From Desulfosudaceae bacterium (GTDB taxonomy: Bacteria > Desulfobacterota > Desulfobacteria > Desulfobacterales > Desulfosudaceae), in NCBI GenBank assembly GCA_963674745.2, contig CAXXDV010000001.1, positions 960,001-1,024,000 of the forward strand: a stretch of DNA of 64,000 nucleotides, in the 5' to 3' direction. The position numbers and the translations under genes were made by a program. Shown piece after piece: positions 1 to 64,000 of this stretch (its first letter is position 1; the number at the start of each line of letters is the position of its first letter). Under the pieces are notes generated by a model. The model had not been told where the DNA came from and ran no database searches. It worked only from the letters and a program-made list of their open reading frames with translations.

Positions 1-1234
1 GCGGCGTTTTTCCTATCTGTTCCTGAACGCTGAACAGGACCGGCCGATTCCCGGCCAAACTGGCCCCGGCCGCGTCCAGTGCCCGACGGATATGGCCGCG
101 GGCCAGTCCCATGCGACTTTTCAAGTGCAATTCCGTTTCTGCTCCCTGGGCCTCACCGGCGCCCAGGGCCAGAGCACCGGCCCAGGTGAAACCGCATTGG
201 TCGGCAAAGGCGCGACAGATCGCCAGGGCCAGGGCGTTCTGTTCGTACTCCGGAAAGCCGTTATTGATAATGACAAACAGACGGCGGGGCGATGCCCCGG
301 GGCTGTCCGGATCGTTTGCCCTTTGATCAGCCAGCACTTCCAGTGCTTTGGTCACCAGAAAAGGCAGGGCGTCGACATAAAGCGGAAAGGCCAGGATGAT
401 CAAGTCCGCCCGACCGGCGGCGGCCAGCAGTTTCTGTTGACCGCTGTCTCTATTCAGGTCGGCCTTCAGAGTCAAGGCATCGGTTTCCCAGCCGGCGTCC
501 GCCATTTTTTCCAGCACATACTCGCCCAGGATGGCCGAAGTCGATCGCTGATTGATTTTCGGGCTACCGACAACCAGCAGGGCACGGCCTTTGGTGTCGG
601 AACAATCGGTTAAACCGTCGTCCGGCTTCGGAAAAAAATCGAGCAGGTCCTTCGGGGGCCAGGGATCGGACCGGACAATCAACTCCTGCAGTTGCCGCTT
701 CATGTTGTCCTGATCGGTATTTGTATCCACAACCCCGGCCGCAAAAGACGGTGAGAGCATATTAACGGCATTACGCCCGGCCAGGGTCTGAAAGATTTTG
801 TCCGCCCCGGGTATTTTTTTCTCCGCAAGGCCGATACCGATCAGCCGTGGATAGCGTTGGTAACGGGGCAAATGATGAATCTCGCCGTGACGCAGAATGA
901 AAAACGGGGAGACCAGCGGGATGAAGCGATCGACCATCAGCTTCAAGGTGGATGAATAACCGCCGAAGGTCACCGGCGTAAACAGGATCAGCGTGTCGCT
1001 GTTGACGATTGTGCGAACGATTTCCCGGCCCTGATCGGCGGTGACACACTGGCCGGGTGTCTTGACCCAGCACCCGAAACAGCCGGTACAGTGTGCCAAA
1101 TGAATATCCTTTAAATGAAAACACCGTACGTCTGCCTGTTCCTGCTCCAGCATTGATATCAGCAGCGATAACGCTGTTCCAAAACGCTCATCCGTTGAAT
1201 CGGCGCCGTTTAGAATTACGATTCGGTTTGACAT
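1..1234 (-). CDS. Flavodoxin-fold / NADPH-dependent FMN reductase family protein with two flavodoxin-like domains; runs off the left edge
   Basis: Absent from the ORF track because its stop lies outside the window. Manual translation from ATG 1234 (SD GGGGAGG) gives MSNRIVILNG...LAHCTGCFGCWVKTPGQC...FTPVTFGGYSS...LLVVGSPK...LAFPLYVDALP...NNGFPE. Confidence 0.85.
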   Translation of the reverse strand, partial: MSNRIVILNGADSTDERFGTALSLLISMLEQEQADVRCFHLKDIHLAHCTGCFGCWVKTPGQCVTADQGREIVRTIVNSDTLILFTPVTFGGYSSTLKLMVDRFIPLVSPFFILRHGEIHHLPRYQRYPRLIGIGLAEKKIPGADKIFQTLAGRNAVNMLSPSFAAGVVDTNTDQDNMKRQLQELIVRSDPWPPKDLLDFFPKPDDGLTDCSDTKGRALLVVGSPKINQRSTSAILGEYVLEKMADAGWETDALTLKADLNRDSGQQKLLAAAGRADLIILAFPLYVDALPFLVTKALEVLADQRANDPDSPGASPRRLFVIINNGFPEYEQNALALAICRAFADQCGFTWAGALALGAGEAQGAETELHLKSRMGLARGHIRRALDAAGASLAGNRPVLFSVQEQIGKTP

Positions 1235-1269
1235 ACCGGCCTCCCCTTGTTTGGATTAAGTTATTGATT

Positions 1270-1298
1270 TTTCTATCGTACCCGTACGATTATGTCAA
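1270..1298 (-). promoter_or_regulatory. Sigma70-like promoter with a palindromic operator in its spacer
   Basis: TTGACA (1298-1293), N17, TAGAAA (1275-1270); perfect inverted repeat ATCGTAC-CC-GTACGAT at 1275-1290. Confidence 0.55.
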
Positions 1299-1394
1299 GA
1301 TCACATCAGGCCTGTCGAAACCGGAATCCATTGAAAGCATTGGCCGGGTGTGATACCTTAACTCTGACGCTGGCAATCAACTCTGTGGAGGACA

Positions 1395-2345
1395 ATGATG
1401 GACCTGGCGGCACTTGAAAAAAAGCACCCCCCCTCTTTCGATCCCTGCTGGCAGGAGTCGTGGTATTTCAACTTTTCCGACCCGGGCAACAATGTCTACG
1501 GCCTGACGCGTATCGGCTATCGGCCGTCAAAGAACAAAGCAGACGGTCTGTTACTGGCCTCCATCAACGGCAAACCGGCCCTGCTGTATCCGGCCCTGGG
1601 TAAACGGCTTGGGTCGGGCAGGGTAACCATCGACCCTCCGGACATGCTTCAAGTTGACAACCTCTGTTTTACCTGCCGCTCGATCATGGACACCTGGCAG
1701 TTGTCGCTGAAAACCCGTCGTGTCGACCTGGACCTGGCCTGGGCAACCATGACAGGTCCGTATCTTTACCCTGAAGTCGCGACCGACACCGGCCGCTCGG
1801 CCGCGGCCGATCACTATGAACAGGCCGGCCGGGTTACCGGCCATATCCGTTTTGGAAACACCGATATCAATGTTAACGGCTGGGGTCAGCGGGACCATAG
1901 CTGGGGGCCCCGTCACTGGTCCGGGGTGGGCGACTGGACCTGGATCAGCGCCCAGTTTGAATCCGGCTGGGCGTTTAACCACTGGCACCTGGGTGCCGGA
2001 CCACCGGCTAAAACCTGCGGTTTTGTCGGTGACGCTGCCGGCAACCGTGACCTGATCAAGGCGGACATTGACTGGCAGGGTGACGCTCAGGGCCGCAAGC
2101 CCTCCGGCGCCCGGCTGGAATTAAGCATGGCGGACGGGGAAAAACGGGACATGTCCTTTACAGCGAAAACCATGTGGCCCCTGTACAAGGACGGTGCCAT
2201 CATCACTGAAACTTTCGGTGTGTTTTCCTGCCGGGGAGAAAACGGTGTCGGCGTGGTAGAGCGTTTATTTGTTCCGCGTCTGGGTCCGTTGTCCTTGATG
2301 CCGTATGTACCCAAAATGGCGGGCATGGCCCTTTACAGCCGATAA
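1395..2345 (+). CDS. AttH/CrtC/tocopherol-cyclase-like beta-barrel protein
   Basis: Motifs WQESWYFNF, HYEQAGRVTG and GQRDHSWGPRHW; SD GGAGGA. Confidence 0.7.
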   Translation: MMDLAALEKKHPPSFDPCWQESWYFNFSDPGNNVYGLTRIGYRPSKNKADGLLLASINGKPALLYPALGKRLGSGRVTIDPPDMLQVDNLCFTCRSIMDTWQLSLKTRRVDLDLAWATMTGPYLYPEVATDTGRSAAADHYEQAGRVTGHIRFGNTDINVNGWGQRDHSWGPRHWSGVGDWTWISAQFESGWAFNHWHLGAGPPAKTCGFVGDAAGNRDLIKADIDWQGDAQGRKPSGARLELSMADGEKRDMSFTAKTMWPLYKDGAIITETFGVFSCRGENGVGVVERLFVPRLGPLSLMPYVPKMAGMALYSR

Positions 2346-2366
2346 ACCGGATACCTTCAAAAACCT

Positions 2367-4877
2367 ATGTTTTCTTTTAAAACCAGAAACACCCCCGACA
2401 CCGAAGTCTGGTGGCTGCCCCTGGGTCCGGAATCTTCGCCTGACCAATCCCTTCTGGGCGGCAAAGGCGCCAACCTGGTCCGGCTTGTTCGGGCGGGCTT
2501 TGAGGTGCCGCCCGGCGCGGTACTGACGACCGAGCTGTTTCGTGATTTTTATTTTCTGGAAGAGGCCGCCATTCAACGGATTATTGACCGGGTCGTAGAG
2601 GACCAGTCCCGGCCGGACAGGTTATGGGCGGTGCGGTCTTCGGCAGCAGACGAAGACGGCCTGCAGGCGTCCTTTGCCGGCCAGTATGACACCTTCCTGA
2701 ACGTGCCCGATTCAAACCTGCTGAATTGCGTGAAAAAATGCCGGGATTCCGTTTTTTCTTCTCACGCGGAAAGATACCGGTCGGAACTGGCGCCCGGCCA
2801 GAGCCCGTCAATGGCCGTGGTCCTGCAGACAATGGTCCCGGCCCGATGCGCGGGCGTTCTGTTTACGCGGCACCCGGTCCGGCCGGACGTGGACCGCATT
2901 GTTGTCGAGGGGGTGCCCGGTCTGGGGGAAGACCTGGTATCCGGACGCCGCAACCCGGATCACCTGGAATTGTCCCGCAACGGTCAGCGCCTTCTGGAAG
3001 CGTCCGTCGACGGAACGAACTGTCTGGACCAGGTGGGGGATGAAGCGTTTGCCAGACTGGCCCGGGAACTGGAAAAAACGTTCGGCAAACCCCAGGACGC
3101 GGAATGGGCTTTTGACGGCGAAACCCTGTGGGTGCTTCAGACCCGACCCATTACCACCCTCAAGCGCCCGGCCAAAGTCTGGACCCGGGCCTGGGGGGAT
3201 GAGTTCTGGGCCGAAGCCACCACCGAACTGCAATATACCCGGTTAGGCCGCTGGATCAGCGAAGATTACATGGCCGACCTGGCCAGGATCAACCGGTGGC
3301 ATTTTGTCAAAGACATAACGCCGTTTGCCAGAATTCACAGCCATGTTTATTTTAACGCCGAATACATGTACCGGCTGATCCCCCTGCTGCCGCCGGCCCT
3401 GCGTATCGAGCGCATGTTCGGATGGCTGCCCCCCTACTGGCGGGCGGAACTGCCAACCATAAAATTCCGCCCTTTTACGCTTTTGGGCAACATGATCCGG
3501 TCGCGCCTGGCAGACAAAAACGCCGACCTGTTTTCTCACTATAAAAAGCTACCTGAATATGGCCGGCAGGTTGAGCAGAAACTGGCCGCAGGGCTGGGGG
3601 ATGACCTAAGCAAATTGGATGACCGGGCCTTGTGGGCCAGGTTGGAAGCAGATGACGAAATGGGGCGGGCGCATTTTCGTTTTATCCGCTGGGGACTGGC
3701 CTCCCATTTGATGCCGACCAAGCTTGTCTGTGCCTGGATCACGGAAAACTGGACCACTTATGATGCTTTTTTTGATCCTGAAGGTCATTTCCTGGAGATG
3801 CTGCTGATCGATCCGGCCGGCAACACCACCCTTCAGGTCAACCGGGAACTCAGGCGGCTCGGCCGGGAGGCGGCCCAAATTCCGGCCCTGATGGATCTGG
3901 CCGAAAAGGGGAACGGCCCGCCCACGCTCGAAGCGATCCGGGACCTGCCCGGGGCGGCTGACTTTGCCCGCAAGTTGAACGCCTTTATCACCACCCACGG
4001 TCATCGCGGCAGTTCCCGGGAACTGCATCTGCCGCGCTGGATGGACGACCCCGGCCTGGTTATCGCGCCGATCCTGGCCTTTGCGACCGCAGGCAAACAG
4101 GCCGGGGAAAGAGAAAAGGGGCCTGACAATGCCTTTGAGCGACGCTGGCTGAAAGAAATCAGTCAGAATGCCGGAGGATGGTGGAAAAAACGGATCGCGA
4201 AAAAAGCCCTCACGCTGGCCCGGGCTTATACCCAGTACCGGGAAAACCAGCGATATGTTCTGGACTACATTTTAACCGATATGCGCCATGTTCTGCTTGA
4301 AATCGGCGCCCGGCTGACCGGCAGGGGGCTTCTGCAGCAGGCCGACGACATCTTTTTTCTGTATGATGCGGAATTAAAAAACATCCAACAGGAAAACGCG
4401 CCGCCGCCGGAGGGACTGCAACGGCGTCGGGCCCGTTTCGAAGCAGATGCCGGAACGCTTCCACCGGAATGGATCATAGACGACCAGCCCTACCCGACAC
4501 CCGGGGACAAGGGTCTCGCCGGAACCGACACCCTTTTGGGAACCGGCGCATCTCCGGGCATCGTTACCGGCCGGGCCCGGGTCATCCTGACCGTGGAAGA
4601 GCTGAAGTCGGTCCGGCCGGGTGATATCCTGGTAGCGCCCAATACGGATTCCGGCTGGACACCGGTATTCGGGCTGATTTCCGGCCTGGTGGTTCAGACC
4701 GGGGGCATGCTTTCCCACGCAGCCATCGTTGCCAGGGAATACGGCATCCCGGCCGTGACCGGCGTGGTTGATGCCTGCGCGCTGATAACGACGGGACAGG
4801 CCACGGAAGTCAACGGTGATAACGGACGGGTGAAGATGCTGGAAGCAGTGAAATCAAGGAACATAGACAGAGATTGA
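2367..4877 (+). CDS. PEP-utilizing dikinase-like enzyme with rifampin phosphotransferase/PigC domain order (ATP-grasp, substrate domain, C-terminal phospho-His domain)
   Basis: GGKGANL, AVRSSAADED..SFAGQY, QDAEWA..LQTRPIT; C-terminal GGMLSHAAIVAREYGIPAV. Confidence 0.9.
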   Translation: MFSFKTRNTPDTEVWWLPLGPESSPDQSLLGGKGANLVRLVRAGFEVPPGAVLTTELFRDFYFLEEAAIQRIIDRVVEDQSRPDRLWAVRSSAADEDGLQASFAGQYDTFLNVPDSNLLNCVKKCRDSVFSSHAERYRSELAPGQSPSMAVVLQTMVPARCAGVLFTRHPVRPDVDRIVVEGVPGLGEDLVSGRRNPDHLELSRNGQRLLEASVDGTNCLDQVGDEAFARLARELEKTFGKPQDAEWAFDGETLWVLQTRPITTLKRPAKVWTRAWGDEFWAEATTELQYTRLGRWISEDYMADLARINRWHFVKDITPFARIHSHVYFNAEYMYRLIPLLPPALRIERMFGWLPPYWRAELPTIKFRPFTLLGNMIRSRLADKNADLFSHYKKLPEYGRQVEQKLAAGLGDDLSKLDDRALWARLEADDEMGRAHFRFIRWGLASHLMPTKLVCAWITENWTTYDAFFDPEGHFLEMLLIDPAGNTTLQVNRELRRLGREAAQIPALMDLAEKGNGPPTLEAIRDLPGAADFARKLNAFITTHGHRGSSRELHLPRWMDDPGLVIAPILAFATAGKQAGEREKGPDNAFERRWLKEISQNAGGWWKKRIAKKALTLARAYTQYRENQRYVLDYILTDMRHVLLEIGARLTGRGLLQQADDIFFLYDAELKNIQQENAPPPEGLQRRRARFEADAGTLPPEWIIDDQPYPTPGDKGLAGTDTLLGTGASPGIVTGRARVILTVEELKSVRPGDILVAPNTDSGWTPVFGLISGLVVQTGGMLSHAAIVAREYGIPAVTGVVDACALITTGQATEVNGDNGRVKMLEAVKSRNIDRD

Positions 4878-4948
4878 AAGCACCGGCCGGGTGTGATATT
4901 TTAATGTCGGCTCTGGTAATCAATGCTGCGGACGATAATGGGGGGATT

Positions 4949-5779
4949 ATGTTATCAAAAATATTAGCGTCCTTCTCGACCCCTGAAAAAGACACCGACA
5001 ACGACGCCTGGTGGCTGCCGCTTGATCCGGAAACACCTTTGGACACATCTGTTCTGGGTGATAAGGGCGCCGGGCTGGTCCGGCTGATGCAGGCGGGCTT
5101 TAACGTGCCGGCCGGCGTGATCATGACGACCCGGTTTCTCCATGATTTCTTTTTTCTGGAAGAGCCCGAGGTCAGGCGCATGTTCGACGACACCATAACA
5201 ACACCTGCCCGGTCGGATGTATTATGGGCGGTCCGCTGCTCGGTGGCGGATGGGGAAAAAACCCGGGCATCTCTTGTCGACCGGCTGGGAACCGTCCTGA
5301 ACGTCCCTTCCGCGGAACTGTTTGATTGTGTTAAACATTGCTGGGCCTCGGTTTACGCACAACCCGGCCGGATTTATCAGACGGTTCCGGAAAACGGATC
5401 CAGGCCGTTTCTGGCGATAATTCTCCAGCAGATGATAGCGATGCAAAGCGCAGGGGTTTTATGTATGGGCGATCCGTCAAACTCAGACGGCGACAGCATC
5501 CTCATTAAGGGCGTAGCCGGATTAAATAAAGACTTGAGAGGCGGCTTGTGCAAACCGGATTGCCTACGCCTGTCCCGGGAGGGAGACCGGCTTTCAACGG
5601 AAACCGTCGACACGGTTAACTGCCTGGACCGGATCGGTGATGCGGTTTTTGTGCAGTTGGCCCGCGACCTGACGCAGACCTTCGGAGCGCCCCAGGACGT
5701 GGATTGGGTTTATGACGGCCGGACCCTGTGGGTGCTGGAAAGCCGGCCGTCAACCGCATGGCCGGCGCCTACCCCCTGA
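4949..5779 (+). CDS. Stand-alone, degenerate PEP/pyruvate-binding (ATP-grasp) domain; paralog of the N-terminus of the upstream gene
   Basis: Colinear similarity (WWLPLDPE/WWLPLGPE, DFFFLEE/DFYFLEE, NCLDRIGD/NCLDQVGD); ATG 4949 follows a G-rich SD. Confidence 0.8.
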   Translation: MLSKILASFSTPEKDTDNDAWWLPLDPETPLDTSVLGDKGAGLVRLMQAGFNVPAGVIMTTRFLHDFFFLEEPEVRRMFDDTITTPARSDVLWAVRCSVADGEKTRASLVDRLGTVLNVPSAELFDCVKHCWASVYAQPGRIYQTVPENGSRPFLAIILQQMIAMQSAGVLCMGDPSNSDGDSILIKGVAGLNKDLRGGLCKPDCLRLSREGDRLSTETVDTVNCLDRIGDAVFVQLARDLTQTFGAPQDVDWVYDGRTLWVLESRPSTAWPAPTP

Positions 5780-5797
5780 CAGGAGGACGACACAGAC

Positions 5798-6304
5798 ATG
5801 GCGCCGAAAAAAATCGTGGTCAATGATCTGATGCAGCAAAATTATGTGTATGACCTGACGGAACCGGCCGGACGGAATTTCGCGCCGGCGTTCACTCCGG
5901 ATTTGACACCGCGGCAGATGCTGGAAATGGGGGTGTTCGGCGGTAAATACATGACCGACTGCACAGACGAATTTCCCAAAACCTGGTTTGCCCGGGCCCG
6001 GCTGTGCCCGGAGCGGCATGACCCGGCCATGAACTTTTTCGGTGTCAATGCCTCCCAGCCGTTGTCGGTATGGCGGGAAAAAGGCTGGCTTTATCATGAC
6101 GATCCCCGGGGATGGTTTCAGTGGTACTGCCGTTATTACCGGGGGCGCCGCTGCCCGGATGACGCCCGGCAGATCAAACGCTGGAAAGCCATGGCCCGGC
6201 ATATCGCCCAGATCAAAAAGCACTGCCGGCCCGGCGATATCCGGTGCCGGCCGAAGCAGCGGCAGGCCCTGCTGAACTGGGCCTTTGACAGCCGGCTGAT
6301 GTAG
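5798..6304 (+). CDS. Conserved uncharacterised protein (LTP..ML..GVFGG / DPRGWFQWYCRYY / RQALL.WA family)
   Basis: SD AGGAGG; recognisable conserved Trp/Arg-rich motifs; function unknown. Confidence 0.8.
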   Translation: MAPKKIVVNDLMQQNYVYDLTEPAGRNFAPAFTPDLTPRQMLEMGVFGGKYMTDCTDEFPKTWFARARLCPERHDPAMNFFGVNASQPLSVWREKGWLYHDDPRGWFQWYCRYYRGRRCPDDARQIKRWKAMARHIAQIKKHCRPGDIRCRPKQRQALLNWAFDSRLM

Positions 6305-6412
6305 ACAATTATAATGGAATCAAACCGGGTAAAATTTTCCGGTTGACCGAAGCCTTTACTTTATCAGAACATATCATTTATTGCGCAATCTCAACCCTTT
6401 AAAGGCAACGCT

Positions 6413-6832
6413 ATGCGGGACGACATTAAAACCCTTATTCAAAACAGGCGGCATTGCGTCCTGGCCACGATTGCCGGTGACGCCCCTTACTGTTCTTTAA
6501 TGGCCTATACGACCAATACGGAATGCAACCTTTTCTTCATGGCAACCCATCGCAACACCAGAAAATTCAGGAACATTACCGACAACCCCCGGGTCAGCCT
6601 GCTGATCGATTCCCGGGAGATACGGACGCCGCAGGCCCTGACGATTGAGGGTACAGGCACGGAGATCAAAGCGGAAAAGGACAGAAAAGCAGCAACCGAT
6701 CTATTGCTGGCCGACCACCCTTCTCTGATCGACTTTATCCGTCATCCGGAAGCGGTGTTGATCTGCGTTACAGCTCAAAGTGCGGTTTTTTTAAACGGCC
6801 TGACCGACGCGTATTACGAAACGCTTGCCTGA
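6413..6832 (+). CDS. Pyridoxamine 5'-phosphate oxidase family (FMN-binding split barrel) protein
   Basis: CVLAT..PYCSLMAY, TRKFRNITDNPRVSLLIDSR. Confidence 0.85.
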   Translation: MRDDIKTLIQNRRHCVLATIAGDAPYCSLMAYTTNTECNLFFMATHRNTRKFRNITDNPRVSLLIDSREIRTPQALTIEGTGTEIKAEKDRKAATDLLLADHPSLIDFIRHPEAVLICVTAQSAVFLNGLTDAYYETLA

Positions 6833-6873
6833 TTTTGGATTCGAATGATTGATTCGCAAATCGGAGAAAAGCC

Positions 6874-7863
6874 ATGCCCTCACAAACGCCTGAAAAAATA
6901 CTGCTGACCGGCGCCTCCGGGTTTATCGGTCAGCGCCTGCTCTACAAGCTGGATGAACGGGGATACAGCGTCCGGTGCCTGACACGTAAACCCGCCGCCA
7001 TGCGCTTTTCCCGGCCGCTGAAACATGAGCCCCAAATCGTTTACGGCGACCTGCTGGATCCCGCCTCACTGGAAAAAGCCCTCGACGGTATTGATACGGC
7101 CTACTACCTGGTTCACTCCATGGGTGGACGCAGTCTCAAAGAAATGCGCAGTTTTGAGGAGCGGGACCGGATGGCGGCCGCCAATTTCGTGCAGGCCGCG
7201 GACCGGGTCGGCCTGCCCCGCCTGATTTATCTCGGGGGGCTGGGAGATGTTTCGACAACTTTATCACCGCATCTGGCCAGCCGGCAGGAAGTGGGCCGGA
7301 TCCTGGCCTCGGGGCGGGTCAGCGCCACCATACTGCGGGCGGCGGTTATTATCGGCGCCGGCGGAGCGGGGTTTGAAATGATCCGCTACCTGGTGGAACG
7401 ACTGCCGGTCATGCTGGGGCCCAAATGGGTCTATACCGAATCCCAGCCCATTGCCATTGAGAACGTGCTTGATTACCTGACCGGCTGCCTGACCAAACCG
7501 GAGACATCCGGGCAGACACTGGATATCGGCGGCCCCGACGTGCTGAGTTACGTCGACCTGATGCGCATGTACGCCCGGGTCCGGGGATTACGACGATATA
7601 TTGTAGGGGTGCCCTTTTTTTATACCCTGCTGTCCGCCTACTGGGTGGCCCTGATCACACCGGTTCCGGCCGGTATCGTGCTGCCCCTGGGTGAAGGTCT
7701 TAAATCACCGGCCCTGTGCCGGGAGGACCGGATCACCCGGATGATTCCCCTGGACCTGATTCCCATGGAACAGGCCATATGTAACGCCCTGGCCGAAGAA
7801 GAAGAGGGCCCCGGCCGGTTGCTGTCCCAGCAGGCCTGTTTTCTTTCTGAAAAAACCGGTTAA
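6874..7863 (+). CDS. NAD(P)H-binding atypical SDR/epimerase (YbjT-like)
   Basis: LLTGASGFIG, AYYLVHSM, LIYLGGLG, SPHLASRQEVG, FEMIRYLVERLP. Confidence 0.88.
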   Translation: MPSQTPEKILLTGASGFIGQRLLYKLDERGYSVRCLTRKPAAMRFSRPLKHEPQIVYGDLLDPASLEKALDGIDTAYYLVHSMGGRSLKEMRSFEERDRMAAANFVQAADRVGLPRLIYLGGLGDVSTTLSPHLASRQEVGRILASGRVSATILRAAVIIGAGGAGFEMIRYLVERLPVMLGPKWVYTESQPIAIENVLDYLTGCLTKPETSGQTLDIGGPDVLSYVDLMRMYARVRGLRRYIVGVPFFYTLLSAYWVALITPVPAGIVLPLGEGLKSPALCREDRITRMIPLDLIPMEQAICNALAEEEEGPGRLLSQQACFLSEKTG

Positions 7864-7883
7864 AACAAATAAAGGAGGTTGCC

Positions 7884-8066
7884 ATGTCCGCTGCTCAAAA
7901 CGAAAAGTTCGTCCGCGTTAAAGACCCCCAGGGAAACGAATTTCTTTGTCCGCTTTCAGCACTCAAGGACGTCCGGGAAGCGTCCGATGAAGAACTGGAC
8001 AATTGCGTGGATGACGGCACCGCGGGTCGTTATGCCGGCAACATCGACGTCGTGGACCCTGAATAA
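7884..8066 (+). CDS. Small acidic hypothetical protein (60 aa)
   Basis: Strong SD AAAGGAGG; fills the gap between two co-oriented genes. Confidence 0.7.
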   Translation: MSAAQNEKFVRVKDPQGNEFLCPLSALKDVREASDEELDNCVDDGTAGRYAGNIDVVDPE

Positions 8067-8084
8067 CAACATGCGGCCGTCATC

Positions 8085-8534
8085 GTGATTATCCGTGAGG
8101 AAATCTTTATCGCAGCTTCTCCCGAAACCGTCTGGGGGGTGTTTGCCGACATCGACAACTGGTACCGGTGGAATCCGGTCTGCCGCGAATGCCGGCTGGA
8201 ATCCGGGCCGTCCATGGAAACGGGGGCATGCCTTTCGTTTCAGCTCAACCCCGTGTTTTTCCCGGTTCGTATCAGCACGGTCATAAAAGAGTGTCAACCG
8301 GGCCGGAAGGTGGTCTGGATCGGGTCGAAATGGGGATTACACGCGGAACACACGTTTTTGTTCAAGCCGGAAAACGGCGGAACGCGACTGGAAAGCATCG
8401 AACGGTTTTCCGGCTGGGTATTGCCGCCCCTGAGACTGGCCGGTATCCCCCGGCGACTGCACCAACTGACCCGGGAGCTGCTGGCAACCATTAGAACAAG
8501 GACCGAAGATCCATCGACGCCAGAAAACAATTGA
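8085..8534 (+). CDS. SRPBCC/polyketide cyclase family protein
   Basis: I.I.ASPETVWGVFADIDNWYRWNP, AEHTFLF..GTRLESIERFSG; GTG start. Confidence 0.85.
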   Translation: MIIREEIFIAASPETVWGVFADIDNWYRWNPVCRECRLESGPSMETGACLSFQLNPVFFPVRISTVIKECQPGRKVVWIGSKWGLHAEHTFLFKPENGGTRLESIERFSGWVLPPLRLAGIPRRLHQLTRELLATIRTRTEDPSTPENN

Positions 8535-8597
8535 CTTAAATCACAGGTTTATTAAATTGAACCGTATACCGTAAATATTTTTTAAAGGGGGGCCACC

Positions 8598-9854
8598 ATG
8601 AAAATCGCTGTGGTGGGAGGGGGCATTTCCGGGATCCTGACGGCTTATTTGCTGCAGCAGAAGCACGAGGTCGTTCTTTTTGAAAAAAACGAATACACCG
8701 GGGGACACACCAATACGATTGTGATCCCCTCGGGTCCGGATGAAGGGCTGCCTGTAGACACCGGCTTTATCGTGTTTAACGAAAAGACATACCCGGTGTT
8801 TATCCGTTTTTTAAGCAGACTGGGGGTCGATTTTCACAAGACCGACATGTCCTTCAGCTATTACTGCGAGGGCACCGGCCAGACCTTTGCCAGCCGCAAC
8901 CTCAACACCCTGTTCGCCCGGCGCAGCAATTTGCTGAGACCGGGTTACTGGCTGTTTGTAAAAGGAATGGTCCGTTTTTTAAAAACCATTCGCACGGATT
9001 ACCTGTCAGGCCGGCTTCCGGATATAACTCTCGAGGCCTATTTAAAACAGAACGGCTTTTCCGACAATATCATGAACTGGTTCGTCATTCCCATGGCGGC
9101 CGCCATCTGGTCGGCTTCGGACGCCCAGATCCTGGGTTTTCCGGTCCGGTCGTTCGCCCAGTTCTATGAAAATCACGGCCTGCTGGCGGTTCGCAATCAT
9201 CCCGCCTGGTATTTTGTGGCCGGCGGCAGTCACACATACGTCAAGGCTTTTCTGGAAAGCTTCACGGGCAAGGTAAAAAACCACCGCCCTGTTGAACAGA
9301 TCAAACGGAATGAGCAAGGCGTGACGCTCACGCTGGGTGATGGCGAGAAACTTGATTTTGACAAAGTGGTGGTGGCCACCCATGCGAATGAAGCCCTGGC
9401 CCTTCTGGCGGACCCCACACCCGATGAAACCCGGCTGCTGTCGGCCTGGCGGTATTCACAAAATTATACCGTGCTGCATACGGATGTCTCCCTGATGCCG
9501 CCCAACCGGGTTGCCTGGGCCTCGTGGAACTATCTGCGCGAGACTGAAGAAGGCAGCCACCGCCCCATCACCGTTACGTATCACATGAACCGGCTGCAAA
9601 AGCTGAAAACAAACACCGACTATTTCGTGACCCTCAACCCGGTCCGGCCGATTCCCAAACAATATACCATCACGACCATCGATTATACCCACCCCATCTA
9701 TGATGAGGCCGCCTTTGCCACCCAGGCCGCGCTGGACACCTTAAACGACCGGCGTCACACTTTTTTCTGCGGCAGCTATTTCGGATACGGATTTCATGAA
9801 GACGGTGCCAGGTCTGCTGTGAATGTGGGCCGGTATTTTGATGTGACCTTATGA
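8598..9854 (+). CDS. FAD-dependent oxidoreductase of COG2907 type (amine oxidase-like; UfaD-like)
   Basis: IAVVGGGISG, GGHTNT, VDTGFIVFNEKTYP, DMSFS, AWASWNY, FCGSYFGYGFHEDG. Confidence 0.9.
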   Translation: MKIAVVGGGISGILTAYLLQQKHEVVLFEKNEYTGGHTNTIVIPSGPDEGLPVDTGFIVFNEKTYPVFIRFLSRLGVDFHKTDMSFSYYCEGTGQTFASRNLNTLFARRSNLLRPGYWLFVKGMVRFLKTIRTDYLSGRLPDITLEAYLKQNGFSDNIMNWFVIPMAAAIWSASDAQILGFPVRSFAQFYENHGLLAVRNHPAWYFVAGGSHTYVKAFLESFTGKVKNHRPVEQIKRNEQGVTLTLGDGEKLDFDKVVVATHANEALALLADPTPDETRLLSAWRYSQNYTVLHTDVSLMPPNRVAWASWNYLRETEEGSHRPITVTYHMNRLQKLKTNTDYFVTLNPVRPIPKQYTITTIDYTHPIYDEAAFATQAALDTLNDRRHTFFCGSYFGYGFHEDGARSAVNVGRYFDVTL

Positions 9855-11815
9855 ACTCAAAAATTTTTAAAGGATATATCGAGCATACCCGTTATTCGCC
9901 CCGGCATCACCGGCTGAGATACCCGCTTTATGTTTACGGCCTGGACCTGGATGAATTGCCGGATCTGGACCGGCGCCTGCCCCTGTTCGGATACAACCGC
10001 CTGCGGCCGTCTGCCATTTATGACCGGGATTACGGCTATCCCGGCGACGGCTCCATCAAGCAGAAACTGCAGTCCCTGCTGGAAAAACAAGGTATTGTGG
10101 GAACGCTTGAACGGGTCATGCTGATCACCTCGGCCCGGTATTTCAACTATGTTTTCAATCCCGTCAACTTTTACTATTGTTATGGTACCGGCGGCGAAAC
10201 TGTGGCGATCGTGGCCGAAGTCAACAACACCTTCGGCGAACGTCATCTGTACGTGCTCGATATGCCGCGATCCGAGACAGAGGGGTATCTGCTCAGCTAT
10301 GAGGCCGAAAAAGCCTTTCATGTATCGCCTTTTAACAACCTGGAGGGAACCTACCGCTTTTATTTTTCATCCCTGGAAACCGGGCTGGACATCAAAATCG
10401 ACCTGATTCGCGATGGCGAGCGGGTATTCGACGCCCAGCTGGTGGCCAAAGCCGTTGCCCTGACGCCCTGGTCCCACGCCCGCACCCTGCTGACCCACCC
10501 GGTGGTACCGCACCTGAGCGTTCCCCGGATTTACTGGCAGGCCTTTCGCCTTTCCTTTCAGAAAAAACTGACCTACCACCAGAAGCCCGTGCCCAAAAGC
10601 GCCATGACGATTCCCAGCACCAAACCATTTCTGCTGCAAACCATCTGTCAGCGAATCGTTATGTCGGTGCTGAATAAAATCAGCCAGGGACAACTGCAAA
10701 TGTCCCTGCCCGACGGCCGTAAACGTACTCTCGGTAAGGAAGACGCAAAGCCGAAGGGTTTTCTTGACGTCCGGGATTATCATTTTTTTCCCCGGCTGGT
10801 GTTCCATGGTGATATCGGTTTGGGCGAAGCATACATGGACGGCGACTGGGACAGCCCCGACCTGGTGGACCTGTTTACGGTGCTGATCCAAAACCGCTCG
10901 GCCATCAGCGACGGCAACTGGCTGACCGCCCTGCCCCTGCTGATAAAAGAACGCCTTTCCCATATCGCCCGCAAAAACTCACTTACTGGCAGTCGCAAAA
11001 ACATCTACCAGCACTATGACCTGGGCAACGACTTTTACGCCCTGTTTTTAGACGACAGCATGACCTATTCCTGTGCCCTGTTCCAGTCCCCGGAAGACAG
11101 CCTTGAAACCGCCCAGCAACGCAAATTAGACCGTATCATCGAAAAAGCGGACATCGGCCGCGACGATCATGTGCTGGAAATCGGCTGCGGCTGGGGTGGA
11201 TTTGCCATGGAAGCCGTTCGGCAGACCGGCTGCCGGGTGACCGGCATCACCATCTCACAGGCCCAGCACGACCTGGCCGTCGAACGCGTTCGGCAGGCCG
11301 GGCTGGCGGATCGGATCGATATCCAGCTGAAAGACTATCGCCATCTTACGGGCTCCTTTGACCGGATTGTTTCCATTGAAATGCTCGAGGCGGTGGGGGA
11401 AAAATATATGCCCGGTTTTTTCCAGGCCTGCGACCGCCTGTTAAAAAAAGGGGGGCGGGTGGTCATCCAGACCATCACCATCCCGGACCAGCGTTACCGT
11501 GTTTACAGCCGCCAGCGGGACTGGATTCAAAAGCATATTTTCCCGGGCGGGCACCTGCCGTCGTTAACGCTGATCAGCAACATTCTGACCCGAAAGACCG
11601 GGTTTATCGTCGATCACCTTGAAAACGTCGGCCCCCATTACGCCACCACCCTCAACCACTGGCGAAACCGCTTTACAAAAAACGAAGCCCATGTCCGCGC
11701 CCTGGGGTTTGATACCGTTTTTATCCGTAAATGGATTTACTACCTGGCCGTGTGCGAAGCCGGTTTTGCCAACCGCGCCCTGGGTGATCTGCAGCTGGTG
11801 CTGGTGCGGGAATAA
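9851..11815 (+). CDS. cfa: DUF1365 domain fused to a cyclopropane-fatty-acyl-phospholipid synthase family methyltransferase
   Basis: N-half HTRYSP, YVFNPVNFYYCY, AEVNNTFGERH, KAFHVSPF; C-half NIYQHYDLGNDFY, MTYSCA, VLEIGCGWGG, VSIEMLEAVG, IFPGG; ATGA overlap with upstream gene. Confidence 0.9.
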   Translation: MNSKIFKGYIEHTRYSPRHHRLRYPLYVYGLDLDELPDLDRRLPLFGYNRLRPSAIYDRDYGYPGDGSIKQKLQSLLEKQGIVGTLERVMLITSARYFNYVFNPVNFYYCYGTGGETVAIVAEVNNTFGERHLYVLDMPRSETEGYLLSYEAEKAFHVSPFNNLEGTYRFYFSSLETGLDIKIDLIRDGERVFDAQLVAKAVALTPWSHARTLLTHPVVPHLSVPRIYWQAFRLSFQKKLTYHQKPVPKSAMTIPSTKPFLLQTICQRIVMSVLNKISQGQLQMSLPDGRKRTLGKEDAKPKGFLDVRDYHFFPRLVFHGDIGLGEAYMDGDWDSPDLVDLFTVLIQNRSAISDGNWLTALPLLIKERLSHIARKNSLTGSRKNIYQHYDLGNDFYALFLDDSMTYSCALFQSPEDSLETAQQRKLDRIIEKADIGRDDHVLEIGCGWGGFAMEAVRQTGCRVTGITISQAQHDLAVERVRQAGLADRIDIQLKDYRHLTGSFDRIVSIEMLEAVGEKYMPGFFQACDRLLKKGGRVVIQTITIPDQRYRVYSRQRDWIQKHIFPGGHLPSLTLISNILTRKTGFIVDHLENVGPHYATTLNHWRNRFTKNEAHVRALGFDTVFIRKWIYYLAVCEAGFANRALGDLQLVLVRE

Positions 11816-11851
11816 TGGCGTCGTTACGTTTTCTTAATTCAAGGAAAACCC

Positions 11852-12748
11852 TTATTTCGCTTCCAGGTCTTTCTTGAGTTTTAACACCGCCAGCTCTTTG
11901 GCTTTTGCCTCCACCTCGACGGTCAAATCCATGGAAAGCCAGTTTTCAGGCATGTCCTTAACATCGATATAGTCATGATGCTTGCGGATATCAGTCGCCC
12001 GCCAGCCGTTTTTCGGGGAAGAGATATGAAACAGCGGCTCCCGGTCCCATGTTTCAGCCGCCAGCCGGGTCGCTTCTTCCACGCTTAAATCATCCGGCAG
12101 ACAGCGATGGTGGTGGACATCGTAAACCAGGGGGACGGCCAAATCCGCGCATACTGGCAGAAGATCCCGGGGGGAGTAACTGACATCATCATTTTCCAGG
12201 GTCAGTCGCTTTCTGACCCGTGCGGCCAGTTTTCGAATATTTTTTCTGAGGCGGTCCAGGGCGGCGGGTTTATCGCCGTAAACGCCGCCGGCATGGATAT
12301 TAATCACATCAGCGCCGATCCACTGGGCCACTTCGGCCTGGTAATTAAGATCGGCCACCGAGCGTTTGACCACCTCCGGGCCGGGTGACGATAACACAAT
12401 GAATTGATCCGGGTGAAAGGTTGTCCGGATATGGTGATTTTTAGCGAAGGTTTTGCAGGCTTTGAAGGTTTTGATGATCCGGTCCCCGTCGGGCAGGTCG
12501 GAAACGTCGTAGCCCACATCCGGATGCGTCTTTAACGGCAGGATCTGGCTGTTGACCCGGAAATCTCCGATGCCGTTTTCATGACAGAAGGCCAGGGCCT
12601 GGTTCAGGCTTTCCGCATTGGCCAGGCATATTTCCGACAGACGCCGGCGCTGTTCGTCAACCGCAAAACCCGACAAATACCTGGCGGTAGTCCGGCGGAA
12701 CCGGATGGGCTCGGCCTTGAATATGCAGCACAGACCGAGTCGGATCAT
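11852..12748 (-). CDS. uvsE: UV DNA damage endonuclease
   Basis: RLGLCC, FRVNSQILP, FHPDQF, NIHAGGVYG, LTLENDD, YDVHHH, FHISSP, HHDYID, VEAKAKE. Confidence 0.93.
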   Translation of the reverse strand: MIRLGLCCIFKAEPIRFRRTTARYLSGFAVDEQRRRLSEICLANAESLNQALAFCHENGIGDFRVNSQILPLKTHPDVGYDVSDLPDGDRIIKTFKACKTFAKNHHIRTTFHPDQFIVLSSPGPEVVKRSVADLNYQAEVAQWIGADVINIHAGGVYGDKPAALDRLRKNIRKLAARVRKRLTLENDDVSYSPRDLLPVCADLAVPLVYDVHHHRCLPDDLSVEEATRLAAETWDREPLFHISSPKNGWRATDIRKHHDYIDVKDMPENWLSMDLTVEVEAKAKELAVLKLKKDLEAK

Positions 12749-14115
12749 GGATTGGCCCCTTTTTTATCCGCCGCCGCGATGGTTTTTCGAATATCGTCAT
12801 GCATGGCCTTGGAAATGGGAAACGGTATCAGCACGACCAGGGCGACCAGGTTGCACAGGCAGGGAACCAGGGCGTAAAGAACCCTGAGCACCAGGACCAC
12901 CGTTTCGTTCTGAGGCTGGTTGGGCAGGTAACCGGCTTTCCCCAGTACCGCCAGGCCGATGCCGATACCAATGGCGGCCGCGATTTTCTTGGCAATGGAC
13001 CAGATACCGATATACTGCCCCTCCCGCCGTTCGCCGGTCACCATTTCATCATAATCGATCACATCGGCCTGAATGGCCGACGGCAGGGCCAAACTGGCGC
13101 CGAAACCAATGCCGGATAATACCACCAGCACACCGTACCAGAACGTATCACCCGGCCCCAGAAAAAATACGCCCAGGAAGGCCCCGGTGTTGACGGCCAT
13201 GGCCGCCAGCCAGGCCCATTTTTTTTCAATCCGCCGGGAAACGGCGATCCAGGGCGGCAGGAATACGACACCGGCAATAAAATACAAGGCCAGAAACAGT
13301 TCCGCGCCGGTGCTCTGCAGGACATATTCCACGTAATAGAGAATCAGGGTGGCCGGCAGATTATTGCCGATGGCGGCAATGGTATAAGAAACCAGCAGGA
13401 TCACAAAAGGCCGGTTTTTAAATATGGACAACCACTGGGTAACCGCTTTTTTTCGATTGACCGGCGGCGGATCCGGGCGCTCCCTGATGGCGGCCACGCA
13501 TATCCAGCAGCAGGCAATCACCAGTGGCGCGTAAACAACGGCTATCCAGAAGAACTTCTGCCGCTGACCGGCAGCATCATCGGCCAGATGAAACAACCAG
13601 GTAATGATGCCCGGCGAGCCGGCCGCGATGAGGGTTCCCAGAATCAAAAACCCGTCCCGCCAACTGAACAAAACGGTTCGTTCATGATAGTCATAGCTGA
13701 CTTCCGGGCCCAGGGATTCATAAGGCACGACCACGATGGTCCAGAACAGAAACAGCAGAAACAGGGTTATTCCGAACCAGGCTGAAGCGACCCCGTGGGA
13801 GGCTTCGGCCGGCGGGGTGAACAGCAAAAACAGCAGCAGGGCCAGGCACAGGGAACCGGCCGCCATGTAAGGCCGCCGACGTCCGAACCGGGTCCGGGTA
13901 TTGTCGGAAACATAGCCGATAAGGGGGTCGGTGACCGCGTCAAAAAGCCGGACGCCGAACAGCAGATACCCCACCAGGATGATATTGACGCCGACCACGT
14001 CGGTATAAAACTTGGGGATAAACACATAGACCGGAATACCGACGATGGCCAGGGACAGGGCCGGCAGGGCATAAGCCAGTTTGCGGGTCAGTGGAAGCCG
14101 GTCATGGTTTACCAT
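12745..14115 (-). CDS. MFS transporter, GPH (MelB-like) family
   Basis: FDAVTDPLIGYVSD.TRTRFGRRRPY, VPYESLGPE..YHERT, QADVIDYDE..TGERREG; many hydrophobic segments. Confidence 0.9.
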   Translation of the reverse strand: MVNHDRLPLTRKLAYALPALSLAIVGIPVYVFIPKFYTDVVGVNIILVGYLLFGVRLFDAVTDPLIGYVSDNTRTRFGRRRPYMAAGSLCLALLLFLLFTPPAEASHGVASAWFGITLFLLFLFWTIVVVPYESLGPEVSYDYHERTVLFSWRDGFLILGTLIAAGSPGIITWLFHLADDAAGQRQKFFWIAVVYAPLVIACCWICVAAIRERPDPPPVNRKKAVTQWLSIFKNRPFVILLVSYTIAAIGNNLPATLILYYVEYVLQSTGAELFLALYFIAGVVFLPPWIAVSRRIEKKWAWLAAMAVNTGAFLGVFFLGPGDTFWYGVLVVLSGIGFGASLALPSAIQADVIDYDEMVTGERREGQYIGIWSIAKKIAAAIGIGIGLAVLGKAGYLPNQPQNETVVLVLRVLYALVPCLCNLVALVVLIPFPISKAMHDDIRKTIAAADKKGANP

Positions 14116-14690
14116 TAATCATTTATCCCCAGAACCTGGTCACGAAACGTTTTGTCAATGGGCCTGGACCCGATCCAAATGGAAAAAACCGCCCGGGAAA
14201 ATGCGGCGCCGGGAATTACCGTGAGGATTTTATCATTGAGTGCCAGGCGGGTTCCCTGTCCGGGGAAATAGGTCAGGGCGTAACGGTCTCCGGGCGACAC
14301 ATCCCGGTATGCGTCGGCCAGTTTTTCAATGGACGGCTCAAGCCGTTTGAGTTCTTCAGCGGTCAGGTTTTCGGCGATGGTGACCCGGGTGGCTTTGGCA
14401 AATTGTCCGGCCTTGATGGCATGAAAATATTCCAGCACCAGGTGGCGGGGCACATCTTGCAGGGCCTGCCGGTAGCCCATGTTTTCCGGCAGGTAAAAAG
14501 CGCCCACATAACCTTTAAAAACAACCATGTATCTCAGCAGGGCGGTTCCCTGAAGATCAAACCGGGTCTGATCGATTTGTACGACATCATCAAAAACCAC
14601 CCCTTCGATTTCGGCCCCGGCAACTGGCATGACAGCGAACATGATCATCAGCGGCACCAATATGCAACGGCGGATTATTCTATTCGTCAT
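14115..14690 (-). CDS. Chalcone isomerase-fold exported protein
   Basis: Signal peptide; LQGTALLRYMVVFKGYVGAFY, DVSPGDRY, FSRAVFSIWIG..P. Confidence 0.85.
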   Translation of the reverse strand: MTNRIIRRCILVPLMIMFAVMPVAGAEIEGVVFDDVVQIDQTRFDLQGTALLRYMVVFKGYVGAFYLPENMGYRQALQDVPRHLVLEYFHAIKAGQFAKATRVTIAENLTAEELKRLEPSIEKLADAYRDVSPGDRYALTYFPGQGTRLALNDKILTVIPGAAFSRAVFSIWIGSRPIDKTFRDQVLGIND

Positions 14691-16092
14691 GATTTTCCAC
14701 TCCTGTCAACCGGCATAGTTCTTCCCACAGCTGTCGTCTCTCGTCCGAAGTCTCCCGGGTATGAGAAAAGACATGGGTGGTGTGGGGGCGGCGATTCAGC
14801 CAGAACAGGCCGGAGACCTGACCGGCTTCCGGGGCGACCGCCAGCCAGACAATGGTGTCGGCGCCCTGTTCAGGCGTCCGCAGTAACCCCCGGGTGCGGG
14901 TATAAAAGCCCGGCAGCGCTTTGGTGATCCCCGGCGTGTTGACCCATCCGGGATGCATGGCATTGACCGTTATGCCCTGGGATTTGAGCCGGTCGGCCCA
15001 GATTTCCGTTAAAATGACCATGCCCCGTTTGGCACGGGCATATGCCTTGGGGCCGTCAAACGATTCGGCTTCATAACCCAGGTCATCGGGCCGGATTTTC
15101 TGGGTATACATACCGCCTGAAGACACGTTGACGATTCGCGACGGTGCCGAAGCCCGCAATTTGGGAATCAACCGGCTGGTCAGCAGAAAAGGGCCGGCCA
15201 GGTCGGTGGCCAGGGTCTGCTCCAGACCTTCACCGGTGGTCAGGCGTTCATTGAACAGGGCGCCGGCATTATTAACGAGTACATGCAAATCCGAAACATT
15301 GTCGGTCAGGTATCGGGCGACCTGTTCATTGTCGGCCATCAGGCTCAGGTCTCCGCGGCAGGTGTCGATCTGCCGGTTGCCGGTGGTTTCGATCAACATG
15401 GCCCGGGTCTGTTCCAGCTTTTCATCAGACCGGCCGACCAGGACCAGGTGTGCCCCCAGGTCGGCAATGCGAATGGCCGCCGCCCGGCCGATACCGGAGG
15501 TGGCGCCGGTGACGGCGACGGTCTTGCCTTCCAGGGATTCAACCACGGGATGCCATTTGCGCTTTTGCCGGGCATGACCCTGGCGGGTAAAACCGAACAT
15601 GCCGCCGACAACGGTCCGGTCGATCAGGTCGTCCAGCGGCCGTTGCCGGGGCACGGGAAACGTATGGTTCAGGGCCGCAGACAACCCGTCAACCGCCTTT
15701 TGTCCGATGCGCGAAAAAATCAGGTTGAGGATTTTCTCCTTGACCGGACCCGGTCGATCCAGCTCGATAACCGCCCGGTAATCAATTCGGGTGCCCTGAC
15801 CGGCCGGGGAGAACGCTATGGTATCGGTGGCGGTGAAGCTTTTACCGGCTCCGGTCAGCACCACCTTTTCATTGGGGACAAACTCGACCATACGGTAGGT
15901 CATACGGATTTTCCCGAATCCGTAGCTCAAGACCAGATCAAAGGCGGCATTCTCTTTGACACCGCCCGGGCTGGTTCGATGTGAACTTACCACACCCGGG
16001 TCCCACTGCTCGATATTGGCAAAATCGCTCACATAGCGAAACACCTGATTGACGGGACGGGCGGTTTCTATTGTTTTTTCAAGGACGATCAT
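14680..16092 (-). CDS. SRPBCC domain fused to a classical SDR (DHRS12/retinol dehydrogenase-like)
   Basis: N-terminal VFRYVSDFANIEQWDPGV; SDR motifs VTGATSGIG, LVNNAG, VSSGGMY, YARAK, MHPGWVNTPG. Confidence 0.88.
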   Translation of the reverse strand: MIVLEKTIETARPVNQVFRYVSDFANIEQWDPGVVSSHRTSPGGVKENAAFDLVLSYGFGKIRMTYRMVEFVPNEKVVLTGAGKSFTATDTIAFSPAGQGTRIDYRAVIELDRPGPVKEKILNLIFSRIGQKAVDGLSAALNHTFPVPRQRPLDDLIDRTVVGGMFGFTRQGHARQKRKWHPVVESLEGKTVAVTGATSGIGRAAAIRIADLGAHLVLVGRSDEKLEQTRAMLIETTGNRQIDTCRGDLSLMADNEQVARYLTDNVSDLHVLVNNAGALFNERLTTGEGLEQTLATDLAGPFLLTSRLIPKLRASAPSRIVNVSSGGMYTQKIRPDDLGYEAESFDGPKAYARAKRGMVILTEIWADRLKSQGITVNAMHPGWVNTPGITKALPGFYTRTRGLLRTPEQGADTIVWLAVAPEAGQVSGLFWLNRRPHTTHVFSHTRETSDERRQLWEELCRLTGVENHDE

Positions 16093-16697
16093 ATGGTGCC
16101 TCCTTCCGCTACCCTTATACAGACCTCGACAGCCATGGAAAAAATCACGTCCAGCGGAAACCGTCCGGAAAGGGACTGATCATAAAGGACTTTGGCTTCG
16201 GCCGGAAACTCCTCATCACCCGCCCAGTAGACAACGGCCACCGGGATATCGGGGGTGATCTCAAACCGGAAGGCCGCGTCTCCCATGTCGAGGGACGTGC
16301 CCCGCAGCCGCCGGCAGCGTTCACGGAATTCGTCGATATTGTTACCGAACCGGCGTGACATCAGGCGGTCGGGGATTTTGTGGGGCCCTCGAAAAAAGGC
16401 GGCCCCGCCGGGCATATCTTTTTCTGAAATCCACTGTCCGGACACGTCTGTTTGTGTTGCCCGCAGGAGATAATAAATAATAAAAAAATAAAACAAGGCG
16501 TGCGGCTCCGGTGAACCATCACCTGCGCAGGCGATCTCTTGCTCGTTGGGTCGGATGCGGCACGCCTGATTCCAGACCGGCAGGACATAACACCGGTCGG
16601 CCGGTTCGTACCGGCAATCGGGTATCCGCCCACAGACCGCCTGAGGATCCTGATCGACCAATTCCTGAAAATAGGTTTTATCGACGGCGTATGTCAT
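16089..16697 (-). CDS. DUF3786 family protein
   Basis: WISEKDMPGGAAFFRGPH, GDAAF, VYWAGDEEFPAEAKVLYD; start placed at MTYAVDK to avoid overlap with the upstream gene. Confidence 0.8.
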   Translation of the reverse strand: MTYAVDKTYFQELVDQDPQAVCGRIPDCRYEPADRCYVLPVWNQACRIRPNEQEIACAGDGSPEPHALFYFFIIYYLLRATQTDVSGQWISEKDMPGGAAFFRGPHKIPDRLMSRRFGNNIDEFRERCRRLRGTSLDMGDAAFRFEITPDIPVAVVYWAGDEEFPAEAKVLYDQSLSGRFPLDVIFSMAVEVCIRVAEGGTI

Positions 16698-16749
16698 ATT
16701 TTCACAACCGATAACCACCCGGATTTTTGATCCGGACACTTTTCCTGAA

Positions 16750-17166
16750 TTATCCACTGTCCTTATTGCAATGTCCGGCCACGACATTAAGAAACCAGGG
16801 CATAAGCATAAACACGATCAAGGCACAGATATAAGCCGTTCCTGATACCGGATCCCGACGCTGCAAATAGTCTGAGAAAGACATACCTTGAACCCATAAT
16901 ACCAGCGTAAATTCGAAAGCCACTAAAATCAAAAGGGCCAGGGCACCGATCAGAAAAAGGCGGAAGGATTCTTGATGCTCAGCCCGTTTGCGGATGTACC
17001 TGGCCGAAAAGAAGACGACTCCGATCATGACCGGCATTTCGATCAGTTCGGCATATCGCTGACCGGTCATGGGAACCAGTAGCAGGGTCCGTATGATTCC
17101 CAAAACAAAACCCGCGAAAAAGACCATGGTAAAATAAATCACCGCGTTGATAATCAGCGCTTTCAT
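16750..17166 (-). CDS. Small membrane protein (about 4 TM)
   Basis: Hydrophobic helices; GFVLG..R..AELIEMP motif. Confidence 0.7.
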   Translation of the reverse strand: MKALIINAVIYFTMVFFAGFVLGIIRTLLLVPMTGQRYAELIEMPVMIGVVFFSARYIRKRAEHQESFRLFLIGALALLILVAFEFTLVLWVQGMSFSDYLQRRDPVSGTAYICALIVFMLMPWFLNVVAGHCNKDSG

Positions 17167-17178
17167 TAAATTTTCGAA

Positions 17179-17736
17179 TCAACGGCCGTACATGGCCGTA
17201 AAACTGGCTTTGTCCAGCGTGTTGGCATTGATCATAAAACCGATCATGGCGGCGCTGGCATCAGCAGGGACCTCTATTTTTTCCGTTTTCAGCGCGAACA
17301 CCGTGAAAACATAACGATGGGGCGAATGTCCTTCGGGCGGGCAGGGGCCACCAAAGGCATGGGTGCCGAAATCGGTGCGGCCCTGAACAGCACCGCTTGG
17401 AAGCTGCTTGCCGTCCACGTTACCGGCCCCGGCCGGCAACCCGGTCGCATCCGCCGGGATATTGTAGACCAGCCAGTGCCACCAGCCCGAACCTGTCGGC
17501 GCGTCCGGGTCATACACGGTAACGGCATAGCTTCGGGTTCCTTCCGGTCCGGCCGACCATTGAAGCGCCGGTGACCGGTTCTGCCCGGTGCAGCCAAAGC
17601 CGCTGTAAACCTGTTCATCCCCCATGAAGCCGCCCGGTGCTATTGTCGGGCTGGTCAGTGTAAATTCATCGGCAAACGCCGTGAAGGATACCAGGCAAAA
17701 AACAAGCGCCATTAATACTTGTATTTTATTCAACAT
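17179..17736 (-). CDS. YbhB/YbcL family (PEBP/Raf kinase inhibitor-like) exported protein
   Basis: GCTGQNRSPALQW, YDPDAPTGSGWWHW, GGPCPP..HRYVFTV; ATG 17736 with SD AAGGAG and a signal peptide. Confidence 0.92.
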   Translation of the reverse strand: MLNKIQVLMALVFCLVSFTAFADEFTLTSPTIAPGGFMGDEQVYSGFGCTGQNRSPALQWSAGPEGTRSYAVTVYDPDAPTGSGWWHWLVYNIPADATGLPAGAGNVDGKQLPSGAVQGRTDFGTHAFGGPCPPEGHSPHRYVFTVFALKTEKIEVPADASAAMIGFMINANTLDKASFTAMYGR

Positions 17737-18346
17737 GGTCCTCTCCTTTTTTATGGTCGAACGCCGCCCGACACATTTCTTTTGCTTCTTCAATCCAGGC
17801 GGCCCGTTGTTCCGGGGTACTGGTAACCACCACGGCGAACATTTTACGGTAAAAGGCGTGAACACCGCACAGGTCGAAAATACAGCGCCGCCAGACGGCT
17901 TCAAGCGGATCGCCGAATACCAGCTGCTCCCTGATCAGCTCCGTGTTCGAGGTATTTAAAACAACCGCCGCACGGGCCCGGAGCAACCCCACGGGAACGC
18001 CCTCACCGCTGTCGCCTTCTTCAAACCGATATGCCCGGCCGGGACGGAGGACGCGATCGATCCAGCCCTTGAGAACGGCCGGCGGCTGACCCCACCAGTT
18101 GGGATGCACGATCACGACACCATCGGCCGCGCACAGCTCGTCGCAATGGGCCCGGATCAGCGGCTCGATTTCTCCCTGCTCCGGGATCTCGCCGGCCGGC
18201 AGAATGGGGTCAAATTGTTCCGCATAAAGATCGTGAAAAACGACCTCATGACCGGCCTGTTGCAGGTCGTCCCGCACCGCACCGGCGATGGCATGGTTGA
18301 AACTGCCGGGGTCAGGATGCCCGAGAATTATAAGAATTTTCATCAT
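17726..18346 (-). CDS. NAD(P)H-dependent quinone oxidoreductase (flavodoxin_2 family)
   Basis: ILGHP..GSFNHAI, DLYAEQFDP, HPNWWGQPPAVLKGWIDRV. Confidence 0.9.
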   Translation of the reverse strand: MMKILIILGHPDPGSFNHAIAGAVRDDLQQAGHEVVFHDLYAEQFDPILPAGEIPEQGEIEPLIRAHCDELCAADGVVIVHPNWWGQPPAVLKGWIDRVLRPGRAYRFEEGDSGEGVPVGLLRARAAVVLNTSNTELIREQLVFGDPLEAVWRRCIFDLCGVHAFYRKMFAVVVTSTPEQRAAWIEEAKEMCRAAFDHKKGEDHVE

Positions 18347-18524
18347 TATCCTTTAGCAGACAATTCAAGATCGTTTTTGGGTCTGTAGAGTTTTCGCATA
18401 TTGCTCTGGTCTGATAAGATGATCGGGGTTATATGACTTCTTCTATTTTTACCAAATCAGAATCGAAACACAAGCCTTATTCCGTCAGAGAATCCGCGCG
18501 GGGGAAAAGTCTCCAGAACTGCTT

Positions 18525-19805
18525 TTACGAAAACCAGTTGGCATGTTTCTCCAGCCATCCGGCAACTGTATCTTTGAGGGATTCTCTTACCAGCGGGTTC
18601 ATATAATACCTTGGGAAAAGCAGGTCATCATCCGGCGCAATCATACCTTCGGCCACGGCCTGCCGGGCCAGCCGGGTTCCGGGATAAATGCGGATGCCGC
18701 TGGTGATTTTCATGGCATCCAGATTAAGGTCTTCCGCGAATGCCAGGCTTTCGGCCAGGGTCTTTTCGTTTTCCCCGGGGCCACCCAGAAGTAGAAATCC
18801 CATTTGTTTGATATTATATTTCCGCAGCCGTGCCGCAACCGTCCGGATATCTTCCAGCGTAAACTTCTTGTTAAACATACGGAGCATCTGCAGCGAACCG
18901 CTTTCAAACCCCAGACTGACCTCGACACACCCCGCAGCCGCCATTTTTTCGGCCAGTTCCGCATCCACGTTCCGGGGATAAATAATGCAGCACCAGGCCA
19001 GATCCAGTCTTTTTTTAATGATCCCGTCGCACAAGGCTTTAGCATAGGCGGGCGGCAGGTTAAAGGTGTTATCGACAAAGAAAAACCGCGAATATCCGGC
19101 CCGTTTATAAGTCAACAGGGTATCTAAAACATGGCCGATGTTTCGTTTGCGGGTGATCCTGCCTTCTATGGCCGAGGTGGAACAATAGCTGCAGTCCATG
19201 GGGCAGCCCCGCCGGGTCTGAAAAGGGACCCAGAAATCATCCTGTCCGGATTTTTGCGGTGAAAAAAGCTGATCCTCGGGCAGGGGAATGGGAAAATCAT
19301 TGATATCCGCCGTTGTATCCCGGGGAGAAAAAGGTTCTTTTTCCGGCAGATAAAGTCCGGGGATATCGGCCGGATCCCGTTTTTGGGCAAGACGGTCCAG
19401 CAGGTTGATGAAGGCCTTTTCTCCGGGCCCGCGGATGCCCATATCCGCGCCAAGATAGGCCAGGGCCTGGGCGGGAAAAATGCTGAAACCGGCTCCGCCC
19501 AGCACAACCGTCGCCCGGGTGTGTGCTTTTACGGCCGTCACCAGGTCCTTGACCGGTTCCAGCAGAAACCGGGCCGGTTCCATGACCTGGTCATCGATAT
19601 TGCGAACCGATATACCGATAACATCGGGCGCGAATTCGTCGATGGCCCCGACCACAGCCGGTATCAATTGCTCACGATCCCGGGAATTGACCACCCTGAC
19701 CTCATACCCGGCCGCCCGGGTCGCCCGGGCAATGCAGGAAAGGCCCAGCGGCAGGACCGGCATATTGATGGTTTCGGTATTGGCTGAAACAAGCAGAACT
19801 TTCAT
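18525..19805 (-). CDS. B12-binding radical SAM protein
   Basis: PLGL, GISVRNIDD, LGGAGFS; radical SAM motif QTRRGCPMDCSYC; FFVDNTFN. Confidence 0.9.
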   Translation of the reverse strand: MKVLLVSANTETINMPVLPLGLSCIARATRAAGYEVRVVNSRDREQLIPAVVGAIDEFAPDVIGISVRNIDDQVMEPARFLLEPVKDLVTAVKAHTRATVVLGGAGFSIFPAQALAYLGADMGIRGPGEKAFINLLDRLAQKRDPADIPGLYLPEKEPFSPRDTTADINDFPIPLPEDQLFSPQKSGQDDFWVPFQTRRGCPMDCSYCSTSAIEGRITRKRNIGHVLDTLLTYKRAGYSRFFFVDNTFNLPPAYAKALCDGIIKKRLDLAWCCIIYPRNVDAELAEKMAAAGCVEVSLGFESGSLQMLRMFNKKFTLEDIRTVAARLRKYNIKQMGFLLLGGPGENEKTLAESLAFAEDLNLDAMKITSGIRIYPGTRLARQAVAEGMIAPDDDLLFPRYYMNPLVRESLKDTVAGWLEKHANWFS

Positions 19806-20000
19806 ATTAAAAAACCAATCTGCTCAGGCCTTCCTGTTTCGATCACGGTTATGCCTCAAAAAACATTGACAGGCATGGCCAGGCCCGTTTAGGTTATTGT
19901 ATATCTTGACATATTTCAAGTTTGCGCCTGAATAAAGATCTTTCAGTGCCTTTATCGACATTTTTGTCGAATGCAAAAACGTTAACCGTATGGGGGGGAT

Positions 20001-21140
20001 ATGCCTGACAGTAAGTACGACGTGGTTTTTACCGGTGAATTATTTGATGGTTTTGACAAGGCCGATGTTAAAGCAAATCTTGCCCGGGTGTTCCGCGTCT
20101 CTGATGAAAAAACCGAAAAGTTTTTCAGTTCGCCGCGCGTGGTATTGAAGGCAAACGTGGATCGCAAAACGGCTGACAAATATAAAGCCATTCTGGCCAA
20201 AACAGGGGCTGTTGTTTCTGTTGAGCCCCGTCAACCTGAAGGCCGGCCGACGACATCTGCCGCGAAAAAAGCCGCGCCGAAAACGCCGCCGGACAAAGCG
20301 CCCCCTGGAGATGGCGCCGTTGCTCAAACGCCGCCTGACCTGCCCCCTGCCGATGCTCAAAATGTCGGGCCGCTCTGGGGAAGAAAGGTTGAAGGCGGTG
20401 AGGCCAACCCGATGACCGCGAAAGGCGGGACGGATGCCGGTCCGTCAGGCGGATACGGCTCGCTGGAGACCGGTATTGCCGGCGACTACCAATTTACGAT
20501 CGGCGAGACCCTTTCAGAAGCCTGGCAGAAAGTCAGCGGCAATAAAATGACGGTCTTTGTTGCCATGCTCATTTACATCGGAATCATGATCGCCTTCGGC
20601 ATCGCGGCCGGCCTGTTTACGACTGTACTGACGTCTGTGGCCGGCGAGTCAGGGGCATCTCTCGGCGCGTTTCTGACGCAGTTCGCCCAGATAATCATCG
20701 CCGCCCCCCTTAACGCCGGTTTGATCATGCTGGGTGCCGGTATGGCTGTCGGCGCAAAGATGCGCGCGGGATCGGTTTTAAGCTATTATGACAGGATCGT
20801 TCCACTGGCAATCACGGTCATTCTGAGCACCATCCTGATCATGATTGGATTTATACTGCTTGTTATTCCTGGAATTTATCTGAGCGTGGCTTATATGATG
20901 GCTTTGCCCCTGGTCGTGGACAAGGGCCTGGGCCCATGGCAGGCCATGGAGGCCTCCCGAAAGGCCGTCACCCGGCGCTGGTTTGCTGCTTTCGGTCTGC
21001 TCCTGATTCTCGTTCTGCTCTACATTGCCGGCGCCATTCCAATGTTGATCGGCTTGATCTGGGTGATACCGCTGGCCTTGATCGCCGTGGGTATTCTTTA
21101 CCGAAACATCTTCGGCGTGAGTTCGATCGCGGCTGCCTGA
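20001..21140 (+). CDS. Membrane protein with soluble N-terminal domain, Pro/Ala linker and multi-TM C-terminus
   Basis: YDVVFTGE N-terminal domain; IGFILLVIPGIYLSV..AMEASRK..W membrane domain. Confidence 0.8.
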   Translation: MPDSKYDVVFTGELFDGFDKADVKANLARVFRVSDEKTEKFFSSPRVVLKANVDRKTADKYKAILAKTGAVVSVEPRQPEGRPTTSAAKKAAPKTPPDKAPPGDGAVAQTPPDLPPADAQNVGPLWGRKVEGGEANPMTAKGGTDAGPSGGYGSLETGIAGDYQFTIGETLSEAWQKVSGNKMTVFVAMLIYIGIMIAFGIAAGLFTTVLTSVAGESGASLGAFLTQFAQIIIAAPLNAGLIMLGAGMAVGAKMRAGSVLSYYDRIVPLAITVILSTILIMIGFILLVIPGIYLSVAYMMALPLVVDKGLGPWQAMEASRKAVTRRWFAAFGLLLILVLLYIAGAIPMLIGLIWVIPLALIAVGILYRNIFGVSSIAAA

Positions 21141-21143
21141 TTT

Positions 21144-22301
21144 TTACATGCGGATCATCCACTGCAGGCGACCGTTTTTCTTGACAATGGCCGCTTCCGG
21201 GCAGATTTCCATGCAGCAGTAACAGCGGATGCACTTATTGTAATCATAAACAGGTGTCTGTTCATCTGCGGCCGGTTTCTGTATGGCACCGGCCGGGCAG
21301 ATCTTGTGGCATTGAAGACAGAGGGTGCAATGATCGGCCCGGGGCATGGGCCGATCGATAAACCAGTTGCGGAACCGCTTGGAGGTAACCGGCCAGCGCA
21401 CCATGTTGGACATGAAGGTGCCGCGGGAAGCTTCAAACGGTGCAACCGCCAGATCTTCGATCCGGCAGCCGACAATTTCAATTTCCTCCGGCCGGCTTAC
21501 GCCAAAGTCCCGTGAAAAACCCTGGCGCACGGTATAGGCCTTGTCCGCATCCAGACCGGCGGCGGTCACCGCCGTCCAGTCAACCGCCACCGCATCCAGG
21601 CCGGCCATGATTGCACCCATTTTTTTGGGTGTGCCCGATGTACCCGGGCCTTCGCCTTCCTGGCAGACAATGGCATCCATCAGGGTCAGCACGGTTTTGG
21701 GCGGATCAAACCCGTAAATCATGGCGCCATATAAATCGAGCAGAAAAGTAGCGAATTCTTCGGCATTGGGCAGCTTGACGTGCATTTTTGATTTTTGAAG
21801 GCCGGGAATCGAGCCGAACAGGTTTTTGACCGCACCGGTGATATACGTCAGGCCGTGGGTTTTAAACTTGGGCAGGTTGACGATCAGGTCGGCGTCGAAA
21901 AAAGCCGCGGCAATGTTCATGTTTTTAAACGCCTCGCCGTCCTGGTATTGCAGGGTCCGGGTTTTTTGGGGATCGGCCACTTCGACGCCTTCTGCGTCCA
22001 CGATCTCCTGGTATCCGGTTTTGCGGATGGTACGCTCCAGGGAATGAAAGGCAGGCGATTCGACCAGCACCGGTTTGCCCTGGTATTGTTTGATCAGCTG
22101 AATCGCGGCCCGAAAAAACTCCGGGTGGGTAATGATGGCCTTTTCCGGCGCGGACGGCATCAGCAGGTTGGGATTTACGACCACCCTTGCGTTTTTAAAC
22201 AATTCCGTATCAAAACCGATATTGACCAGGCTTTCTTCAAGCGCCTCTTTTATTTTCCGGCTGTCATAATCATTGCATTGTATCAGAGAAACACGTGTCA
22301 T
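21144..22301 (-). CDS. DUF362 domain protein with C-terminal 2x[4Fe-4S]
   Basis: PNLL..AIITHPEF, NLPKFKTH..TGAVKNLFG, EGEGP; CTLCLQCHKICP and CIRCYCCMEICP. Confidence 0.9.
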   Translation of the reverse strand: MTRVSLIQCNDYDSRKIKEALEESLVNIGFDTELFKNARVVVNPNLLMPSAPEKAIITHPEFFRAAIQLIKQYQGKPVLVESPAFHSLERTIRKTGYQEIVDAEGVEVADPQKTRTLQYQDGEAFKNMNIAAAFFDADLIVNLPKFKTHGLTYITGAVKNLFGSIPGLQKSKMHVKLPNAEEFATFLLDLYGAMIYGFDPPKTVLTLMDAIVCQEGEGPGTSGTPKKMGAIMAGLDAVAVDWTAVTAAGLDADKAYTVRQGFSRDFGVSRPEEIEIVGCRIEDLAVAPFEASRGTFMSNMVRWPVTSKRFRNWFIDRPMPRADHCTLCLQCHKICPAGAIQKPAADEQTPVYDYNKCIRCYCCMEICPEAAIVKKNGRLQWMIRM

Positions 22302-22381
22302 TAGCCCCCTCCTTTTGGACCAAAATTGAAACCATTATAATCATCAGTCCTCCGGACTGAATTTCAACTCAAGCATTTTAT

Positions 22382-22978
22382 TCACTGTTCTTTTTTCCGG
22401 TCACCCGCTTCCTTCAACACGACGCCTTCTCCGGGAAAAACAATCCGGTCTTGCGGCAGTGTTTTTGCAGCAACCGCCGGCCATTTGCCGGGTTGCGGGT
22501 CAGGCCCTTCCAGTGCGGCCGGACAGGGTGACCTGTCTTTCATTTTCGGCTCGCGCCGGACATCGACTTCAGGGACACCGGCACTGAACTCGATGGGAAT
22601 ATTGTTGGGGTCAAAGGTATAGATGGAATGAATAAAACCATGATCGATGACTTCGGACACCCAGAATCCGGCGGCCTCGATTTTATCTTTGAGTTCCCAC
22701 AGATCCTCGTCGCTGTCGACCCCGAAGGAAACATGATCAAACGCCAGCGGCCCGGGAAACGGCACGCCATGATCCTTGACAGGAACCGGTTTTACATCAG
22801 GCCATTCAAAAAAGGCCACCATATCGGTTTCCGACAATGCGAAAAAATAATGCCTGAAGCGCTCATTACCCAGGCCGGCCACCAGGCGCAGGCCCAGCAG
22901 GTCGCGCCAGTAACGGATGGTCATGTCCATATCATGGGTCACCAGGGCCAGGTGATTGACGCCGTTAAATGAAACCAT
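22382..22978 (-). CDS. VOC/glyoxalase family protein
   Basis: GVNHLAL, DHVSFGV, SIYTFDPNNIPIE. Confidence 0.9.
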   Translation of the reverse strand: MVSFNGVNHLALVTHDMDMTIRYWRDLLGLRLVAGLGNERFRHYFFALSETDMVAFFEWPDVKPVPVKDHGVPFPGPLAFDHVSFGVDSDEDLWELKDKIEAAGFWVSEVIDHGFIHSIYTFDPNNIPIEFSAGVPEVDVRREPKMKDRSPCPAALEGPDPQPGKWPAVAAKTLPQDRIVFPGEGVVLKEAGDRKKEQ

Positions 22979-22992
22979 ATCGCTTTCCCCGT

Positions 22993-23643
22993 CTATCTTT
23001 TTTGGGCCATGATTTGAAAAATAACGGCCTGGCTGCCGTTCATGGTCAAAACATCGATGTCTTCTTCATAGACGATATCAAACCGTTTAAGCAACCGATA
23101 AACCCACCCCATATCGTGATGCCTTAAGACAGCACCATCCGGTAGTTGAAACACACCGAATTTTTCAAATTGTCTTTCAAACCGCCTGTAGCGGTCCGTG
23201 TTTTTATCGTCCCGCTGAAGAGGATAGTCACTGAGATACAGAATACCACCGGTACGCAACACCCGGTGAAGTTCGTCCATGAGGGTTTGCTGACCGTTAT
23301 CTGTCGGGATACAGTTCAGGACCGCCAGCAACGTGCAGGCATCAAACGTATTATCATCAAAAGGCAAGGTCTCTCTTTCAAGCTGCCTCAGGTCCAGATC
23401 GATGTCCCGGCGCAGGCCCCGGACGATCATTTCCGATGAGATATCCACCCCGATGACATGCCGAAAGCCGTGTTTTTTCAAAAAAGCACAGGTCCGCCCA
23501 TATCCGCATCCATAGTCGAGTATGACGCCATCACGTGGAACAACTTTTCGAAACCGTTCTATCTGCAGGGGGTGGGTAAAGTTTTTTTTCTGTGCGACTT
23601 TATCCCAGTAGGCGTGCTGGTGATCTAGCACGTTCATGATCAT
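22993..23643 (-). CDS. Class I SAM-dependent methyltransferase
   Basis: ILDYGCGYGR, GVDIS, LPFDDNTFD, RVLRTGG. Confidence 0.9.
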   Translation of the reverse strand: MIMNVLDHQHAYWDKVAQKKNFTHPLQIERFRKVVPRDGVILDYGCGYGRTCAFLKKHGFRHVIGVDISSEMIVRGLRRDIDLDLRQLERETLPFDDNTFDACTLLAVLNCIPTDNGQQTLMDELHRVLRTGGILYLSDYPLQRDDKNTDRYRRFERQFEKFGVFQLPDGAVLRHHDMGWVYRLLKRFDIVYEEDIDVLTMNGSQAVIFQIMAQKR

Positions 23644-23784
23644 CCTTCCGGTATTGTTCGAACTTTATTGAAAGGACATTATGGAATATCATGTTAATTT
23701 ATGCAACCGGAACCCATTTCACGGACGCGTTTAAGGTGCGTGCCATCAGAAGCCTGAATTTCCGGCGGCGGCCGGACCGCCCGC

Positions 23785-24810
23785 TTAGTGCCGTCCTTCA
23801 AGCTGGGCTGTCAACACTTCGTAAGGATCCATTTCGCCGTCTCCGCTATGGATGGCCCGGATCAAGCCTTCATTCCGCATCAGGTTTTCAATGATTTCCG
23901 GTGTGGCATTCCTGGTTTCCATTACTTTGCGCACGACATACCGGACCGCCTCCAGTCGGGCGCTTTCGGCTTGCCCGGAATAAAGCAGCATTTCCGACAA
24001 ATGACCGTCTTCACTGGTAATCAGATCGTAAAGCGAAACCTGCTCAGACAACCAGTCGACAAACGGCTTATCCCGGATAAACTCCTCCAGTCGGGCTCGC
24101 ACCACCTCGTCCAGGCGATCGGGGTTTTCGAGAATGGCTTCGCACAAGCGGCGGTCATTGGACGTCCTGCCCATTTCACGGTATCGGGCGGAATTGACTT
24201 TTTCCCGCAGGTTCTTGAGGTTCTCGTACAGAAAGAACTTTGAAATGGAATTCTTTAAAGGACCGGGAAGTGTGCCGGCCAGATCGAGGGAATATTGATA
24301 AATGATCCCGGTCTTGTGACGGGTGACATATTCGACGGTATAGCGGCCCTTGAAAACAGGGACGCGGATGACGCCTTCTTCAAAAACATCATATTGATCG
24401 GCCTGGTTGGTCATGTCGATAAAAGCGCGGCCGTGATCCAGGTCGTACGAAACCCGGGCGTTTAAAAGCACTTCCCGGTCGGTGACCGGCCAGGGCAGAT
24501 CGAGCAGAATCCGGATATCGGCGTCATCCCGGTTACCGCTCAAAACCATCCCGTTGCCGCAGTAGGGCATCCAATTCACATAGCCGGGTATATCCCGGAT
24601 CATTTCGCCGACGTTTTCGATGGGCGCGTCGACCACCATAACCGCCTTAATTTCCAACAGTTTACTCCCATCCGCCCTTCGAGAATATGATTGAATACCG
24701 TCTTTGTCGTTAACCAGTTCCCATTTGTTTTCTCCGGCCAGGGCCCGGCTGAATGCCGGAATAACCAGTATGGTCAAAATAATGGCGATAATCTGTGTTA
24801 TTTTCTGCAT
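23785..24810 (-). CDS. Exported START-domain lipid-binding protein with C-terminal helical extension
   Basis: Signal peptide; WELVNDKDGI, WMPYC, LPWPVTDRE, DLAGTLP. Confidence 0.8.
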   Translation of the reverse strand: MQKITQIIAIILTILVIPAFSRALAGENKWELVNDKDGIQSYSRRADGSKLLEIKAVMVVDAPIENVGEMIRDIPGYVNWMPYCGNGMVLSGNRDDADIRILLDLPWPVTDREVLLNARVSYDLDHGRAFIDMTNQADQYDVFEEGVIRVPVFKGRYTVEYVTRHKTGIIYQYSLDLAGTLPGPLKNSISKFFLYENLKNLREKVNSARYREMGRTSNDRRLCEAILENPDRLDEVVRARLEEFIRDKPFVDWLSEQVSLYDLITSEDGHLSEMLLYSGQAESARLEAVRYVVRKVMETRNATPEIIENLMRNEGLIRAIHSGDGEMDPYEVLTAQLEGRH

Positions 24811-24886
24811 TACACCTCCGATGCATCACTTTTTTCAGTTACCACGTTTACCCGGTCCCGGAGTGTAAACGCCCGACCGGAAAAAT

Positions 24887-26635
24887 TCAGATACCAGAAA
24901 CCGAAGCGGTTCTCAAGGATTTCTGTTCAACCATTTTCGACCAATTCAGACTATAGCCTTCACCGGTAACAATCTCAGCCGGTGTAAACGGCACTTTGCC
25001 GCCGGCCGGCAGAATGACCCGCATGGGGCAGGCTTCCAGAATATCCTTTTGAATATCGACGCCGGGCATGACTTCAACCAGCATCATGCCCTCTGTTGTC
25101 AGCTGAAAAACGCCGACGGTGGTGACATAGAGCACGGTTTTGCCTTTTTTCAGGGCCTGGTCTCCGCTCATCGTAATTTCGCTGACCTGTTCCACAAATT
25201 TATGCGTACCCGGTTTCGTTATAACCAGTCGGTTGTTCTCGATTTCCATTTGCCCATGGGCCATCCAGCTGCCGACAAAAATAATGGTATCGGCGGCCGC
25301 GCAGAAATCCGGAAACCCGCCCGGCCCGACATAATTTAATGGGCCCTCGCCCCTTTTGGACACGTTGACATTGCCCCGGCCGTCGACTTCAAGCATCCCC
25401 AGAATAGCCGCATCCAGATGCTGATAACAGAGATGGAATATCTGCGCAGAGGAAATAATCTCCCGGGGGTTGATACCGGCCCCGAAAAAAATACCCGGCG
25501 CCGGCAATCCGCCGATGACCCCGGTTTCCGACATAAAGGTCACGTCATTGAACAGGCCGCCCTTGTAAATAAGCCGGGCCACTTCCTCGGGTAGGCCGAC
25601 ACCGACAATAATATTACAACATTTGTGAACGTATCGGGTAAACACGGACGCGGCCAGACGGGCCAGTGCGTCTTCGACCTTACCCCGCCGGGGGGTGATG
25701 CCCAATATCTGATTCAAAAACCGCATCTTTTCCATGGCCTTATCCATGTCTTCCTGCGCCCCCTCGACAATCTCAGGCCAATATTTCAGTTGCGGAACCG
25801 AACCGGTCTGTTCGTTAAACCGGTGCACCACGATGGCATCGACCTGGTCGGCCCGCAAAAATATCGCTTCTTCGTCCTTGTCAATAATTTCAGCCACACT
25901 GACCAGAACTTTGCCACCGTTGGCCCGGGCAGCCAGTGTGGATTCATGGCTTTCGGTAAATAGACAACTGTTTTTCATATAGATATTACCCTCGGTATCC
26001 GCGGCCGGAGCGATAAAAAAAGTCATTTCAATAGGTGGCAGTTGATAGCGAATGCGGTCACCAGCCGGCTCGGCAAGGCTTGTTCCCACACCCGGAACCA
26101 CCACCGTGCCGAGGCCGACCCGGGTATCCAAAAACGTGCCCACTCCGGTCTCGGTTTCAAGGGAAAAGCGGCCTCTGCCCTGCCCCTCCACCAGCAGGGA
26201 TTCAATACCCTGGGGAAGGGTATGCAGTTCGATCTTTTTTTGCTCGGCCAACTTCAACATTGATTTTACGGTTTCCAGGTGCCCGGCAATAAAACGGGTT
26301 ACCAGCCCTTCATGCTTGCCGAGCTCCTCTATCGTTCCCGGCACCCGGCCGCGCCCGCCCTGGGCGCCTACAATAATATGTGTCAGGTTACGGGGATGGC
26401 CGGTTTCCCGAAACAATCGCTCGATGGCCCAAAACCAGACCGACGGTCGGGCATTGGCGGCCATGCCGCAGGAAAAAACCACGGCATTATCTGGTATCAT
26501 CCGCACCGCCTCCATGGCGGACATGAATTTGGAACTGTCAACGTTCTTCGGCTTATAGTCAAGGTCCTTACGATTCCAGGTCAGGCGCCATTTGAGGACA
26601 TGGGCCAGCAAACGGGTTTTGGTCAGAAAATTCAT
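24887..26635 (-). CDS. Family I acyl-CoA transferase (propionate CoA-transferase/YdiF-like, fused alpha-beta)
   Basis: LPQG, GVGTFLD, ADTEGNI, GVGLPE, catalytic SETG, GNVNVSK, GPGGF; ATG 26635 with SD CAGGAG. Confidence 0.88.
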   Translation of the reverse strand: MNFLTKTRLLAHVLKWRLTWNRKDLDYKPKNVDSSKFMSAMEAVRMIPDNAVVFSCGMAANARPSVWFWAIERLFRETGHPRNLTHIIVGAQGGRGRVPGTIEELGKHEGLVTRFIAGHLETVKSMLKLAEQKKIELHTLPQGIESLLVEGQGRGRFSLETETGVGTFLDTRVGLGTVVVPGVGTSLAEPAGDRIRYQLPPIEMTFFIAPAADTEGNIYMKNSCLFTESHESTLAARANGGKVLVSVAEIIDKDEEAIFLRADQVDAIVVHRFNEQTGSVPQLKYWPEIVEGAQEDMDKAMEKMRFLNQILGITPRRGKVEDALARLAASVFTRYVHKCCNIIVGVGLPEEVARLIYKGGLFNDVTFMSETGVIGGLPAPGIFFGAGINPREIISSAQIFHLCYQHLDAAILGMLEVDGRGNVNVSKRGEGPLNYVGPGGFPDFCAAADTIIFVGSWMAHGQMEIENNRLVITKPGTHKFVEQVSEITMSGDQALKKGKTVLYVTTVGVFQLTTEGMMLVEVMPGVDIQKDILEACPMRVILPAGGKVPFTPAEIVTGEGYSLNWSKMVEQKSLRTASVSGI

Positions 26636-26943
26636 GATCTTCTCCTGTTGGATGGTTAAAACGTGTATTATCAATCTGAAAAGCAAGGCTCATGCCATTT
26701 CAACGAAAACCCGCGCATAACTTCAAATGCTTATTATTACTAATGAAAACGACTTTATGGCGCGGGCTTCTGTTTAAAAAAACACAAAAGGTGTCAACAG
26801 GTATGACAGGTTGTAAAAAATCTGGGCCGGTCGAACCGGCCGGGGGGCAGGGCAACATGACCCGAGAATTGATATGCTGAATTGTTGAATGATTGAGATA
26901 GGAGCGTTGATGAAGAGAAAGATCTGCATCACCAGGACCGTAT

Positions 26944-28869
26944 TCAGGCCTTTCTCATAACGCAATCGACTTCTTTCTTCAGTGCCGTCATGTCAAAGGG
27001 CTTGACCAGGCATCCGCAGAACCCGTAATCTTTATAATTGGCCAGAACAGGGTCAGAGGAATATCCGCTGGAGACAATCACCCGGACATTTTTATCCATG
27101 GCCAGCAGTTCCCTGACAGCCTCTTTTCCGCCCATGCCACCGGGGACGGTCAGGTCCAGGATAACCAGATCAAAAGGGGTTCCGCTTTTCCGGGCTGCGG
27201 AAAATTTTTCAACCGCTTCCTCACCGTCGATGGCAATGTCGACGATATAGCCGAAACTTTCCAGCATGGTGGTGCCCAGCAGCTGAATCGCCTCGTTGTC
27301 ATCCATGAAAAGCACCCGCCAGGTATTTCTCCCGGCATCTGATGCCGTGGTGTTTGGCTCTTCAGGCTTTTCAACAACTCCGGAAGAATCAGCCGGTAGC
27401 AAAACGGTAAACGTGGTGCCGACATCGGGCGTGGATTCAACGCTTATCTGCCCGCCGTGCCTGGCGATAATGCTGTGAACGATAGCCAGGCCCAAACCGT
27501 TACCGCTCTGTTTGGTGGTAAAATAAGGATCAAAGATACGGTCAATGATCTTTGAAGGTATGCCGGTGCCTTCATCTTTTATGGTCAACTGGACATACTT
27601 TTCGCCGCCACCTTCCGGATTTGCGGATTCCGGCCCTTCCAGGTTAACACCGGCCAGATAAAGACTGCCGCCGGCCGGCATGGCCTGCTTGGCATTAATG
27701 ACCAGATTGGAAAGCACCTGGCTAATCTGCCCTTTGTCAACCCGCACCGGCCAGAGATCCCGTTTCAACTCAAAACGCGGCCTGATATTACTGCCGCTTA
27801 AGTTGAACCTGACGGCCTCCCTGATCATATCTTTCGTGTCCACTGTTTCAATCACGGGATCCCCGCCCCGGGCAAAGGTCAGAAGCTGACCCGTCAGTCG
27901 CCTGGCCTTATCCAGGGCGCCATAGGCCTCCTTGAGATATCTGACGGCTCCATGATCATCGGACAGCATCATCTTGGCCAACTCGATATTACCGAACACA
28001 CCGGTCAGCATGTTATTAAAATCGTGAGCGATACCACCGGCTATCGTCCCCAGACTTTCCAGCTTCTGCATGCGCTGTCTTTCTTTTTCCACATTTCGCC
28101 GGGCGGTGATGTCTGAAAACAAACCGATATTATACTCCCTGCCGCCGAGCTCCACCATGGCGGTATTGATATCGGCATAAACGATACATCCGTCCTTGCG
28201 CAAACAGGCGACTTCCGAGGCCAGCTTCTTTTCGCCGCGCGCCTGGGCCTCAAATTCGCTCAGGGCATGTGCCAACGCTTCAGGCGGATGAATATCGAAA
28301 ACACCCAGGCTGGTAAGCTCGTACACCGAATACCCCAGCATTTCACAGATCGCCGGGTTGGCAAAAACAAACTGCTTTGTCTCAAGGTCCGCCACCAGGA
28401 TCCCCTCGGCGGCATTGTTAAACAATGCCCTGAACCGGGCTTCGCTTTCCCTCAAACGCCTTTCCGCCTGCTTCCGCTCGGTAATGTCCTGGACAATGCC
28501 CAGCATGATCGACTCGTCCTGGTATTGAATGCGACCGATCGAGGCTTCGGCTGTAAAGACATGGCCGTTTTTCTGCCGCAGGTCCGCTTCCAGGACAAAC
28601 CGTCGGCCTTCTTCCCACAGGTGCCATTGTTTAAGGATTTCGTCTTTACCCTTATTGTCCGGGAAAAGATCAAACACGTTCATATCCAGCAGTTCGTCTC
28701 TGGCATAACCGGTCTGGGAGCAGGCGACGCGATTGACATCCAGAATACGACCGTCGAAATCAAACAGATAGAACCCTTTGACGAACTGATCAAACAGAGC
28801 CCGGTATTTCTCTTCGAGATCCGAAGCGTAAGGTTTGATATCAGATATATTTTGTTGTTTTTTCTTCAA
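26944..28869 (-). CDS. Cytoplasmic hybrid histidine kinase (2 PAS, HisKA, HATPase, REC)
   Basis: AGGIAHDFNN, NLVINA, DEGTGI, FDPYFTTK..GLGL; REC with ILDLTVP and KPF; TTG start uncertain. Confidence 0.92.
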   Translation of the reverse strand: MKKKQQNISDIKPYASDLEEKYRALFDQFVKGFYLFDFDGRILDVNRVACSQTGYARDELLDMNVFDLFPDNKGKDEILKQWHLWEEGRRFVLEADLRQKNGHVFTAEASIGRIQYQDESIMLGIVQDITERKQAERRLRESEARFRALFNNAAEGILVADLETKQFVFANPAICEMLGYSVYELTSLGVFDIHPPEALAHALSEFEAQARGEKKLASEVACLRKDGCIVYADINTAMVELGGREYNIGLFSDITARRNVEKERQRMQKLESLGTIAGGIAHDFNNMLTGVFGNIELAKMMLSDDHGAVRYLKEAYGALDKARRLTGQLLTFARGGDPVIETVDTKDMIREAVRFNLSGSNIRPRFELKRDLWPVRVDKGQISQVLSNLVINAKQAMPAGGSLYLAGVNLEGPESANPEGGGEKYVQLTIKDEGTGIPSKIIDRIFDPYFTTKQSGNGLGLAIVHSIIARHGGQISVESTPDVGTTFTVLLPADSSGVVEKPEEPNTTASDAGRNTWRVLFMDDNEAIQLLGTTMLESFGYIVDIAIDGEEAVEKFSAARKSGTPFDLVILDLTVPGGMGGKEAVRELLAMDKNVRVIVSSGYSSDPVLANYKDYGFCGCLVKPFDMTALKKEVDCVMRKA

Positions 28870-28951
28870 GACGACCCGCGTGCGACATGATGATTGTCAA
28901 GCTTTAACAGTTAATCACATTAACAAAAACCCATAATATCAAAAGCTTCCG

Positions 28952-30133
28952 TCACACCTGCAACATAGCATCGATGGCCAGATCTTCGCTGATGCCATCT
29001 TCAACCAGTCCCAGGCGGGCGTCGCGGAAAAATTTTTCCAGGGGAAACTCCCTGGCCAGACCATAACCGCCGAATATTTGAATGGCCTCACTGGTGACGT
29101 GAGAGGCGGTTTCCGCGGCCAGGCTTCTGGCAGCCACCGTATGCAGCCAAGTCTGGGACATGCCCTGTTGATCATGACCGGCAGCCAGCCGCTGCACAGC
29201 GGCACGGGCGGCCTCGGCCATCTTGAACATATTGAACAGCTGCAGCCGGATGTTGCGATGCTCAAAAATCGGAACACCACCCTGAACCCGTTTTTTGGCA
29301 TATGCCAGGGCTTCGTCCAGGGCGGCCCCGGCAAGGCCGGCATAAACCGCCGCCAGAAAACGGTTCAACCCGATCACAAAAGAAATATTGATGTCGTTCA
29401 GAGGGACGTCCTTTTCCGAAACAACACACTCACGGGGGACCCGGACATCGGCAAAGCGCAATGTGCCCCGGGGAAAAGACCGCTGACTGCTTACGGTCTC
29501 CGGGATTTCCCGGCTGATATTCGGGTCATCCAGGGGAATGACGGCCAGCCCCCGACTTTTAGATTGATCCCGGGACGCAAGGCTGACGTCAAAGGCCCCG
29601 TGAGTTGCAATAGCGGCATTCACGACCCCGGGCAATTGCCCGGAAATCAGATAGCCGTCGCCGTCTTCATGTGCCAAAAGCATATTGTCCAGGTTTTTTT
29701 GCCACGGGAAAATCGCCCGGCAGCCGATCATCGCCCCCTGCCGGTCCTCACAGAACTGACGGGCAAGGTCACCCATGGCCGGGGTATTAAGCTGAGCGGC
29801 CAGGCGGAAAGGCGCGGAAGCAGCCGTCAACCCGATGGCCAGGCCGGCATCGGCGTAGCCCAGGCGCTCGGCCGCCAGAACACCGGTAACCCCGTCCATT
29901 TGTCCAAAACCGCCGAGATCTTCTGAAATATCCACCAGATGCAGATCCAGTGCGCGAAAAGCGGCAAAAACACCCCACATGGGAGAGGTGTCGGCGAAAA
30001 CATCGGCCGGCGCGGAACAGGCATCCAGCTCGATGCCGGCAGGCCGCATAACCCCGGTGGTAAACTTTTCAAGCTCTTTTAATATGGCCCGGGAGGTTTC
30101 ATCAACCGGAATATCGATATTACGAAAAGACAT
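28952..30133 (-). CDS. Acyl-CoA dehydrogenase family protein (lacks TEP..GSD; retains RVQGG and QIFGGYG)
   Basis: ERLGYADAG, ALAYAKKRVQGGVPI, AIQIFGGYGLAREFPLEKFFRDAR. Confidence 0.88.
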   Translation of the reverse strand: MSFRNIDIPVDETSRAILKELEKFTTGVMRPAGIELDACSAPADVFADTSPMWGVFAAFRALDLHLVDISEDLGGFGQMDGVTGVLAAERLGYADAGLAIGLTAASAPFRLAAQLNTPAMGDLARQFCEDRQGAMIGCRAIFPWQKNLDNMLLAHEDGDGYLISGQLPGVVNAAIATHGAFDVSLASRDQSKSRGLAVIPLDDPNISREIPETVSSQRSFPRGTLRFADVRVPRECVVSEKDVPLNDINISFVIGLNRFLAAVYAGLAGAALDEALAYAKKRVQGGVPIFEHRNIRLQLFNMFKMAEAARAAVQRLAAGHDQQGMSQTWLHTVAARSLAAETASHVTSEAIQIFGGYGLAREFPLEKFFRDARLGLVEDGISEDLAIDAMLQV

Positions 30134-30176
30134 GGAGGCCTCCTTTTTCTAAACAGGCTGACGCCGTCTGCTGTGG

Positions 30177-31565
30177 TTATATGCTTTCGTATGTGGCCAG
30201 CGCCAGCCCGTCATTAACACCATCCTCGATCATTGAGGCGCGGGCATCGCGCAGCATTTTTTCAATCGGCCGTTGGGGAGAAAAGGCCTCGTCCCCGAAA
30301 ATCCTGACCGCTTCACCGGCCACATCATAAGCCGTTTCCGTGGCCGTGATCTTCGAGGCCACCCCGTATTTGCCCCACTCGGTGAGCTTGTGCGGTTTTT
30401 CGGGATTATCGAAACGCTCGGCCAGGTTCCTGACAAAAGCGTATTTTTCATATGCATTAAGATAAGCATGCAGGGATTTTCCAACCGTCCAGTAAGTGGC
30501 CTTAAAACGGTTCATGACAGATGAGACGGGCCCGGCGGACATGGCCAGAAAATGATCAGCCGCCTGGCGGGCCAGCAGACGGGACGCTTCCACCCGGGCG
30601 AACATGCGAAACATCCGGATCTTGATATCTTCCCGATCGGCCAGAAGAACGCCCTCGCGGCTGGTCGTACGGACAAAGTCCAATGACTCGTCCAGCACGG
30701 CCCAGGCCAAACCGGCAAAGGTGGCCCCCATGGTGCTGTTGGCCGCCCCGAGAAAGGCGTGTCCAAAGGGGTTGGCCCCGAACACGCCCGGAATATGAAT
30801 GAGCATATATTTTTCCGGCAGCTTGACCTCGTCGAAAATAATCTCTCCCTGGTTAAGCGCCCGCTGCCCAACCTTGTTCAACGGTTTTCCGCGGGAAATC
30901 CCGGGCAGATCCAGCGGACAGAGGGCGATGCCGGAACCGTGGACTCCCAGTGAATCATCCAGACCGACGTGCAGCACGGCATGGGTGGCAATGGTGCCAT
31001 TGCTGACCCAGGCGGCTTTCCAGCCGTTGACAATATATTCACTGCCTTTTTTAACAGCGGTCAGCCCCGGCGCCAGACGGGGATCCGAACCCGCCTTGCT
31101 GACCCCCATGATCCAGTCGGTGCCGTGGTCCGGCTCGGTAATGGCCCAGCAGCCGATCATTTCACCTCTGGTGTCTTCGGCGTAGTCCCGGGCCCAGTTT
31201 CGGATTTCAGCATGAGAGGACATCATCGCAAATGAAAACGGCATGCCCGATACCATCAGGCTGATGGCCAGTCCGCCATCGGCATAACCCAGTTGCTCGG
31301 CCAGCAGCGCCGTCGCCATGGACGGCAATTTACCCATGGTACCGCCAAAGGCAGCCGGCAGCATCAAGCGGTGCAAGCCGCGTTCACGAAACCCCCGGAA
31401 AACATCCCAGAGAACGGATTTCTCTTCGATCACATCGGCCGGATCATTCAGACGATCCAGTGCAATGCCCGCCGGGCGGGCGACCTCACGACCGAATTCC
31501 CGTGCCGTTTCCTGCAGGGCGGTCAGTTTCCGTCCCATTTTCACACCAAGATCAAGATACCCCAT
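30177..31565 (-). CDS. Acyl-CoA dehydrogenase family protein (retains AITEPDHGTD and WVSNG; C-terminal insertion)
   Basis: EQLGYADGG, CWAITEPDHGTD, KVGQRALNQGEIIFD, IEKMLRDARASMIEDG. Confidence 0.88.
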   Translation of the reverse strand: MGYLDLGVKMGRKLTALQETAREFGREVARPAGIALDRLNDPADVIEEKSVLWDVFRGFRERGLHRLMLPAAFGGTMGKLPSMATALLAEQLGYADGGLAISLMVSGMPFSFAMMSSHAEIRNWARDYAEDTRGEMIGCWAITEPDHGTDWIMGVSKAGSDPRLAPGLTAVKKGSEYIVNGWKAAWVSNGTIATHAVLHVGLDDSLGVHGSGIALCPLDLPGISRGKPLNKVGQRALNQGEIIFDEVKLPEKYMLIHIPGVFGANPFGHAFLGAANSTMGATFAGLAWAVLDESLDFVRTTSREGVLLADREDIKIRMFRMFARVEASRLLARQAADHFLAMSAGPVSSVMNRFKATYWTVGKSLHAYLNAYEKYAFVRNLAERFDNPEKPHKLTEWGKYGVASKITATETAYDVAGEAVRIFGDEAFSPQRPIEKMLRDARASMIEDGVNDGLALATYESI

Positions 31566-31688
31566 TAAAGCCCCCTTTCAAGCTCAAATCCGCCCAAAGC
31601 AACACTTTGGTAAAATTTTTCAGACGGATATCCGCAGCTTAACTTCACTTATCACCTCTTTAACCGGAAAAAACAGATAAATCCGGCA

Positions 31689-32273
31689 TTAATCTATCAG
31701 CACCAGGCCGCACAAATTGGCTGTCTTGTTTTCTCCGGTGCCGGCCAGCAGCAGCGTCCAGCCGGCGGTTTCAAAAAGCGCGGCTACGTCTATTCCGAAA
31801 CCCGACATGGACGGCCGGGCATGGTCCGGGAAGCGGCAGCGGCCATTTTCAGAAAGCGCCCGGCAGTTGTCATGGTCGTGGCAGAACAGCTCCCGACAGG
31901 AGCCGCCGGCATACCCCCTGGCCGATGAAAACCCGGCTTCAACCGCAGCCTGTTCAACGCCGGCGGCGATTTTATGAAGGCCTTGAAACGCCTGTCGTCG
32001 TTTATCGGAAAACAGATCCCGGGCCGGCACATCCATTCTGAAGACAACGGCCCGGTTAAACTTTTGCAGCCAACCGCGCATCCCGTCCGGCCCTGCCACA
32101 TGGGGCGGGCAATTTACCGACAGCCCGAAATTGGGGCAACCGGATCCCCGGCATTTGTCGGCCAGGCCGGCATCTATAACGATATCCCGGGTTGACAGGA
32201 CAACGGCCCGGACGGCGCCTGATGCAAGCGCGTATTCGATGATGGCATCCAGATTTTGATCCGGGCGCGGCAT
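31689..32273 (-). CDS. DUF2284 predicted metal-binding protein
   Basis: CRGSGCPNFG..NCPP, GGSC..FC, CRFP..ARPSMSGFGIDV. Confidence 0.88.
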   Translation of the reverse strand: MPRPDQNLDAIIEYALASGAVRAVVLSTRDIVIDAGLADKCRGSGCPNFGLSVNCPPHVAGPDGMRGWLQKFNRAVVFRMDVPARDLFSDKRRQAFQGLHKIAAGVEQAAVEAGFSSARGYAGGSCRELFCHDHDNCRALSENGRCRFPDHARPSMSGFGIDVAALFETAGWTLLLAGTGENKTANLCGLVLID

Positions 32274-32317
32274 CTGCCCTTTTTATCCTTTTTTATTCCA
32301 GCTGTCATAAAGTTGAT

Positions 32318-35300
32318 TCATGTCGACTGCTCGAGCACCTGGCGTACTTTTACCGCAATTTCCGTTAAAGAAAAAGGTTTCTGAATAAAATTGATGCCCT
32401 CTTCTAAAACACCCCGGTGAACAATGACATCAGCCGGGTAGCCGGACATGAAAAGATATTTGATGTCCGGGCGGACTTCTTGAACACGGGCCGCCAGATC
32501 CCGGCCGTTCATTTCCGGCATGATAACATCCGTAATCATCAGATCCAGGGTTGAACCGTGGGCCGCAACCAGATCGATCGCCTCACCGGGTGTGGCTGCG
32601 GAAATAACATTGTATCCCAATCGATGGAGCATGGTGATGCCCATTTGCCGAAACATGGGATCATCTTCCACCACCAGAATCGTTTCCCCCAGGCTGACCG
32701 GCACCTCGTCAACCGCTTCGGCCAAGGCAGGTTCGCCTTCGGCTGCATGACACGGAAAGTAAATCCGGAAAGTGGTTCCTTTCCCAGGTTCGCTGTAAAC
32801 ATTGATAAATCCGTCATTCTGTTTGACGATACCATAAACCGTAGCCAGCCCCAGGCCGGTGCCTTTACCCTGCTGTTTGGTTGTAAAAAAAGGATCAAAA
32901 ATACGGTCGATGGTCTCCCGGTCCATGCCCGTACCGTCATCGCTCACGGCCAGCATCATGTAGTGACCGGGAATAAAGCCGGAATGATTTTCGCAGTATG
33001 TTTTGTCAAAAGAGGCGGCCGCTGTTTCAATCGTAATTTCGCCCACATCCGCGATGGCATCCCTGGCATTGACGCACAGATTGGTCAACACCTGACTCAG
33101 CTGGGCCGGGTCCAGCTTTACAGAACATGGACCGTTCATGGGCTGCCAGGACAGCTGGATGTTTTCGCCCAGAAGCCGGCGAAGAATCTTGAGCATGGCC
33201 GTCACCGACTCATTGAGATCCAGCACCGTGGGGGCGATCGTCTGTTTGCGGGCGAAAGCCAGAAGCTGGCTGGTAAGTTCGATGGAATGACGGGCGGCTT
33301 CGCTGATGTTTTCGAGATACTGACGCTCCGGGCTGTCGTTATCCATGACCTGCAGGGCCAGTTCGGTGAAACCGATGATAGCCCCGAGCATGTTGTTAAA
33401 GTCGTGGGCCACACCGCCGGCCAGGACCCCCACCGCTTCCAGTTTTTGAGACTGAAGCAACTGTTCCTGCAGTTTTTCCCGCTCCTCTTCAGCCGACTTG
33501 CGGGCGGTAATATCAAAAAAGCTGGCTACGATAAAATCCCTTATCCGGCTGGTCGTAATGATGGTCGTCAGTTCCCGGCCGTCTTTGCAGGTTACTTTTA
33601 CTTCACCCAGGTTGACAGGCGCGCTGCTGGTTGAAATCCGGTCAAAAACCGCGTTCCAGTCGGCGATCATGCGGCGCCGGTGGTCCGGATCGGGATGCGC
33701 CCGGCGCCACCAGTCTTCCAGGGTGGGCACATCATCAAACGCGTACCCCAGGACCTTGGTAAACCGATCATTAACATCCAGAACCCTGCTATCCACGGAC
33801 AGCGTGGCCATGGGGATGGGGGCCATGTTAAAAAGGTCGCGAAAACGGACCTCGCTTTCTTTGAGTGCTCTCTGGGCTTTTTTCCGTTCGGTTACGTCCA
33901 GGGTGATGGAAAGGACCTGCTTTTCCCCGTCAATCCCCATCAACACCGATGAATAAACGATATCCCGTAACGAACCATCGGCTGCTTTAACCTGCGCCTC
34001 ACGGTTTTTGACAACCCCTTTTGTAATCAGGGTGTTTAATACTTCTTTTGCTTCTTCTTCCGACTCGGACGTAAAATCCTGCGTTTTCAAATTGACCAGC
34101 TGATCGCTGCTGATCTTCCGGCTTTCCAGAAACGCCCGATTGGCTGCCAGGTATTGGCCGTCTTCCAGGCTTGTAATGGCAATGGCATAAGGCGCGTTCT
34201 CAAAAATTGCCCGGAACCAGGACTCGCTTCGGGTAAGGCGTTCCTGATTCTGCTTCATGTTCTGGATGTTAATGTCCAGGCCGATGACACGGGATACCAT
34301 TCGCTTCTTATTCCATTCCACGGCCTGCCCTTTTGAGAGGACCCAGCACCAGCTGCCATCGGCTTTGAGAAGGCGGAACTCGACTTCAAACTGCCCCCGG
34401 CCACCGGCCGTGATATACCCCCTGAGCGCGTCTTCCAGGACGGATTGATCCCCGGTATGAACGAATGTTTTGAATTCATCCAGCGTTAAATTCCGGGCTT
34501 CGGCCGAATAACCCAGCATGGCATACCATTGGCTGCTCAAATAAGTTGTCCCCTGTATCGGGTAATATTCCCAGACGCCGGCATTAAGCGCCTCGGTCGC
34601 CAGCCGCAGCCGATCGGCCTGATCGACAATCTGCTGCTGCGCTTTCTTCAGGTTATCAATCTTTTCATCGAGCCGGCGCTTGAGAAGATAACTGATGATG
34701 ACCAGCCCGATTAAAAGCACCCCTACCATTCCGGAGCCCACCTTGATAGCCGTCCACGTTTCCGGGCTCAGCCAGGGGTTTACTTCGAGGGAAATCCATT
34801 TTTGATGTATGCTTTCCAGATCGTTTTCGGGGATGACGTCAACCGCTTTCTGGACAGCGCTGTAAAGCAGGGGATATTTGCGACTGATACCAATTGACCA
34901 TTCAAAGACGTAATCCGTGGTACCGGCTACGCACAGGTTGGAAACACCTTCCTGGCCGATAAAATAAGAGGCGACAGCCAGATTTTCCAAAAAGGCGTCC
35001 ACGTGCCGCAGCGAAACACTGTGCAGCCCTTCCGGAACATTTTCAACCGTCAACAATTCAAACCGGCCCCGGGACTTTTTTCTGGTGTAAGCTTCGGTTG
35101 CAAACCCGGAAACCACCGCCACTTTTTTACCGGCCAGATCGTCCAGCGTCATTTCATGGGATTCACCTCTACCGGTAATAATCACCACCGGTGCCGAGGC
35201 GTAAGGGGTGGTGAAAAAGGCAAATGCTTCCCTTTCCGGAGTGGCCACAATGGTCGGCGCGATGGCGCATTCGCCACTGGCCAGTGCCGCCAGATGCCGG

Positions 35301-35626
35301 TTCCAGTCCGGGCAGGGCTGCTTGATAAACGTGACACCCAGCAAATCCTCAACCCGGGCGATCACATCAGCACCCATCCCTGCAAATTCACCGGTTCCGG
35401 ATGAAAATTCAATGGGTGGAAATTCTGTATTGAAATAAAGGACCAGCTTATCCGGATTCTGCGTCAGCCAGGCCGCCTCCTCGGTCGTCAAATCAGGTAA
35501 GAGCGGTTTTTGGGCCAGTGTAATAAAGGACGAAAGAGAAAAACAGACGACCAGACTTAACAGAAAAATAATGGTTCTTTTTACAGTGCCGGGGAATTGT
35601 CGGGTATGCGTCAGGATCTGTTCCAT
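32318..35626 (-). CDS. Membrane hybrid histidine kinase (periplasmic solute-binding domain, 3 PAS, HisKA, HATPase, REC)
   Basis: [18 protein letters not shown] periplasmic domain; [35 protein letters not shown]. Confidence 0.93.
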
Positions 35627-35915
35627 TAAAATCCTTCCCGGTGGTAACTGGCCTGCAACGGATTATTCGGCGGGCAAAAGGCTGCGACCCGTTAATTTAT
35701 GCTGATCGTTTTTTAGAAAAAAGACGGCTTGGGCTTTTGAATCGTGGCGCAGCTTACCCAACCATTTAATTAACGAAAAACATTTAAAATTATTACAAAG
35801 ACACCCATTGCTGTCAATTGTTTTCTAGCCCGGCAAAGCGCTTTGGCAAACACCGTTTTGGGTCGATCAAGACGTGTTTTCGGATGTTTTCAACAAACGG
35901 ATTCAGCGTCATGTT

Positions 35916-36332
35916 TCATCCTTGCTTGTTTTCGTCCCCGAAAACAAAGTGAAATGGGATCGCGATCAGATCTCCGATGATGTAGCTGACCATGATGACA
36001 ATAACAAGCCCGGCATAATCGGGCAGTTTTCCGCTGACAACCAACGGCAGGATGACACCGATAACCCAGACGGTTTTATAAACAAACTGCATGCACAGCA
36101 CCGGCAAAAATTTCAGCGGGGCGCGCAGCCCGAATATCGACATGATACCGAAAGCGAACCAGATGCTGGCCGCAATGCCGAAAAAAATCGGATCCTGCTC
36201 TCCCATGCCGAACAGCCGTTGCGAAAGTCCCGGGGCGACAATCATTCCCGCACCGGAAAGGCCGGCCCCCAGAATTGTATAAATGTACATTCCTTTGATC
36301 CAGCCCATGCGGATCTTCTTTTCCTGAGCCAT
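35916..36332 (-). CDS. Small 4-TM membrane protein
   Basis: SD GGAGG; hydrophobic helices; PLKFLPVL..Q..YK motif. Confidence 0.75.
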   Translation of the reverse strand: MAQEKKIRMGWIKGMYIYTILGAGLSGAGMIVAPGLSQRLFGMGEQDPIFFGIAASIWFAFGIMSIFGLRAPLKFLPVLCMQFVYKTVWVIGVILPLVVSGKLPDYAGLVIVIMVSYIIGDLIAIPFHFVFGDENKQG

Positions 36333-36452
36333 CGTGCCTCCTTCATGTTTCCAATTGTTTTGGCCCTTATGATAACATCCGTCATTCCTTTTGAAAAACA
36401 GTCAGCGCTTCTGTAACCGCAGCCGCAACCCGCATAAAGGGTTTGCCTGATA

Positions 36453-37316
36453 TTACAATTCAGGCCGAAAGCCCTGAAAATAATCCTCAACAAGGTCCCT
36501 GGACGGAGCGACCGGTTTAACTTCGAGTACCTTTTCCGGGCAGACGGATACACATATCCCGCAGCCCAGGCATTGATCTGAAATCCTGACACCACCGTCT
36601 GCCACCTGGATGGCATCAATCGGACAGGTCGAAAGGCATTGACCGCAACCGCTGCACTGTCCGACAACCCGGGCCTGCCACCCCATGGACCGAAATCTCT
36701 GTTGGACATCGGGGGTCACTTTCCGTAAGTTCTGCAACGCAATACAGCAACAAGGGCAGCAAAAACAGATTTCCAGCCACTGATGGTGGTGTTCCTTTTT
36801 GATGCCCCAGATATAATTTTCCGCCTCGATCCACATGCCCATGCCCACCAGACCGGAACCGACCGCTTTTTCCAGATGCGCCAGGGCTTCTTCAACGCTC
36901 GCCTCCCGGGCCAGGCCGTTTTTTACCGTGGCAACGGCCCCGGCGCCGAGAAAAATACAGCCCAGGCTTTTATCATACGTTCGGCACTGGCGCCCTGTCC
37001 GGCACAGGCACTGGTCCATGATGGCGCGATAGCCCGAACACCTGATCGATTGCCGGATCACATCAATAGGCAGGACCACGTTTCCCATGGCCTTGTTATC
37101 GCTGAGAGAATGGTTCAGATCAAAACTATAGGCCTGGGTGAGGTTGCCGGGACGACCGTCCATCAACACGATCTTCTTCAGCACACCGCCGATCAAAGGC
37201 GTTTTTACAAAGTCAGCCGCAAGGCCCATAACCGCTGTAAAGCCCCTGGGGTACCAACCCCAGTTTGACCTGCTGGCGGCAAACCACTCTCGAAAAGGTT
37301 TATTAAATAAATTCAT
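36453..37316 (-). CDS. 4Fe-4S binding protein (CxCR...CxCCxCCC family)
   Basis: CLCR, CIFLG, EICFCCPCCC, CSGCGQCLSTCP, CLGCGICVSVCP. Confidence 0.88.
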   Translation of the reverse strand: MNLFNKPFREWFAASRSNWGWYPRGFTAVMGLAADFVKTPLIGGVLKKIVLMDGRPGNLTQAYSFDLNHSLSDNKAMGNVVLPIDVIRQSIRCSGYRAIMDQCLCRTGRQCRTYDKSLGCIFLGAGAVATVKNGLAREASVEEALAHLEKAVGSGLVGMGMWIEAENYIWGIKKEHHHQWLEICFCCPCCCIALQNLRKVTPDVQQRFRSMGWQARVVGQCSGCGQCLSTCPIDAIQVADGGVRISDQCLGCGICVSVCPEKVLEVKPVAPSRDLVEDYFQGFRPEL

Positions 37317-37541
37317 AATGATGTCCGTTCAGATCAATTATCCGGAATTAAAACAGCTCAATCAATCATATGGTTTTTAGACCGATCAGTCAACACTATA
37401 CATGAAAGGGGTTTTTATTGCCGATGATTGACAAAAAAAACTGTTTTGGTTATATTTTAAATTTGAGGTCTTTTTCATCCCTGTCAGACGTTCATTGCCC
37501 TGACAGTGTGTTCTTCCACAGTAGCGACAAGGAACCACTAT

Positions 37542-37922
37542 ATGCCCCCTGGCAAAACAGTAGACAAAGAAAGGCTGAACCAGCTTCTGGGCGATGTCCG
37601 TCGCCGACGCATGCAATCGGAAAAAGGGTATCGTGAACGGGCCTTGAAACTGTTTCCGCACATCTGTGCTCATTGCGGGCGGGAATTTTCAGGCCAGCGG
37701 CTGAAAGAGCTTACCGTTCACCACAAAGACCACAATCATGACAACAACCCGCCTGACGGCAGCAACTGGGAACTGCTCTGCCTTTATTGCCACGAAAATC
37801 AGCACGCCCGCCAGGCGGTCGCCGACGCCTACGACACGTCGACCGACAACCAGAAAGAAAAATCAACGTTAACGCATCAACCCTTTGCCGGGTTGAGCGC
37901 GTTGCTGCAAAAAAAAGAGTGA
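37542..37922 (+). CDS. yajD: YajD family HNH nuclease
   Basis: GYRERALKLFPHICAHCGREF..LKELTVHHKDHNHDNNPPDGSNWELLCLYCHENQH; SD AAGGA. Confidence 0.9.
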   Translation: MPPGKTVDKERLNQLLGDVRRRRMQSEKGYRERALKLFPHICAHCGREFSGQRLKELTVHHKDHNHDNNPPDGSNWELLCLYCHENQHARQAVADAYDTSTDNQKEKSTLTHQPFAGLSALLQKKE

Positions 37923-37959
37923 TTGCATTATAACGAAAGAACAATAAAAAGGAAAAAAA

Positions 37960-38301
37960 ATGAATCTCAAGGCCAAGCCCCACTTAGAGGAACAAAAGAA
38001 AACCACCCAGGAAAAGCTGGCGGCACGTATTGCAATGCTTAAAGAAAAAGGGGTCGATCCCCAAAAGGTGGTAAAAGACGCTTATATCCGTAAACTGCGC
38101 GCCGATATCCGCAAATCAGACGTTCGACTGAGCAGCATCGCCGACCTGGAAAAACTTAATGATCGGAAAATTCAGGAAAAACAGGAAAAAGCCGAAGCCA
38201 AAAAGCAGGCCCGGGAAGCCGGCAAAGCCAAGCCCGCCAAGGAGAAAGCCGCCAAACCGGCAAAGAAGGAAAAGAAGGAGAAGAAACCGAAGAAAGGCTA
38301 A
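37960..38301 (+). CDS. Lysine-rich coiled-coil hypothetical protein
   Basis: SD AAGGA; 113 aa, strongly basic C-terminal tail. Confidence 0.75.
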   Translation: MNLKAKPHLEEQKKTTQEKLAARIAMLKEKGVDPQKVVKDAYIRKLRADIRKSDVRLSSIADLEKLNDRKIQEKQEKAEAKKQAREAGKAKPAKEKAAKPAKKEKKEKKPKKG

Positions 38302-38328
38302 CGATCAGTAATATAATGGAGGTAAGGC

Positions 38329-39414
38329 ATGAGTGAAGACGTTTACCGTAAACTGCAACAGGCCCTGGACACCCTTCCCAACGGCTTTCCGGCCACAGAA
38401 GAGGGAACGGAAATCAGGTTGCTGGAAAAAATTTTCGAGCCGGACGAAGCCGAACTGTTCTGTGATCTACGGCTGACGTTTGAGACACCGGAAGAAATTT
38501 CAAAGCGGACCGGACGCCCCCTGGAAGGACTTGAAGACAAGCTGACCGAAATGTGGAGAAAAGGCCAGCTTTTTGGTGTCGATTTCGGTGCCACGAAAGT
38601 GTTTAAAATAATGCCCTGGGCCTTCGGTATTTATGAATTCCAGTTAAACCGCATGGATCGGGAGTTCTGTGAACTGTGTGAGGATTACATGCTGGCCTTC
38701 GGGGAGCAGTTTTTCAAAAGCCAGCCGCAGCTCATGCAGGTCGTGCCGGTGGAAAAGGAAATCCAGGCCAGCCATGAAGCCATACCTTCCCAGCAGGTCT
38801 CCAACATCATCGAAAAGGGCCTGTCCTTTGCCGTGGCCGACTGTATCTGCAAAAAAGAAAAACACATGCTCGACAAGGGCTGCGATAAGCCCCTTGAGGT
38901 CTGCATGGGAATTGCTCCGGTGCCCGGTGTTTTTGACAATTATCACTGGGGCCGCCCCATTTCAAAGGAAGAAGCCTACCAGGTCCTGGAAAAGGCCGAA
39001 GAGGCCGGCCTGGTGCATATGACATGGAACATGCAGGACGGTAATTTTTTCATCTGCAACTGCTGCGGCTGCTGCTGCGGCATCCTGCGCGGGATAAACG
39101 AACTGGGCGTGGACTCCTCGCTGGTGGTCAATTCCCATTTTTACGCCGAGATCGATCCGGATGAATGCGTGGCCTGTGGTGTGTGTGCCGACGAACGTTG
39201 CCAGGTCAATGCCATTGAAGAAGTCGATGATGCCTACCGGGTGGTGCCGGAAAAATGCATCGGCTGCGGACTCTGTATCTCAACCTGCCCGTCCGAGGCG
39301 ATTAAACTGGTCAAGCGACCGGCGGACCAGTGCCTGACGCCGCCGGTCAATGAAAACGCCTGGTATGACGAACGGGGTGAACGGCGGGGTGTGGATTTCA
39401 GCCAGTACAGATAA
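38329..39414 (+). CDS. 4Fe-4S dicluster protein with N-terminal winged-helix-like region
   Basis: LPNGFP, GIYEFQ, CICKK, ICNCCGCCCG, CVACGVCADERC, CIGCGLCISTCP; SD GGAGG. Confidence 0.9.
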   Translation: MSEDVYRKLQQALDTLPNGFPATEEGTEIRLLEKIFEPDEAELFCDLRLTFETPEEISKRTGRPLEGLEDKLTEMWRKGQLFGVDFGATKVFKIMPWAFGIYEFQLNRMDREFCELCEDYMLAFGEQFFKSQPQLMQVVPVEKEIQASHEAIPSQQVSNIIEKGLSFAVADCICKKEKHMLDKGCDKPLEVCMGIAPVPGVFDNYHWGRPISKEEAYQVLEKAEEAGLVHMTWNMQDGNFFICNCCGCCCGILRGINELGVDSSLVVNSHFYAEIDPDECVACGVCADERCQVNAIEEVDDAYRVVPEKCIGCGLCISTCPSEAIKLVKRPADQCLTPPVNENAWYDERGERRGVDFSQYR

Positions 39415-39482
39415 CGCCCTGATGATCGGGTTTTCCAACCAGCCCGGATGTTTGAAGTCCTAAGCGCGGGGCCAGAATTCAC

Positions 39483-39541
39483 GTAGGGGCACCCCCCTGT
39501 GGGTGCCCTTCATCAGGGCAGGCACGGGGGCCGGCCCCTAC
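39483..39541. repeat. GTAG-family REP doublet (REPIN-like)
   Basis: GTAGGGGCACCCCCCTGTGGGTGCCC (39483-39508) and inverted GTAGGGGCCGGCCCCCGTGCCTGCCC (39541-39516), between convergent genes. Confidence 0.75.
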
Positions 39542-39588
39542 AATTCATAAAAAATGCCAACCTCGGCGACTTGGCCACATTGATCTTT

Positions 39589-40476
39589 TTAAGAAGCCCC
39601 CAAAAGTGTCCGGCTGAAAAAATCGGCCTGCAGGGCAGACAGCTTCTCAAACAGATCACCGACATAAACCTCAAAGTGGCCCACCGGCAAGACTTCCAGC
39701 TGAACGGATTTAATCCCGGCCGCGCATTTGCGAACCGCTTTTTCCGGAATAAGGGAGTCTTTTTCGGCACATATCATCAGCACCGGACAGTTGACGCGCG
39801 AGGCAAATTTTACCGGCCGGTAACTGGCCAGGGTCAGGGCGATCCTGGCCGGTGCCTTGTTTTCCCAGGTGGTATCCTGCGGCACCAGGGCCATAAAACC
39901 ATCCCTGGCGTCGGGTGTGTTCATCAGGCCGAAACGGTCGGGTTCGGAGATCACCGGCACATAATGCGCCTTGCCGACCAGTGACGCGAAAAAATCCATC
40001 AGCCCGTGACCGATACCGATAAGATTAAACAGGGGCGGCAGGCTCAGGGCCGTGGAGAGGCCGTCCACAAACGGCACCTGGGAAACCACCGCCGCGACCT
40101 GTCCGTCTCCGGCAGCGGCTGCCAGCACATGCCCGCCGGAAAAAGAAGTGCCCCAGAGGCCGATGCGGTTACCGTCCACCTGATCCAGCCTGCGAGCGAA
40201 TTCGATGGCCGCCAGCCAGTCTTCGACATGACGTTTGGGGGCGACCAGGTTTCTGGGCTCTCCGTCACTTTGGCCGAAATTACGGTAATCAAAGGTCATC
40301 ACCGCCAGCCCGCGTTCGACAAATTTTTCCGCGTAAGCCGGCAGGCGAAAATCCTGCTGAGCGCCGAATCCATGGGCCATAACCGCCACCGGCGGTTTTG
40401 CCGTTTCATCCGGCAAAAAAATCCTGGCCCCGCATCTGACGCCGCTGCTCTTAAAGTCTGTTTCCCGGACGATCAT
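39589..40476 (-). CDS. Alpha/beta hydrolase
   Basis: MAHGFG, FDYRNFGQSDG, nucleophile GTSFSGG, D(SLIP), GHF; ATG 40476 with SD AAGGAG. Confidence 0.9.
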   Translation of the reverse strand: MIVRETDFKSSGVRCGARIFLPDETAKPPVAVMAHGFGAQQDFRLPAYAEKFVERGLAVMTFDYRNFGQSDGEPRNLVAPKRHVEDWLAAIEFARRLDQVDGNRIGLWGTSFSGGHVLAAAAGDGQVAAVVSQVPFVDGLSTALSLPPLFNLIGIGHGLMDFFASLVGKAHYVPVISEPDRFGLMNTPDARDGFMALVPQDTTWENKAPARIALTLASYRPVKFASRVNCPVLMICAEKDSLIPEKAVRKCAAGIKSVQLEVLPVGHFEVYVGDLFEKLSALQADFFSRTLLGAS

Positions 40477-40528
40477 GTTTTCTCCTTCGCGCCTCATCCG
40501 GAGAGTGCCCCTGAAATGTTGTACGCCA

Positions 40529-41710
40529 CTAGGCCGCCCGGTAATCCCGGGAAGAATCGGGAACATCAAAATCCAGGGCATCAAAGACCGGTTTGTAAAT
40601 GGTCATCATTTCGCTCATGTCTATCCCGAACTGCTCCAGTGAGTAGCTGTGCCGGCTGACATAGCCGCGCGATCGCATGGATTCTTCTTTCAGTTTCAGC
40701 TCAAACTCAGGATTCAAAGGGAGATGGAAAGTGGCATAAATATGCCGTATGTGGGCTTCCAGGTCTTTGATCAGGTCATCATACCGTGAGGTAAAAAACT
40801 TGTCCGGTTTAAAGTCAGGCCTCTGTTCAATGGGATACATGTAACCGTTATAAATAAACGCCATAAGTTCCTGCTTATGCTCAAAAACATTCTTGAGTTT
40901 CATACCGAAGATCCCGAAAAAGAGCGCCTGCAGGCTGAAATCGGAAGGGACCAGCTCCATGGGCGTCCGCACCGGATTAATCACCCTCACGTCCGGACAC
41001 ATCTGCTGGATCGACTTGATTTTAAATGAACAGGCGGGGTTTTTTGACAGAAAGATCTTGTCCGGCCCATGAAAATAAAGGTGCCGCTGGATACAGCGTT
41101 TGTAGAAAGCCATGATAAACCGTTTTTCTTTTTTCGACATCAGGTGGTCGAAATAAAAAAGCTTTCTGACATGCTCGAAATATGGAAACATGAAAGAGAT
41201 AAAAAACGTGCTGAAGGTATTGAGCAGCAGCAGATCGTCCTCTTCGTTTTCAAACAGGCTTACCCGGCGAATATCATATGTCGATTTAAACAGCAGCCAG
41301 TCCATGGCCCGGACAATCTTGTACAACAGGCCGAACAACAAAAGGGCATCCAGCCGGTTGATCAGCATCAACAGCTTTCGTTGCACCACCGACGGCGCGA
41401 ACACCAGTTCCCACAGCAAAAAGCTGGTGAACTGACTGTCTTTGGACATGGTCCGGTGAAGATGAGTGGCACCGCTTCTGGGAACACCGAATATAAATAC
41501 CGGTGCCTTGATTTTCACTTTTCGAAACCCGGGATAAAAAACATGATCCAGCGCCAGGCAGATCCAATTGATGGCGATATTCACCAGAATCAACGGCACC
41601 ATCACCGCCAGGCAGAAAATCCGGTATGGACTCAAAGGTGTTCCGTACTTTCGGCCATTGAAGATGGCAATAAGATACAATTTTGCCACAAGCAAAAAAT
41701 TAAAAAACAT
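40529..41710 (-). CDS. PAPS-dependent sulfotransferase family protein with N-terminal membrane anchor
   Basis: PVFIFGVPRSGATHLH (5'-PSB loop), ENEED, LSKNP, VRTP..S, RYDDL..D. Confidence 0.85.
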   Translation of the reverse strand: MFFNFLLVAKLYLIAIFNGRKYGTPLSPYRIFCLAVMVPLILVNIAINWICLALDHVFYPGFRKVKIKAPVFIFGVPRSGATHLHRTMSKDSQFTSFLLWELVFAPSVVQRKLLMLINRLDALLLFGLLYKIVRAMDWLLFKSTYDIRRVSLFENEEDDLLLLNTFSTFFISFMFPYFEHVRKLFYFDHLMSKKEKRFIMAFYKRCIQRHLYFHGPDKIFLSKNPACSFKIKSIQQMCPDVRVINPVRTPMELVPSDFSLQALFFGIFGMKLKNVFEHKQELMAFIYNGYMYPIEQRPDFKPDKFFTSRYDDLIKDLEAHIRHIYATFHLPLNPEFELKLKEESMRSRGYVSRHSYSLEQFGIDMSEMMTIYKPVFDALDFDVPDSSRDYRAA

Positions 41711-41762
41711 ATTCCCCCCCACAGAGAATCTAGACAACCGTAGAAAAATTTCCCGTACAACT

Positions 41763-41804
41763 AAAAAAGCCGGGATACCCCTGTTACATCAGGGCATCCC
41801 GGCT
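41763..41804 (-). terminator. Intrinsic terminator forming the riboswitch expression platform
   Basis: Minus strand AGCCGGGAUGCCC-UGAUGUAACAG-GGGUAUCCCGGCU followed by a U-tract; the 5' arm overlaps the aptamer 3' end. Confidence 0.85.
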
Positions 41805-41868
41805 GTCTTTTAAAAAGATCCTGGGCTTTCCGCTCCCGGATGTCCGGGATTAGCTTTTTCCTGATCTT
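41786..41868 (-). ncRNA. GEMM-I (c-di-GMP-I / c-AMP-GMP class) riboswitch aptamer
   Basis: Minus strand AUCAGG-AAAAAG-CUAA-UCCCGGACAUCCGGGA-GCGGAAAG-CCCAGGAUCUUUUUAAAAGACAGCCGGGAUGC-CCUGAU; P1 AUCAGG/CCUGAU; conserved CUAA, CGGAAAG and ACAGCCGGGAUGCC. Confidence 0.85.
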
Positions 41869-41901
41869 AACCACTAATTAAGAACAACATTCACTAACCG
41901 A

Positions 41902-41930
41902 ACGGTATGTTATTGCCTCCTTGCTGTCAA
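41902..41930 (-). promoter_or_regulatory. Sigma70 promoter driving the riboswitch leader
   Basis: TTGACA (41930-41925), N17, TACCGT (41907-41902). Confidence 0.65.
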
Positions 41931-42070
41931 CAAAAAAATTCAGGTAATATGTTGTTTTATTGGTCTAAACAAAAGCCACCGGATACTTTCACTTCTTATC
42001 AGCCGATATATCAGCCCCATATTCGACCAGTCGTTCGACTAAGGTCCCGGTATGTAATTCAAACAGATGG

Positions 42071-43339
42071 TTATCGTAGGCTCCGCTTTTTCTTTGCCTT
42101 TACACCGTACTTTTTGCGATTTCGATCAATTTTTATGGCTGTCATCAACCCCTTGTCCCGCACGGCAAACATCTTCAGCCCCAGGCGGCCCATGTTAAAA
42201 AAACGCTTTCCGTATTTGCTTAATTCTTTCTCGTTAATTTCAAATCCCAGTCCCGGCAGCCTTGGCGGATTCAGTACCCCGCGATCATGGTGAAACTTTT
42301 CAACCAGCAGCCCGTCGCGTTTATCCACCACCCATGACGGTGGATTAAGCGGATACTCAAGAGGCTTGCGGCCGTTGAAACCACTGGCCAGCATAAGCTG
42401 AAGGTTCACGGCAAAACCGATGCCGTTGGTCCAGGTATGGGGTGTGTATAAAAGATCGTTTTCGCGACACAGCCTGGCCACTTCCATTGTCTGGGCGATA
42501 CCGCCGGTCATGATGGCATCCGGTTGAAAAATATGATAACATTTTCGCTCGATCATCATCTTCAGCTCGGCAAACCCGTTGGTATGGATTTCTCCGCCAC
42601 TGATGGGCACCCGGCTGTAAGCGGTCAGGGCGGCCTGATCGTCATAAGCGTCCATGGGCAGGGGTTCCTCCAGCCAGGCCACGCCCAGGTCGGCACAGGC
42701 ATCGGCAAAATTTTTAGCCCGCGCAAGGTCCCACAGGGGGGCATCATTGACAATGGTCACCCGCCAGGCCTGGTTGGCATCCACGCCGATATTAATTTTA
42801 TCACCCATGGCCACGGCCACGGCTTCCACCTGGGCAATGTCCTTTTTAATATCAAAGTCATGCACCCGCAGCTTGACGCTTTTAAAGCCCTCTTCATAGC
42901 GCTGCTGAACTTCTTCCACCCGCGCCCGGGGTGATTTCACCTCCCCGGTTGACGCATACAGCGCGACCGGTTCGTGTTGACCGCCCAGCAGTTCATATAC
43001 GGGCTTGTTTTCCAGCTTGCCCGAGATGTCCCAGAAAGCGGGCTCCATCCAGTTGGCGCGAACCCCGAGGTAGGACACTTCCCGCAGACGCTGCTGGATC
43101 AGCGGAATATCAGTGGCATCAACATCGATCAGGTAGGGTGTGATCAGTTCTCCCAGGCCTCTGCGCTCGGTGGAGATGGCCGGGCCGGCGGAATATCCCT
43201 GAACGCCGCTTGCCGTGGTCACACGGACAAGGTCAAACCGGTTTTCGGTCTGGGGATACCCCGGAATCCAGCTGGGATAAAACGGTTTATCAAGGGGGAT
43301 ACGAACATGAAACAGTTCAATGCGTGAAATTTGGCTCAT
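42071..43339 (-). CDS. Mandelate racemase/muconate lactonizing enzyme (enolase superfamily) protein
   Basis: AFWDISGK..PVYELLGG, KSVKLR, VDANQ, WLEEP, SGGE, QPD, PHTW, PGLGFE. Confidence 0.92.
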   Translation of the reverse strand: MSQISRIELFHVRIPLDKPFYPSWIPGYPQTENRFDLVRVTTASGVQGYSAGPAISTERRGLGELITPYLIDVDATDIPLIQQRLREVSYLGVRANWMEPAFWDISGKLENKPVYELLGGQHEPVALYASTGEVKSPRARVEEVQQRYEEGFKSVKLRVHDFDIKKDIAQVEAVAVAMGDKINIGVDANQAWRVTIVNDAPLWDLARAKNFADACADLGVAWLEEPLPMDAYDDQAALTAYSRVPISGGEIHTNGFAELKMMIERKCYHIFQPDAIMTGGIAQTMEVARLCRENDLLYTPHTWTNGIGFAVNLQLMLASGFNGRKPLEYPLNPPSWVVDKRDGLLVEKFHHDRGVLNPPRLPGLGFEINEKELSKYGKRFFNMGRLGLKMFAVRDKGLMTAIKIDRNRKKYGVKAKKKRSLR

Positions 43340-43561
43340 GGTCTGCTCCTGAAAATGGGATTAATTTGTTTTACCATATTTTCAATTTTATGCCAGCCTG
43401 GAAACGCTCCTGTCGAAAAATCGGGACAGGCCTGCCCGCTGACGCTCATCCGCTATGGCGCTTCCGGAAATTTGTTTGAAAACAAACCCTAAACATGATA
43501 CACAAAGAGACAGTATATATTTGTTTTCTTTAGAACATATTGTTACCCGGAATGGAATCGA

Positions 43562-44566
43562 ATGTCTGTTTATACCCGCCAGCTGATGAATTGCGTGGAA
43601 ATCGGCAAGGCCGTTACTTCGGCCGCCAACATGGAGGAAATTACCGCCGTCATCCTCAAGCGCCTCAGCGAATTGATCAAGGCCCGGAACTGGACATTAT
43701 ATCTGCTGGACCATGAACGCGAGGAGCTGATCTTCGCCCTGGTGATGGGGCTGGATTATAATCTGGTCAAAGATCAACGCATTAAGCTGGGAGAGGGTAT
43801 TGCCGGTAAAGTGGCCCTGACCGGAGAACCCATTTCCGTTCGCAAAGAAGTGGGGCACGACCCGCGCTTCAACCCGGAGATCGACTCGCTGACGGGGTTT
43901 AAGACGAAATCCATCATATGTATCCCGCTTAAAGCCCAGGGCCGTGTGATCGGTGTGCTGGAAGTGATCAATCCTCAGGACACATCGCTTTTTGAAGACG
44001 ACTATCAGCCGATCCTGTCCATTCTGGCGGATTTCACCGCCATCGGCATCGTCAACGCCCGGGTCTATGAAGAAATCAACCGCCTGGTCATTACCGATGA
44101 TGTCACCGGCTGTTACAACACCCGTTTCCTGCATGATTTCCTGAAACAGGTCATCGACAGCGGGCAGGAAGTTTCCCTGGTGTTTCTCGATCTGGACGAC
44201 TTTAAAAGCGTGGTGGACACACACGGACACCAGCTTGGCAGTAAAATGCTAAAAGAGGTGGCGACCACCCTGGTGGACAGCGTTGATCGCCAGGACCGCC
44301 TGGTCCATTACGGAGGGGACGAGTTTGTGATTATCTTTCCGGGGCAGGACAAGGCCACGGCCCTGGCCAAGGTTGATAAAATTCGAAACACGCTTGAGAA
44401 AACGGCGTTCCTTCAGGAAGAAGGCCTCCAGGTCCCCATCAGCGCCAGTTTCGGCGTCGCCGGCTGCCCTCATGACGCGCCGGATCAGAAAAGCCTGCTC
44501 CAGCTGGCCGACAACGCGCTCTACCGCAGCAAGGATAAAGGCAAAAACGCGGTCACGGTGATGTAA
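43562..44566 (+). CDS. GAF-GGDEF dinucleotide cyclase with Hypr-type Asp->Ser substitution
   Basis: GAF (GEGIAGKVA..DPRF..TGFKTKSIICIPL..IGVLEVIN); DLDDFKSVVDTHGHQLGS; YGGDEF; ADNALYRSK..GKN. Confidence 0.9.
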   Translation: MSVYTRQLMNCVEIGKAVTSAANMEEITAVILKRLSELIKARNWTLYLLDHEREELIFALVMGLDYNLVKDQRIKLGEGIAGKVALTGEPISVRKEVGHDPRFNPEIDSLTGFKTKSIICIPLKAQGRVIGVLEVINPQDTSLFEDDYQPILSILADFTAIGIVNARVYEEINRLVITDDVTGCYNTRFLHDFLKQVIDSGQEVSLVFLDLDDFKSVVDTHGHQLGSKMLKEVATTLVDSVDRQDRLVHYGGDEFVIIFPGQDKATALAKVDKIRNTLEKTAFLQEEGLQVPISASFGVAGCPHDAPDQKSLLQLADNALYRSKDKGKNAVTVM

Positions 44567-44574
44567 CCGACGAT

Positions 44575-46173
44575 CTACTGTTTGCGCGTCCAACCCTCAT
44601 ATCTTTTACAGGCCTCCTCATGCCCCAGGTCGCAGGCCTGTTTCAGATCTTCCAGGGCGTGTTCCATATCATCGTTATGATAATGGGTGCCGAATCTTTC
44701 GTAATACGCATCCGCATGATCCGGTACCAGGGAAATATAGTCGTTCCAGTAGGCGATAATCGTCTCCCACCGACGGTCACGGACAAGAATGTAATCGATC
44801 ATGCGATAGGATTCAAAGTGGCGCGGGTCTATGGCGATGGCGGATTGAAAATCCATCAGCGCCGCATCAAACGCCTTTAAATCGTAATGGGCACGGCCCC
44901 GCCAGAAATAAGCGTCCACGTTTTCTTCATCAAACGCAAGCGACAGGTTATATTTCTCAATCGCGCCCTGATGATCGCCTTTAAACTGTTTATGCCCCTC
45001 GTGCATAATGATATTGGACGCTTTTTCTTTCCACCCGATGATATCCGGATCGACCGGGTTGATAAGCATGGCCCTTTCCAGGTCCGCCTTTGATTCATCA
45101 TACTGCTCCCGTGCCAGATAGACAACCGACCTGATCCGGTAACCGTCTGCCTTTGTCGGCCTTAATTCGATACTTCGATTGACATATTCAAGCGCCCGGT
45201 CATAGTCCTTGATGTTATAACAGTAAATTCTGGCCAGATCACTATAGATGATACACAAATCACCGAATGACAGGGCCTTGTTCAAAAGATCAATCGCTTC
45301 CTGATATTTTTTTTTATGGCGATATACCCTGGCCTGATCAAGGTAAATCAGCCCGTACAGCGCGCCAAGGGAAGGGTTAACTTCCATGTGCGCCTCGGCC
45401 TTTTTCACCAGGGCTTCCATCTGCGAATAGCTTCCGCCCCACCGGGGCTGTTTTGACCACATTGCCGAGAACAGGACAAGCGACGAAGAAGGAAACAATT
45501 CCATGCCGTGTTTAATTGTCCTGTCTTCCAGCACATCCTCGCCATCGCAGTTATAAATTCCGATTAAGACGGGATAAACGATCAGCAGGTCGGGATGAAG
45601 GGCCAACGCCTGATCAATATTCCTGAGTGCTTCTGAAAAAAAATGGCGCATTCCTTTGAACTGCGCATCGGAAGTCTCTCCGGCCCAATCGGTTCCTCTG
45701 CTCGCCAGGCCTCTTTCATAGTTATACAGGGCAAAGGCCAGATAGGGCTGATAGGCATCAGGGGAATGATGGATCCACTGTTTAAAATACGTTTCATTGT
45801 CCGAATCGGGCACGGCCAGGGATGTATACGCATCGGACAGCTTGTATTCGTTGGCCGGGTCCGCTTCAAACGCCTTCTGATAACCGTTTAGGATCTCATT
45901 TAAAGCATCAAAATCTCCGCTTTTGAGCATCTCCCGCAACCGGGCCATTTGCCGGTAATCAATCGTTTCCGGGGCAAGGGCTGAAGCAGGGAGATCCGGT
46001 GCGGCCTGTGTTACTTCATACACGTCGCCTTTCCAGAGACGTGCCGCCAGGTTGAAAAGACCACTATGAAGATCAAAATGCCTGATGGTGATGATGGATA
46101 TTGATATGATCACCACCAGAAACACCGCGGTCAACAAGAATGGGGTTAAACCACTTCTATTGCCATCATCCAT
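44575..46173 (-). CDS. Membrane-anchored DUF4034-like + TPR repeat protein
   Basis: N-terminal TM; ASRGTDWA and QPRWGGSY motifs; several TPR-like repeats; ends ACDLGHEEAC. Confidence 0.8.
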   Translation of the reverse strand: MDDGNRSGLTPFLLTAVFLVVIISISIITIRHFDLHSGLFNLAARLWKGDVYEVTQAAPDLPASALAPETIDYRQMARLREMLKSGDFDALNEILNGYQKAFEADPANEYKLSDAYTSLAVPDSDNETYFKQWIHHSPDAYQPYLAFALYNYERGLASRGTDWAGETSDAQFKGMRHFFSEALRNIDQALALHPDLLIVYPVLIGIYNCDGEDVLEDRTIKHGMELFPSSSLVLFSAMWSKQPRWGGSYSQMEALVKKAEAHMEVNPSLGALYGLIYLDQARVYRHKKKYQEAIDLLNKALSFGDLCIIYSDLARIYCYNIKDYDRALEYVNRSIELRPTKADGYRIRSVVYLAREQYDESKADLERAMLINPVDPDIIGWKEKASNIIMHEGHKQFKGDHQGAIEKYNLSLAFDEENVDAYFWRGRAHYDLKAFDAALMDFQSAIAIDPRHFESYRMIDYILVRDRRWETIIAYWNDYISLVPDHADAYYERFGTHYHNDDMEHALEDLKQACDLGHEEACKRYEGWTRKQ

Positions 46174-46211
46174 CCCCCCCCCTTTTTTTCACAAACCTGT
46201 CTGTTTTAGAT

Positions 46212-47039
46212 TCAGTCGCACTTTATCTCGGCGGCCGCATCCGGATCAAACGGGTTAATCCGTACTGCCAATGAAAAAAGATATTTATAATTCAATTGCA
46301 GATATCGTATATAGCGCAACCATTCGGACACCAGCAATTTGTATACCCGGGCCATATCCCCTTCCAGATGTCTGCGGTCCGTTTCAGGCACATCAGACAG
46401 GTCTTTCCGGTTTAACAGTTCATCCCGCAGGTGAAACAGGGCACGAAGAAGTTCCGTAAAACGCTCATGTTCCTGAATGTTCGGATTTTCAAGCAGCCGC
46501 AACAAAAAATCGCCGTTTTCCCGCAGAAAAGCCAGTAATGCAGGCCCGTCACCGCCAGCAAAGTCGATTGAGAAATGATGCTGCCGGATAAAACCATCGG
46601 CCCTGACAAAGTCTTCTTTTTTCCAGTCCGATGAAACTTTCAGCTCCTTTTGAAGCGCTGCAAGCCCAGGATCATATCCCGCAAACCGCCTTAACAGCGC
46701 GTTACCGATTTCACTGAAAAACAACCCGGTGACCATATCGATTTTCTGCTGCCTGGCCGCTTCTTCGCGGCGATTGACAAACACATCCGTAATACTGGCA
46801 ATAACACCGAGAAAAGTGCCCACACCGCCGATGATAATGACCAGGGTCAGGAGCTTACCGATACCGGTCACGGGATGAAGATCGCCATACCCGACGGTCG
46901 CCATGGTAACAATGGAAAAATAGACGGCGTCGGTCAAAGACATGCCCTCAAACGCCATGAAGCCGATGATACCGGCCAGCAGCAGCCCCGTGAAGACCGC
47001 CAGATATACTTTAAGGCGAAAATTCGTCTTGTCGCTCAT
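46212..47039 (-). CDS. 2-TM potassium channel family protein without an RCK domain
   Basis: DAVYFSIVTMATVGYGD selectivity filter; helical cytoplasmic C-domain. Confidence 0.88.
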   Translation of the reverse strand: MSDKTNFRLKVYLAVFTGLLLAGIIGFMAFEGMSLTDAVYFSIVTMATVGYGDLHPVTGIGKLLTLVIIIGGVGTFLGVIASITDVFVNRREEAARQQKIDMVTGLFFSEIGNALLRRFAGYDPGLAALQKELKVSSDWKKEDFVRADGFIRQHHFSIDFAGGDGPALLAFLRENGDFLLRLLENPNIQEHERFTELLRALFHLRDELLNRKDLSDVPETDRRHLEGDMARVYKLLVSEWLRYIRYLQLNYKYLFSLAVRINPFDPDAAAEIKCD

Positions 47040-47048
47040 AACTGTCCC

Positions 47049-47846
47049 TTATGCTTTCAGCCGCTTTTCGATTTCGGTTTCCGATATATGATAAAGCGCG
47101 TCAATAAAACAGACCTGGAAGCTGCCCGGACCGGCGGCGTTTTCGGCCGCTATTTCTCCGGCAATACCCATAACGGCCATGGCATGGGCCGCGGCCTGGT
47201 CATAATCCGGATTGACTGCGGCAAAAGCCCCGCACAGGGCGGTGGCCGTGCAGCCCAGCCCCGTAACACGCGGCATCAGGGAATGGCCGTTTTTTACTTC
47301 CACCACGACTCGGGAGGATACGATAAAATCAACGGCTCCTGTCACGCAAACCGCGCAGGAAAAATCCCGGGCCAGGACTTTGGCCGCGTCAACGGCCTGG
47401 CCTGAAGCACGGGTACTGTCGACACCTTTGGTGCTCACCTCTTCTTCACAAAGCGCCAGGATCTCCGAAGCGTTTCCCCGGATAATCGCGGGTGCACCTG
47501 CCCGCATGAGCGATTTGGCCGTCCGGGTGCGGTACGCCGTGGCCCCGGCCCCTACCGGGTCCAAAACAATGGGAATATTCCGCTGGGCGGCTTTTTCAAC
47601 AGCCTTGTACATGGCCGCGATCCAATCATCGCTCAAAGTGCCGATATTAATGACCAGGGCGCCGGCAATCCCGGCCATGTCCTCAACTTCGGGCAGGGCA
47701 TGGGCCATGACCGGCGAAGCGCCAATGGCCAGAAGGGCGTTGGCAGTGATGTTCATCACCACGTAGTTGGTAATGTTGTGGATCAGGGGCGTCTGCTTTC
47801 TGATTTCGTTAACATCACTGAAAATGGATGTTGCTGTCAGGGCCAT
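47049..47846 (-). CDS. thiM: Hydroxyethylthiazole kinase
   Basis: PLIHNITNYVV..ANALLAIGASPVMA, INIGTL, LDPVGAGAT, IRGNASEI, VTGLGC, GPGSF; ATG 47846 with SD AAGGAG. Confidence 0.95.
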   Translation of the reverse strand: MALTATSIFSDVNEIRKQTPLIHNITNYVVMNITANALLAIGASPVMAHALPEVEDMAGIAGALVINIGTLSDDWIAAMYKAVEKAAQRNIPIVLDPVGAGATAYRTRTAKSLMRAGAPAIIRGNASEILALCEEEVSTKGVDSTRASGQAVDAAKVLARDFSCAVCVTGAVDFIVSSRVVVEVKNGHSLMPRVTGLGCTATALCGAFAAVNPDYDQAAAHAMAVMGIAGEIAAENAAGPGSFQVCFIDALYHISETEIEKRLKA

Positions 47847-48046
47847 GGGTTTTCTCCTTTTTGCCGGACATGATAGCGGTCTTTTGGTTATTTTGTAAAA
47901 CAACCCAACATAATTTACAACCATTTGTACTTTAATGGTTAATCATTCATCGTCAAAAAACTCATGAAATATCCGGGTTTGCCAGGCCGGCCGTGTGTGT
48001 AAATGATTTTCCGGCCGCCGGAAGATATACACTTATACAAAAAGCC

Positions 48047-48085
48047 TTGACAACCCCATGCTTTAATTTATTATACATCTGTACA
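48047..48085 (+). promoter_or_regulatory. Putative sigma70 promoter for dctP with near-palindromic operator
   Basis: TTGACA (48047), N16, TATTAT (48069-48074); TATACA-TC-TGTACA at 48072-48085. Confidence 0.45.
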
Positions 48086-48145
48086 AAAAATTTGCTTGTT
48101 TATTACCTTGTGCCCATCGGTAAAAAAATAAAGGCACAAGTAAAC

Positions 48146-48286
48146 GTTTCCCATCCATAAATGGCCTTTTTCCGCAAGGTCAAGGAAAACAAGGGGTTTT
48201 GCGGAAGCGTACTGTTCGTGCGCCGCACAAATGCGCCCGCAGCTTGACACATAGATTGCGGCAAAAGGCCATTTATGGATGGAAAC
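48146..48286. mobile_element. MITE-like element of about 141 bp with about 31-bp terminal inverted repeats
   Basis: Left GTTTCCCATCCATAAATGGCCTTTTTCCGCAA (48146-48177) versus reverse complement of right GTTTCCATCCATAAATGGCCTTTTGCCGCAA (48256-48286); no credible internal gene. Confidence 0.7.
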
Positions 48287-48308
48287 CACCTAAGAGGGAG
48301 GCATAAGC

Positions 48309-49967
48309 ATGATGTTACATCGAAAGATCGGCTGTCGTGTGGCATGCGCTTTACTCGCTGTTTTTTTCCTTGGTTTTGTTCCAATTTCTTCAGCAGCGGA
48401 CTTATCTAAAGCTAAAATGCAGGCCATATTGGATGAGAGCATAAAAGACCTGCTGACCGGAAAGGCATTCCCCCCGGTACTGGAGAAAAAACAGTTGGCC
48501 CTTCGGAAAATGTTTGAAGCCGGCGCTGTCAGCAAGTCCGAGCTGACAGCAATGGTGGAAGCGTCGATGATGCCGATTCTGGACGCGCATCAGCAGGAAA
48601 CCTCGGTAGACATTTTCAAAGAGCTTCCCGCGCGTGTTGAAGCCCTGCTTTCCCCTTACATGAGCTGGCAGGAGGTCAAGGAGGCCGGCTGGCGAATTGC
48701 ATCTCCCCTGATCAATGAAAGCATCAAGAACCTGCTGACCGGGGAGTCGTTCAGCCCGGAACTGGAGCGCAAGCAGCTGGTCGTGAGAAAGATGTTTGAA
48801 GCCGGACTGATCAGCAAGGCGGAGTGTATCACCATGGTGGAGGATTCGATGATTCCCATTCTGGATCATTACAAGACCTCGCGATATATTTTAAAAGACA
48901 TACCTGAACGCGTGGAAGCCCTGCTGGCCCCCTATATGACCTGGGAGGAGGTCGAGGAGGTGGCCTGGCGGAAAGGGTCCTCCCTGATCAAGGATGGGGA
49001 CCAGATGGTCCTCACCATCGGCACCCTGGCCCCGCCAGGAACCCCGTGGATCAACATTCCCGAAAAAGTTCTGATTCCCCGGATCGCCCGGTTGAGCAAC
49101 AACAAGGTAGTCGTTAAAGTTTACGGCGGCGGCGTCATGGGGGAGGATACCGACATCTTAAGAAAGATGGACATCGGCCAGCTCAGCGGCTGCGGCTGCA
49201 CGGCCCTGGGCATTCTGGCTGCGTCACCGGAGATATCGGCCCTTTTGCTGCCGGGCCTTTTCAGAAACTATGATGAAGTGGATTACATACTGGAGAAGTT
49301 CAGAAAAAGGATCGACAGTTCGTTTGAGAAACGGGGTTACATCCTGGGCGCCCTGATTGATACCGGCTTTTTTTACCTGTTTACCAAATACCGTGCATCC
49401 TCTCTGGCCGACCTGAAAAAACAGAAACTGTTGACATGGTTCGGCGAAATGGAAACGACCTTTTACAAAGAGCTTGGAATTGATGCCACGCCCGTGGCCG
49501 TTCCGGAAACAATTTCAGCGCTGAGCATGGAGCTGGCCAACGCCAATATGGCGCCGGCTGCCTGGATGCTCGGCATACAGGCGTATCAGTACCAGAACTA
49601 TTTTTTCACACCGCCGATGGTTTATTCTCCCGGTGCCATCATTGTCAGCGTGGCCACTAAAGAAAAGCTGCGCAAACAATTCGGCGTTTCGGAGACACTG
49701 GCTTACAATGTTCAGGAAATGCTGATTTATGAGGTCAGCCTGTTGGAACCCCGGTGGAAAAAAGAGGTCCGGGATTTTGAGGCAAAAAGCCTGAAGGCGT
49801 TTCAGGTCAAGTGCGGCATGAAAGCCGTCCCCCTCTCCGCCGAGGATCAGAAAACGCTTGAACAGGCGGCCTCGAGGGTTAACGACAAGCTGGCCGACAG
49901 GGTTTATTCCCGAGCCTTCATGGACGACATCCGGAAGGCGCTGGCGGAGTATCGGTCCGGACGGTAA
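48309..49967 (+). CDS. dctP: TRAP transporter substrate-binding protein with tandemly duplicated N-terminal domain
   Basis: Signal peptide; C-terminal IGTLAPPGTPW, YGGGVMGEDTDILRKM..GQL, LPGLFRNYDEVDY. Confidence 0.85.
   Translation: MMLHRKIGCRVACALLAVFFLGFVPISSAADLSKAKMQAILDESIKDLLTGKAFPPVLEKKQLALRKMFEAGAVSKSELTAMVEASMMPILDAHQQETSVDIFKELPARVEALLSPYMSWQEVKEAGWRIASPLINESIKNLLTGESFSPELERKQLVVRKMFEAGLISKAECITMVEDSMIPILDHYKTSRYILKDIPERVEALLAPYMTWEEVEEVAWRKGSSLIKDGDQMVLTIGTLAPPGTPWINIPEKVLIPRIARLSNNKVVVKVYGGGVMGEDTDILRKMDIGQLSGCGCTALGILAASPEISALLLPGLFRNYDEVDYILEKFRKRIDSSFEKRGYILGALIDTGFFYLFTKYRASSLADLKKQKLLTWFGEMETTFYKELGIDATPVAVPETISALSMELANANMAPAAWMLGIQAYQYQNYFFTPPMVYSPGAIIVSVATKEKLRKQFGVSETLAYNVQEMLIYEVSLLEPRWKKEVRDFEAKSLKAFQVKCGMKAVPLSAEDQKTLEQAASRVNDKLADRVYSRAFMDDIRKALAEYRSGR
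48429..48986 (+). repeat. Intragenic tandem duplication (two units of about 93 aa)
   Basis: ESIKDLLTG..RKMFEAG..SMMPILD..RVEALLSPYMSW versus ESIKNLLTG..RKMFEAG..SMIPILD..RVEALLAPYMTW. Confidence 0.9.
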
Positions 49968-50100
49968 CCCTTATGCTTTTCATAAGGCGGTGTTCAGGTT
50001 GGCCCGGAAAAAGGCTTGGCTTTTTCAGGTAAGCCAATCAGCCCGAAATTTTTTCACCGTCATTTGTGCTGTAGCGGCTAATCCATCAGCGTCCAAAAAG

Positions 50101-51096
50101 TCATGACCTGTTCGGGTCGGTCAGACCGGCCTTGTGAGTGGTTTGGGCAATCGCGAAAATTTTTGCGTTCTGTTCTTTCGGAATCAATTCGTTTTTCATC
50201 TGCTCGGTCAGGGCCTTCATGGCAAACCATTGACCCGAAGAAACAACCACCACTTCAAAGGTGCCGTCGTCCCGCATCACGGCGCCACAGCCCGAAGCCC
50301 AGAAAAACATGCGTTTATCAATACGCCCCTTGACCTGTTCGCCGCGCCCGAAAAACACGACTTTTTCATGAACGCCGATCTTTCTGAGCAGGGTATATTT
50401 AAGGCGCACGGAAACCCCGCCATGGGCATAAGCCATAAAACCGCCCCAGCCCATGGTTTCATCCAGCACGGCAAAGAGGGTAATGGGATGCAGGCAACCA
50501 TTACGGCAGAAGCGATGAATGGTCTGTTTGTCTTCCGGGTTAAATCCGGAAAAGGCGCAGACGATGTCACCATGGGGGCTGCTCCACAAATGAAACTGCC
50601 TTTTCAGTCCCGGCATCGACCGTTCGACCCCGCAGACAAAACAGTTCAGGTAATACGGGATATGCTCCAGCTTTCCCGATATCTGCGAAAAATTTTCCGG
50701 AACATAGTCCCGGGCATAAGCATCCTTTTCCGGCACCTTGTCACCAAAGCTGATTTCACCGGTAATATAGGGCATATCAGCCCCCTCGGGACTGATGCGA
50801 CCGGATATACCGGTTTCGGTCGCTGTCGCCTCGATCAGGACCGTATTTCCAACCCGTACTTCACTGCCGCCCATGCGGAAACTGCATTGGACCGGATACT
50901 TTAAATCGTTTTCGAAAGTACAATGTTCAAAACCGTTCGTCAGTTCCAACATCGCGCCCATGCCGATACCGCCGTGGGGAATACCGACCCAGCCTTCTTT
51001 ACCGGCATCCATCATCATCGGCATTGATATTTTCCCGGCGCTTTTGACAATATCGGCATTGTCGAATAAAAACGTGCGCACAAAATCATTTGACAT
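50101..51096 (-). CDS. Probable double hotdog-fold (PaaI-like thioesterase) protein
   Basis: GWVGIPHGG; CFVCG..PGL; LH...AVLDETMGW; SD GGAGG. Confidence 0.65.
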   Translation of the reverse strand: MSNDFVRTFLFDNADIVKSAGKISMPMMMDAGKEGWVGIPHGGIGMGAMLELTNGFEHCTFENDLKYPVQCSFRMGGSEVRVGNTVLIEATATETGISGRISPEGADMPYITGEISFGDKVPEKDAYARDYVPENFSQISGKLEHIPYYLNCFVCGVERSMPGLKRQFHLWSSPHGDIVCAFSGFNPEDKQTIHRFCRNGCLHPITLFAVLDETMGWGGFMAYAHGGVSVRLKYTLLRKIGVHEKVVFFGRGEQVKGRIDKRMFFWASGCGAVMRDDGTFEVVVVSSGQWFAMKALTEQMKNELIPKEQNAKIFAIAQTTHKAGLTDPNRS

Positions 51097-51195
51097 AACC
51101 GCCCCTCCTCCAGGACCCTTTTAAGCCTTTTTGTGGCTATTTTTGGCTGTTTATCTTTTTCTGTCAAGTCACCGGCCCGGCCTGACGCATCTTTA

Positions 51196-54100
51196 TTAAA
51201 ACCGGATCGGCTCGGCACGGGCCAGTTGTTCGGTTGTCCACCGGCGCCAGTTCGCGTTTCCAAGCGCCTCGGCCAGGGCCGTTGCCAAATGTACGGTCGG
51301 CGCGAAACATTGCCGGCTCAAGCCGTTGATGCAGGCCGGGCAGTTGGTCACCAGCCGGTAAGGCGCCGCAAGATCCGTTAAACAAGTTTCCAGCGCCAGG
51401 CGTTTGCGGTCCAGCATGGCAGCGGCAATATCCGGGCGGCTCAAGGTCAGCGTACCTGCTTCGGAACAGCAGCAGGAGGTTGAGACAACGCCTTTCGGAA
51501 CCAGGCGGCGGAGCAGTTCTTCGCCCTGGCCGTCCAGGGAGTCATGGCAGGGCCGGTGGTAAACACACACGCCCGCCATCTTCAGGGCCAGGCCGCGGTC
51601 CAGGACAAAAGCCGCGGCATCCATCAGGGGGGCGCCGAAGATATCAGCGGCATTGACGCGGTCAAGCCCCTCCCGGCAGGTGCCGCAACTCACCAGGCAA
51701 CCGTCAAAGTCAAGGTATCCGAACAGGGAACGGATCTGGTTGAAGATGATGGTGTTGCGCAGTTCCTGGCGACCGCTCATATCCGTTTTGGCATTGGCCC
51801 GGGCCGGAAACCCGCAGCAGAGGTACGGCGGCGGCAGCACCACCCGCAACCCGGCTTCAAGCAGCAGGTAAATTACCGCCAGGGCAATATCGGCATGCAT
51901 TCTTTCGGAGCCGCAGCCGGGAAAATAAAAAACCGTTCCGGTGGCCTCGTTGTCCGGGTCCAGCAGCAGGGTATGATGAAGATCGCGGGGCCGCGGATAT
52001 TTATCCGGCAGGGCCCTGGCCGCAATAACGGGCGCCGGGGCATAGAGCGGCGTCAGCAGCGGAAAACGCCGCCATTGATCGCCGACCAGGCGACTGCCGA
52101 AGCGTTGTGCGGTCCCGCCCCATTGCAGCACCGTGCGCCGGATCAGCCGGTTGGTGAGTTCGGAGCGGGAAGACAGATACCCCAGAACGATCCGCGTCGG
52201 CAGGGCGCTCTTTCTGGCATGTCGGGCCGCCAGCACTTCCCGCTCCAGAACCGACACGTCGGCGGTGTCGATATTGACAGGACACTTTGCCTGACACTTG
52301 TGGCAGAGCGTGCAATGGTCGGCTATTTCCGTCAACCAGCGCAAAAGCCTCAACCCGGTGGCCTTGGTGCGCTGGGCATCGTAAAGCAACGCTTCGATGA
52401 TGCCGGTCAGGGCCAGATTCTTGTTGCGGGGATGATAAAAAAGATTCCGAGCCGGATAAAACACGCAGCAGTCCGTCTTGCAGCGGCCGCAGCGCACACA
52501 CTGTGAAATTTTCTCGGTCAGCTGCTCCAGATGGCTGTAACGAAGAATGCGCGCTTCTAACTCGATAAGGTTGAACGACGGTGTAAAAACCCGGTCCGTC
52601 ACGCTCCGGTCGGTCAACTTGCCGGGATTGATCAGGTCATCCGGATCGACCCGTTGTTGATAAGCCTGGAATTCGGCCAGGATTTCCTCGTCCAGATGTT
52701 TGATCTTGGTGAACCCGATACCATGCTCGCCGCTCACCACCCCCCCCAGGTCGACGGCCTTTTCCATGATGGTATCGGCTGTTTCGGCGGCCCGCAGCAT
52801 CATCTCGCGGTCATTGGAAAATACCGGAATGTTGACATGTACGTTGCCGTCGCCGGCGTGCATATGCGTGGCCACCACAATACGACGGCTCCGGATGGCA
52901 GCCATGTCCCGTTGAATCTCGGCCTGCACCTTTACAAAGCCGCGCAGCAGCTCGGTCATGGATGTCTGTACGCTGTTTAGGTGGGTCTCGTTTTTTAAAT
53001 GCGCACGTCCGGCCAGATTGATCTGGGCCATGGCCTCATTGAGCAGGTCCCGGGCGGCCGGCTTTTTGGCGGCCAGCCATCCCGGATCTTCGATCGGCGC
53101 CGCCGCATCAAGATAGGCCAGCAGTTGCCAGATCACCTGCTGCTGATTTTCGCGATCTTCCTCAACATTGAGCATGTCGACGAATTCGGCAAATTCAGCC
53201 AGGGCCTTTACCGGCAGGACGATATCCTCGTTGAGTTTGAAAGCGTTGGTCCGGGCGGCGATGGCCCCCAGCCGTTTCCGGTCGCGCCAGAACCGTTCGG
53301 CTTCGGCTTCATCCCGGGCCACGGTCATGCCGGTATTGGGATAGGCCGCAAGCAGATCGGCCAGCCGCTCCAGGCCGGATTGAATCTGCTGGACGGTATG
53401 CCCCACCAGGTCGAGCAACAGCACGGCCTTGGGACTTTCGCTGCTGGGTGTCTTGGCCTTGTATTGAATGGCCCGGACATACTCCTCGTCAAAATGCTCC
53501 AAGGCCAGAAGCGTTTCCTGCCCCCGGTCGACAAAAGCACCCGTAATCCCGTCAATGACCCGGGCGGCCTCCTCCATGTCTTCGCCGAAAAACTCCAGGC
53601 AGACGGTACGCTGCTCCGGATAAGGGCGGTGCAGAATAAATGTTGCCGAGGTGATGATGCCGTCGGTACCCTCTTTCTGCACACCGGGCAAGCCTTCCAG
53701 TGTTTTGTTGGTGATATCTTTTCCCAGCCCGGGCTTTCGCAACTTGTCACCCGGAATATGGATTTGCTTGACCGGTTGACCCGTGGCCGCGTCGGTCACC
53801 GCAAAGGAGGCCGTCTCTTGCTGACCGATGCGGCCGCCGGTGGGATTGGTTCGCTGCACCTCAAGCAGCCTGCCGCCCGGAACTGCGATACGAAAACCGA
53901 GCAGGTTGTCGATGCAGGTGCCCCAGAGCACGGCCCGCTTACCGCCGGCGTTTTCGGCGATATTGCCTCCGATGGTGCAGGCCCAGGCCGATGTCGGGTC
54001 CGTGGAAAAAATCAGGTTTGCGGCCGCGGCGGCCTGCATGGCGTCATCGGTAATCACGCCTGCCTCCACTTCGATCACGTCAAGCGTCAGACAGGCGCCG

Positions 54101-54798
54101 TCGGGCAGGTTGATATTGCGGGTTGTCATTTCGCCGATCCGGTTCAATTTCTCCGTGTTGATCATGACGCATCCGGACGCCACCGGAACGGCCCCGCCGG
54201 TCAGCCCGGTCCCCCCGCCCCTGGGAACGGCCTTGAGACCGAGAGCCGCGATGGCTTCGAGCAACAGCGGCACCTGTTCCGCTTTTTCGGGGCAAACCAC
54301 CGCCACCGGCATATGCATGCGCCAGTCGGTGGCATCCGTGGCATGGGCCGCCAGGGTAAAAGGGTCGAAAAAAAGATTCCGCCCGCCGACGATCCCGGCC
54401 AGGCGGCGACGGATAAGGCTCCGCGCCTGACCGACCGCGTCCAGTTCCCGTTTTAAATCCTCGAGTTGTCGGCGACATTTATCCAGAATCAGCACCATAT
54501 CCGGATCCTGCGCGCACTGGTCGGCGACCTGGGTGAGATCTTTTCGGGCCGAATCCAGGAAGCGGCGCCGCCGCCTGCCGTCTTCGACCAGTTCCTGGTA
54601 GAGAAAGGGGTTGCGGCGATGAATAAAAAGATCGCCGACAAAGCGCATCAGCAGGCGCCAGGCATGCCCGGCCGGACGCTTGAACCGCAGCCGTTCAAGA
54701 GGTGCCAGCACCTCGCGGCCAAGTAAAAATGCGCAGATGCGCTGGTCATCGGCCGATGTATAATTGAAGGGAATTTCCCTGGCGGTTACCCTGCTCAT
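51196..54798 (-). CDS. FAD-linked oxidoreductase (GlcD-like) fused to Fe-S/CCG (GlcF-like) domains; DUF3683 type
   Basis: REIPFNYTS N-terminus; PRGGGTGLTGG, DPTS..CTIGGNIAENAGG, HMHAGDGNVHVN, SGEHGIG, CVRCGRC, CTLCHKCQAKCP, FPGCG, CCG. Confidence 0.92.
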   Translation of the reverse strand: MSRVTAREIPFNYTSADDQRICAFLLGREVLAPLERLRFKRPAGHAWRLLMRFVGDLFIHRRNPFLYQELVEDGRRRRRFLDSARKDLTQVADQCAQDPDMVLILDKCRRQLEDLKRELDAVGQARSLIRRRLAGIVGGRNLFFDPFTLAAHATDATDWRMHMPVAVVCPEKAEQVPLLLEAIAALGLKAVPRGGGTGLTGGAVPVASGCVMINTEKLNRIGEMTTRNINLPDGACLTLDVIEVEAGVITDDAMQAAAAANLIFSTDPTSAWACTIGGNIAENAGGKRAVLWGTCIDNLLGFRIAVPGGRLLEVQRTNPTGGRIGQQETASFAVTDAATGQPVKQIHIPGDKLRKPGLGKDITNKTLEGLPGVQKEGTDGIITSATFILHRPYPEQRTVCLEFFGEDMEEAARVIDGITGAFVDRGQETLLALEHFDEEYVRAIQYKAKTPSSESPKAVLLLDLVGHTVQQIQSGLERLADLLAAYPNTGMTVARDEAEAERFWRDRKRLGAIAARTNAFKLNEDIVLPVKALAEFAEFVDMLNVEEDRENQQQVIWQLLAYLDAAAPIEDPGWLAAKKPAARDLLNEAMAQINLAGRAHLKNETHLNSVQTSMTELLRGFVKVQAEIQRDMAAIRSRRIVVATHMHAGDGNVHVNIPVFSNDREMMLRAAETADTIMEKAVDLGGVVSGEHGIGFTKIKHLDEEILAEFQAYQQRVDPDDLINPGKLTDRSVTDRVFTPSFNLIELEARILRYSHLEQLTEKISQCVRCGRCKTDCCVFYPARNLFYHPRNKNLALTGIIEALLYDAQRTKATGLRLLRWLTEIADHCTLCHKCQAKCPVNIDTADVSVLEREVLAARHARKSALPTRIVLGYLSSRSELTNRLIRRTVLQWGGTAQRFGSRLVGDQWRRFPLLTPLYAPAPVIAARALPDKYPRPRDLHHTLLLDPDNEATGTVFYFPGCGSERMHADIALAVIYLLLEAGLRVVLPPPYLCCGFPARANAKTDMSGRQELRNTIIFNQIRSLFGYLDFDGCLVSCGTCREGLDRVNAADIFGAPLMDAAAFVLDRGLALKMAGVCVYHRPCHDSLDGQGEELLRRLVPKGVVSTSCCCSEAGTLTLSRPDIAAAMLDRKRLALETCLTDLAAPYRLVTNCPACINGLSRQCFAPTVHLATALAEALGNANWRRWTTEQLARAEPIRF

Positions 54799-54996
54799 CG
54801 TTTTTTCACTATAATCCTGAATCGCTTCTCAAAAAGGCCTGACAACGACCCCATTATGTTAAAACTGAAACTGTCTGAAATATTATGGCGCCCTTTTTTC
54901 AAAACTCAAATGCTAAATAAACGGCTGCAAATTAAAATGCCCTTCGGGAGGTTAAAAAAGGCTTTTCAAATCATATTTTCGGTGGGTTTTGTGTGT

Positions 54997-56490
54997 TTAT
55001 GCCTGGATATCGGATTGTTGATCCGATCCGGTCCGAACCGTTAAAAAATCATACCGGTCCGCCAGCGCGGAAAAGGCATTGACCACATGATGGGCGTTGG
55101 GATAAACCATGATCCCGCAGTTGAGCAGATTCAGGACGGCCTCGTAATCCCGCCGGATGGCTTGGCGCACGACTTTGGAGTTGATCAGCAGGGGCAGGCC
55201 CCATTTATTCGAATATTCTATCAGGACGTTGCTCAGGGCGACCTCTTCGTCCAGCACGCGCTGGACCCCTTTACGGATCATCTTGTGTTCTTCAGAGGCG
55301 TTGACCGGGTCATAAATGGAATAAATCCAACCGATGCCATTGAATATAATACCGTCAAAATCACCGCTTTCCATTAAGATGGGGATTATTTCCCGGGGGC
55401 CGCCATAGCCCAGGCCGGCCACCATATCCACCGGATTGTTGGGATGCCACCAGGCAGGCAGATGTTCGCGGAGCCTGGCAACAGTGGCCTCGGAAAGGGG
55501 GGGCAGTTTCAGGCCGCGCTCCGCGATGGCATCGGCGGTCAGCACCCCCTGGCCGCCGCCGCCGGTCAGAACACAGACGCGTCGCCCCTTAGGCAAAGGG
55601 GTGGTGACAAAGGCGCAGGCTAAAATGGCCGCTTCCTCCAGGGTCCGGACGCGATTGAGGCCGGCCTGCCGGCAGACACCGTCGAAAACATCATCCGAAC
55701 CCGCCAGAGAGCCGGTATGGGAGGAAGCCGCCCGGCCGCCTTCTTCGGTACGCCCGCTTTTGATGAGAATGACCGGTTTTTCCAGGGATGTCTTCCGGGC
55801 TTCTTCGAAAAACGCCCGGCCCTGACCGGCTCCTTCCATATACAGCAGAACCACTTTAGTGGCCGGGTCCTTCCGGAAATAGGCCAGGTAATCCGCCCAG
55901 GCAAGATCGGCGCAGTTGCCGGTGGAGACGACCTTGGAACAGCCGAACCCGAACTCCGCGATCTGCTCGGACAACTCCGTGGAAATACCACCGCTCTGAC
56001 TGGCAATACCGATTACACCGGGGTCAGGCCGGAAGGTAGGAAACCAGGGATAAAATTTTGACTCCGGCGCGGCAATTCCTTGTCCGTTGGGGCCGACCAG
56101 CACCATTTTTCCCGCTTTCGCCCGTTTGAGCATTTCATTTTGAAGGGCCTGACCCTGGTCGCCCAGCTCGGCGAATCCGGAGGTGATCACAATGGCCGCC
56201 TGAATATCTTTAGCCACACAATCGGATATAACATCCGGAACACCAACGGCCGGAACGATAATCACGGCCAGGTCGATTTCATCCGGAATATCCCTTACCG
56301 AAGCATAGGCCGGAAAGCCGTGAACCTTTTCCTCTTTGGGGTTGACCGGATACAGCTTGCCTTTATAGCCGCCCAGAATGATATTAATCGTGACGATTCC
56401 GCCCCATTTGGCGACATTGTTGGAGGCGCCGACCAGCGCCACGGATCGTGGCGAAAATATCTTTTCCATCTTTTGAATGCGTTCGTTCAT
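54997..56490 (-). CDS. ADP-forming acyl-CoA synthetase alpha subunit (CoA-binding protein)
   Basis: PRSVALVGAS, YPVNP, ITSGFAE, VGPN, SQSGG, phospho-His motif AASSHTGSLAG, NNPVD. Confidence 0.9.
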   Translation of the reverse strand: MNERIQKMEKIFSPRSVALVGASNNVAKWGGIVTINIILGGYKGKLYPVNPKEEKVHGFPAYASVRDIPDEIDLAVIIVPAVGVPDVISDCVAKDIQAAIVITSGFAELGDQGQALQNEMLKRAKAGKMVLVGPNGQGIAAPESKFYPWFPTFRPDPGVIGIASQSGGISTELSEQIAEFGFGCSKVVSTGNCADLAWADYLAYFRKDPATKVVLLYMEGAGQGRAFFEEARKTSLEKPVILIKSGRTEEGGRAASSHTGSLAGSDDVFDGVCRQAGLNRVRTLEEAAILACAFVTTPLPKGRRVCVLTGGGGQGVLTADAIAERGLKLPPLSEATVARLREHLPAWWHPNNPVDMVAGLGYGGPREIIPILMESGDFDGIIFNGIGWIYSIYDPVNASEEHKMIRKGVQRVLDEEVALSNVLIEYSNKWGLPLLINSKVVRQAIRRDYEAVLNLLNCGIMVYPNAHHVVNAFSALADRYDFLTVRTGSDQQSDIQA

Positions 56491-56695
56491 TATCGATGCC
56501 TTATTGGGTTGTCTGCCGGATTCACCACCGGTGACCCGGGTTAGCGTTTGCGTGTATGGTCGTTATGAATAGCAGGTCGCGTCCCCGGGTGTCAACTTGA
56601 GAGACACCATGCTGAAAAAGGGCATTCCAAGCATGCTTTTACCCTGCTTTCCGAAGCTGTTTTGTTAACTATTCAATCCGTTGTTTTGGCCCGAT

Positions 56696-59674
56696 TCAGT
56701 GAAGCAGGCTGTCGATAAAACAATTACTGTGAGAATGATGCGAATCATTATTGCCGTCGATTGTAAATTCGGCCATGACCGTTATATCTGCTTCGGGCAT
56801 GGTCAGCGTGGTGTCAGCCAGACCGGTATAGAGCATCCAGCCGGTCTGCCCGGTCCAGGTTTCAAAGTCAAGTCCCTCCGGAACCGAAGCTGAAATAGCA
56901 ACCTCAGTACCCGGCAGGTAGTTCCCGCTGCCTGAGCCGCCGGAAACGGTCAGCGTGTATTCGTCTGTCCCCTGGTCCTTGTAGGTCGCTGTCAGCATTG
57001 TCGGAGCGGCCGGCATATAGAGGTAAGTTGCCGGCAGATTAATATTGGCCAGATTGTTCGTGTCACCGGTCCACTGATCGAATATCTGACCCGCCGGAGG
57101 GGTGTCCGCAACCGGATTGATTATCGTCCCCGGCAGGTAGTCGCCGCTGCCGGAGCCGTCAATGACCGTTAATGGATAAGCCTGATCTCCACGGGCCTTG
57201 TATGTAGCCGTGACAGTGATATCTGACGAGGGCATGACCAGGGTTGTCGCCGGAAGATTCGAATTGGTCACATATCCCGAAGCACCGGTCCATCGATCAA
57301 AAATCAAGCCGTCAGCCGGTTCATCCGCAAAAATATTGACGACCATGCCGGGCAGGTAGTTGCCATCGCCATCGCCCTTTTGCACGGACAGAAGATAGGT
57401 GTCGCCCCCCTGGTTCTTGTAAGTGGCCGTAACAGTCACCGGTTCGTCCGGCATGCGCACGAAGGCGTTGGGCAGATAAATACCGGAGACCGCTTCCTGA
57501 TCGCCGGCCCATTGATCAAAAATCAGGCCGTCCGAAGGGAGATCGGCGGCGATGGTGACAACGTGTCCGGCCGCGTAATTGCCCGAACCTATACCGTTGT
57601 GAACGGTCAGGGGATAGCTTGAAATCGGAGTTGCTTCAAATTCGGCCGTTACCGAAATATCGCCGGTTACATTTGCGTCCAGGCGGGGGTTGTCGGTTTT
57701 ACCGTCGCTCCATTGCATAAAATGGTATCCCTCCGCCGGCAGTGCCGTAACCTGCTGGCCGTTAAAGCCATAGGCTACGGACTGGGGGGTAGGCCCTTGA
57801 ATCGACCCGCCGGTTCCGGCGGTATAGGTCAACGTGTAAGAGTTGATAACGAATTCAGCCGTGACCATGATATTGCCGATCACGTTGGTGTCCGTGCGGG
57901 TAGTGGTCGTGACGCCGTCGCTCCACTGCGAAAAAGAGTACCCCGCTTCGGGCAGGGCGGTTACCTGCGCGCCGTTAAAGCCGAAGGCCACGGTCTGGGA
58001 ACCTGGCCCTTGAATCGATCCGCCGGTGCCGGCGATATAGGTCAAGGTGTAGAAGTTGCGGACGAAATTGGCCGAGATCGTGGCCGAACCGGTGAGGGTT
58101 ACGTTGGTTGACGCCCCGGCCGCGTTGCCGAAGACCGCATTTCCTGTCGGGGCGGCCGTCCAGTTGACGAAGTTGTAGCCCGCGGCGGCCGTGGCCGTTA
58201 TGTTCACAGGCACACCGGCATCCACGTTGGTGTCCGACCCCTCAGCGGGCGTCGTCGTGCCCCCCCCAACCGGTGTCAGGGCCATGGTCAGAACAGCATC
58301 GGTTGTGAACGCCACCTGGTCCCCATAACCGGTCCCGGCCGTATTTGTCGCATAAGCCCTGACATAGTAAGTGGTGCCGAGCGTAAGACCGGTCATTCCG
58401 GAAGTGAAAGAACCGGTAGCGGCTATCGCCCCCTCATCGGTACAGCTGTCAGCTGTTGTCGGCGTGCCGCCGGTGTTCCAGCAGACACCATACGCCGTCG
58501 GGTTTGAATAACCAAGATCCGAGATGGTTCCGTTGCCGGTGGCCGTGGTTGTGTTAATACCGGTCACCGCCTGGGTGGTCACAATCGGGGCCTGCACACT
58601 GGCAAAAACCTTGCCCCCGTCTCCATCTGAGTTCGCAACCCCCGCAAAAAGGCTTGATCCGTCTGCCGCGAGCGAATGCACCGCTTCATTTGTTGTGTCG
58701 CCGAAGCCATTATCGTTCACCTGGTCCCAGGTAGTCCCATCATATTCCCAGACCTGACCGCCGCTGGGAACGCCGGAGTCATTGCCGGTCCCGACGTACA
58801 GCTTTCCCTGGAACACGGTCATGCACCGTGCGGCGTCATACTGCATGGACGCGCCCGGGTCATTTCGGGTGAAGGCAGCCCCATCATACTCCCAGACCTG
58901 GCAGGAGGTGCTCCAACCGGAGCCGCCGATAAAAAGCTTGCCGTCGTATGCCGCCAGGCTGCGGAATTCCACAAAATTGCCGCCAAAGCCGCCGCTGGCC
59001 ACCAGCGTCCAGTCGGATGTCGTCGGGCCGTCATAGCGGTAGAGATTGGCATTGTCGGTGGTGTTATACACACCCGCGTACACCTTCCCGCCGTACACAG
59101 CCAGGCTCCGGACTTGCTGGTTATCACTGTCTCCGAATCCGTTCTCGTTTATCTGGGTCCAGGTACTCCCATCATAGGTAAACACGCCTGCCTGAAAGCT
59201 GGTTCCGAGGTAAAGGATATTGTCATGGACGACCATGGAACCGGCCCAGGTATTGGCACTGTCACCCAACCCGCCGCCGGCCACCCGCGTCCAGGAGGAC
59301 CCGTCGTACTTCCAGACTTCGAAACCGGCGGTATTGTTTGCTGTTCCGACATAAAGACAATCGTTGTAGACCGCCATGGCGTGCGCGCCCCGGTTATTGG
59401 CGCTGCCGAAACCGTTGGTATTGATCTGCGTCCAGTCGCCGGTGCCGGAGCCGTCACATCGCCAGACGCCGCACCCGTCGGGGTTATTCCAGGTGCCGAC
59501 GTAGAGTTTGCCGCCGTAAACGGCCATGGAAAAGGCGCTGAAATTGTTGGTATTACCGAACCCGTCCGTGTTGATCTGGGCCCAGTTCGTCCATTGGGCC
59601 CCGCAAACGGCCGGCAGGACCAGTGACAACATGAAAAAAACAGCGCCATGGAAGAAAGATTTTAAAGACCGCAT
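56696..59674 (-). CDS. Large secreted surface protein: beta-propeller, Fn3-like module, InlB-B-like repeats, C-terminal CFI motif
   Basis: Signal peptide after ATG 59674 (SD AAGGAG); repeated WTQIN..GFG blades; TTYYVRAYATN..GTGYG; repeated GY.F..W and LTV..GSG.GNY units; ends NCFIDSLLH. Confidence 0.85.
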   Translation of the reverse strand: MRSLKSFFHGAVFFMLSLVLPAVCGAQWTNWAQINTDGFGNTNNFSAFSMAVYGGKLYVGTWNNPDGCGVWRCDGSGTGDWTQINTNGFGSANNRGAHAMAVYNDCLYVGTANNTAGFEVWKYDGSSWTRVAGGGLGDSANTWAGSMVVHDNILYLGTSFQAGVFTYDGSTWTQINENGFGDSDNQQVRSLAVYGGKVYAGVYNTTDNANLYRYDGPTTSDWTLVASGGFGGNFVEFRSLAAYDGKLFIGGSGWSTSCQVWEYDGAAFTRNDPGASMQYDAARCMTVFQGKLYVGTGNDSGVPSGGQVWEYDGTTWDQVNDNGFGDTTNEAVHSLAADGSSLFAGVANSDGDGGKVFASVQAPIVTTQAVTGINTTTATGNGTISDLGYSNPTAYGVCWNTGGTPTTADSCTDEGAIAATGSFTSGMTGLTLGTTYYVRAYATNTAGTGYGDQVAFTTDAVLTMALTPVGGGTTTPAEGSDTNVDAGVPVNITATAAAGYNFVNWTAAPTGNAVFGNAAGASTNVTLTGSATISANFVRNFYTLTYIAGTGGSIQGPGSQTVAFGFNGAQVTALPEAGYSFSQWSDGVTTTTRTDTNVIGNIMVTAEFVINSYTLTYTAGTGGSIQGPTPQSVAYGFNGQQVTALPAEGYHFMQWSDGKTDNPRLDANVTGDISVTAEFEATPISSYPLTVHNGIGSGNYAAGHVVTIAADLPSDGLIFDQWAGDQEAVSGIYLPNAFVRMPDEPVTVTATYKNQGGDTYLLSVQKGDGDGNYLPGMVVNIFADEPADGLIFDRWTGASGYVTNSNLPATTLVMPSSDITVTATYKARGDQAYPLTVIDGSGSGDYLPGTIINPVADTPPAGQIFDQWTGDTNNLANINLPATYLYMPAAPTMLTATYKDQGTDEYTLTVSGGSGSGNYLPGTEVAISASVPEGLDFETWTGQTGWMLYTGLADTTLTMPEADITVMAEFTIDGNNDSHHSHSNCFIDSLLH

Positions 59675-59998
59675 ATCGCCGACTCCTTTTATCAATTAAT
59701 AACAAAAAAGGGCCACAGCCAGCCTCAACGCCGGTAATGGGGAGAGTCATCAGCAATGGTGGTGGACAGTGAGGTACTTTTATGGATATCCTCTAACAAA
59801 ACAATGGATTATGTCAACCGTTTTCCGGATGCAAACGCCCTGACCACATTTGTCCTGTGCAATATAAACTGGTACCGCTCATAAAAAAGGCGCCTACGGG
59901 CCAAAAGTATATCGTCAATGCCTCGGCCATGGAGGGCAAGTTCTTGAAGGATTATTTCCCTATCGGCTGATGAGGGGATATAAACCAAAGGCCGTATT

Positions 59999-60421
59999 TC
60001 AACACTTCATAATCAGCTCAATCGCCCGCTGGTACTTTACCATTCGTTCCTGGTCCGGCCTGGTCGGATTGGCGATTCTGGACGAATCGATGTTGTCCTC
60101 CAGGTCGGCGAGCTTAACCCGCCGGCCTATGGGGTTGGCCGCCGCCCGCACGATAAATTGGTTATACGTTTCTCCTTTTCGCTTGGTTACGGCATCAACG
60201 GCCGCGACGATGGCTCTCGTAAACCCTTCCCGCCGGATATCATCGAGCCTCAGATCACTGTCCTCAATCACATCATGCAATACAGCCGTTATCTGCTCCT
60301 CCTCAGAAGAGAGCTTCAGCATCACCCGGAGCGGATGAAGGATATATGGGGCTCCGGCTTTATCTTTTTTACCCGCATGGGCTCTGGCGGCTATTTCAAT
60401 CGCCCGTTCAAGAGTAGACAT
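59999..60421 (-). CDS. Small HD-domain protein (RelA/SpoT-hydrolase-like)
   Basis: AH..DKAGAPYILHPLRV, AVLHDVIED, VKLADLEDN. Confidence 0.9.
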   Translation of the reverse strand: MSTLERAIEIAARAHAGKKDKAGAPYILHPLRVMLKLSSEEEQITAVLHDVIEDSDLRLDDIRREGFTRAIVAAVDAVTKRKGETYNQFIVRAAANPIGRRVKLADLEDNIDSSRIANPTRPDQERMVKYQRAIELIMKC

Positions 60422-60507
60422 TGGTGGTTATCCTTTCAGCCGGTAGGGCGTCAGTTTTTGCTCTATTAAAATTTCAGAGACAACAGTATATTGACTGCGT
60501 TCTTTAA

Positions 60508-60891
60508 TCAATGGGGTTTATTTATTATCATCCGGATCAAGACCACTTCCGTAAAGATCAGGATTATCCAGGAAACGCTGATAGCCACCAGATCCAGCCC
60601 TTTAGGTTTGCTGCCCATGGGCCAAACCATCATCAGTAAGATCAGGAATGTCCAGAAAAGGAAGGCAATTCCGTTGTAGATCGCTGCCAGATATTTTGTA
60701 ACACTGCCCCATCGTTTAAACAAACCGAGCAGGTTCAGCACCGGGCAACCGAGCAAGATTGCCAGCCATATAACGGCCCTGAGGTTATTAATGTCCGCCG
60801 AGTCGTCGATAAATTTGTAAATGATCCCAACCACCAGCAGAGCATTCATGGTCATTGCCGTCACGCTTAAGGACAGATCAAACCCGGGCAT
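60508..60891 (-). CDS. 4-TM hypothetical membrane protein
   Basis: Four hydrophobic segments; SD GGGAG. Confidence 0.65.
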   Translation of the reverse strand: MPGFDLSLSVTAMTMNALLVVGIIYKFIDDSADINNLRAVIWLAILLGCPVLNLLGLFKRWGSVTKYLAAIYNGIAFLFWTFLILLMMVWPMGSKPKGLDLVAISVSWIILIFTEVVLIRMIINKPH

Positions 60892-61124
60892 GGCGATCTC
60901 CCGTTCATAATGAATTTCTTTAATTTTTGGATAAGAATCTGTTTTTCAACCATAATCTATATCAAGACCGGCCTTTTGTGTCAATATCCCCGTGACCACC
61001 ATATAACGTACACCTTTCGGGGACAGCTTACCCAATTTTTGATATCAGTGGACGAATTAAGCGAGGCACCCCCAACATTTTTACAAAACAGGATTGACAT
61101 TCCTGTTTTGCGGCGGACAGTCTG

Positions 61125-61787
61125 TTGTTTGCCGGAACCTATCCGGTTTTTTATGATCGACAGGTGGCCGCCCCGGATTATTATCCGTCTTATATTCAGA
61201 CGTATATCGAACGCGATGTCCGGAGCATCAAAAACATCGGCGATCTGGCCGCGTTTCAGCGATTTGTAAGACTGTGCGCGGGCCGGACAGGCCAACTGCT
61301 GAATCTTTCCAGCCTGGGAGATGAACTGGGCATCAACTATAAGACGGTCAGCTCCTGGATTTCCATACTGGAGGCCAGCTTTATTGTATTCCTCCTGAAA
61401 CCCCATCATAAAAATTTCAACAAGCGTGTTGTCAAACAACCCAAGCTCTATTTTTTTGATACCGGGTTGCTGTGCTCCCTTCTGGGTATTGAATCCGCTG
61501 ATCAGTTACGGTCTCACTATCTGAGAGGCAATATATTTGAAACATTTATTGTGGCCGAACACATCAAACAGCGGTTTCATGCCGGGGGGAGATCGAATGC
61601 CTTTTTCTGGCGGGACAACACCGGGCATGAGGTGGATATGCTGATAGAAGAAGGAGACACCTTCCGCGCGGTTGAGATTAAATCCGGAGAAACCCTTGCC
61701 CCTGATTTTTTCAAAGGGTTAAACTTTTTCAGAAAGATATCCGGCCAGGTTATCGGCTGGAAGGATATGGGGCGGATATTCTCATGA
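61125..61787 (+). pseudogene. C-terminal remnant of an AAA+ ATPase/DUF4143 protein
   Basis: YIQTYIERDVR, RLCAGRTGQLLN, KRVVKQPKLYFFDTGL, GNIFE, FWRD..GHEVD..EIKS; no Walker A/B domain, no good start, shortened C-terminus. Confidence 0.7.
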
Positions 61788-61878
61788 TGTCTGCCCGGTC
61801 TTTTGCCGCCCTTCCATTTTCGGCTTTTAAAATGAGTTGTTGAATTATTTATGGCCGGCGCCTATTACTTTTCTCGAA

Positions 61879-62811
61879 TCAGCTGAAAAAGGCTTTTACC
61901 TTCTCCTTGTTTGTATCATACCAGCTTTCGCCCAGCTCTTTTAAATTCTTTATATTTCCACATGTAACGCTATCCATATCGTCATCCACACCTGTTAACG
62001 GACCGTTTACACGTAAGTAGTTTTTGCCCAGAATCTGCGTGACCTGATATTCGGATGTGGATGAACTACCGGCAAACAGATGGTCAATCAACCCATGCCT
62101 AAGCCATCCAATGCCGCCCCACTTCTGGGACGCTTTGCCTGTTTCTGCCGGGTGATCCTGTTCCCTGGTGGGAATGCCGGTTCCTATGGAAAGAATTTTA
62201 ATGTTGTCGTAAGAAAATTTTTTCTTTATGGATTCCGCCAAAGCACACATACAAGGATCATTGGCCGCAATACCACCATCGATTAGCCATCTTGCAGGTG
62301 TATCAGATGTTTTTACTGTCGGGAAATAGGTAGGCGCGGCACTGGTGGCATCGGCTATTTCCCAGAGGAACGGATTGTTCTTGGCAGCAGAGCCGCCAAA
62401 GCTTTTGAAGACAACAATATGGCGTTGGATAATATCATAAGCGGTAATGAGAACATCTTTTTTAACCGTGTTCAGTTTTTTCTGGCCGAACACCTTTTTC
62501 AAAATCTTTTTTTTGCCTTTACCATCATACCGGGGTTCATTCTCCACGGGCAGCATCTTATCCCAGATGGATTTATCCATGATGACTCGCGCGTTTTCAT
62601 GGGAATAAAGATCGAGGCACTCCTGCCCGGACGCCTTATTGGAAGACAGATGAAGGGCAATGAGGCCGCCGGTGCTCGTGCCGGCGAACATGTCAAAAGC
62701 GTCATAAAGACTTCGGTCAAGATCTTTTTCAAGACAGGCCAGAAAACTGGCTTCAATCACACCTCTGATACCGCCGCCGTCCAATGATAATATTGTACAA
62801 GTCTCTGTCAT
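61879..62811 (-). CDS. Patatin-like phospholipase
   Basis: ILSLDGGGIRG, GTSTGG, ATSAAPTYF, IDGGIAANDP, ILSIGTG; SD AAGGAGG. Confidence 0.92.
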   Translation of the reverse strand: MTETCTILSLDGGGIRGVIEASFLACLEKDLDRSLYDAFDMFAGTSTGGLIALHLSSNKASGQECLDLYSHENARVIMDKSIWDKMLPVENEPRYDGKGKKKILKKVFGQKKLNTVKKDVLITAYDIIQRHIVVFKSFGGSAAKNNPFLWEIADATSAAPTYFPTVKTSDTPARWLIDGGIAANDPCMCALAESIKKKFSYDNIKILSIGTGIPTREQDHPAETGKASQKWGGIGWLRHGLIDHLFAGSSSTSEYQVTQILGKNYLRVNGPLTGVDDDMDSVTCGNIKNLKELGESWYDTNKEKVKAFFS

Positions 62812-63181
62812 TTCTTAATCCTCCTTGATTTTTGATGTTATCCTCTTGTATCCCTTTGGGGTCGTTCGTATATCGGAATTGCGGAGACAATAAACAAACA
62901 TTCCCTCCCCGGATTCCTGCTGCTTCCTTTTTTAAAAATAAGGCTTAAAACGCACTTTCAGGGTAGAAAAAGGACCTCCTAAGCCTTATTTCACGGTCAT
63001 TTTGGCTGTTTTTGCCTTTCTAGCTCAAGGTGTTATTTTGGTCCGACTTCGGCGCCGATTATTTAAAGACGGCCCCTATTTTTCTCCTTAGGCATTATCT
63101 TCAATTTCATTGCAGTTCACAATGATTTCTAAGCATATTTTTCATATTATAGTAGCAATTTACTGGCCATATAATTTTAAG

Positions 63182-63208
63182 TTGACATATATACTTTAAT
63201 GGTATATT
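63182..63208 (+). promoter_or_regulatory. Putative promoter/auto-operator of the repressor gene
   Basis: TTGACA at 63182; TG-G-TATATT extended -10; inverted repeat ATATAC-N7-GTATAT. Confidence 0.4.
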
Positions 63209-63242
63209 AAAAACAATATATATAAACCTATTATTTATAAAT

Positions 63243-63893
63243 ATGAATCAAATCGATTTTAATTCTTTTTACACACGACTTGAAAAAGAAAAGCTTATTT
63301 CCTCCCAAAAGGAGTTGGCTTCAATATTGGGACTGAATAACTCCGCAATAAGTCAGGCAAAAACAAGGAATTCCATACCACTTGGGTGGGTCGTCGTTCT
63401 TTCTGAAAAATTGGACCTGAATCCTCAATGGATTAAAACCGGAGTTGGAAAAAAAGATCTCCGTGATTTGAGTGACGAAAATGACTTTGAGGCTGTTCCA
63501 AAAGTGAAAGCAAGGCTGTCTGCCGGTGGCGGTTCTTTTGATGTAAAGTCTGATATCGAAGGATTCTATTCTTTTCAGAAAAAATGGTTAAGACAAAAGG
63601 GCCGCTCGCAAAAAATGGTTTTAGTGGATATTGTTGGCAATAGCATGGAACCAGAGCTAAAAAATGGGGACACTGTTCTTGTTGATCAGTCTCAAAATGA
63701 AATCCTGGCTGGCGCCATATATGCTGTTGGTATTGACGATATTATAATGGTTAAGAGAATAGAGAAGCTACCTGATACGCTTGTTTTACGTAGCGAGAAT
63801 AAAGACTACCCGCCAACGCATTTACATGGGGAAGAAGTGAATCGTGTACGAATATTGGGGAAAGTGATATGGGTGTGCAGAGAAATCAATTAA
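63243..63893 (+). CDS. CI/LexA-like repressor (HTH + S24 autopeptidase)
   Basis: SQKELASILGL..SAISQAK HTH; cleavage site LSAGGG; catalytic GNSMEP and MVKR. Confidence 0.92.
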   Translation: MNQIDFNSFYTRLEKEKLISSQKELASILGLNNSAISQAKTRNSIPLGWVVVLSEKLDLNPQWIKTGVGKKDLRDLSDENDFEAVPKVKARLSAGGGSFDVKSDIEGFYSFQKKWLRQKGRSQKMVLVDIVGNSMEPELKNGDTVLVDQSQNEILAGAIYAVGIDDIIMVKRIEKLPDTLVLRSENKDYPPTHLHGEEVNRVRILGKVIWVCREIN

Positions 63894-64000
63894 CGCCCTT
63901 TTTCGTTTTAGCATACCAGCTGCCATCGGGGTAAGGGGTATGGTTTTGGCCTACACTGAATATGTTAATGATGTGACTTTTTTATGCTACTAACCACATT

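Follow-up and report, generated by a model that had tools for sequence, protein, structure and literature searches.

On the minus strand of the 64,000-nt window (the whole stretch of DNA that was analysed), a divergent member of the GEMM-I riboswitch class lies in the 360 nt that separate an enolase-superfamily gene (42071-43339) from the ATG (41710) of a sulfotransferase-family gene; the class is a known one, and the element is not a new kind of system. Taken together, the data point, with a probability of roughly 0.55, to a c-di-GMP-responsive transcriptional ON switch that falls within the G20 subgroup of the class and controls a putative operon made of the sulfotransferase-family gene and an alpha/beta-hydrolase gene. 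A promoter-like site, the aptamer and a terminator follow one another in this order between 41930 and 41763; all three had been described in the first-pass annotation of this DNA, and every coordinate given there agrees with the sequence. The features, including a neighbouring cyclase gene, are as follows:

41902..41930, minus strand: promoter-like site, TTGACA (41930-41925), 17-nt spacer, TACCGT (41907-41902)
41788..41865, minus strand: GEMM-I (c-di-GMP-I class, Rfam clan CL00126) aptamer, 78 nt, aligned over its full length to Rfam family RF03167 (35.1 bits) and also matched by the covariance models R1 and R2 described below
41865-41860 with 41793-41788, minus strand: P1, AUCAGG with CCUGAU, a perfect 6-bp helix
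41859-41854, minus strand: J1/2, AAAAAG, the equivalent of G20 being 41854
41853-41830, minus strand: P2, UCCCGG-ACAU-CCGGGA, 2 + 6 bp, with the loop ACAU at 41843-41840
41827-41796, minus strand: P3, a long hairpin with an A bulge
41832 and 41803, minus strand: interhelical pair, C (model position 34) and G (model position 66), both present at the sequence level
41854, 41829 and 41794, minus strand: equivalents of the ligand contacts G20, A47 and C92, respectively (cmscan alignment)
41763..41804, minus strand: intrinsic terminator, 14-bp stem (41804-41791 with 41781-41768), 9-nt loop, U6 at 41768-41763
40529..41710, minus strand: first gene, sulfotransferase-family protein of 393 aa from the ATG at 41710 (Pfam PF13469 Sulfotransfer_3, E 9e-21)
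39589..40584, minus strand: second gene in the putative operon, coding for an alpha/beta hydrolase (Pfam Peptidase_S15, Hydrolase_4 and Abhydrolase_1)
43562..44566, plus strand: GAF-GGDEF cyclase (Pfam GAF and GGDEF), divergent, 1.6 kb upstream of the promoter-like site

With a promoter-like site ahead of it, a terminator overlapping it and an ORF starting 53 nt downstream, the aptamer occupies the place of a 5' leader element. The pattern TTGACA-N17-TAnnnT had two matches in the 64-kb window (both strands, 128 kb) vs. 0.19 expected from shuffled sequences. Its -35 hexamer TTGACA is perfect. The promoter-like site is absent from the list of the generic promoter scan, which passed over it because its -10 hexamer TACCGT matches only three of the six consensus bases, and the same kind of scan saw no promoter-like site between the terminator and the ATG at 41710. 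As for the terminator, its 9-nt loop is longer than the limit of 8 nt of the generic terminator scan, where it is unlisted. A terminator-like hit of that scan on the opposite strand, which corresponds to the P2 hairpin, was regarded as an artefact.

At gathering scores, Rfam provided no match for the element in the window, and the score under RF01051 must lie below the gathering score of 35 of that family. When E-values were used for reporting, the best match was RF03167 (c-di-GMP-I-GGC), with 35.1 bits vs. a gathering score of 59 (E 1.8e-6 for a 701-nt region and 1.7e-4 for the whole window against all 4227 families); the other sub-threshold matches (STnc430, azaaromatic, miRNAs and a snoRNA) had E-values of at least 1.8 and were dismissed. 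The core pattern CUAAWCC ... GGRNCRGAAAGCC ... AGCCNNGNUGC, which has one match in the window vs. 0.00 expected, was used to scan a genome collection, where it was found in at least 122 stretches (flanks were taken for 80), the window's own genome lying outside the matches listed. At least 133 distinct aptamers were obtained, and nearly all of the matches listed derive from Desulfobacterota, among them Geobacteraceae and Desulfuromonadales. The scaffold with the CUAA/CGGAAAGCC core is the one found in the Geobacteraceae and in other Desulfobacterota, in agreement with the earlier description of a Geobacter-type CUAA/CGGAAAG core.

A covariance model, R1, was built from 15 relatives in other genomes, with the window excluded. 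It gave the window element 54.3-54.4 bits, with an E-value of 2.8e-14 that is rough, as is the calibration behind it. The next-best site in the window reached 12.2 bits (128 kb, filters off), and no second GEMM-I copy was found in the window with R1 under these settings. Concerning the structure of the family, 95.2% of the cells are paired in a MAFFT alignment of the 15 relatives, which is independent of the model, and 94.8% are paired in the 130 distinct rows of a larger alignment fitted to the model and its structure, with 13 of the 21 pairs changed on both sides and 0 of 500 shuffles as high. The Rfam null is therefore a threshold effect and not an absence, because of the sub-threshold RF03167 match and the R1 match. 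The check proposed with the first-pass annotation, a search with Rfam covariance models, returned nothing at gathering scores, yet the GEMM-I assignment itself is upheld by the full-length RF03167 alignment and the R1 score. On these scores and alignments, the element is a genuine, divergent homologue of the GEMM-I class, beyond the reach of the general Rfam models. Standard annotation would miss it, since it falls under every Rfam cut-off, and the yield of curated thresholds in the Desulfobacterota is probably understated, a lineage-specific model having revealed a clear homologue here.

The P1-P2-P3 junction architecture is covered by the full-length alignments to both RF03167 and R1. The cmscan alignment keeps the equivalents of all three Vc2 contacts G20, A47 and C92, including the G at 41854 to which the first reading had drawn attention; these contacts and the interhelical C-G pair are named as defining in the portions consulted of PMC4744006 and PMC6140456. 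In addition, 22 of the 24 columns that are invariant across 138 relatives among the matches listed are kept in the window. The two others are an A to U change at 41849 and a G to A change at 41834, positions facing one another in the uppermost part of the P2 internal loop, where a U-A pair is possible, and the replacement of the invariant A/G juxtaposition by this potential pair may be read as a compensated double change.

The P2 hairpin UCCCGG-ACAU-CCGGGA had been noted for its lack of a GNRA tetraloop, and both the sequence and the 130-row alignment agree with this. Among the matches listed, each of the 129 distinct relatives carries GNRA as its P2 loop, together with A in the 41849 column and G in the 41834 column; of the 130 distinct copies in the alignment, the window copy alone lacks the GNRA loop, and it has one base pair fewer in P2 than the relatives. 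Two P2 types are described for GEMM-I in PMC11218506, as far as that source was available, namely type I with GNRA and receptor and type II with GYRA and the receptor absent; the window loop ACAU fits neither description. In the Cd1 GEMM-I riboswitch, the tetraloop mutant A24-26U is reported in the accessible part of PMC9262584 to show no binding. Function is not assured, since the window copy stands alone among the 130 in this respect, and a weakening or abolition of ligand binding by its unique P2 is a real possibility. Moreover, the P2 strands AUCCCGG and CCGGGA repeat the terminator 3' arm and the P3 3' strand, which is why an alternative fold is preferred when the aptamer is folded alone: in the MFE structure the P2 5' strand pairs with the P3 3' strand, at -25.8 vs. 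-23.2 kcal/mol for the GEMM-I structure. Folding of the isolated aptamer does not reproduce the GEMM-I fold, which is a caveat and not a refutation, thermodynamic folding ignoring both the ligand and the tertiary contacts.

The sub-gathering Rfam score, the low rank under R1 (133rd-134th of the 136 family matches listed), the loss of the GNRA loop and the alternative aptamer fold all stand against the c-di-GMP ON-switch reading. The last three, together with the Cd1 mutant, are also what would be expected of a decayed aptamer that no longer binds a cyclic dinucleotide and leaves the terminator as a constitutive attenuator or under some other control. Such a decay appears unlikely, although it deserves some weight: beyond the conserved columns and the mutually compensating nature of the two changes, the 6-bp P1 is perfect, none of the pocket bases and neither partner of the interhelical pair is lost, and PMC11218506, in the text available, describes GEMM-I members that lack a tetraloop receptor. 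The downstream ORF is also intact and has a clear Pfam match, whereas a dead switch ahead of a 14-bp terminator would silence it. We infer that the window aptamer binds its ligand despite the missing GNRA loop. If this is true, it would be a GEMM-I aptamer that functions in nature with no tetraloop contact at all, and the sulfotransferase/hydrolase operon would join the cyclic-dinucleotide regulon.

The terminator hairpin is G+C-rich and folds alone at -27.6 kcal/mol, and both it and the P2 hairpin form in the MFE fold of the leader (-50.5 kcal/mol, z = -4.4, with 0 of 200 shuffles folding as well). The 5' arm of the terminator (41804-41791) is made of the interhelical G, the P3 3' strand, the C92 equivalent (J3/1) and four bases of the P1 3' strand. 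Since the 3' part of the aptamer doubles as this arm, aptamer and terminator are mutually exclusive. In terms of secondary-structure energy alone, the terminator state has -50.5 vs. -34.2 kcal/mol for the state in which P1 is enforced; because the former is far more stable, the default state would be OFF, with ligand needed for read-through. The same overlap design is seen in six relatives with G at position 20 (loci L081, L121, L016, L034, L096 and L037), in which the 5' arm of the hairpin reads AGCCGGGYUGCC, with a run of U after the hairpin, and GEMM-Ib switches act through such terminators according to the sections seen of PMC6456294. The ON-switch arrangement proposed in the first-pass annotation is thus borne out by the overlap, the MFE fold and the layout of the relatives.

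In the mechanism that we propose, transcription would start from the TTGACA-N17-TACCGT site and, without ligand, the 14-bp terminator would form and end transcription ahead of the sulfotransferase gene. Ligand, most likely c-di-GMP, bound at the P1/P2/P3 junction would keep the P3 and P1 3' strands in the aptamer; with the 5' arm of the terminator sequestered in this way, the sulfotransferase and alpha/beta-hydrolase genes would be transcribed (ON).

The identity of this ligand was addressed through the two types of copies present in the family. Among the 133 distinct copies listed, position 20 is A (the cGAMP type) in 121 and G in 12. In the A-type copies listed, the A directly precedes CUAA in the stereotyped context ACGAYAAUA-CUAAACC, and the column numbering agrees with the Gs1761 contacts G8, A11, A12, U13, A14, C15, A41 and A42 as given in the excerpts of PMC7288161. 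The G copies listed come for the most part (10 of 12) from non-Geobacter or unclassified lineages, in which GAUAAAG or GAAAAAG is the common J1/2; these lineages comprise Desulfatirhabdium, Desulfobacteraceae, Desulfobulbaceae, Desulfobulbus, Desulfamplus, UASB14, Methylomonas and others. In a structure-based search of 85 loci and the window, G copies amounted to 23 of the 130 distinct rows, window included.

The window element scores 54.4 bits under R1 and 40.3 bits under R2, the A-type model. The G-type relatives have 79-94 bits under R1, which are high by construction as these relatives form its training set, and 34-60 bits under R2, while the sampled A-type copies, most of which are in the R2 training alignment, have 67-80 bits under R1 and 84-109 bits under R2. 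The J1/2 AAAAAG, the plain six-pair P1 and these model scores place the window copy, as judged from its sequence, with the G subgroup. As for the features of the GEMM-Ib type, the base at the position-20 equivalent (41854) is G instead of A, and a comparison of alignments found neither the J1/2 ACGAYAAUA nor the bulged P1 (GAUA.../...UAUC) of the Geobacteraceae copies in the window.

A separate observation concerns the name of the best Rfam match. The GGC of c-di-GMP-I-GGC presumably stands for the bases at positions 20/47/92, and RF03167 has G at its model position 37, the A47 equivalent; the window and the G-type relatives have A there, including those relatives that pass the RF03167 threshold (60.6-75.8 bits). 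Because of this A at position 37, the window was not accepted as c-di-GMP-I-GGC, and the label is questioned for the relatives. On that reading of the name, none of these aptamers, the window's included, would be a GGC variant, and their RF03167 label would reflect similarity of the scaffold.

According to the parts consulted of PMC6140456, G20 pairs with one of the guanines of c-di-GMP, and cGAMP is bound by wild-type Vc2 only at 10 uM. For near-identical aptamers of Desulfobacca acetoxidans, PMC9481103, as far as it was available, associates G with a strong preference for c-di-GMP and A with a gained affinity for c-AMP-GMP. The genes that follow the G-type relatives code for adhesins, PEP-CTERM proteins, a TPS exoprotein and a 1717-aa Ig/beta-helix protein or belong to a WecG glycosyltransferase locus, and are typical c-di-GMP targets. 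Because of the agreement in pocket and J1/2 with the G subgroup, the Desulfobacca precedent and the target genes of the relatives, c-di-GMP is favoured as the predicted ligand of the window aptamer. The first-pass annotation had left the ligand preference open, a doubt that was overstated in view of the matching pocket and J1/2 but that holds to the extent that the preference for c-di-GMP is a prediction.

Alternatively, the element could be a cGAMP-responsive or dual c-di-GMP/cGAMP riboswitch, in which a lower P2 of the GEMM-Ib type and the remodelled P2 would shift the selectivity towards 3',3'-cGAMP. The scaffold is mostly of the A type, as seen above, and the P3 of the window is nearest, among the matches listed, to that of A-type Geomonas silvestris copies (about 90% identity over 44 nt, with the same A.C mismatch). 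In addition, according to the available text of PMC9262584, the G20 equivalent and mutations of the lower P2 tune selectivity and are not a hard filter, and some natural GEMM-I members are reported to be bispecific in that of PMC6140456. The cGAMP-type pairs of the lower P2 and the role of G20 as less than a hard filter are accordingly further points against the c-di-GMP reading. This alternative is nevertheless held to be quite unlikely. The base that pairs with the variable base of the ligand is G and not A; J1/2, P1 and the model scores group the element with the G copies; in Desulfobacca, G goes together with c-di-GMP (PMC9481103, as cited); and the lower P2 pairs (C-G and U-G), being identical in G-type and A-type relatives, favour neither ligand.

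Concerning the genes placed under the predicted c-di-GMP switch, the sulfotransferase-family protein has a hydrophobic N-terminus; its PDB matches were 2zq5 and 2z6v, both weak, with no others, and no NCBIfam match was found for it. The start codon of the hydrolase is uncertain, its longest ORF overlapping the stop of the sulfotransferase gene, and its NCBIfam match to the UilS-type lactonase (162.9 bits, below the cut-off of 400) indicates a distant likeness. If the two proteins served to modify components of the envelope or the matrix, this would be in keeping with a c-di-GMP ON switch.

The remaining argument for another ligand comes from the neighbouring GAF-GGDEF protein, which is encoded by the only GGDEF gene among the 51 window ORFs scanned and had been called a Hypr-type cyclase. 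This proved half right. At the Hypr position the protein has Ser, LGSKML aligning to IGDEVL of PleD (D344) and VGSQVL of 6d9m, and its motif is YGGDEF; the Hypr signature is described in the portion seen of PMC6456294 as Ser/Thr (GacA Ser348 / PleD D344), always with a GGDEF motif. The position of the base-contacting Asn (GacA Asn339 / PleD N335) is, however, occupied by Val (FKSVVD vs. FKGVND in 6d9m and FKKIND in PleD), residue alignments giving Asn in PleD, DosC, MorA and 6d9m. The best PDB match of the GGDEF domain is the Geobacter Hypr domain 6d9m, and that of the GAF domain is 5w10. Since the base-contacting Asn is replaced by Val, the product of the cyclase is itself uncertain, and so is the synthesis of 3',3'-cGAMP that might be predicted from its sequence.

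The combination of Val with Ser/Thr, always accompanied by GGDE[F/Y], was seen in 119 of 121 proteins, namely the window cyclase and its best 120 homologues (54-97% identity); the two others fall outside the matches of the Val/Ser pattern search. Of the homologues among these best 120 that carry a name, the closest (78% identity) belongs to a Thermodesulfobacteriota MAG.

The nearby Hypr-like cyclase is the last of the points that count against the c-di-GMP reading. In the cGAMP or dual alternative considered above, this enzyme, with its Hypr Ser, its GGDEF motif and 6d9m as best PDB match, could supply 3',3'-cGAMP, an argument that is weakened by the Asn to Val change. As regards the local signalling circuit suggested in the first-pass annotation, the link between riboswitch and cyclase consists of a distance of 1.6 kb, a divergent orientation with one intervening gene, and nothing else. 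When six window proteins were compared by tblastn with the at least 122 loci listed, which hold no relative of this locus, no homologues of the sulfotransferase, hydrolase, enolase-family, TPR and Fe-S proteins were found, and GGDEF homologues occurred in seven of them. A motif scan of the same set, again of loci unrelated to this one, gave three GGDEF active sites, all with the canonical Asn/Asp and none of the Hypr type.

If the product of the Val/Ser-type GAF-GGDEF proteins were neither c-di-GMP nor cGAMP, the aptamer could sense this product as another kind of nucleotide signal. That the family almost always has Val in place of the Asn and Ser/Thr in place of the Asp suggests an altered reading of the substrate, and the cyclase gene is both close and the sole GGDEF gene scanned in the window. 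Such a signal is highly improbable, the ligand-contact bases being the same as in ordinary G-type relatives and distance alone linking the two genes. It is likewise improbable that a cyclase family with an altered nucleotide preference and a riboswitch retuned to its product form a local pair that controls a cell-envelope sulfotransferase operon. The product would then be, as part of the same improbable proposal, cGAMP, both dinucleotides or another purine dinucleotide, and it is with equally little probability that the remodelled aptamer, which combines G20 with a cGAMP-type scaffold, lacks GNRA and has U-A for A.G in P2, would represent such a retuning. The reading as a c-di-GMP-responsive ON switch is retained as the most likely one. 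Specialists may find more of interest in the filing of A-bearing relatives under the GGC model and in the large Val/Ser GAF-GGDEF family than in the riboswitch.

Among known systems, the window element was compared with the G-type aptamers of the CUAA scaffold (L016, L018, L034, L037, L081, L083, L096, L111 and L121, from Desulfobacterales, Desulfobulbales and others). It shares with them the J1/2 (G/A)A(U/A)AAAG, G20, the CU/GG lower P2, CGGAAAGCC and AGCCGGGNUGCC, and a terminator whose 5' arm overlaps the P3 and P1 3' strands is common to the window and most of these relatives. They differ in their scores (60.6-75.8 bits under RF03167 and 79-94 under R1, which was built from them, vs. 35.1 and 54.4 for the window), in the sequence CUAAACC (CUAAUCC in the window), in a P2 that is longer by one pair and capped by a GNRA loop (ACAU in the window), and in being followed by genes for adhesins or PEP-CTERM proteins instead of a sulfotransferase gene.

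The Geobacter GEMM-Ib riboswitches (Gs1761, pgcA riboswitch) have the CUAA...CGGAAAGCC...AGCCGGG scaffold and, as described in the part seen of PMC6456294, terminator-based ON switching as in the window; they carry A20, the J1/2 ACGAYAAUA and the P1 GAUA.../...UAUC, whereas the window has G20 and lacks the other two. Vc2 of Vibrio cholerae (RF01051) resembles the window in its three-helix junction, G20/A47/C92 and the interhelical C-G pair, going by the excerpts of PMC4744006 and PMC6140456, and differs in the lower P2 (G-C/C-G in Vc2 vs. C-G/U-G in the window) and in its GAAA tetraloop with receptor. The c-di-GMP-I / c-AMP-GMP trio of Desulfobacca acetoxidans, in which one base (G/A) switches the preference and which is predicted to be ON, is likened to the window by description, from the available text of PMC9481103; the trio is in tandem with AdoCbl riboswitches there, and Rfam found no AdoCbl partner in the window. 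As for the cyclase, the Asn position is occupied by Val, and DRQD takes the place of the RxxD inhibitory site of PleD and 6d9m. Its architecture and Hypr Ser are those of MxGacB, the cAMP-activated GAF-Hypr GGDEF protein of Myxococcus xanthus, to which it is likened by description (bioRxiv 10.1101/600031).

The GAF-GGDEF protein encoded near the riboswitch belongs to a large family with a conserved Val plus Ser/Thr pair. The genes of the window considered here, all on the plus strand, are:

43562–44566 (+), Hypr-like GAF-GGDEF cyclase
37506–37922 (+), small HNH endonuclease ORF
63243–63893 (+), CI-repressor/Peptidase_S24 protein, close to the window end

In 119 of the 121 proteins examined (that of the window and its best 120 homologues), Val occupies the base-contacting Asn position (PleD N335) and Ser or Thr that of the guanine-specifying Asp (D344), the pair being accompanied by GGDE(F/Y) every time. 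The RxxD inhibitory site of PleD and 6d9m corresponds to DRQD in the window protein. Among Hypr-like cyclases, this family may represent a separate subclass with a specificity of its own. The HNH endonuclease ORF adjoins a TTGACA-N17-TAnnnT match (37428–37456), the only one in the window besides the promoter-like site of the riboswitch.

At two Geobacteraceae loci of the genome-collection scan, GGDEF-domain genes lie downstream of A-type (cGAMP-type) aptamers:

L068, 6001–7129, region of the aptamer and GGDEF-domain gene
L044, 6001–7152, region of the aptamer and GGDEF-domain gene

Since both genes start about 600 nt 3' of an aptamer on the same strand, these cyclases may be controlled by a cyclic-dinucleotide riboswitch. 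In Geobacteraceae, two further aptamers combine the complete A-type scaffold (87–96 bits with R2, the A-type covariance model) with G at position 20, in the contexts AACG and AAUG:

L056, 5990–6066, aptamer
L097, 297–372, aptamer

In both, a cGAMP scaffold has undergone the A-to-G switch naturally. Two loci with typical Geobacter-type aptamers, L023 and L077, are on contigs assigned to Pedobacter sp. and Dongiaceae MAGs, a placement that probably reflects binning contamination.

As for the window leader, the pairing elements are:

41844–41850, 41834–41839, 41796–41801 and 41771–41776 (-), repeated pairing strands of P2, P3 and the terminator
41840–41843 and 41786–41789 (-), P2 loop ACAU and complementary AUGU of the terminator loop GAUGUAACA

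AUCCCGG occurs twice (P2 5' strand and terminator 3' arm), as does CCGGGA (P2 and P3 3' strands). The four strands can therefore substitute for one another in pairing, and the isolated aptamer has an alternative fold. A 4-bp contact between the two loops in the OFF state is possible, though the complementarity may be due to chance; the relatives, having GNRA loops, offer no counterpart for comparison.

Nine G-type aptamers (L016, L018, L034, L037, L081, L083, L096, L111 and L121) scored 60.6–75.8 bits with RF03167 (c-di-GMP-I-GGC), above its gathering threshold, even though model position 37 is A in them rather than G. As a consequence, clan competition puts ordinary G/A/C-pocket aptamers into the variant family. 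One of them, in a Desulfobacteraceae MAG, lies 2.5 kb downstream of a cobalamin riboswitch:

L018, 3255–3471, cobalamin riboswitch
L018, 5991–6067, G-type GEMM-I aptamer

This pairing is reminiscent of the AdoCbl/c-di-GMP clusters reported for Desulfobacca acetoxidans (PMC9481103).

Follow-up and report, generated by a model that had tools for sequence, protein, structure and literature searches.

Hypr GGDEF enzymes are defined by one residue, and GacA (GSU1658 / Gmet_1914), a REC-Hypr GGDEF protein of Geobacter, is described as keeping a second base-reading residue: its two base contacts are Ser348 and Asn339 (PMC6456294). According to the same account, the Ser in GacA functions with GGDEF only and not with GGEEF, the S348D substitution produces a diguanylate cyclase, and a D-to-S mutant of GSU3350 gained no use of ATP and stayed a diguanylate cyclase. 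Hypr enzymes whose cross-dimer residue is Y, S, A or Q are reported to make mainly cGAMP, and those with Arg more c-di-GMP (PMC6456294); cross-dimer contacts are described in PMC8041772. GacB is a GAF-GGDEF protein activated by cAMP and inhibited by c-di-GMP via its I-site (bioRxiv 10.1101/600031). The I-site that binds c-di-GMP is reported as conserved in GacA, GacB and Bd0367 (bioRxiv 10.1101/600031, PMC9140294). Lcd1 is described as a cAMP-activated GAF-GGDEF diguanylate cyclase (PMC8846402, PMC12943098, PMC11800159). For canonical GGDEF enzymes, a review reports N335 as essential (PMC7288161), and R366 is described as touching the substrate pocket (PMC7186502). Among readers and erasers of these nucleotides, GEMM-I riboswitches with G20 read c-di-GMP and those with A at this position read cGAMP, some A-type RNAs binding both (PMC6140456); Rxx(Q/N) is given as the mark of cGAMP phosphodiesterases (bioRxiv 10.1101/600031).

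The window, a 64,000-nucleotide stretch of a Desulfosudaceae genome, contains an intact ORF for a 334-aa GAF-GGDEF protein (P0001). The gene is flanked by genes for an enolase-superfamily protein and a TPR protein, both on the opposite strand, and no promoter-like site was found in 41700-44700. The features of the gene are given below, with residue counts from the best 120 of 5967 homologues found (identity 54-97%) and from 66 Val-type domains.

43562..44566, plus strand: GAF-GGDEF gene (P0001), stand-alone, neighbours on both sides oppositely oriented; AlphaFold mean pLDDT 83.9
43631..44050, plus strand: GAF domain, predicted cAMP sensor (Pfam, residues 24-163); best sequence match 5W10, E 1.5e-33
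44090..44548, plus strand: GGDEF domain of the Hypr lineage, Val branch (Pfam, residues 177-329)
44120..44122, plus strand: Thr187, cross-dimer position (Tyr304 in GacA, Arg in canonical cyclases); T 106 / S 14 in 120 homologues
44189..44206, plus strand: D210-K215, metal-binding Asp and transition-state Lys, intact; 120/120 homologues, 66/66 Val-type domains
44213..44215, plus strand: Val218 (GTG), replacing the sugar-edge Asn (GacA N339, PleD N335), signature of the branch; 120/120 homologues
44240..44242, plus strand: Ser227 (AGT), Hypr signature (GacA S348, PleD D344); S 119 / T 1 in 120 homologues
44285..44296, plus strand: degenerate I-site D242-R-Q-D245, Arg of RxxD lost; in 66 Val-type domains the four most frequent residues at 242 do not include Arg
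44306..44308, plus strand: His249, replacing PleD R366, the substrate-pocket Arg; R33, K25, H5, A2 in 66 Val-type domains, R in 46/46 Asn-type Hypr domains
44312..44326, plus strand: GGDEF motif, residues 251-255, intact, central Asp D253; GGDE invariant in 66/66 Val-type domains

The first-pass annotation had read in this ORF a nucleotide-binding helix, DLDDFKSVVDTHGHQLGS, with Ser (AGT at 44240-44242) at the D344-equivalent position, VD for the canonical ND, an intact GGDEF and DRQD (242-245) where the RxxD I-site would be, and all of these readings held. The best match of the GGDEF domain in the PDB was GacA (6D9M, E 4.4e-30); in this alignment Ser227 pairs with Ser348, Val218 with Asn339, Thr187 with Tyr304 and Asp253 with Asp374, the GacA numbering being obtained by counting the chain as printed, starting from residues numbered in PMC6456294. 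PleD D327, K332, N335, D344, R359/D362, R366 and E370 fall on D210, K215, V218, S227, D242/D245, H249 and D253 with one constant offset of 117. The canonical metal and phosphate residues D327, K332, E/D370, K442 and R/K446 are kept as D210, K215, D253, K324 and K328, and the central Asp of GGDE[F/Y] is present, as Ser-type enzymes require. The canonical guanine-reading N335 and D344 are both missing. Two further changes in the pocket had escaped the first-pass annotation, namely Thr187, where the cross-dimer Arg would be, and His249, in place of the Arg preceding YGGDEF. Four guanine-reading positions of PleD are replaced: Asp344 by Ser, Asn335 by Val, Arg366 by His, and the cross-dimer Arg by Thr. 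There is good support for the claim that the protein differs from an ordinary diguanylate cyclase.

P0001 resembles GacA in the Ser at 348, the GGDEF motif, the non-Arg cross-dimer residue (Thr, which is absent from the published tested set Y, S, A, Q) and the catalytic residues; it differs in having Val for Asn339, His for the Arg before YGGDEF, no RxxD, GAF input instead of REC, and no A20 riboswitch regulon in its genome. With GacB (MXAN_2643, Myxococcus xanthus), which was compared by description and not by sequence, it shares the GAF-GGDEF layout, the Hypr lineage and a predicted cAMP input; the inhibitory I-site described for GacB is, however, degenerate in P0001. Bd0367 of Bdellovibrio bacteriovorus likewise carries the Ser signature, and its S214D mutant switches the product to c-di-GMP, but its I-site is conserved, and the text available from PMC9140294 reports no Val at the Asn position. 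By most marks, then, P0001 is Hypr, and we class it as a variant of Hypr GGDEF rather than a plain member because two features of the tested members are missing, the I-site and the sugar-edge Asn found in GacA.

The AlphaFold model (pLDDT 83.9, pTM 0.51) has a GAF domain, a continuous linker helix (146-177) and a normal GGDEF fold. Foldseek searches with this model returned GAF-GGDEF cyclases, 6D9M and the cAMP-bound GAF of Lcd1 (LIC13137, Leptospira interrogans). The latter is among the top matches in structure (34% identity, target TM-score 0.82) as well as the best match in sequence, the title of 5W10 being 'Lcd1 GAF domain in complex with cAMP ligand'. The top sequence matches of the GAF domain are cNMP-binding GAFs, and the motifs common to them are near-invariant (by column counts, N43 W44, G77-G82, D100/R102/F103, D108, T111 and T115). 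For the sensor-controlled enzyme of the first-pass annotation, similarity narrows the predicted sensor to a likely cAMP-binding GAF. Unlike P0001, Lcd1 is described as having canonical catalytic residues and both I-sites; its product is given as c-di-GMP (PMC8846402, PMC12943098, PMC11800159).

Val218, Ser/Thr227 and Thr/Ser187 were each found in all of the best 120 of 5967 homologues, and His249 in just 14. Because Val218 and Ser/Thr227 each occur in 120/120 homologues, Val218 and Ser227 are not the product of chance or sequencing error. A private mutation or gene decay was ruled out by the fixation of Val together with purifying selection: relative to the orthologue from the same genus, dN/dS was ~0.09 in the GAF domain and ~0.13 in the GGDEF domain. 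A profile made from 33 homologues found one gene each in 39/301 genomes of the class (E<=1e-75). In the 30 class loci examined, Val was present in 30/30, and position 227 was Ser in 25, Gly in 3 and Thr in 2. We also searched 80 chosen class genomes (39 with and 41 without a profile match) with a DNA pattern for the non-Asp helix and read the matches by eye; the 55 matches comprised 53 with Val, one with Pro, one with Thr (not a GGDEF) and none with Asn. Across 50 motif matches, Val was encoded by all four codons and Ser by both codon families (14 TCN and 29 AGY).

For the phylum, the helix pattern was limited to Ser/Thr-type codons and run on 201 genomes, again read by eye. The 94 matches, in 75 genomes, had Val in 23 (21 genomes), Asn in 70 and His in one, and no genome or family among the 201 phylum genomes contained both Val and Asn types. 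The pattern thus does detect Asn types, and the distribution of the two types follows lineage. The source labels of the homologues and Geobacter-type riboswitches in the phylum sample suggest Desulfobacterota as the phylum of the host. The inputs of Val-type GGDEF domains include GAF, REC, REC-PAS, PAS and cNMP-GAF. Val-type domains also occur in records named Spirochaetes and Verrucomicrobia; the scan of named genomes (at least 601 rows, mostly generic GGDEF patterns) gives a range of taxa and not a frequency, with at least 5 Val-type among 80 loci from the matches listed. In a search of representative sequences, 14/67 GGDEF domains in the top 150 were of the Val type, the results being crowded by multi-GAF proteins. 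P0001 is the only Ser-type GGDEF among the 21 GGDEF matches in its own genome; the remaining 20 have Asn in 20/20 and Asp in 19/20.

The tree was calculated from 103 of 170 domains after deletion of the five signature columns. GacA, GacB and Bd0367 were represented in its rows only by look-alikes from Geobacter and Bacteriovoracaceae (L045, L047). All 78 non-Asp rows, the Geobacter and Bacteriovoracaceae proteins among them, fell on one side of a branch with an SH-aLRT of 88. P0001 lies in an 11-row Val group (97) nested within a 24-row Val group (86). Eight Val rows fall outside the 24-row group, four of them scattered among Asn rows; the tree in which all 32 Val rows were constrained together had a higher likelihood, and a single clade was not rejected (p-AU 0.63) and is thereby not proven. 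The phylogeny supports the Val type as a branch nested in the Hypr lineage. The proposal of a Hypr cGAMP synthase was borne out as far as the lineage goes (the Ser348 equivalent, GGDEF and not GGEEF, the non-Arg cross-dimer residue, GacA as the top PDB match, and the tree), but cGAMP is one likely product among others. The change from Asn to Val, which had been treated as an additional substitution, is real and was underweighted: Val is the mark of the branch, and with it a contact retained in GacA is lost. A Hypr branch with Val for Asn is not described in the literature searched, which did not extend to the 2016 paper defining Hypr, where such proteins may already be listed.

Several related variants were encountered. 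The loci L187, L188, L190, L194 and related ones (L187-L195 except L192 and L193) form a second group of Val-type paralogues, some with PAS inputs, which has an AGDEF motif and Ala at the R366 equivalent; in three of these the cross-dimer residue is still Arg. In one GAF-GGDEF protein (L198, G058:C49) Pro replaces the Asn and Ser the Asp. Further Hypr-lineage domains (L119, L120, L123, P0159, P0189, P0201, P0246, P0263) have Gly or Arg at the Ser position, some of them with Cys or Asp at the Asn position.

The catalytic machinery of P0001 is likely active, as predicted from its conserved residues. In the 66 Val-type domains D179, N186, D210, D212, K215, D219, H223, GGDE, D317 and K324 are invariant, and position 328 is K or R. 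The same domains have lost the I-site Arg and show relaxed conservation at position 249; at the equivalent of position 242, by comparison, Arg is found in 35/46 Asn-type Hypr and 53/58 canonical domains. The fusion of Val-type domains to several kinds of input is as expected for a working output domain.

The genome contains six GEMM-I riboswitches, five of them above the Rfam cut-off. At the column that we take to be the specificity position, following Vc2 numbering, all six have G (G20), so no A20 (GEMM-Ib) riboswitch was found among them; as a control, the same column is A in multi-copy Geobacter-type matches of Asn-type genomes. No Rxx(Q/N) HD-GYP phosphodiesterase was detected, the eight parsed HD-GYP proteins all being Rxx(K/R) with three more HD_5 ORFs left out, and no c-di-AMP riboswitch was found in the genome. 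A CdaA-type DAC is present (L007), as are seven class III cyclase matches. Besides the DAC in L007, a 563-aa ORF (L008, G000 C1:1169285-1172395) has a DACNV and a weak DAC match; at E<=1e-15, this genome alone (G000) had a DAC among the 6 genomes of its family that were searched.

Run on the 80 class genomes, the A20 pattern matched 16 times, in 14 genomes, and its reversed control 6 times; three A20 matches (in G052, G092 and G007) were dropped for want of a paired stem. A20 was then found in 9/43 Val-positive versus 2/37 Val-negative genomes (Fisher p 0.055, kin not being independent), an association that is weak and kin-clustered, with 4 genomes from one family and 2 from another. The G20 pattern matched 50/80 class genomes. 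Outside the class, A20 matched 0/19 Val-type, 7/35 Asn-type and 0/26 motif-negative genomes, and G20 matched 4/19, 6/35 and 9/26, respectively. With 28/35 Asn-type genomes also lacking an A20 match, A20 is not obligatory. The genome context neither shows nor excludes cGAMP. No neighbouring gene was conserved across families at 38 loci (flanks of 1.5-5 kb), and none was shared with the same-genus orthologue. That Val enzymes substitute for DAC was not supported, DAC being found in 33/43 Val versus 23/37 other class genomes (p 0.22). A genome of the same genus (G002) has a single A20-type riboswitch (L178, G002:C27:41109), very similar to its four G20 paralogues; by DNA pattern, the Val type is the only non-Asp GGDEF found there.

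We give roughly even chances to P0001 being an active, cAMP-gated and feedback-free cyclase that is more ATP-favouring than GacA, and that would make cGAMP and c-di-AMP and little c-di-GMP. In such an enzyme cAMP would bind to the GAF domain, judging from its similarity to the GAF of Lcd1, and the cAMP-bound GAF would set the dimer, or align the two half-sites, via the long linker helix (146-177), as in Lcd1 and GacB. Ser227 would read the Watson-Crick edge of either purine, and Val218, on chemical reasoning, would present no hydrogen-bond acceptor to the 2-amino group of guanine. GTP binding would be expected to fall more than ATP binding because Val218 cannot accept this hydrogen bond and two substrate-contacting Arg are gone. 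With RxxD lost, feedback by c-di-GMP via the I-site would be impossible. A toy rapid-equilibrium calculation with GacA's published constants and ATP:GTP at 3:1 gave 34/52/13% c-di-GMP/cGAMP/c-di-AMP at baseline, 11/51/38% with GTP binding 3-fold weaker, and 2/28/70% with GTP binding 10-fold weaker; it illustrates sensitivity only, as the factor for GTP is assumed and ATP binding could also fall. Within the ATP-favouring reading, cGAMP is somewhat more probable than c-di-AMP as the main product. It would be a bold claim, and we consider it unlikely, that the Val+Ser branch as a whole is a GGDEF-fold diadenylate cyclase, that is, a cAMP-gated, DAC-independent c-di-AMP synthase, fixed in several classes of a single phylum, that every annotation labels a diguanylate cyclase.

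The reading as an ATP-favouring cyclase is supported by the alignment of Ser227 and Val218, the non-Arg Thr187, the invariant catalytic residues, purifying selection, the variety of inputs and the placement in the tree, and also by the Val and Asn types never co-occurring in a genome or family and by the frequency of A20 (9/43 versus 2/37), with G002 among the carriers. Gating by cAMP is suggested by the proximity of the GAF to the Lcd1-cAMP structure and by the seven class III cyclase matches. Against this reading stand the reports that N335 is essential (PMC7288161) and that GacA keeps this residue, and the GSU3350 D-to-S mutant, in which Ser alone was insufficient for ATP use (both PMC6456294). 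The readers and erasers in the genome also argue against it (6/6 riboswitches G20, 8/8 parsed HD-GYP Rxx(K/R), no c-di-AMP riboswitch found), as do the 0/19 Val-type genomes with A20 outside the class (though 7/35 Asn-type), the weak and kin-clustered link within it, the CdaA-type DAC already in the genome, and the lack of DAC depletion in Val genomes.

Alternatively, Val218 may be neutral and P0001 an ordinary enzyme of the GacB kind, with cGAMP as main and c-di-GMP as side product. This was the view of the first-pass annotation, and we think it improbable. It accords with the published Hypr marks, all present except Asn, with a GAF-GGDEF layout the same as that of cAMP-activated GacB, with the lineage-by-lineage replacement of the Asn type by the Val type, and with the same-genus genome G002, where one A20 riboswitch accompanies a Val-type enzyme only (DNA pattern). 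A neutral site, however, is expected to vary, yet Val occupies it in 120/120 best homologues and 53/55 class motif matches, and its appearance coincides with relaxation at the R366 position and loss of the I-site; moreover, neither an A20 riboswitch nor an Rxx(Q/N) HD-GYP (8 parsed) was found in the genome. Another reading is a conserved protein that does not cyclize ATP or GTP, such as a GGDEF that binds nucleotides or serves as an adaptor, or an enzyme whose substrate differs or whose product is linear. In its favour, the genome yielded neither a matching reader nor a matching eraser, and no neighbour gene is conserved across families (38 loci). Loss of the reportedly essential Asn (PMC7288161), plus three further base contacts, points the same way. 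We nevertheless regard this as unlikely: the phosphate, metal and cross-dimer residues are all invariant, the Ser/GGDEF pairing needed by GacA (PMC6456294) holds in 66/66 Val-type domains, and the domain is joined to several kinds of sensor.

Very unlikely, in our estimation, is an Lcd1-like cAMP-activated diguanylate cyclase that makes c-di-GMP only and feeds the G20 riboswitches of the genome. Lcd1 has the GAF most similar to that of P0001, the six riboswitches all belong to the c-di-GMP type, one of them lying 1.7 kb from the gene, and one D-to-S mutant with GGDEF is reported to have stayed a diguanylate cyclase (PMC6456294); but four of four guanine-reading residues are replaced, 19 other GGDEF domains with Asn and Asp can supply c-di-GMP, and the nearby riboswitch points away and leads a different gene.

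A whole branch (39/301 class genomes and other classes) has dropped the second base-reading residue and kept the catalytic machinery. If cGAMP is made, many more organisms, probably sulfate reducers and syntrophs, would have the pathway; most of them lack the known riboswitch readers, which would imply receptors not yet known. If c-di-AMP is made, the series G-G, G-A, A-A would be complete in one fold, and there would be a second route to c-di-AMP.

The riboswitch near the gene (41790-41864, minus strand; GEMM-I, G20, 31.8 bits, E 5e-4) scores slightly below the Rfam cut-off and was missed by the gathering-score scan. It lies upstream of a sulfotransferase-family gene (40529-41737), and a hairpin with a T-run follows it, overlapping its 3' end. 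A tie between this riboswitch and the GAF-GGDEF gene was ruled out, as it is on the opposite strand and leads the sulfotransferase-like gene. The remaining five riboswitches of the genome (L001-L005; G000 C3:66575, C3:904596, C1:1388025, C3:356229 and C1:641517) precede genes for large secreted repeat proteins (SBBP/DUF7948, DUF5122, FG-GAP), a transglutaminase-like protein and a ketosynthase. Elsewhere in the window are genes for a small HNH protein (37506-37922, plus strand), an Ion_trans_2 channel-like protein (46212-47039, minus strand), a DctP-like protein with a duplicated N-terminal segment (48309-49967, plus strand) and a 331-aa protein without a Pfam match (50101-51096, minus strand). 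Tandem arrays of GEMM-I aptamers were seen in other genomes, with five consecutive copies at a spacing of ~75-95 bases in L161 (G031:C75) and L166 (G158:C86), and similar clusters in G260, G235, G292, G234, G146, G006 and G009.
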